From the NCBI GenBank assembly GCA_050014495.1, contig JBEKDF010000058.1, forward strand, positions 1 to 11,824: 11,824 bases of DNA, given 5' to 3'. This DNA is from Candidatus Bathyarchaeia archaeon. GTDB taxonomy: Archaea > Thermoproteota > Bathyarchaeia > TCS64. The translations under genes were made by a program, and so were the position numbers. The number at the start of each line of letters is the position of its first letter. Position 1 is the stretch's first letter. This document shows positions 1 to 11,824 of this stretch, one piece after another. The notes below the pieces were generated by a model. That model had not been told where the DNA came from and searched no databases. It was given only the letters and a program-made list of their open reading frames with translations.

Positions 1-219
1 ATGTTCACTTAGTCTCTTTACCTGTATGTATCTCTGGCTTTGTTGGCTGAAACTCGCCATTCTATGGCGTACCAGTTGATGGCTGCAAGCTCTGCTTATT
101 CCCTCGATGGCATATGTGAAGGAGAGATGGCCAAGAAATTCTGTTTCGGGGATCTCCGACGCGGGGAGTGTGGCAAGAAGTTCCTTGCTCGAGGTGTGTG
201 CCAAGAGTTCTATTTTCAA
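1..219 (-). CDS. thyX: FAD-dependent thymidylate synthase ThyX, 5' part (continues beyond window start)
   Basis: Manual translation from TTG at 219: [73 protein letters not shown]. Contains the ThyX motif RHR-x7-S followed by QRY. Start overlaps the upstream TGA (TTGA). Absent from the ORF track because it has no stop in the window. Confidence 0.93.
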
Positions 220-626
220 TATGTGTGCTTCCCAAATGCATAGACGGACGGAGCCACATTTTTTATTGACTCTAAGAGAAGCTTTGAGAAATCATTTTTT
301 TCTGTTTGACACTCGAGAACGGTTCGAAGATTTGCGCTCATGAGCCACTCATTGGATACTAGTCTTGTAAGAGTGAAAAATTTGTTCGCGAGTAGTATTT
401 TTAGAACCTCACTCTCCCCTGCCTCGAGCAGCCAGTCAAGCCTATTATGTTCCAATATGCTCCCATGTTGCACCTCGAGCCTCCCTACGATCTCCGCTAC
501 CTTCGCTTGCTTAATTGAGAGTCCTTGGAAGAGACTAATAGGTGACGCACCGCTGGTCGTAGTTAGCATCGCAGTCGCGATGAGAGTTTCTATGGCGGGG
601 GTCGATGCAAGGAGCCTGAGTTTCAA
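216..626 (-). CDS. ThyX-like short paralog lacking the RHR-x7-S catalytic motif
   Basis: 136 aa with ThyX-type N-terminus ([10 protein letters not shown]), H-x-S-x-x-EH motif (QHGSILEH) and C-terminal elements ([14 protein letters not shown]). No RHR motif. Translationally coupled to thyX. Confidence 0.75.
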
Positions 627-630
627 AGAG

Positions 631-891
631 TTACACCGGGGGCATACTACTCTTCTTCGGTTTCGCTTTCACTTCGACTGGAATGTCAATCGCTCTTACA
701 ACGTTCATGGAGTTGATGAGGTAAATAGGAGTTCCATCTGGCTCGAATTGGTTTAGCCTTTTAACCCCCCTTACTATTAGTTTGACCTTTAATTTGGTCC
801 CGTCGCTGAGTTGATAGAGGTTCCAATGCTCCTCGATCTCTGTGAAGTCTAAATCAATGCTCTCGTCTAGAGCCTCGGGTGGTATAGCCAT
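631..891 (-). CDS. Small hypothetical protein (likely ATG start at 891; TTG at 903 is an alternative)
   Basis: Fills the thiI/ThyX-like gap co-directionally with 4-40 bp spacers. Globular beta-rich sequence (EEHWNLYQLSDGTKLKVKL...DGTPIY). No function assignable. Confidence 0.8.
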   Translation of the reverse strand: MAIPPEALDESIDLDFTEIEEHWNLYQLSDGTKLKVKLIVRGVKRLNQFEPDGTPIYLINSMNVVRAIDIPVEVKAKPKKSSMPPV

Positions 892-931
892 GATTGTACC
901 CAACCAGATAATAGGCGTCTGTAATTTATCT

Positions 932-2092
932 TTAGCCCGAGGAGAGGCGCTTTATCTTCTTGGCGACCTCAAAGCAGAGGTCAACCAATTCTAGTTTCGC
1001 TTCTAACTCTTCTATTTTCATTATTCTGCTTGTAGTGGCTGGGGTAGAGGGTACAACTTTACAGCCTTCTACCTTGCGTGCAGTTAATGAGTATGTACCT
1101 ATGATTCTTGCCCTATCTTCTATTTCGACCTTATCTAGCCCGATCAAGGGGCGTAGTACGGGTATATTGACCGCTGAGTCGAGGACATATAGGTTGTCAA
1201 GGGTCTGGCTCGCTACCTGCCCCATGCTTTCACCTGTCACAATGGCCTTAGCTCTTTTGAATTTGCAGAACTCCTCAGCTATTCGATACATCGATCGTTT
1301 ACAGAGGACACAAGTGAATCTGGGTTCGGGTGACTTGAGTATCATCTCCATTACAGGGCCCATAGGAGCGGAGTAGAGAGTAAAGCCCTCAGATGGAGCG
1401 TACTTTGAGATTGCTGCAAATGCTTCCTCGGCTCGTTTGATGTAGCTCTCACCCACATATGGTGTCTGATCCATGAAAAGGGGGAGGGTCTCAACGCCTC
1501 GTTTCATTATCAACCATGTTGCGACTGGGCTGTCGATGCCACCGCTAAAGAGGGCTATGGCTCGTCCCTGAGAGGCATATGGTAGACCACCCACACCATC
1601 AATCTTGTTTGTGTATGCATAAGCCTCCTTATCCCTCACCTCTATACCAACTGTGACATCAGGAGTGGTCAGGTTCACTTTGACCCCTTTTGTTTTGTTA
1701 GCCTCATTTATAGCTGCCCCTGCTTTCACTGCGATGTCATGGCTACGGTATGACTGATCACCAACAACTTTTGGCCTGACTGCGAAGGTCGAGTTGAGCT
1801 TCAACGTTGTGCTTGCTACCCTTACAGCCAACTCGAGCACGTCACTGATGTCAGAACTTGAATCCTCAGCGGGAATTGCATGGACGACCCCAAATACGTT
1901 AGCCACAACTTTGGCTGCCTCAGCGGGTGCACCCTTGATTATTATTCTGCCGAACTGTCTCTTAGCTCTGGCCTCGCTATAGCCATTTCTTCTCAGGACA
2001 TACTCAATTTGGGCCACTAGCCTACGTTCGAGAGCTGCGCGAACATATCTACTCTTTAGCGCTATCTCATTGTAGGCGACAAGGATCGGCAT
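932..2092 (-). CDS. thiI: tRNA 4-thiouridine synthase ThiI/TtuI (THUMP + PP-loop, Fe-S-type, no rhodanese domain)
   Basis: N-terminal YNEIALKS, THUMP domain, GVGGLP, PP-loop SGGIDS, CxxC (CVLC), TGESMGQVASQTLDNL, RPLIGLDK and a distal Cys (EGC). Confidence 0.96.
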   Translation of the reverse strand: MPILVAYNEIALKSRYVRAALERRLVAQIEYVLRRNGYSEARAKRQFGRIIIKGAPAEAAKVVANVFGVVHAIPAEDSSSDISDVLELAVRVASTTLKLNSTFAVRPKVVGDQSYRSHDIAVKAGAAINEANKTKGVKVNLTTPDVTVGIEVRDKEAYAYTNKIDGVGGLPYASQGRAIALFSGGIDSPVATWLIMKRGVETLPLFMDQTPYVGESYIKRAEEAFAAISKYAPSEGFTLYSAPMGPVMEMILKSPEPRFTCVLCKRSMYRIAEEFCKFKRAKAIVTGESMGQVASQTLDNLYVLDSAVNIPVLRPLIGLDKVEIEDRARIIGTYSLTARKVEGCKVVPSTPATTSRIMKIEELEAKLELVDLCFEVAKKIKRLSSG

Positions 2093-2119
2093 ACAAGTTT
2101 GCTTTACACTGTTGAGTCT

Positions 2120-2147
2120 CTTAAGGTACTCGGGATACCCTTAAAAT
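2120..2147. promoter_or_regulatory. Back-to-back TATA-like boxes of the divergent thiI/hsp20 promoters
   Basis: TTAAGG (2121-2126) and CCTTAA (2139-2144) form an inverted pair. The minus-strand box is ~28 bp from the thiI ATG (leaderless spacing). The plus-strand CTTAAAA is ~35 bp from the hsp20 TTG. Confidence 0.5.
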
Positions 2148-2181
2148 GAGAGCATCTTCACAATCTACACGGTGCAACGTT

Positions 2182-2775
2182 TTGTCGTTCTGGGAGGAGT
2201 GGGATAAACGAAGGAAGCGGGGAACACCCTTCTTCTTCCCCGACCTTGAGAGGATGATAGAAGAGATGGAGAAGGAAATGGCTGACTTCTTCAAAGAATT
2301 AGAAGCCGAGGTACCAGAGGATCTCGCGCAGGAGCATGTCCTCCCCGATGGATCCGTGAGGAAGGAGTATGGCCCATTCGTCTATGGATACTCAGTCAAA
2401 GTTGGACCCGATGGAAAGCCTATCGTCCGCGAGTTCGGGAATATGAAGCCAAACCCAACATTAGGGGAAGATAAGAAACCACTGTCCCTACAGGAGGCAA
2501 GGGAGCCACTGGTTGACGTCATACAAGAGCCAGATCAGGTCAAAATAATTACTGAGCTCCCAGGCGTCGAGAAAGAAGACATCCAACTTTTCGCCACAGA
2601 GAGGTTACTCACTATAGATGTTACAAATCCTGAGCATAGATACCATAAGGAGCTTGAGTTGCCCTTCGACGTGAATGAAGAATCTGCCACAAGCACTTAC
2701 CGAAACGGTGTCCTTGAGACGATTATCAAGAGAAAGCTGGATAGAGGTTCTGGACGAAGTATCGCGGTTCAGTGA
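2182..2775 (+). CDS. hsp20: Archaeal small heat shock protein Hsp20 (alpha-crystallin domain)
   Basis: GPFVYGYSVKVGPDGKPIVREFGN, EPLVDV, ELPGVEKEDI, YRNGVLE and C-terminal IxV. The start is probably TTG at 2182 (GGTG at 2171-2174) rather than ATG at 2146, which sits in the TATA region. Confidence 0.94.
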   Translation: MSFWEEWDKRRKRGTPFFFPDLERMIEEMEKEMADFFKELEAEVPEDLAQEHVLPDGSVRKEYGPFVYGYSVKVGPDGKPIVREFGNMKPNPTLGEDKKPLSLQEAREPLVDVIQEPDQVKIITELPGVEKEDIQLFATERLLTIDVTNPEHRYHKELELPFDVNEESATSTYRNGVLETIIKRKLDRGSGRSIAVQ

Positions 2776-2820
2776 TCAACTAAGCAACTCCATAACATGC
2801 GTGCACATATAAGTAATTAT

Positions 2821-3633
2821 TGTTTTGTGGAGTATCAGTAAAACTTATAGATCAAACAGGGCACATTTCTAACCAATGGACTGGAAAGAGACCGATCAAA
2901 GGCTCATCCGGCGAGGAGAACTAATACTAGAAACACAATCACTGAAAAACCACGGAAAAGAACTCAAAAAGATGAACGAAGGCAGACCAGGACCCAGATA
3001 CAAACTCGCCAACAGCTACGTAGAGCTCCTAGCAGCAGTAAGATACCTCTACCAAATGCCCCACCGCCAACTCGAAGGCTTCACCAGAACACTCCACACA
3101 CTCGTCCCAGACCTACCACAGGCGACTACTCAGGACTCAGGAAACGCATCCTCCGACTCAACACAGACCCCTACGGGAGCCTCAGGGAATCCACCGAACC
3201 CGTCACAATCGCCGTCGACTCCAACGGAGTCAAGGTCCACAAGGCCGGGGGATGGGTGGAGCGGGTGCACGGGAAGAAGAGCCGCTACGTGAAGCTTCAC
3301 TTCGCCGTCCGCATCGACACCCATGAGGTGGTGGCGATGGAGGTCAGCACAGACGACACCCGCGCGCGCATGCGTCGGGCGGTGGAGCTGGTTAAGCGTC
3401 TCGGCTACGATGGGTGGGCTAGGCTCTCTGGTTATGGGCGGCGGTGGGCCGTGGAGACGGCTTATTCGACGTTCAAGCGGGTTTTCGGTGAGGGGTGTAT
3501 GGCGAAGACGCTGGGGAACATCGCGAGGGAGCTGGTTGGTAAGGTGGCGTTGGATAATGTGTTGATTAATGGGTGAGTGGGCTGTGGGTTTGTTGATCGG
3601 TGTTCTAACCGCTACTTGATAGTCCACGAAGCA
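2821..3633 (+). mobile_element. Defective IS5-family insertion sequence (ISH1-like group), 813 bp
   Basis: TIRs TGTTTTGTGGAGTATCA (2821-2837) and TGATAGTCCACGAAGCA (3617-3633) match at 14/17. 8-bp target duplication GTAATTAT at 2813-2820 and 3634-3641. Internal transposase remnant. Confidence 0.92.
2876..3576 (+). pseudogene. IS5-family DDE transposase pseudogene
   Basis: N-terminus MDWKETDQRLIRRGEL...RQLEGF. Frameshift at ~3119-3121, after which the frame reads GDYSGLRKRI...IAVDSNGVK...YVKLHFAV. The second-Asp (DGAYD-type) region is missing at ~3360. C-terminal GYGRRWAVETAYSTFKR is the Y-x2-R-x3-E-x6-K signature. Confidence 0.9.
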
Positions 3634-3640
3634 GTAATTA

Positions 3641-3700
3641 TTATAAATATTGTATATATTTATAAGTCACTGTTATAACAAAAATAGGTAGGTCGGTAGT
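3641..3700 (+). promoter_or_regulatory. Promoter/leader of the short Zn-ribbon-NuoE(N) gene
   Basis: Perfect inverted repeat TTATAAATAT-N5-ATATTTATAA (3641-3665) containing TTTATAA; palindrome TGTTATAACA (3671-3680); AGGTAGGTCGGTAGT (3686-3700) directly before the ATG. Confidence 0.6.
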
Positions 3701-4090
3701 ATGAGGCTAGAATGTGGTCACTGTAGCTACACTTGGGATTACAAAGGTAACCATAACTTTTGGGCTACTTGCCCTCAGTGCCGATACAAAGTTAGGATTA
3801 TCCAAAAACCAATGATAAAATCAGAGGAAAACTGGGAACCCAACGTTGAGGAAACCAATGATAAACGTGTGGTAGATGTAGTTTGGAAACTGCTACAAAA
3901 ATACAGCAACGATAAAAAATCCATCACGCAAATCTTAGCAGAGATCCAGGAAACTTACGGTTGGCTTCCACAGGAGATGATATTGGAGGTCAGCAAGCAG
4001 CTAGAGGTACCCTATGGACAGGTCTATCAGATTGCCATATTTTTGAGGGGGGAAAATAGATCAGAGGCACTGAAATCTAGTGTAAATTAG
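3701..4090 (+). CDS. Zn-ribbon (CxxC...CPxC) fused to the N-terminal helical domain of NuoE/HydC; no [2Fe-2S] domain
   Basis: CGHCSYTWDYKG...ATCPQCRYKV, a linker, then ILAEIQETYGWLPQE...LEVPYGQVYQIAIF. Paralog of 5407..6030, ending where the thioredoxin-like domain would begin. Confidence 0.85.
   Translation: MRLECGHCSYTWDYKGNHNFWATCPQCRYKVRIIQKPMIKSEENWEPNVEETNDKRVVDVVWKLLQKYSNDKKSITQILAEIQETYGWLPQEMILEVSKQLEVPYGQVYQIAIFLRGENRSEALKSSVN
3955..4030 (+). repeat. 76-bp direct repeat, copy 1 (copy 2 at 5667-5742)
   Basis: 74/76 identical; differences are 4003A/5715G and 4007G/5719A. Confidence 0.97.
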
Positions 4091-4287
4091 AAATATATTG
4101 GAGGAACGCGTGAGAAGCACGAGACTGCGGATACCTTTTAGCTTATAATGAGCAGAGTTTTAAGTATGCGCGCGCGCGTGGTAGAAAGTGAAACACTTCT
4201 GAATTGAAAAATTGTTATGGGGTGAGATCCCGCGCCATAATTTTGAGCACGCACTTACATGACCAAAAATTGTTCCTAATGAAATTT

Positions 4288-5310
4288 TTATTCTATAGTT
4301 CTTTTGTAGGCTCTGTCTATAGTTATCTCAGCGATGTCTGATACGTATTGACTTATACGTTTGATGTTCTCTTTGATGAAACTAAAATCGCTCAACGAAG
4401 TGCTTTTGTATCCGTCCACTATGGGCATCTTAATTAAATCATTGCAGAGATTATTGACAATCACTTCACGGTCAATTATCTCATTTGTAGAATCAATATT
4501 AGATGATAAAAAAGATCGGACAGCGAGATCATATGAAGCGAGAGTCATCTCTGCTGCCTTAATTAGGTTCTCCGACACGTTTATAGTTAGTTTTTCCTCA
4601 ACAGGGGTTAATCTCGCTATGATTTTCGCAATTGCGGATATATGGTCCGCTATCCTTTCGATGCTCTGAACAAGGTTCTGATAATCTAGACAGTCGAGTG
4701 GATCTAGTCTCAAGTGATTACCTAAAGAAAGATTCTGCGCACAGCTCCTGATTAGCCTCAGTAAAAAGAACATAAGTTGATCAACGTCATTCTCCAAGGG
4801 TAAGACGGATTCAGCAAGGACTTTATCTCCTACTATAAGAGCATTAATAGTGTCTCTAAACATAGAGTATGTAATGAGGTGAATTCTTTCTACACTGGAT
4901 GAAATTGAGGCCCTATCTTCATCAATTAAAGTCTCGAGTGTTATGCTGTTCGCATCAGATTTGATTATCATCATATAAAGGATATTCGATATTTGTCGAA
5001 TAGCTGCCTGCTGGTTGATGGTGAAGATTTTTTCGGATATGAGATTAATTAAGGTGTGTCCATCCATGTAAGCTCCGATTATTTTTCGCGTAATTGAAGC
5101 ATCTTTTTCATTTGTACTGATCGTTAGGGAAATGCTTCTCACATCATTCGTCATGTTTTTTGTGGGGTAAACGAAGAGTGTTCCATTGGACAAGGGTTGT
5201 AAGGAGAGCCAATCTCCTTGAGAAATATTGTTGCTTCTCAGCCAGTCCTTTGGTAAGGATACTACGAGCGATGACTGACCAAGAGCTACAATTTTACGCT
5301 GCTCCATCAT
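4288..5310 (-). CDS. phoU: Archaeal AbrB/SpoVT-PhoU family regulator
   Basis: N-terminal AbrB-like RKIVALGQSSLVVSLPKDW...ISQGD; middle RKIIGAYMDG; PhoU repeats (LENDVDQL, IERIADH, IKRISQYVSDIAE). Confidence 0.92.
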   Translation of the reverse strand: MMEQRKIVALGQSSLVVSLPKDWLRSNNISQGDWLSLQPLSNGTLFVYPTKNMTNDVRSISLTISTNEKDASITRKIIGAYMDGHTLINLISEKIFTINQQAAIRQISNILYMMIIKSDANSITLETLIDEDRASISSSVERIHLITYSMFRDTINALIVGDKVLAESVLPLENDVDQLMFFLLRLIRSCAQNLSLGNHLRLDPLDCLDYQNLVQSIERIADHISAIAKIIARLTPVEEKLTINVSENLIKAAEMTLASYDLAVRSFLSSNIDSTNEIIDREVIVNNLCNDLIKMPIVDGYKSTSLSDFSFIKENIKRISQYVSDIAEITIDRAYKRTIE

Positions 5311-5406
5311 GGTTGTATATGTACATATATATTCATTATAATGGTATTTCTGAAAAGTATATATTTTAATTTCGTAATGACTTAAAATCAGGAGGTAGGT
5401 AGGTAG
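5311..5406. promoter_or_regulatory. Divergent phoU / hydC-like promoter region with AT-rich palindromes
   Basis: Palindromes TATATGTACATATA (5316-5329) and CATTATAATG (5334-5343); BRE/TATA-like GAAAAGTATATATTT (5352-5366); GGAGGTAGGTAGGTAG before the TTG. Confidence 0.6.
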
Positions 5407-6030
5407 TTGTTACTTGAGTGTCAACACTGTGGATACATGTGGGACTATAGCGGAGAAAACAGGTTCTACGCAACTTGCCCCCAATGTAGATACAAAGTAA
5501 AGTTATCTGAAGAGGTTAGCGCGACCCCCAGATCCATTAATTCGACACCTCCGAGTGGAGGACAGAATAATCTTAAAGGGGTTGGAAAGATCGTAAGGAG
5601 AATCCTTAGCAAGTATGGGTTTGAGAAGAGATCCCTGATTCAAATCCTGCTCAATATTCAACATGATTACGGTTGGCTTCCACAGGAGATGATATTGGAG
5701 GTCAGCAAGCAGCTGGAGATACCCTATGGACAGGTCTATCAGGTAGCGACTTTCTACAAAGCATTCTCGACCTCGCCCAGGGGAAGACACCACATCAGAG
5801 TATGTAATGGTACAAGCTGCAATGTCCGAGGTTCACAGGCTGTAATTGAGGGACTGGAGAGGAGACTCGGGATAGGTGCCCTAGAGACAACTGTTGATGG
5901 AAGATTTAGCCTCGAGACCGTGAACTGCGTGGGATGCTGTGCGATGGGGCCTATGGTAGCCATAGATGGGGAATACTTCGGTAAAATGGATGTTAAGGGC
6001 CTGGATACTGTCCTGGAGAAGTTTAAGTGA
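5407..6030 (+). CDS. nuoE: HydC/NuoE-like [2Fe-2S] subunit with an extra N-terminal Zn ribbon
   Basis: CQHC...CPQC N-terminal ribbon; helical domain (GWLPQE...VYQVATFY); CNGTSC...CVGCC [2Fe-2S] motif. Confidence 0.93.
   Translation: MLLECQHCGYMWDYSGENRFYATCPQCRYKVKLSEEVSATPRSINSTPPSGGQNNLKGVGKIVRRILSKYGFEKRSLIQILLNIQHDYGWLPQEMILEVSKQLEIPYGQVYQVATFYKAFSTSPRGRHHIRVCNGTSCNVRGSQAVIEGLERRLGIGALETTVDGRFSLETVNCVGCCAMGPMVAIDGEYFGKMDVKGLDTVLEKFK
5667..5742 (+). repeat. 76-bp direct repeat, copy 2
   Basis: 74/76 identity to 3955-4030. Confidence 0.97.
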
Positions 6031-6040
6031 GGAATAGTTT

Positions 6041-7936
6041 ATGATGTCACGTGAAATAACGGGGCCGAATATGCTTGAAGAGCTTAGGAAGGAGATCCAA
6101 GAGGAATCTGTTTCTCAAAAGGTGACTATCTCGGTTTGCTCCAGTACGGGGTGCGTGGCTCTTGGGTCGCAGAGCCTCTTGAAGATGCTGAAAGAACAAC
6201 TCTCAAATCAGGGTCTAGAGGAAATTGTCGAGATCAAGGAAACCGGGTGCCTCGGCTTCTGCGAGAAAGGACCCAGGCTCACCGTTTATCCAGGAGGCAT
6301 CAGCTACTTCCAGGTTTCTCCTGAAGATATCGACGAGATTGTTACAAGGTCTTTGGAGCATGGTCAACCTCTCGAAAGGCTTCTCCTAAGAGACCCTGAG
6401 ACTGGCAAAACCGCTGAGCGATTAGAAGACATACCATTCTACAAATACCAGCGTAGGTTGCTGCTGAGCGATAATGAGAGAGTTGATCCGAAAAAAATCG
6501 AGGACTACATTTCGATTGGTGGATACTCTGCCCTGAGCAGGGTTCTATTCCATATGAAGCCAGAGCAGGTGATCCAAGAGGTCAAGAAGTCTGGTCTACG
6601 GGGTCGTGGCGGTAGCGGCTTCCCGACGGGGCGTAAGTGGGAGGCAACCAGGGATGCCCCTGGAGACCCTAAATATGTAATAGTAAACTGCGACGAAGGG
6701 GATCCCGGGTCCTTCATGGATAGATCCCTCATGGAGGGAAACCCCCACAAGGTACTAGAGGGCATGATGATAGGAGCGTACGCTATAGGTGCCTCGAAGG
6801 GGTACATATATATTAGAGAGGAGTATCCCATCGCATTCGCCAATGTGAAAACAGCCATAGCCCAGGCTAAGGAGTATGGTCTGATTGGTAGTAACGTTAT
6901 GGGGTCGGGTTTTAGCTTCGATGTAAAGGTCCACTCAGGTGCAGGAGCCTTCGTTTCTGGGGAGTCAAGCGCACTTGTTGAGGCGATTGAGGGTAGAGTC
7001 GGCGAACCGAGGCCCAAGTACATACACATATCCGAGAGGGGCATCGACGGGAAGCCAACTTGCCTGAATAACGTGAAGACATGGGCGAATGTCCCGATTA
7101 TTATTTTAAACAGCGCCGAGTGGTACAAGAGTGTTGGTACGGAGAGTAGCAGTGGCACCAACATCTTCTCCCTCGTGGGTAATGTGAATAACACCGGCCT
7201 TGTAGAGGTTCCAATGGGAATCACCCTCAGAGACATGGTCTACAAGATAGGTGGAGGCGTGCGAGGTGGTAAGCGGTTTAAAGCCGTGCAAATTGGAGGA
7301 CCCTCTGGCGGATTCATCCCGGAGCAGTTCCTAGATCTCAAGGTAGACTTCGACTCCCTATCAGAGGCAGGTTCAATGATGGGCTCAGGAGGGATGGTGG
7401 TCATGAATGAGGATGCCTGCATGGTGGACGCTGCAAAGTACTTCGTGGACTTCCTACTCGAGGAGTCCTGTGGAAAATGCATACCATGTCGCGAGGGGCT
7501 AAAGGTGCTTTCAGCCACACTCGGCAGAATATGTGAGGGAATGGGAAAACATTCCGACCTCGAGATAATTAGAGACGTGACTGAGGCAATGGAGACAACG
7601 AGTCTCTGCTCACTAGGTAAAACCGCGATCAACCCGGTATTAACTTCAATGAATTACTTCAAAGACGAATGGGAAGCACATATTGAGGAGAAAGTCTGCC
7701 CAGCTAAGCATTGTAGAGCCCTCATCGAGTACTCCATAGACGAGAAAAGTTGCAAGGCTTGTCTCCAATGTACAATGAACTGCTCCACAGCAGCTATTAG
7801 CGGGGAGAAGAGGAAACCACAAAGAATTGACCAGAGTAAATGCATAAAGTGTGGAACATGTTACGACCTCTGCCCAAGCAACGCTGTTGTGAAGATATCT
7901 AGAGGCGCGGCCAAGCAGATAGGATTGGTGGATTAA
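6041..7936 (+). CDS. nuoF: HydB/NuoF-like FMN- and NAD(P)H-binding flavoprotein (long, bifurcating-type architecture)
   Basis: N-terminal thioredoxin-like Fe-S (CSSTGC, GCLGFC); GLRGRGGSGFPTG; NCDEGDPGSFMDR; SLBB GGPSGG; CGKCIPCREG...CSLG; C...H-x5-C-x4-C site; two C-terminal CxxCxxCxxxC motifs. Confidence 0.95.
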   Translation: MMSREITGPNMLEELRKEIQEESVSQKVTISVCSSTGCVALGSQSLLKMLKEQLSNQGLEEIVEIKETGCLGFCEKGPRLTVYPGGISYFQVSPEDIDEIVTRSLEHGQPLERLLLRDPETGKTAERLEDIPFYKYQRRLLLSDNERVDPKKIEDYISIGGYSALSRVLFHMKPEQVIQEVKKSGLRGRGGSGFPTGRKWEATRDAPGDPKYVIVNCDEGDPGSFMDRSLMEGNPHKVLEGMMIGAYAIGASKGYIYIREEYPIAFANVKTAIAQAKEYGLIGSNVMGSGFSFDVKVHSGAGAFVSGESSALVEAIEGRVGEPRPKYIHISERGIDGKPTCLNNVKTWANVPIIILNSAEWYKSVGTESSSGTNIFSLVGNVNNTGLVEVPMGITLRDMVYKIGGGVRGGKRFKAVQIGGPSGGFIPEQFLDLKVDFDSLSEAGSMMGSGGMVVMNEDACMVDAAKYFVDFLLEESCGKCIPCREGLKVLSATLGRICEGMGKHSDLEIIRDVTEAMETTSLCSLGKTAINPVLTSMNYFKDEWEAHIEEKVCPAKHCRALIEYSIDEKSCKACLQCTMNCSTAAISGEKRKPQRIDQSKCIKCGTCYDLCPSNAVVKISRGAAKQIGLVD

Positions 7937-7937
7937 A

Positions 7938-8555
7938 TTGAAGACGATAGAGTTTGAGATAGACGAGAAGAAAGTGAGAGCCAGGGAAGGCATGACAATA
8001 CTTGAGGCTGCAAAGCAATCAGGTGTCAATATTCCTACACTCTGCTACCATGAGAATCTGGATCACCTCGGTTGCTGCAGAATCTGCTCGGTGTATATTG
8101 AGAAAGGGAAAAGGGGGAGTATAGTCACAGCCTGTAGCTACCCCGTTGAAGAAGGACTTAAGGTGACGACTCGTTCACAAAAGATCGATAGGTTAAGGAA
8201 GACAATAATCGAACTAGCAATCGTTGGTTCCGGCCCTAATATAAAGGCTGACCTCTATAGACTTTCTAAGGAATATAATGCAGATCTTAATCGTTTCAGC
8301 TCAATCGGGGAAGAGACCAAATATAACTGCATACTCTGTGGACTATGCACCATAAAATGCATCGAGGCTACAGGTGGAGCAATTGGCTTTGTAGGCCGGG
8401 GGGTTGACAAGAAGATAGTCTCGTTCCCCGAGACGTCGCAGACATGTATAACCTGTAACTACTGTAACAATGTGTGCCCGACTGGGAGAATATCGTTAAA
8501 GGGGGCCGACCCGCCCTTTCCAACAGTCAACGACTTTCTCTCAGGAAGAAGCTAG
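7938..8555 (+). CDS. Short HydA/NuoG/HoxU-like Fe-S subunit ([2Fe-2S] + 2x[4Fe-4S]) without a catalytic domain
   Basis: IPTLC...GCCRIC...TAC; CILCGLCTIKC; CITCNYCNNVCP. Only 205 aa, with no H-cluster or molybdopterin domain. Confidence 0.92.
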   Translation: MKTIEFEIDEKKVRAREGMTILEAAKQSGVNIPTLCYHENLDHLGCCRICSVYIEKGKRGSIVTACSYPVEEGLKVTTRSQKIDRLRKTIIELAIVGSGPNIKADLYRLSKEYNADLNRFSSIGEETKYNCILCGLCTIKCIEATGGAIGFVGRGVDKKIVSFPETSQTCITCNYCNNVCPTGRISLKGADPPFPTVNDFLSGRS

Positions 8556-8560
8556 TAGCA

Positions 8561-8565
8561 TTTTT
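8561..8565 (+). terminator. Possible oligo-T terminator of the hydCBA-like operon
   Basis: TTTTT immediately after tandem TAG TAG stops; weak signal. Confidence 0.3.
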
Positions 8566-8686
8566 CATGCAATTTACATGAGCACACGCGGCCCGAGTTA
8601 TCTCCAAAACAATTGTAACTCTTCTATGCGCGCAAATGCACACATCGTGGAGAAGCTATTTATCCCTATGGCTTGTATTGTTGTTC

Positions 8687-8744
8687 AGCCAATGATGTGA
8701 AGGCATTAGAGCGATTCGTGAGCGATCAGAGTTACACTGAGGCT
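8687..8744 (+). ncRNA. Box C/D sRNA (2'-O-methylation guide), predicted dual 23S rRNA targets
   Basis: Terminal stem AGCC/GGCT; box C ATGATGT (8692-8698); guide 8699-8710; D' GCGA (8711-8714); C' GTGAGCG (8718-8724); guide 8725-8736; box D CTGA (8737-8740). TATA-like TTTATCC at 8659-8665. Guides are complementary to GUAACUCUGA and CUAAUGCCUU, which resemble 23S H69 and H70/71 sequences. Confidence 0.88.
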
Positions 8745-8961
8745 AAACCGTAAATAACATTCAAATAGTTATTTAGCGACGCGCGCAAGCAGATAATTCT
8801 GAGTAATTCCCAACGTAAGTGAAGATACATCTATAATTCCCATACGCGAAAACTCCGTAAAATAAGAGGGTCCAGTCAATAAACGTAAATATTAAATCAA
8901 ACAACCGCGTATTTTGAGCAGTTTTAATTACTAAAATCTAAAATGGAAGGTAGATGAAGGA

Positions 8962-9933
8962 GTGATTCAGCGTAGGAGTGCCCTGACTCAGGTTCAGGCG
9001 ATCGTGATCATAATCATAGTGGTCGTCGCAGGCGTCGGAGCATACCTCCTCGGACTAATACCTGGCACGGTCTCCATACCTAGTCATGGATCATCCACGA
9101 TCCAGACTCACAGCACAACACCTCTGCCATCTTCACTATCGCTTGGAACGACGAAGACTCAGAGTTTCACGTGGGGGGGCTATAACAGAACCTACAGCAT
9201 ACACATATCACAGATCTACGATTCAAGCAAGCCGACGCCGCTGGTAATCATGCTTCATGGATTTACGGAGGACATGCTCCTCACGCAGAGCTATTTCCCA
9301 ACGGATAAATCGGATGAGGAAGGCTTCATCGTCGTTTACCCCCAGGGAATAGGACTCGGCTGGAATGTGGCGTTCGGATTCGGGGAGGCCTACAAGAATA
9401 ACATGGATGATGTGGGCTTCATACGTGAGCTCATCTACAGAACCGAACAGATTTACAGGATCGATCCAGACAGAATCTACGTTGCGGGATTCTCCGCTGG
9501 CGCGATGATGGCGTACCGTCTAGGCGCTGAGCTCTCCGATAAGATAGCTGCTATCGCCCCGGTCGCGGGTTCGATTGGGGGACACATGAATGAAACCATT
9601 GCTCCTATTCGAATAATCGACAACCCCTCACAGCCCGTATCCGTCATCGTTTTAATGGGAACGGGTGATCCGAATTACTACGGTGCAAACGCGAGCGTCT
9701 TCGGTTTTTCGTCTCTGTCAGTTCATGATTCTGTTACCTTCTGGGTGGATCATGATGGGTGTAGTAAGACCGCTCAAAACACCACCGGGAATCCAGTTAA
9801 AAGTGTCTACTCCAACGGCTTGAAGGGCACTGAGGTCGTCTTATACACGTTTATTGGTGGGGATCACGAGTGGCCAAGCAATGCTGCTGATGTTATCTGG
9901 GACTTCTTTAAGAGCCACCCCAAGCGGCACTAA
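8962..9933 (+). CDS. Membrane-anchored/secreted alpha/beta-hydrolase, PHB depolymerase (LpqC)-like esterase
   Basis: Hydrophobic N-terminal helix, S/T/P linker, PLVIMLHG, FIVVYPQG, DDVGFI, IDPDRIYVAGFSAGA nucleophile elbow, GTGD, GGDHEWP. Confidence 0.9.
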   Translation: MIQRRSALTQVQAIVIIIIVVVAGVGAYLLGLIPGTVSIPSHGSSTIQTHSTTPLPSSLSLGTTKTQSFTWGGYNRTYSIHISQIYDSSKPTPLVIMLHGFTEDMLLTQSYFPTDKSDEEGFIVVYPQGIGLGWNVAFGFGEAYKNNMDDVGFIRELIYRTEQIYRIDPDRIYVAGFSAGAMMAYRLGAELSDKIAAIAPVAGSIGGHMNETIAPIRIIDNPSQPVSVIVLMGTGDPNYYGANASVFGFSSLSVHDSVTFWVDHDGCSKTAQNTTGNPVKSVYSNGLKGTEVVLYTFIGGDHEWPSNAADVIWDFFKSHPKRH

Positions 9934-9989
9934 TGCTCGCGCGACGTACAGGAGAGCTGCGAAATTATCTTCCACCGCGCGCGCATTAG
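9930..9989. repeat. Inverted repeat between convergent genes
   Basis: CTAATGCTCGCGCG (9930-9943) and CGCGCGCGCATTAG (9976-9989) are 13/14 complementary with a 32-nt spacer. Confidence 0.7.
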
Positions 9990-10013
9990 CAAAAGTGAGT
10001 TTATGCGTGCATG

Positions 10014-10421
10014 TTAAACAACCAATATGGCTAGTACAATGATTTCAGCTAGAAGGATTGCTCCGCATAGGATAGATATGAAAGGTCTTTCCTGCTTGCT
10101 TGGATTTACATCGTCAACTAGTTCCATACGTCTTTTAGTCGGTACTACCAATATGCTTCTACTACGAACAATTGTTGAATTATTTTCATCATTATTGTTC
10201 CATCTCAAACGTGGGTTATTGGAATATGCACCAATAAATCCATAGAGGAAGAGGAGCCCTGACTCTAAAAAAGTGATGTCGCCAATAATTCCTGTAATAT
10301 TGTTTATCTCGATTCTCCCGAAATAAGCATTAGATAGAATTAAACTGAGGACAATATTTATTATGCCAATGCCTAAGGCTAAACGAATTGATTTTATTAT
10401 TATACTCCGATTAATAGACAA
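10014..10421 (-). CDS. Hypothetical membrane protein (about 3 TM helices)
   Basis: Hydrophobic segments (LALGIGIINIVLSLIL; ITFLESGLLFLYGFIG; FISILCGAILLAEIIVLAILVV); AT-rich; TTG start. Confidence 0.7.
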   Translation of the reverse strand: MSINRSIIIKSIRLALGIGIINIVLSLILSNAYFGRIEINNITGIIGDITFLESGLLFLYGFIGAYSNNPRLRWNNNDENNSTIVRSRSILVVPTKRRMELVDDVNPSKQERPFISILCGAILLAEIIVLAILVV

Positions 10422-10586
10422 GTGTTACTGAATTGTGCAACGCTCTATTTAGGAGGTTCGCTGTGTGTGCATAACTTAAATTTCATAAACACATAAGGCC
10501 AAGGTGCAAAACTAAACGCGCGCGCATGGCATAATCGATCTACAGACCGTTGATGTTTTAATATGCACATGGCTCAGTGAATTGGA

Positions 10587-10616
10587 GCTGACAACAGTCA
10601 GCGACTCTGTGAGGAG
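10587..10616 (+). promoter_or_regulatory. Short inverted repeat and Shine-Dalgarno upstream of the amidohydrolase
   Basis: GCTGAC-AACA-GTCAGC (10587-10602); GAGGAG (10611-10616); TATA-like TTTTAATAT at 10556-10564. Confidence 0.45.
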
Positions 10617-10622
10617 AAACGA

Positions 10623-11606
10623 ATGAAGGTCATCGACGTCCATAATCACTTGAACCCGCGCCCATTCCTAGAGGCAGTTCGAACCGGTCATGATTGGTAC
10701 GGGTTCACCGCCGAGCACGGCGAGCTTGAGAACCCCCGGAACCACTGGACGCTGAAAGAGCGGATCGCCGACATGAACCGGCTTGGAGTGGATATGCAGG
10801 CACTCACCCTCTATGGCGACTTCAACAAATACGACCGTGACCCAAAGCTCACTAAGGCAGCTGTCAGGGCCTGCAACGACGAGGTAGCGGCCATGGTCGA
10901 TGAGTACCCAGATCGGTTCGTGGGCCTGGGCATTCTTCCCATGCAGGACGTAGCGGCATCGGTAGTTGAGCTCGAGCGGGCGGTAACCGATCTCGGGCTA
11001 AAAGGCGTCACCATCAAGGACCATATCAACGGATACACCCTAGACGATCCGCAGTTCCTCCCCTTCTGGGAGGCCGTCGAGCGGCTGGGAGCCGTCGTCG
11101 AGTTCCACCAGGGCAGCACGATCGTGGCGCAGCGGATCCCTCGTTACTTCCTCGAGAACACCGTGGGCAACCTGGTGGAGCGAGTCCTCACCTTTGGTGC
11201 TCTGGTGCAGGGTGGGATCATCGATCGCTTCCCCAAGCTGAAGGTCTGTCTGCTTCACGGGGGCGGCTATGTGGCTTTCGGGGTCGCCCGAATGGACAAG
11301 GGCTGGGAGGCAGCGAAGCTGGACTACATGGTCAAGTACTCGGCTGAGGAATCCCGCCAGTCGATCTCCAAGCCTCCGAGCCAGTACGTTGGGAATTTCT
11401 ATTACGACTGTGCCACCTTCAGCGAACCGACTCTCCGATTCCTGATAGACACTGTGGGGATCGATAGGGTCGTATTCGGGACAGACTACCCCTGCCCTAT
11501 GGAGATGGTGGACTCGGTTAACTGGATCAACAGTCTGGGGAGCCTGACCTGCTCGGAGAAGCAGGCGATTTTGTCGGTGAACCCGGCCCGGATGTTCGGT
11601 ATCTGA
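10623..11606 (+). CDS. Amidohydrolase_2 family, ACMSD-like metal-dependent decarboxylase/hydratase
   Basis: IDVHNH, NDEVA...PDRFVGLG.LPMQD, ELERAV, PFWEA, FHQG, LHGGG, YYDC, FGTDYP, NPARMF. Confidence 0.93.
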   Translation: MKVIDVHNHLNPRPFLEAVRTGHDWYGFTAEHGELENPRNHWTLKERIADMNRLGVDMQALTLYGDFNKYDRDPKLTKAAVRACNDEVAAMVDEYPDRFVGLGILPMQDVAASVVELERAVTDLGLKGVTIKDHINGYTLDDPQFLPFWEAVERLGAVVEFHQGSTIVAQRIPRYFLENTVGNLVERVLTFGALVQGGIIDRFPKLKVCLLHGGGYVAFGVARMDKGWEAAKLDYMVKYSAEESRQSISKPPSQYVGNFYYDCATFSEPTLRFLIDTVGIDRVVFGTDYPCPMEMVDSVNWINSLGSLTCSEKQAILSVNPARMFGI

Positions 11607-11712
11607 CCCTTCAACTAACTCACCGGGGTCATAGTCTTATCCACACACACCCAAACCCACAACTGGTAGGTTTCAGTATGCGCAACAATCTATGCATTAA
11701 TACGCGCGCGCT

Positions 11713-11824
11713 GGCTTGTCCCTAAAATGGTTAAAAATGGTCATAATCCCCCTCACCGAATTTGGGGGCAATCCCGGGCATATCCCAAACCCCTCACCTT
11801 CTCGTAGAACCCATCCCCTTCAAC
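11713..11824 (-). mobile_element. Possible right end of another IS element extending beyond the window
   Basis: TIR-like GGCTTGTCCCTAAAATGG followed by strongly C/A-skewed DNA, i.e. G/T-rich on the minus strand like the right half of the IS at 2821-3633. A minus-strand frame ends ...GLGYARDCPQIR*. The partner end is not visible. Confidence 0.3.

Follow-up and report, generated by a model that had tools for sequence, protein, structure and literature searches.

The window, i.e. the whole stretch of DNA that was analysed (11,824 nt), carries an accessory block of 5.9 kb located between hsp20 and a conserved non-coding element. Eight pure alternating CG runs are found in it, all at the positions given by a previous sequence-only reading, and the two impure alternations at 2796-2806 and 10002-10013 also read exactly as listed there (Table 1). 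Long runs had been held to be rare by chance, and they are: five of at least 9 nt are present vs 0.03 expected, with a maximum of 1 among 200 order-2 Markov simulations of the window. For runs of at least 6 nt, 8 are present vs 2.4 expected, so that the three short ones (6-7 nt) are singly at chance level, and the one 5 nt beyond the esterase may be due to chance. The AT-rich spacer setting needs correcting at 3361, where the run lies inside a 65% GC transposase remnant; over the whole genome, the ATG prefix precedes only a minority of run ends (159 of 896).

Table 1. Coordinates of the CG runs and associated features in the window
Feature	Position	Strand	Description
Impure purine-pyrimidine alternation	2796..2806	.	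Left edge of accessory block
Broken IS5-family element	2821..3633	+	Pfam and NCBIfam IS5 matches; no CG flank
CG run	3361..3369	.	Filler closing a ~180-nt internal deletion in the IS5-family transposase remnant
11-nt CG run	4168..4178	.	Between nuoE/hoxE-like fragment and phoU-like gene
6-nt CG run	8628..8633	.	Near right edge of accessory block; length alone at chance level
7-nt CG run	8780..8786	.	Just beyond conserved non-coding element; synteny with relatives stops there
6-nt CG run	9938..9943	.	5 nt beyond esterase stop codon
9-nt CG run	9976..9984	.	One side of AT-rich orphan ORF
Impure purine-pyrimidine alternation	10002..10013	.	At orphan ORF stop
Orphan ORF, 135 aa, AT-rich	10014-10421	minus	Flanked by CG runs
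9-nt CG run	10517..10525	.	Opposite side of orphan ORF
9-nt CG run	11703..11711	.	Outer flank of multicopy IS5/IS1182-like element
IS5/IS1182-like element	11712..11824	+	First 113 nt, with the terminal inverted repeat; contig ends within

The IS5-family element around the run at 3361 is bordered by its own 8-bp AT-rich target duplication (2813-2820 and 3634-3641), and an intact-length copy was found on contig C37. An intact paralog of positions 3344-3372, on a contig of public run X3, counts 198 letters against 27 in the window; the first C of the run is parental, and the T at 3371, also unlike the relatives, may belong to the filler. Two other runs are likely junction scars: 9976..9984, judging from the genome-wide pattern, and 4168..4178, for which no parent sequence of the joint was found (the phoU-like gene next to it is absent at the same place in genome G016). 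Both impure alternations are likely aged or impure scars. Past the orphan ORF, homology with the amidohydrolase locus of relatives begins at 10526 (G002) or 10537 (five other matches). The last run likely includes the terminal C of the IS5/IS1182-like element, whose ends are identical on C13 and C29 and whose copy shows no ORF in the part within the window. That CG runs bound accessory DNA, as initially proposed, was borne out. An Rfam search of the window gave nothing credible. Contigs, rather than raw reads, of four other public runs, all from peat or wetland (X3 records 13-15, X5 18-19, X8 29 and 31, X10 3), cross the CG runs of the window with no differing letter, and no strain devoid of a CG run or of an IS copy was seen in the contigs of other public runs for the window and C33.

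In genome G000 (3.1 Mb), 459 alternating CG runs of at least 8 nt were counted. Their numbers for lengths of 7, 8, 9, 10 and 11 nt are 186, 192, 144, 111 and 5, i.e. a sharp cliff beyond 10 nt, unlike the AT, AC, GT, AG and CT alternations, which decay geometrically with length. The genome-wide k-mer enrichment proposed as a check was found, with 213 occurrences of GCGCGCGCG vs 6.7 (order 2) or 22 (order 4) expected. Two alternating words make up 733 of the 1662 intergenic G/C-only 8-mers, without poly-G excess, and the frequencies of GCGC and CGCG are neither raised nor lowered (0.99 and 1.04). Among 10-mers with one mismatch, transitions prevail (104 vs 34). Most runs (87%) lie outside called genes: the called ORFs (83% coding) hold 59 of the 459, 13 of them deep within long genes (3%), and intact genes and gene starts are without runs. 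Density varies from 0 to 12 per 10 kb, with clustering on accessory contigs. Chains of 50-170 nt fragments separated by CG runs also occur. Beyond 2 nt from the run, flanks are random.

To see what the runs had replaced, run ends were compared with parents, which were paralogs or relatives (71-100% identical) rather than true ancestral alleles. Among the 918 ends of the 459 runs, a paralog reached the CG run at 82 (9%), of which 59 were not flagged as IS ends. At 50 of these 59, the numbers of ends with 0, 1, 2 or 3 bases taken from the parent were 16, 24, 9 and 1, several matches being 96-100% identical; the remaining 9 include, by inspection, 4 missed IS ends and 2 ends belonging to one duplication. 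At least one base was common with the parent at 43 of 59 ends, vs 25 in shuffles. A first G was parental at 8 of 28 ends when it followed T and at 18 of 21 otherwise, and a first C at 18 of 23 (81 ends). After a parental T or C the new base is G, and after a parental G it is C, while the ATG prefix is mostly parental sequence (10 of 12 at -1, 8 of 12 at -2). For A-flanked lineages this comparison rests on 4 one-sided cases.

Two-sided joints were searched with 663 and 693 CG runs. All 13 distinct non-coding joints were deletions of 44-3945 nt, with the CG run in place of the lost DNA. None of the 13 had the footprint of a pure insertion or of a +4 duplication, and GCGCGC was absent from the deleted stretch in the 11 joints checked. 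Of the other two-sided matches, 8 were coding and equal in length to the parent, and 1 was a poor alignment; C9:85303, considered as a 7-nt replacement, was rejected as synonymous coding variation. An inversion joint in G016 has a 12-nt filler and its second joint has none. More generally, CG runs of 6 or more were found at 52 of 682 paralog alignment ends, vs 34 of 2675 control points, and 451 of 548 paralog end pairs had no CG run. The overlap with breakpoints that the sequence-only reading listed as a check is seen: where an intact relative exists, homology to it stops at the run. Its suggestion that the runs are scars of a repair process is likewise supported, since they replace deleted DNA and are absent from intact parents. 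At deletion and rearrangement joints the CG runs are sequence from neither parent. We think it fairly probable that they were written during the end joining of broken, resected chromosome ends, and they are likely the scars of an undescribed way of mending broken chromosomes.

The signature is patchy in Bathyarchaeia and one other class, even within one genus, and is absent from most genomes of the class. The same 8-10 length peak is found in other families and in the other class, with lineage-specific flanks that in some lineages are nearly fixed as A-(GC)n-T or T-(GC)n-A. Regions of G021, G039, G093, G176, G195, G222, G103, G236, G264, G068 and G086 were chosen around known matches, which inflates their densities; therefore only length profiles and flanks were used. 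G262 (61% GC, no cliff at 10) and a match in G020 were rejected as positives, both looking like chance.

The most serious alternative, which we nonetheless regard as unlikely, is that the runs are left by transposons: an IS5/IS1182-like family with GCGC ends or targets would insert, delete its neighbours and be lost, leaving 6+4 = 10 bases. A target hexamer and a 4-bp duplication add up to exactly 10, with G as the first base, and the element at the right end of the window, akin to this family, does adjoin a CG run. The IS5/IS1182-like element targets CG runs: 60 of its 67 ends in G000 carry one of 5-10. It has clear terminal inverted repeats, and a related complete copy scored 94.7/270 bits (IS1182) and 84/140 bits (IS5_4), below both family cut-offs. 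Most complete elements are compatible with a 4-bp duplication of CGCG, the exceptions being L133, L136 and G144, and no empty site was seen. At the outer flanks of IS ends, too, parents are found truncated, one complete element sits within a 420-nt deletion, for 3 of the 14 complete elements with a CG run on each side the implied target is 11-12 nt, above the free-pool prediction, and in the AT-rich genome G001 the two longest CG runs occur only at IS ends. Against this stand the joints themselves, which have neither insertion footprint nor seed in the deleted DNA, and the IS flank lengths (6:32, 7:22, 8:27, 9:11, 10:5), which by a hand estimate fit insertion into an existing pool of runs. The element accounts for about 60 run ends in G000, not for bare junction runs. 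Homologs of the IS5/IS1182-like transposase (E<=1e-15) are more frequent among run-rich genomes (10 of 19) than among the others (34 of 202), but none was found in 9 of the 19, including the richest outside the genus of G000. IS copies can, however, be missed in assemblies that are fragmented or contain gaps, such as the N-gapped scaffolds of G021 and G068. Conversely, 20 of the 44 carriers are nearly run-free, with at most one flanked 10-mer, and their IS flanks are just 4-8 long.

Less probable still, the filler would be captured or copied, from a short (CG)4-5 oligonucleotide or an ectopic run used as template, and joined via 1-2 G/C bases. The excess of shared parental bases, the fragment chains and the nearly fixed flanks of some lineages are in line with it, and a fixed donor would account for the cliff at 10. 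However, the first G after a parental T is mostly not templated, flanks further out are random, and neither a donor element nor an RT was found. We give very little credit to selected functional sites, whether Z-DNA elements that absorb supercoiling at gene ends or sites bound by a chromatin protein or methyltransferase. Besides the intergenic location, runs reach 1.1 per kb in convergent spacers vs 0.7, and a 3′ gene end lies within 30 nt of 20% of 400 intergenic runs vs 13% of random spacer points, a bias equally expected from purifying selection on promoters. The Z-DNA proposal is not supported: this bias is mild, run length does not go past 10 bp, and none of the 5 genomes searched gave a gyrase A match (the control matched in 12 of 14). 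The HIP1-like or binding-site proposal fails because runs are absent from intact parents and occupy unshared positions in the hsp20 spacer of relatives; they also sit inside dead transposases and at truncation points, cluster on accessory contigs and are patchy within one genus. Finally, although all genomes are metagenome assemblies compared as contigs and palindromic repeats can trouble assemblers, an assembly or library artefact is scarcely credible, because the contigs of four other public runs agree letter by letter (and further runs do for C33), and the runs are excluded from genes, aged by transitions, lineage-specific in their flanks and absent from most of the class.

Taking the runs as repair scars, their formation could proceed as follows. 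Each 3′ end would gain a short dG/dC tail, and any two tailed ends could pair, because (CG)n is self-complementary. The tails would slip and copy one another repeatedly, both lengthening until about 10 GC pairs hold, and the joint would then be filled and ligated. Scars would persist in dispensable DNA, age by transitions and later serve as targets for the IS5/IS1182-like family, the end of which an IS110 element would in turn target.

Among the enzyme families searched, no gene was tied to the CG-run trait. G039, which is 100% complete and has the same signature, lacks Ku and LigD polymerase, as do G021, G022 and G023; both are present in the run-poor G001, G010 and G018. PolX and PolB2 are absent from G039; PolX was rejected, its catalytic aspartates being intact in run-rich and run-free genomes alike, as were the PolB copies and ligases, which do not track the trait. 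Neither RT nor DinB was found in 5 of 5 genomes, and no pattern was judged for nucleotidyltransferases. A second primase-like gene is full-length in only 5 of 41 genomes, and PriS is present in 38 of 41, with and without CG runs. No polymerase-like candidate emerged when G000 proteins were compared with run-rich loci of 13 distant genomes, loci that amount to only a few percent of each genome.

Prokaryotic NHEJ, made of Ku, LigD polymerase, ligase and phosphoesterase, connects ends that lack homology; DNA is deleted and bases are at times added, usually few and of no fixed alternation. The distribution of this operon, found in G000 at C3:64206-67463, does not follow that of the trait in 41 genomes. 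TdT N-addition and Pol theta insertions create new junction sequence with 1-2 nt microhomology, the inserts being random or flank-copied, whereas here one dinucleotide repeat is found at all sites and PolX is not required. HIP1 of cyanobacteria is an abundant short palindrome, a fixed word common inside genes and paired with a methyltransferase, whereas CG runs have no fixed length, keep mostly out of genes and arise anew at joints. Closer is the pp-MMEJ of Saccharolobus PriSL, a Ku-independent joining with terminal transfer and annealing via 2-4 GC pairs, in which insertions favour C/G contexts, about 85% of indels are 1-2 bp and PADT is most efficient on dC runs (PMC12019639, PMC3333859). 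Ends may be bridged by GC pairs here too, but the filler is 6-10 nt, strictly alternating, self-complementary, capped and patchy among lineages, and it accompanies long deletions of the size given above, small indels lying outside the joint search. In DRT3 and DRT7, a defined simple repeat is synthesised on a protein template, without nucleic acid template (PMC13174585, PMC13314766, 10.64898/2026.04.18.719102). The product is long free defence DNA, GT/AC or A/T, and not a chromosomal joint, and no RT was found in the 5 genomes searched here. No description of CG-run junctions was found in the open-access literature searched.

If the runs are scars, a primase-type polymerase such as PriSL is our favoured candidate, tentatively and by analogy; being universal, PriSL cannot alone account for the patchy spread. 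We also put forward, as a conjecture that may well prove wrong, a mobile, unnamed Thermoproteota end-joining enzyme that writes strictly alternating dG-dC tails, measured by an inbuilt 10-bp ruler, so that any two ends become cohesive; its spread would explain the on/off trait within a genus, with a transposon family specialised on the scars.

It is an open question how double-strand breaks are repaired without Ku in most archaea. With a sequence-marked scar, repair events can be counted in the genomes of uncultured organisms, and the trait can be profiled over hundreds of genomes to find the enzyme. The scar reading predicts a polymerase making universal sticky ends from a self-complementary dinucleotide, and would also account for how a whole IS family chooses its targets and mark the boundaries of accessory DNA.

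Every run, that is, every strictly alternating CG tract, lies where the sequence-only reading had placed it, and the coordinates of its two impure variants are right as well. The excess it claimed was confirmed for the five runs of at least 9 nt in the window (0.03 expected), while the three of 6-7 nt are at chance level. The window runs were identical in contigs from four other sequencing runs, a comparison that excluded two sequencing runs flagged as possible sources. In the source assembly (G000; 3.1 Mb, 92 contigs, the window being C58), runs of 7, 8, 9, 10 and 11 nt numbered 186, 192, 144, 111 and 5, a plateau followed by a cliff after 10 that is unique to CG among dinucleotides, and GCGCGCGCG was observed 213 times against 6.7 or 22 expected under Markov models. 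Alternation is strict, and no poly-G excess was found. Impure purine-pyrimidine tracts, whose impurities are mostly transitions, were also over-represented (1163 versus ~490 after shuffling). With a simple purpose-made gene caller (3097 genes, 83% coding), 59 of the 459 runs of 8 nt or more fell inside ORFs, 13 deep in long genes. A recurring intergenic motif starting GTGAGGATAAGGCTAT, possibly a cassette-type repeat, sits between small accessory genes on many contigs and often ends prematurely at a run.

Run flanks were compared with parents, which are paralogs and not ancestors, and only 9% of run ends are open to this comparison. For 645 runs of 7 nt or more, 333 flanks had a paralog, and homology ended within 4 nt of the run in 170 of them; in a stricter test, 0-3 bases came from the parent at 50 of 59 non-IS run ends. 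Thirteen distinct joints, one of them from the genome G021, had both flanks on one parent. All are deletions of 44-3945 nt with the run in place of the lost DNA, among them window run 3361 (180 nt deleted). The other two-sided matches were coding and of the same length, and pure insertion of a run was seen in none of the two-sided comparisons. In G016, a 12-nt filler occupies an inversion joint. At the 81 ends analysed, taken from loci of G000 and G016, the first G after a parental T was new (parental in only 8 of 28), while at ends lacking this T the first G (18/21) or C (18/23) was parental and the next base new.

The joints show new alternating sequence at resected ends, an end rule and a 10-bp cliff. 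We conclude that the runs are probably end-joining scars, written as junction filler, in support of the repair-process scars listed in the sequence-only reading. Most paralog end pairs (451 of 548) carry no run, which counts against this conclusion. In such a reaction, dG/dC tails would be added to both broken ends; any two could pair, because (CG)n is self-complementary, and copying with slippage would extend the tails until some ten GC pairs held them together, before fill-in and then ligation. The cliff could alternatively come from later trimming of longer runs. No published description of the runs or of such scars was found in the main texts of open-access papers.

A serious rival is that the runs are footprints of IS5/IS1182-like transposons, left after insertion, deletion of neighbouring DNA and loss, because duplication of 4 bp at a GCGCGC target would yield exactly 10. 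Run 11703 adjoins a multicopy element of this family, whose ends in G000 bear a run of 5-10 nt in 60 of 67 cases. In favour of footprints, 3 of 14 complete elements imply a target of 11-12 nt. However, the parental seed without deletion that footprints predict was found at none of the 13 joints. Among 221 genomes of the class Bathyarchaeia, 19 were run-rich (at least 10 exact 10-mers with A/T flanks, a hand-made total over the two phases). The transposase is over-represented in these, yet 9 of the 19 lack a homolog, in a search that covered this one transposase family, and gapped assemblies could hide IS copies; 20 of 44 carriers had at most one such 10-mer. Moreover, IS flanks are only 4-8 long in run-poor carriers. 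By a hand estimate, the spectrum of IS flank lengths fits insertion into an existing pool of runs. The other proposals of the sequence-only reading (Z-DNA at gene ends, binding sites, a HIP1-like motif) presuppose pre-existing, conserved positions and are not supported, because runs are new at joints and not conserved in position; for Z-DNA, the 3′ bias is also weak and gyrase A was found in none of five genomes searched.

Of 17 further members of the genus, 14 have a full Ku and LigD operon like that of G000, which is, to our knowledge, rare in archaea; we found no paper on LigD-type NHEJ in Bathyarchaea. G039, with a completeness rating of 100%, has the signature and lacks all of Ku, LigD polymerase, PolX and PolB2. 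Neither RT nor DinB was found in five genomes searched. The nearest precedent is Saccharolobus PriSL, which is reported to add bases to ends, anneal strands via 2-4 GC pairs and leave C/G-biased insertions in break repair (PMC12019639, PMC3333859); it differs in being universal and in giving indels reported to be mostly of 1-2 bp. DRT3 and DRT7 are reported to perform protein-templated repeat synthesis, serving defence, not repair (PMC13174585, PMC13314766, 10.64898/2026.04.18.719102).

Features of the window, of other G000 contigs (C) and of loci in other genomes (L)
Feature	Location	Remarks
thyX, thiI, hsp20, broken IS5 element, nuoE-like fragment, phoU, hoxEFU-like cluster, esterase, orphan ORF, amidohydrolase	window	
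Zinc-ribbon plus NuoE-like gene, partial duplication	window 3701-4090, 5407-6030	copies share a 76-nt stretch at 97% identity; in G016 the pair occurs with no phoU between
Non-coding element	window 8688-8748	84-97% identity in most genomes of genus, usually directly downstream of hsp20
Ku, LigD polymerase, ligase-phosphoesterase operon	C3:64206-67463	full
Second primase-family protein	C20:26047-27366	439 aa, divergent; full-length in 5/41 genomes
IS110-family element (NCBIfam 259 bits)	C48 near 7090; C17 near 58775; L025, L032 (G012, G016)	inserted precisely at terminal CAG of IS5/IS1182-like element, three genomes
Non-autonomous element	C79:7072-7551; C48	shares inverted repeats with IS5/IS1182-like element; small Lrs14-like winged-helix gene with cysteine-rich tail replaces transposase
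tRNA ends or fragments adjoining runs, distant genomes	L213:8516, L223:14563, L059:7258	pattern expected at decayed integration islands

The IS110-family element is a transposon aimed at another transposon's end. In the window, ThiI is 62-84% identical to Candidatus Bathyarchaeota proteins (4 of 5 loci), and peat metagenomes are the main source of DNA matches. Because relatives often have the conserved element at ~8690-8750 within a few hundred bases after hsp20, 2780-8640 is an accessory block. This element, which had no match on Rfam comparison, carries motifs resembling C/D boxes, and is likely a box C/D guide RNA.

Of 24 relatives belonging to the family, 22 have the CG 9-mer, although a few of these have it only at chance level; it is almost absent from the rest of the 40 relatives, except G039. 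G001 and G010, genus members at 33-36% GC in the stretches read (49% in G000, 56% in G015), are nearly run-free. Flanks vary with lineage: the run is preceded by A and followed by T in G093, G176, G195, G103, G086, G068, G236 and G264, the two bases are swapped in G222, G122 and G039, and G000 is mixed. Class-wide, any match was found in 65 of 221 genomes, most of which had few, in an on/off pattern, and one genus of another class has genomes with 42, 26, 10, 1 and 1 and five with 0. Such on/off variation within one genus suggests that the trait is carried by an accessory gene or element.

Follow-up and report, generated by a model that had tools for sequence, protein, structure and literature searches.

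The zinc ribbon that opens two genes of a Bathyarchaeia contig is probably a small DNA-binding autorepressor that reads GGTA/AGTA repeats where its own gene begins; fused to the BfuC subunit, it would place the bfuCBA operon under self-repression. A broader reading, which is tentative and to which we give slightly less than an even chance, is that the ribbon represents an undescribed pan-archaeal class of very small transcription repressors (zinc ribbons of 35-45 aa) whose operator is a tandem repeat of 3-4-bp units and which control TnpB transposons, viruses and plasmids and have been domesticated several times on host enzymes; BfuC would then be an assembly-sensing repressor, and its cluster-less paralog would be titrated by BfuB. 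The window analysed is an entire contig (11.8 kb) from the 3.1-Mb genome of a Bathyarchaeia archaeon, with the following features (L001 is the only other genome with both ribbon genes):

3659-3666, + strand: putative TATA box of the short gene, TTTATAAG, read by eye; L001 has the identical word at a nearly equal distance
3687-3699, no strand assigned: putative operator GGTAGGTCGGTAG before the short gene; one of two genome matches
3701-4090, + strand: short paralog, 129 aa; zinc ribbon (3701-3799), linker and BfuC/NuoE helical domain, [2Fe-2S] domain absent
3955-4030, + strand: 76 nt shared with 5667-5742 at 97% identity, probably through recent gene conversion
4288-5310, - strand: AbrB-PhoU regulator gene, 340 aa; MazE/AbrB and PhoU domains, divergent from the long gene
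5352-5365, + strand: putative promoter elements (BRE and TATA box) for bfuCBA; a purine run followed by TATATA at -49
5394-5406, no strand assigned: putative operator GGTAGGTAGGTAG, directly before the long gene and overlapping the ribosome-binding region; single genome occurrence
5407-6030, + strand: long gene, TTG start, 207 aa; ribbon (5407-5505), flexible linker and complete BfuC/HydC/NuoE subunit
6041-7936, + strand: BfuB/HydB flavoprotein, 631 aa; all five cluster motifs
7938-8555, + strand: minimal BfuA, 205 aa; one [2Fe-2S] and ferredoxin-type [4Fe-4S] motifs, catalytic domain absent

The short, long and AbrB-PhoU frames had already been delimited in an earlier, sequence-only reading of this DNA, and their positions, strands and lengths were confirmed. 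The long protein covers PF01257 with its residues 64-207 (E 5e-50) and has the NuoE-type [2Fe-2S] cluster C1, with four conserved cysteines (C133, C138, C174, C178). BfuB carries the Pfam FMN domain and five cluster sites, the residues of which are conserved in 15 sequences (C33/C38/C70/C74, C477/C480/C483/C523, C460/H547/C553/C558 and eight C-terminal cysteines), and Fer2_4 and Fer4_7 were both found above cut-off in the BfuA frame. On these domain matches, the operon is a predicted BfuCBA (HydABC-type) core as defined in the accessible text of PMC9304861. In the AlphaFold model of the long protein, the ribbon (pLDDT 75-79) is followed by a disordered linker (residues 36-54) and then by the BfuC body, for which the fold search ranked 9mqx_C and 7p5h_C highest (identity 41%, E about 6e-14). 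The body thus folds like BfuC of known Bfu enzymes (PMC9304861, accessible text; 9mqx_C, 7p5h_C), and BfuB and a minimal BfuA likewise lie downstream, whereas the window adds the N-terminal zinc ribbon with its linker and a [2Fe-2S]-less paralog, and no catalytic partner subunit was found among the ORFs of the 11.8-kb contig. The word "zinc" is absent from the main text of PMC9304861. Named relatives of the long protein come from Bathyarchaeia and, more distantly, from Hadarchaea.

The same ribbon motif begins both + strand genes (64% identity over 33 aa), as had been noticed from the sequence alone, with the spacing C-x2-C-x15-C-x2-C and a W after the second cysteine. It has no named family, since Pfam, NCBIfam and PHROGs fit no single ribbon: the window ribbons and their single-ribbon relatives fall below the curated cut-offs of Pfam and NCBIfam, PHROGs gave two weak matches among 16 members, and tandem-ribbon proteins alone pass generic models (DUF5817, Zn_ribbon_4), through summed scores. 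A survey with the ribbon profile matched 1,670 clusters at 50% identity, 104 of them at E 1e-10; 149 of the best 150 have a median length of 62 aa, 115 of them being no longer than 80 aa. The ribbon core carries a net positive charge in 134 of 148, and 29 of the 30 protein-atlas matches among those listed are unnamed clusters of 40-47 aa, the remaining one being a PhnA-ribbon cluster. The ribbon family is, by these searches, large, unnamed, mostly stand-alone and basic.

Relatives of the ribbon include tandem ribbons and proteins that join it to CBS or HNH domains, and fusions beyond BfuC were found with an N6/N4 DNA methylase, NrdD (L193) and a CBS protein. The fusion to BfuC occurs in Bathyarchaeia and Hadarchaea. 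Of the best 120 homologs listed (706 found), 111 have an intact four-cysteine ribbon. Within the class, the profile search returned a fusion-sized frame in 22 of 401 genomes, from five families, and all 18 of the loci examined among these 22 genomes are BfuC genes. Judged from this distribution, the ribbon-BfuC fusion is a lineage trait and no one-off. The Bfu core, mobile-element autorepressors and self-repressing enzymes are already known; literature searches, largely of open-access main texts, found no account of the ribbon family, of the repeat that goes with it or of a fusion between ribbon and NuoE.

The 35-residue ribbon model consists of four short strands with the four cysteines, and a helix is absent. 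Fold searches with it gave no match at E < 0.001 or Z of at least 5, and they show neither a new fold nor a function. The folds closest to it are of a generic kind, most of them protein binders (IBR, NZF, LysW, ZitP, RanBP2; Z up to 3.7, E > 0.1), the RanBP2/NZF and IBR zinc fingers superposing with an rmsd of about 1-2 A over 26-35 residues at scores within noise. The RanBP2-type motif, W-x-C-x2-C-x3-N-x6-C-x2-C, differs from the spacing of the ribbon, and the corresponding fold matches have Z 2.1-2.8. A search of solved-structure sequences with the ribbon profile reached a best E of 0.02, and Cren7 appeared neither in that search nor among the fold matches listed (35-residue model, weak scores). 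The archaeal zinc ribbons Cren7 and Cren7Znr bind DNA and, like the ribbon described here, are small with aromatic and basic strand residues, which offers a precedent for DNA binding rather than a case for membership; Cren7 is a chromatin protein (PMC5906684, accessible text).

The sequence-only reading had proposed that the ribbon may couple the complex to DNA, and this is strongly, if indirectly, supported by an element that it overlooked, a tandem repeat before ribbon genes. The word GGTAGGT[A/C]GGTAG has two matches in the 3.1-Mb genome (window positions 3687 and 5394), each directly before a ribbon gene, and the copy before the short gene is identical in L001 despite saturated synonymous sites. 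A GGTA-type tandem repeat adjoins the start codon in 19 of the 19 upstream regions compared. Conversely, none of 29 ribbon-less loci, nine of them from Bathyarchaeia, has GGT[AG]GGT within 200 nt upstream of the NuoE domain (in 4 of the 29, this stretch falls inside a longer frame).

For counting, the repeat was defined as at least two RGTA units on one strand within 40 nt before the start. Dereplication reduced the 65 loci that had both a scored ribbon and a start codon to 51 (25 BfuC, including L069, and 26 other); loci found by the motif, matches below 35 bits and seven matches with no nearby start codon were left out. At least two units were counted before 24 of 25 BfuC fusions and before 18 of 26 ribbon genes of other kinds, compared with 153 of 2697 control frames of the host genome and 47 of 648 control frames with a TATA-like word; the RGTA motif was defined once the BfuC loci had been seen, and related loci do not count as independent, TnpB elements making up about 10 of the 26. 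At least three units were found in 18 of 25, 14 of 26 and 12 of 2697, respectively. Against 300 dinucleotide shuffles, for which the grouping without the assignment of L069 was used, the excess was modest for two units (19 observed, mean 13.7, maximum 18) and clear for three (15 observed, maximum 11). The repeat is lacking in the 40 nt before the start at 8 of the 26 other ribbon loci and at the Hadarchaea locus L014. An unbiased k-mer count in the non-BfuC group, motif-selected loci included, ranked GTAG/CTAC and TAGT/ACTA first.

In an out-of-sample set of four plasmid records and two near-identical His2-type viruses, four of five independent records reach two units: the repeats are clear in a Micrarchaeota plasmid and in Picrophilus pPO1, Haloferax pHF2 and His2 have two units each (that of His2 being mid-operon and weak), and no repeat precedes the ribbon gene of the Natrinema plasmid record. 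Among TnpB loci, the five with a ribbon score 2-4 units and the eight lacking one score 0-2, in a wide window and with two of the eight being damaged ribbon-family members, so that this comparison carries no weight here. A motif-first metagenome scan recovered a ribbon in 9 of 117 stretches; it was too loose and circular, and all its loci were therefore excluded from the enrichment counts, the NrdD fusion L193 being the one case cited from it. Taken across these loci, the repeat accompanies the ribbon between the predicted TATA box and the start codon, whatever gene follows.

It is very improbable that the repeat is a real cis-element read by another factor, such as AbrB-PhoU, a chromatin protein or the basal machinery, or that it is a Shine-Dalgarno variant. 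An AbrB-PhoU gene is indeed the upstream neighbour here and at 4 of 18 other ribbon-BfuC loci, and GGTAGG is similar to GGAGG. However, the repeat is found with or without an adjacent PhoU gene, the adjacent PhoU genes represent two or more paralog lineages, the genome contains the 13-mer just twice, and reversed copies cannot be ribosome-binding sites. The sequence-only reading had taken the two ribbon genes and the AbrB-PhoU gene between them for a three-gene module, which is contradicted by L001, where both copies are adjacent with no PhoU gene between them. The three closest PhoU orthologs in the genus (57-72%) lie in unrelated contexts, one of them in a genome that has its ribbon-BfuC gene elsewhere, and the host genome contains four AbrB-PhoU paralogs. 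The position of AbrB-PhoU between ribbon genes is not conserved, and from this comparison the gene is a separate, exchangeable neighbour; since the neighbours at 4 of 18 loci come from at least two paralog lineages, the data suggest that regulators of this type were recruited repeatedly and form no fixed module.

The placement and orientation of the repeat bear on whether it is read as DNA or as RNA; TATA boxes and start sites are predictions throughout. In archaeal promoters, a BRE-TATA element at -29 to -31 yields a leaderless message. At nine loci and on plasmid L325 the element lies at this distance and the repeats fill positions -21 to -4 before the ATG, so that they should be outside the message; seven of these sets are reversed (L075, L238, L245, L250, L257, L263 and plasmid L325) and three are forward (L240, L244, L268). 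Where the TATA box lies at -39 to -49, as in the long gene, the repeat is at or just behind the expected start site and nearly always forward, and in such leadered genes it may double as a ribosome-binding site. Both placements are typical of archaeal repressor sites. Across the sample, the repeat lies exclusively on the opposite strand at 7 of 26 non-BfuC loci and one Hadarchaea BfuC locus, while a sense-strand repeat adjoins the start codon at 21 of 24 BfuC loci. The location of the repeat, together with its occurrence in either orientation in leaderless genes, points to a DNA operator.

Unlikely, by the same evidence, is a ribbon that recognises the repeat in single-stranded RNA (or in melted DNA) and represses its own translation by a RanBP2-like reading of GGU, the word that RanBP2-type zinc fingers recognise. 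Such a mechanism would fit the sense-strand repeats next to the start codon of BfuC genes and over the ribosome-binding region of leadered genes, the long gene included, and the predicted fold resembles RanBP2/NZF fingers, among them RBM5 (Z 2.8) and RNA-bound FUS (Z 2.1). Nevertheless, these fold scores are within noise, the reversed repeats at non-BfuC loci run counter to it, repeats between a TATA box and a leaderless ATG would not be transcribed, and the repeats of Picrophilus pPO1 flank an AT-rich word in opposite orientations.

In the loci examined, many ribbon copies are the leading gene of a transcription unit in a TnpB transposon, an archaeal virus or a plasmid. Thermoproteota genomes have the stand-alone gene downstream of a TATA box and coupled to tnpB, and on viral contigs it is often the first gene after such a box; one genome has 15 ribbon matches, and the ribbon ORF is unannotated in two of four plasmid records. 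One ribbon gene was also seen directly upstream of a Cas1 gene. The nearest parallel is Arc, a ribbon-helix-helix protein that represses IS605 promoters and is, like the ribbon, encoded by a tiny accessory gene in TnpB elements, with a site over its own promoter, and also found beside cellular genes (10.64898/2026.09.24.754181, accessible text). A small gene inside TnpB elements with a conserved promoter site describes the stand-alone ribbon relatives and not the two window genes, and the ribbon model does not have the ribbon-helix-helix fold. Unlike Arc, the ribbon is a C4 zinc ribbon associated with archaeal TATA promoters, a short tandem repeat and enzyme fusions; repression is demonstrated for Arc (10.64898/2026.09.24.754181, accessible text) and predicted for the ribbon. 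The ribbon would thereby offer an archaeal counterpart to the Arc repressor of bacterial IS605/TnpB elements, and a large unnamed family of archaeal mini-proteins, often missed by gene callers, would gain a testable function and a predicted binding site. Testing should be easy with the relatives in cultivable hosts (Picrophilus and Haloferax plasmids, His2 virus).

In the mechanism that we propose, each 3-4-bp unit in the region of the transcription start would be occupied by a single ribbon, and initiation would thereby be blocked. The ribbon cassette would have derived from a mobile element and then been domesticated onto BfuC, where it may have been retained because free BfuC would repress the operon and assembly with BfuB would release it. 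Unassembled BfuC, the product of the first gene, would thus repress its own operon; binding to BfuB would prevent it from reaching the operator, so that expression would follow assembly. In trigger or self-repressing enzymes such as PutA, a DNA-binding domain sits on a redox enzyme and the state of the protein controls its own operon. In contrast to PutA, the ribbon is of probable mobile-element origin and is attached to a structural Fe-S subunit, and the switch would be complex assembly. The proposal suggests how the electron-bifurcating complex of an abundant uncultured lineage could self-regulate, a subject on which our searches found no literature.

The short protein matches only positions 3-54 of the 145 of the PF01257 profile and, as the sequence-only reading had stated, is cluster-less, the four [2Fe-2S] cysteines being confined to the long protein. 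It had also been described as stopping cleanly at the domain end; it does end after the helical domain, but about 13 non-homologous residues follow the last helix. The same layout is found in seven further proteins (123-139 aa) and in the L001 copy, the stop codon having been seen in the DNA for L001 and the other seven having been judged from their protein sequences. These nine members form one clade inside the long proteins (support 100/99, bootstrap not fully settled). Between the short gene and its L001 counterpart, pS is 0.75 (saturated) and pN is 0.23 overall and 0.10 in the ribbon; pN/pS is 0.31 overall, 0.12 in the ribbon and 0.41 in the first half of the helical domain. With nine intact members in one clade and this pN/pS, the short gene is, as had been surmised, conserved and under purifying selection. 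No purine-rich BRE was detected by script before its TATA box. A recent frameshift relic, which the alignment of the two copies had suggested, was ruled out by the orthologs.

The short paralog would have arisen once, by duplication and loss of the [2Fe-2S] domain. As it keeps the ribbon, the promoter word and the repeat, it would serve as a cluster-less repressor dedicated to both promoters; the least certain step is that BfuB may titrate it by way of the helical domain. Quite unlikely is the alternative in which the ribbon serves protein interaction or metal binding, the repeat has no bearing on it, and the short paralog, as the sequence-only reading had suggested, acts as a decoy subunit that docks on BfuB with no [2Fe-2S] relay. 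The short family does keep the helical-domain motifs GW-P-EM, Q83 and Q100, the gene-conversion tract lies within the helical domain, and the best fold matches of the ribbon are protein-binding ribbons. In addition, cluster C1 of BfuC is central to electron bifurcation (PMC9304861, accessible text), so that a C1-less subunit would be inhibitory. This alternative, however, leaves unexplained why the repeat travels with the ribbon across unrelated passengers and why, within the short gene, ribbon and repeat are conserved best. Moreover, the conserved TFY of the long family is changed to IFL in the short protein and to TFL or IFL in other members, two of which have lost the motif. Docking on BfuB and DNA binding are in any case mutually compatible.

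Most improbable of all is decay of the short gene as a functionless duplicate, although just 2 of 18 genomes in the genus have it, the end of an IS5-like element lies close upstream, and its pN exceeds that of the long gene (0.23 against 0.14). No RNA run with this sequence was listed among 24 runs, a result that bears on expression in neither direction. The similar length of the nine intact members of the clade, a pN/pS of 0.31 with saturated pS, and the conservation of the promoter word and the repeat stand against decay.

The DNA divergence that the sequence-only reading had ascribed to the two copies holds for the ribbon (62% nucleotide identity) but not for the 76-nt tract of the helical domain. 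In this tract, pS between the copies is 0.07 here compared with 0.72 between the two L001 copies, and contigs from other runs carry the tract in both genes. Because it is near-identical here, not so in L001, and present in other runs, the tract is likely the product of recent gene conversion. Misassembly was ruled out, since contigs of runs X5 and X9, which are not flagged as sources, carry the tract in its flanks; a joint between 5666 and 3955 in run X7 is best read as an assembly jump across a 48-nt exact repeat.

The four-Cys zinc ribbon that begins the short gene and the bfuC-fusion gene of the window was also found in mobile elements and viruses. A 41-aa ribbon gene heads TnpB elements in seven genomes (G578, with 15 matches, G728, G688, G498, G583, G489, and G428), where it is preceded by a GC-rich end motif and a TATA box. 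Ribbon genes were likewise located within or close to elements carrying a solo Cas1-like gene (L114:3431-4600, L115, L116, and L102), the Cas1 identity being backed by Pfam for L114 only. In the viral contigs L238, L246, L250, and L257, the ribbon gene is directly followed by a gene encoding a conserved protein of 190-200 aa, which in L244 lies one gene later. This protein bears the motif G-x-x-PLL-[ML], and neither of the two members tested matched a Pfam family.

The ribbon is also fused to enzymes other than BfuC:

L193:1-1224, minus strand: NrdD (class III ribonucleotide reductase) with an N-terminal ribbon of the same kind as in the window genes
L116:1429-2439, plus strand: ribbon-N6/N4 DNA methylase fusion

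The sequence GGTAGGTAGGTAG stands upstream of the ribbon-NrdD gene, and the ribbon-methylase locus shows reversed repeats located 3' of an AT-rich word. The gene next after the methylase may encode its restriction partner.

Two further features lie within the window:

2774-3598: IS5-like transposase in two frames (2876-3292 and 3256-3576), with imperfect terminal inverted repeats
5316-5329: perfect 14-bp palindrome TATATGTACATATA in the divergent promoter region, immediately before the PhoU start

The putative promoter of the short gene starts approximately 60 nt past the end of the IS5-like element. Contigs of two other runs carry this element with one extra A near 3119 and with different flanks, indicating that related copies exist. 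The palindrome is a candidate site for the AbrB-PhoU protein, whose gene shows a one-base deletion at window position 4423 in a single contig of run X5, representing either a strain variant or an assembly error.

As judged from translations, CODH/ACS genes often adjoin the ribbon-bfuCBA operon (L082, L084, L091, L095, and L002-L007), and membrane hydrogenase-like genes occur near it in L085 and L094. At the contig start, a ThyX-like frame (1-219, minus strand), truncated by the contig end, is directly preceded by a frame of 136 aa (216-626, minus strand) that matches Thy1 weakly.

Follow-up and report, generated by a model that had tools for sequence, protein, structure and literature searches.

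What does a 58-base intergenic stretch of a Bathyarchaeia contig encode, and why do its last bases recur in relatives apart from the rest of it? The window considered here, the whole stretch of 11,824 nucleotides that was analyzed, had been read from its letters alone as carrying, at 8687–8744, a C/D small RNA (sRNA) with two guides for 23S rRNA, directed to the sites that are Am2256 and Am2281 in yeast. Taking both halves of the question together, our comparison of genomes makes it likely that this sRNA is predicted correctly to methylate A1913 (E. coli numbering) and, less surely, A1938, and that its 3′ 20 bases are an attachment site for tyrosine integrases.

A C/D sRNA gene conserved across Bathyarchaeia

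The gene lies between a NuoG-like open reading frame (ORF) ending at 8555 and an esterase ORF starting at 8962, and the boxes, terminal stem and TATA-like element claimed for it by the sequence-only reading were all found in place on the plus strand. AGCC (8687–8690) and GGCT (8741–8744) pair as the terminal stem, stem I of the k-turn. Enclosed by it are box C (ATGATGT, 8692–8698; the final base deviates from the consensus RUGAUGA), the D′ guide (8699–8710), a non-consensus box D′ (GCGA, 8711–8714), a loop reading TTC, a non-consensus box C′ (GTGAGCG, 8718–8724) whose G8722 and C8723 can pair with C8712 and G8711, the D guide (8725–8736) and box D (CTGA, 8737–8740). This is the order of an archaeal C/D sRNA, C, D′, C′ and D within about 50–70 nt. 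A TATA-like box (TATTTAT, 8657–8663), 30 nt upstream of the gene, follows the BRE-like purine run GAGAAGC, the two forming a predicted promoter at 8650–8663; scans for sigma-70 promoters and terminators, which do not cover archaeal promoters, returned nothing. The host genome (3.1 Mb in 92 contigs, with one full 16S and 23S on contig C45) has genes for fibrillarin, Nop5 and the L7Ae family, the last as two PF01248 matches in which L7Ae and L30e are not separable.

The search of relatives that the sequence-only reading had called for revealed a gene conserved across Bathyarchaeia with compensatory changes in its stems. The D guide and box D are exact in 15 of 17 genomes within the genus and in 24 of 61 relatives, and when two mismatches are allowed they turn up in 62 of 71 family genomes, in part by chance. 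A GTDB-wide pattern scan produced 118 matches, from which those without a C box (mostly with bacterial titles) were dropped; 52 of 80 titled loci parse as full genes, 50 titled Bathyarchaeia, Bathyarchaeota or Bathycorpusculum and two of Hermodarchaeia type. The strict dual pattern, run over 301 genomes of the phylum, matched only three of them, all inside the class. Because the guide cores formed part of the search patterns, their invariance is no evidence, and the invariance of box C in 23 of 23 aligned close homologs concerns sequences chosen by that same motif. The stems, internal boxes, bases −1 and −3 of the D′ guide and the TATA element lay outside the patterns. Among 69 distinct homologs of Bathyarchaeia type, stem pairs 1–4 are paired in 69, 69, 68 and 67, with pair 1 being C-G in 41 and G-C in 28, and pair 3 G-C in 40 and C-G in 28. 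The D′ register reads TTGA in 36 of these homologs and CTGA in four, and stem II, formed by D′ and C′, covaries as GCGA/TGAGC (17), GAGA/TGATC (3), GTGA/TGAAC (1) and CTGA/TGATG (4). Compensatory changes in both stems are thus predicted to preserve the k-turn and k-loop geometry. In 52 of 68 distinct homologs, a WTWTAH motif begins 33–36 nt ahead of box C, against a background of 2.8%.

Two features would suit a mere chance arrangement of motifs. No sRNA or snoRNA family in Rfam (GlsR7, snoPyro_CD, sR1–sR41, SNORD45) reaches its gathering score; the best score for the window is 19.9 bits, to GlsR7 with a cut-off of 75, so the window sRNA is not a GlsR7 member. The folding energy is also unremarkable, no better than that of shuffled sequences (z −0.20), as is expected of a C/D RNA scaffolded by protein. 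Conservation with covariation refutes this explanation and leaves it a negligible probability, as does the rarity of the arrangement. Counting both strands and leaving out the rRNA contig C45, the genome offers 6,167,114 positions. A 10-mer antisense to 16S or 23S occupies the D slot at 27,706 of them; in 80 of these the D′ slot is filled as well, by an 8-mer, with the two targets no more than 100 nt apart, and a single one of the 80 is then followed by CTGA, namely the window locus. Each guide 10-mer taken alone has 8–10 exact complements in the genome, about the chance level. The comparative pattern leaves us in virtually no doubt that 8687–8744 is a real C/D sRNA gene.

Two variants deserve mention. 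The locus L003 (G060:C11:8349–8363) has the same D guide with a different D′ guide, a guide swap. A homolog with canonical boxes, L155, shows a likeness to SNORD45 of 26.3 against a cut-off of 45.

Guides with predicted targets in helix 69 and at helix 70/71

To number the targets, the host 23S was aligned to E. coli rrlB and the N+5 rule applied. The two bases selected are A2018 and A2043 of the host 23S, which correspond to A1913 and A1938 and lie 25 nt apart. The assignment of the D guide to A1913, in the loop of helix 69, was borne out: 8726–8735 pair 10/10 with 23S positions 1910–1919, T8732 (−5) selects A1913, and the 10-bp duplex satisfies the rule of at least nine contiguous Watson-Crick pairs including N+5. 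Elsewhere this guide finds 5 bp at best in 16S and 6 bp at best in tRNAs. In several genera an A replaces C at its position −2, which leaves 9 bp for the duplex with helix 69 (G018, G020–G022, G025–G027, G031, G033, G035, G463, G502, G811 and G812, plus L247).

For the D′ guide, the proposed target A1938 stood, selected by T8706 (−5), but the perfect 10-mer complement to the host 23S did not. Bases 8700–8707 and 8709 pair with 1944–1937 and 1935, giving 8 bp, an A·A mismatch and one last pair, G-C. The host target reads CCAAATGCCTT, so guide base A8708 faces A1936. The sequence-only reading had placed a U at 1936; the host has A there, a base shared by 65 of 65 class matches, which were collected from 64 of 251 class genomes with position 1936 left free in the search pattern. 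Eight contiguous pairs fall below the nine-contiguous rule. They pass the relaxed rule that PMC6009581 gives for second guides that pair less well (a target within 100 nt and one mismatch), with a score, computed by hand, of 36 against a threshold of 32. Other targets considered for the D′ guide, in 16S (7 bp) and among 50 ARAGORN tRNA calls (7 bp), are both weaker than the 23S match.

On the strength of these pairings, we predict that the sRNA very probably directs 2′-O-methylation of A1913, and that it probably directs methylation of A1938, less surely than that of A1913. The sRNA would be transcribed from its own TATA promoter. L7Ae would bind the C/D k-turn and the C′/D′ k-loop, in which the G-C/C-G stem II would stand in for the consensus, and fibrillarin would then methylate the base paired to guide position −5. 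During assembly of the 50S subunit, the two guides together may clamp the segment that runs from helix 69 to helix 70/71.

Comparison with crenarchaeal, Asgard and eukaryotic guides

Helices 68–71 are described as methylation hot spots in PMC4644070, which predicts guides for A1913 (Ignicoccus hospitalis sR91, Sulfolobus acidocaldarius sR113) and A1938 (S. acidocaldarius sR125, I. hospitalis sR109) on separate sRNAs. Like the window RNA, sR91 and sR113 have the D guide TCAGAGTTAC followed by 1 nt and CTGA, with alignment position A2179, equivalent to E. coli A1913, as the predicted target (PMC4644070, supplement 1; the sR113 entry reads "A21779," which we take as a misprint of A2179). Unlike it, sR91 has a D′ guide for G2211, and no target is predicted for the D′ guide of sR113. 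The guide of sR125 and sR109, AAGGCATTTG, shares the second target of the window RNA, given as A2204 and equal to A1938, but is placed at box D, has no mismatch at A1936 and is accompanied by a partner guide directed to G2172 (PMC4644070). Among the rows of the PMC4644070 supplement that match the guide motifs, no sRNA pairs A1913 with A1938. Pyrobaculum sR40 has a GGCAUU D′ guide on the same rRNA stretch and non-consensus D′/C′ boxes, as in the window, but its register gives G2206, equal to G1940, and its D guide goes to U2222 (PMC6009581; PMC4644070). In Pyrobaculum, the two targets of an sRNA lie no more than 100 nt apart in about 45% of cases (PMC6009581). The special status that had been given to one sRNA serving both sites was therefore overrated, since nearby dual targets are ordinary and each site had been predicted before in crenarchaea.

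Counterparts with the same slot order, the helix 70/71 guide at D′ and the A1913 guide at D, occur in two groups of Asgard archaea. Three genomes of one Asgard class (G510–G512, two of them titled Hermodarchaeota or Hermod) share this layout, with a D′ guide for A1938 that is perfect over 10 bp. The D guide of this type, TCATAGTTAC, fits the 23S loop GTAACTATGA, taken from G585, the sole 23S found in 19 genomes of the class; that of G510–G512 themselves is not assembled. The second type, in 19 genomes, has a D guide ending in G, matching C at 1910 of their 23S (TCATAGTTAG with CTAACTATGA in the six genomes holding both guide and 23S); by hand count, D selects A1913 and the D′ register selects G1940, as in Pyrobaculum sR40. 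In both types the guide thus tracks changes in the rRNA. The relaxed pattern picked out 24 of 301 Asgard genomes against two reversed-pattern controls, and 22 are credible after removal of G777 and G708, which have no internal boxes. With the strict pattern, three real genes were accompanied by two matches judged to be chance, L198 inside an apparent coding frame and L202 without boxes. A model built from Bathyarchaeia scores the Hermodarchaeia-class genes at 18.6–19.9 bits and the other type at 10.5 bits or not at all, scores so weak that common descent is not shown.

The eukaryotic equivalents had been named correctly: yeast Am2256 is guided by snR63 (PMC5699541) and Am2280–2281 by snR13 (PMC4174444), two separate snoRNAs. 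Yeast ψ2258 corresponds to E. coli 1915 (PMC2794176), which makes yeast 2256 equal to 1913 and, in turn, yeast 2281 equal to 1938, provided that no indel intervenes in the yeast rRNA. The targets of snR63/SNORD46/GlsR7 (Am2256) and snR13/SNORD15 (Am2281) are thus equivalent to those of the window sRNA. Where the eukaryotic guides can be checked, they also share its slots, with the helix 69 site served from D and the second from D′: the guide of GlsR7 is in the D slot, snR13 works from D′ (PMC5389607), and in the Guillardia nucleomorph GtNM-R8 uses D for human A3739 and GtNM-R15 uses D′ for human A3764 (PMC6461891). They differ in being two separate snoRNAs and in that snR13 also marks A2280 through an accessory guide. 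A literature search, in which "C/D" is not searchable as a word, found no relevant report of Bathyarchaeia or Asgard sRNAs. The window RNA, otherwise an ordinary C/D sRNA, combines two sites conserved in eukaryotes, in the slots that eukaryotes use, and this combination is unreported. As a guide RNA alone it is an ordinary new member of a large class; its wider interest is as a traceable candidate for the passage from a dual-guide archaeal sRNA to two single-guide eukaryotic snoRNAs at a key intersubunit bridge.

These comparisons bear on what the D′ arm does and on where the likeness comes from. Only A1913 might be methylated, with the D′ arm acting as a folding anchor on 1937–1944 and methyl transfer there absent or weak. 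The 8-bp D′ duplex would fit such a role, with an A·A mismatch that sits at −3, two bases away from the target (67 of 69 homologs have A there; the unpaired −1 base is free), as would the non-consensus C′/D′ boxes, the different D′ guide of L003 and the move of the D′ target to G1940 in 19 Asgard genomes and in Pyrobaculum sR40; sR33 of Pyrobaculum offers a case of conserved guide pairing without methylation (PMC6009581). Yet the −5 pair of the D′ guide is Watson-Crick, C′/D′ covaries, and the register GGCATT plus 3 nt plus D′ is fixed across Bathyarchaeia, where four rows of genus g12 permit a second parse. The D′ guides of the three Hermodarchaeia-class genomes pair 10/10 in the same register, and A1938 is methylated in yeast and predicted to be in two crenarchaea. 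We consider a role confined to A1913 rather unlikely and prefer methylation of both bases.

As for origin, we give an even chance to convergence of the window RNA, the Asgard RNAs, SNORD46/snR63 and SNORD15/snR13 on two favored sites. The letters they have in common are limited to boxes and target-dictated guides, both sites are hot spots (PMC4644070), and the crenarchaeal A1938 guide sits in the D slot of other sRNAs (sR125, sR109). The low bit scores of the Asgard genes, their presence in 22 of 301 genomes only and gene neighborhoods that differ from those in Bathyarchaeia point the same way. Against convergence stand the identical slot order in Bathyarchaeia and both Asgard groups and the occupation of those same slots by eukaryotic single guides (GtNM-R8, GtNM-R15, snR13, GlsR7). 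Shared ancestry with the eukaryotic snoRNA pair is a tentative proposal that we hold somewhat doubtful.

The 3′ end of the gene as a probable attachment site

Several relatives hold copies of the last ~20 bp of the sRNA gene without the remaining gene. This reuse of the 3′ end had, like the Asgard counterparts, escaped the sequence-only reading. The corresponding stretch of the window, a predicted attB at 8726–8745 on the plus strand, consists of the dyad core TCAG-AGTTACA-CTGA (8726–8740) plus GGCTA. Genome G012 has the full gene and four copies, at +951, +2301, +3458 and +3900, which bound small genes within 3.9 kb; the resulting cassettes measure 0.4–1.4 kb and have zero to three small ORFs each, in both directions. 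A single copy is present at +1251 in G016 and at +1800 in L136 (the arrays of G012 and G016 reappear in L101 and L151 and are counted once). Within up to 8 kb of flank, 3 of 52 loci have an extra copy, which means that most loci are empty or that their inserts are longer or decayed. A search allowing four mismatches gave six real matches, with 0–3 mismatches, and controls of 0 (downstream, other strand), 1 and 2 (upstream) and 3 (reversed).

Occupied and empty sites can be matched. On the metagenome contig L226, foreign DNA replaces the 5′ part of the sRNA gene, and the sequence beginning at the repeat is 96.6% identical over 997 bp, in exact register, to DNA behind the intact gene of G004. 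The second copy in L227 is followed with 86.5% identity over 801 bp, in 1:1 register, by the DNA behind the full gene of L149; the second copy in G012 matches G017, but with an offset. Judged by these alignments, each of the three pairs shows one site both occupied and empty. G012 (four copies), G016, L136 and L227 carry the direct repeat of the 3′ end beyond inserted DNA. Of ten metagenome matches, five that looked unrelated (L224, L228, L230–L232) and two that repeat the C16 and C47 junctions of G000 were dropped, as were eight in-frame matches among 20 fetched regions (L235, L241, L242, L245, L246, L248, L250, L252).

The junctions are uniform. In 19 of 20 the copy begins at the T of TCAG; box C is never included, the sRNA's strand is kept, and the copy matches the local gene variant (GGCC in L227, L229, L233 and L237; TTTGAGG in L243). 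The core, TCAG-N7-CTGA, forms a dyad around 7 bp, and because a 4-bp dyad alone is common (73 in the genome), it is weak evidence by itself. An arm motif, WTACWC, lies 19–20 nt upstream in 13 of 20 junctions against a background of 0.19%; six of the positives belong to the discovery set and four were selected by the motif, with three of six among the remaining junctions. Three such junctions on other contigs of G000 (C16:8593+, C47:16428−, C30:19643−), with the right half decayed or a different overlap, are read as candidate secondary sites. Clusters of small related ORFs of about 180 aa, membrane-anchored and sharing a "TLETRQAQL"-like stretch, are found upstream of the att-like junctions on C16 and C47 of G000 and also on its contig C40, and mark variable regions. 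In the window there is no recognizable second (attR) copy; 10483–10501 was tried, and its likeness is faint, too weak to accept.

Our account of these observations is that the 3′ end of the sRNA gene probably serves as a tyrosine-integrase attB, and we are confident, short of certainty, of insertion with 3′-end duplication at the gene. An incoming circle would carry an attP made of the arm (RTTACWC), 19–20 nt, TCAG-N7-CTGA and a copy of the gene's end. Recombination within the 7-bp overlap would restore the sRNA at attL and leave an orphan 3′ copy at attR, and repeated use followed by decay would produce arrays of small cargo cassettes, as at tRNA genes. The tRNA-gene attB sites of archaeal tyrosine integrases are alike in that the 3′ part of a stable-RNA gene is duplicated on integration, in the 7-bp overlap between short inverted repeats and in tandem reuse of one site (PMC8371274; PMC6563490). 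They differ from the site proposed here, at which the target would be a C/D sRNA gene, with the guide itself as the overlap and box D as one of the half-sites. An integron attI/attC array was rejected: integron cassettes are co-oriented, end in attC (RYYYAAC...GTTRRRY) and have intI adjacent, whereas these junctions are without attC ends, the cassette genes run both ways and no integrase adjoins the G012 array. Transposon ends were likewise considered and rejected.

The copies could also have arisen without a site-specific recombinase, through short-homology duplication or MITE-like spread into an unstable region. Both flanks are indeed plastic, with 5.9 kb including IS remnants between hsp20 and the window sRNA and other inserts in relatives; the G012 cassettes are without an integrase; and MITE-like elements of Pyrobaculum calidifontis similarly repeat sRNA sequence in unstable genome regions (PMC6009581). 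Those elements, however, keep the C and D boxes and terminal inverted repeats, in contrast to the last ~20 bp alone copied here. The near-constant starting base, the consistent exclusion of box C, the kept strand, the replacement of the gene's 5′ part in register with empty sites and the arm motif shared at a fixed distance all speak against this origin, which we hold improbable; integration at the sRNA gene is the reading that we carry forward.

PMC8371274, a review of archaeal tyrosine recombinases, and PMC6563490, a survey of Thaumarchaeota, give integration targets as tRNA, protein-coding and intergenic and describe tandem reuse; "snoRNA" and "sRNA" are absent from their main texts. In a study of provirus borders, PMC13626063, ncRNA makes up 13.5% of RNA targets, and C/D RNAs are not named in the main text. 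Our literature search, largely without subscription papers, found no report of a C/D sRNA as an attachment site. C/D sRNA genes would join the likely targets of archaeal integrases. They are mostly unannotated, so some of the archaeal att sites classed as "intergenic" (15 of 68 in PMC6563490) may in fact be genes for sRNAs, and programs that look for islands at tRNAs would overlook those located here. More speculatively, the two halves of our account might be joined in one history, which we think unlikely as a whole: a dual-guide RNA of a Bathyarchaeia–Asgard ancestor, split in eukaryotes into SNORD46/snR63 (box D) and SNORD15/snR13 (box D′) lines, would in one Bathyarchaeia family have become a tRNA-like att site where integrases, using box D and its guide as the core, stack small cassettes and larger defence islands.

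Candidate integrases

Among the junctions examined, only two have an integrase gene beside an att end. In G818, a 409-aa PF00589-like ORF (26.6 bits, E 6e-06, below the Pfam cut-off of 27.1) starts, on contig C15, about 20 bp behind the full gene and is followed by an AbiEii-domain gene. The orphan copy of G818, on contig C8 and not on that of the full gene, precedes the purM-like core gene that usually closes the locus. The full gene ends in GGCTT and the orphan in the genus-typical GGCCA, a difference to be expected had the new end come with the element. Contig C9 of G016 encodes a tyrosine integrase of 330 aa whose gene stops 1.5 kb short of an orphan copy matching G016's own gene variant. 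Neither family is tied to the repeat elsewhere: none of seven homologs of the G818 integrase (31–50% identical) has the gene or repeat (up to 3 mismatches) within about 1.5 kb, and the G000 ortholog of the G016 integrase (91.5% identical) has no repeat in the 12 kb scanned. The only PF00589 match of G012 is on another contig, with none beside its array, and none was detected in G011. Viral collections and contigs held no att copy and no homolog of the integrases. A tyrosine integrase acting partly in trans is nonetheless, on this pattern of genes, the likeliest agent, a somewhat favored proposal and one much less sure than the insertion itself.

A CRISPR array of about 51 repeats with a duplicated spacer block (L233:1–4600, G818:C8) lies 300–400 bp before the G818 orphan copy, which suggests a defence island integrated at the sRNA. 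In L155, a 423-aa integrase-like ORF (1–1270, minus strand) stands head to head with hsp20, upstream of the sRNA and in the usual place of thiI.

Variable DNA around the window locus

Upstream of the sRNA, the window has an anchor conserved in relatives, two small ORFs, thiI and hsp20 (216–2775). The two small ORFs and hsp20 precede the sRNA in 9 of 9 regions of relatives with a full gene and thiI in 7 of 9, and the sRNA gene usually comes after hsp20. Between hsp20 and the sRNA, about 5.8 kb of the window (2776–8555) was not found in the regions of 12 relatives. It holds a broken DDE transposase (2876–3576), a short NuoE-like duplicate (3701–4090, 52% to 5407–6030), a PhoU/MazE regulator and a NuoE/F/G-like three-gene module.

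Behind the sRNA, 8746–10543 is likewise not found in the regions of the 12 relatives; this variable stretch, in which no second repeat is recognizable, contains the esterase (8962–9933, plus strand) and a 135-aa ORF (10014–10421, minus strand). It is followed by an amidohydrolase gene (10623–11606, plus strand; 10544–11606 with its leader). The amidohydrolase is directly behind the sRNA in G017 and between two repeat copies in G012 (90.5% identical protein); in the window 1.8 kb separates it from the sRNA, which it adjoins in G017. At 11703–11824 the contig ends in a multi-copy repeat, 100% identical to the ends of C13, 98% to C29 and with partial matches on about 30 contigs; it is probably the end of an IS or MITE at which the assembly broke. 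GCGCGC-type palindromes occur in AT-rich spacers near junctions, in the window at 8628–8634, 8779–8786, 10518–10526 and 11703–11711 and also in L017, L020, L024, L030 and L237. Finally, GTAACTCTTC at 8615–8624, 60 nt upstream of the sRNA gene, matches the reverse complement of the D guide/arm motif at 8 of 10 positions, a likeness that may be due to chance.
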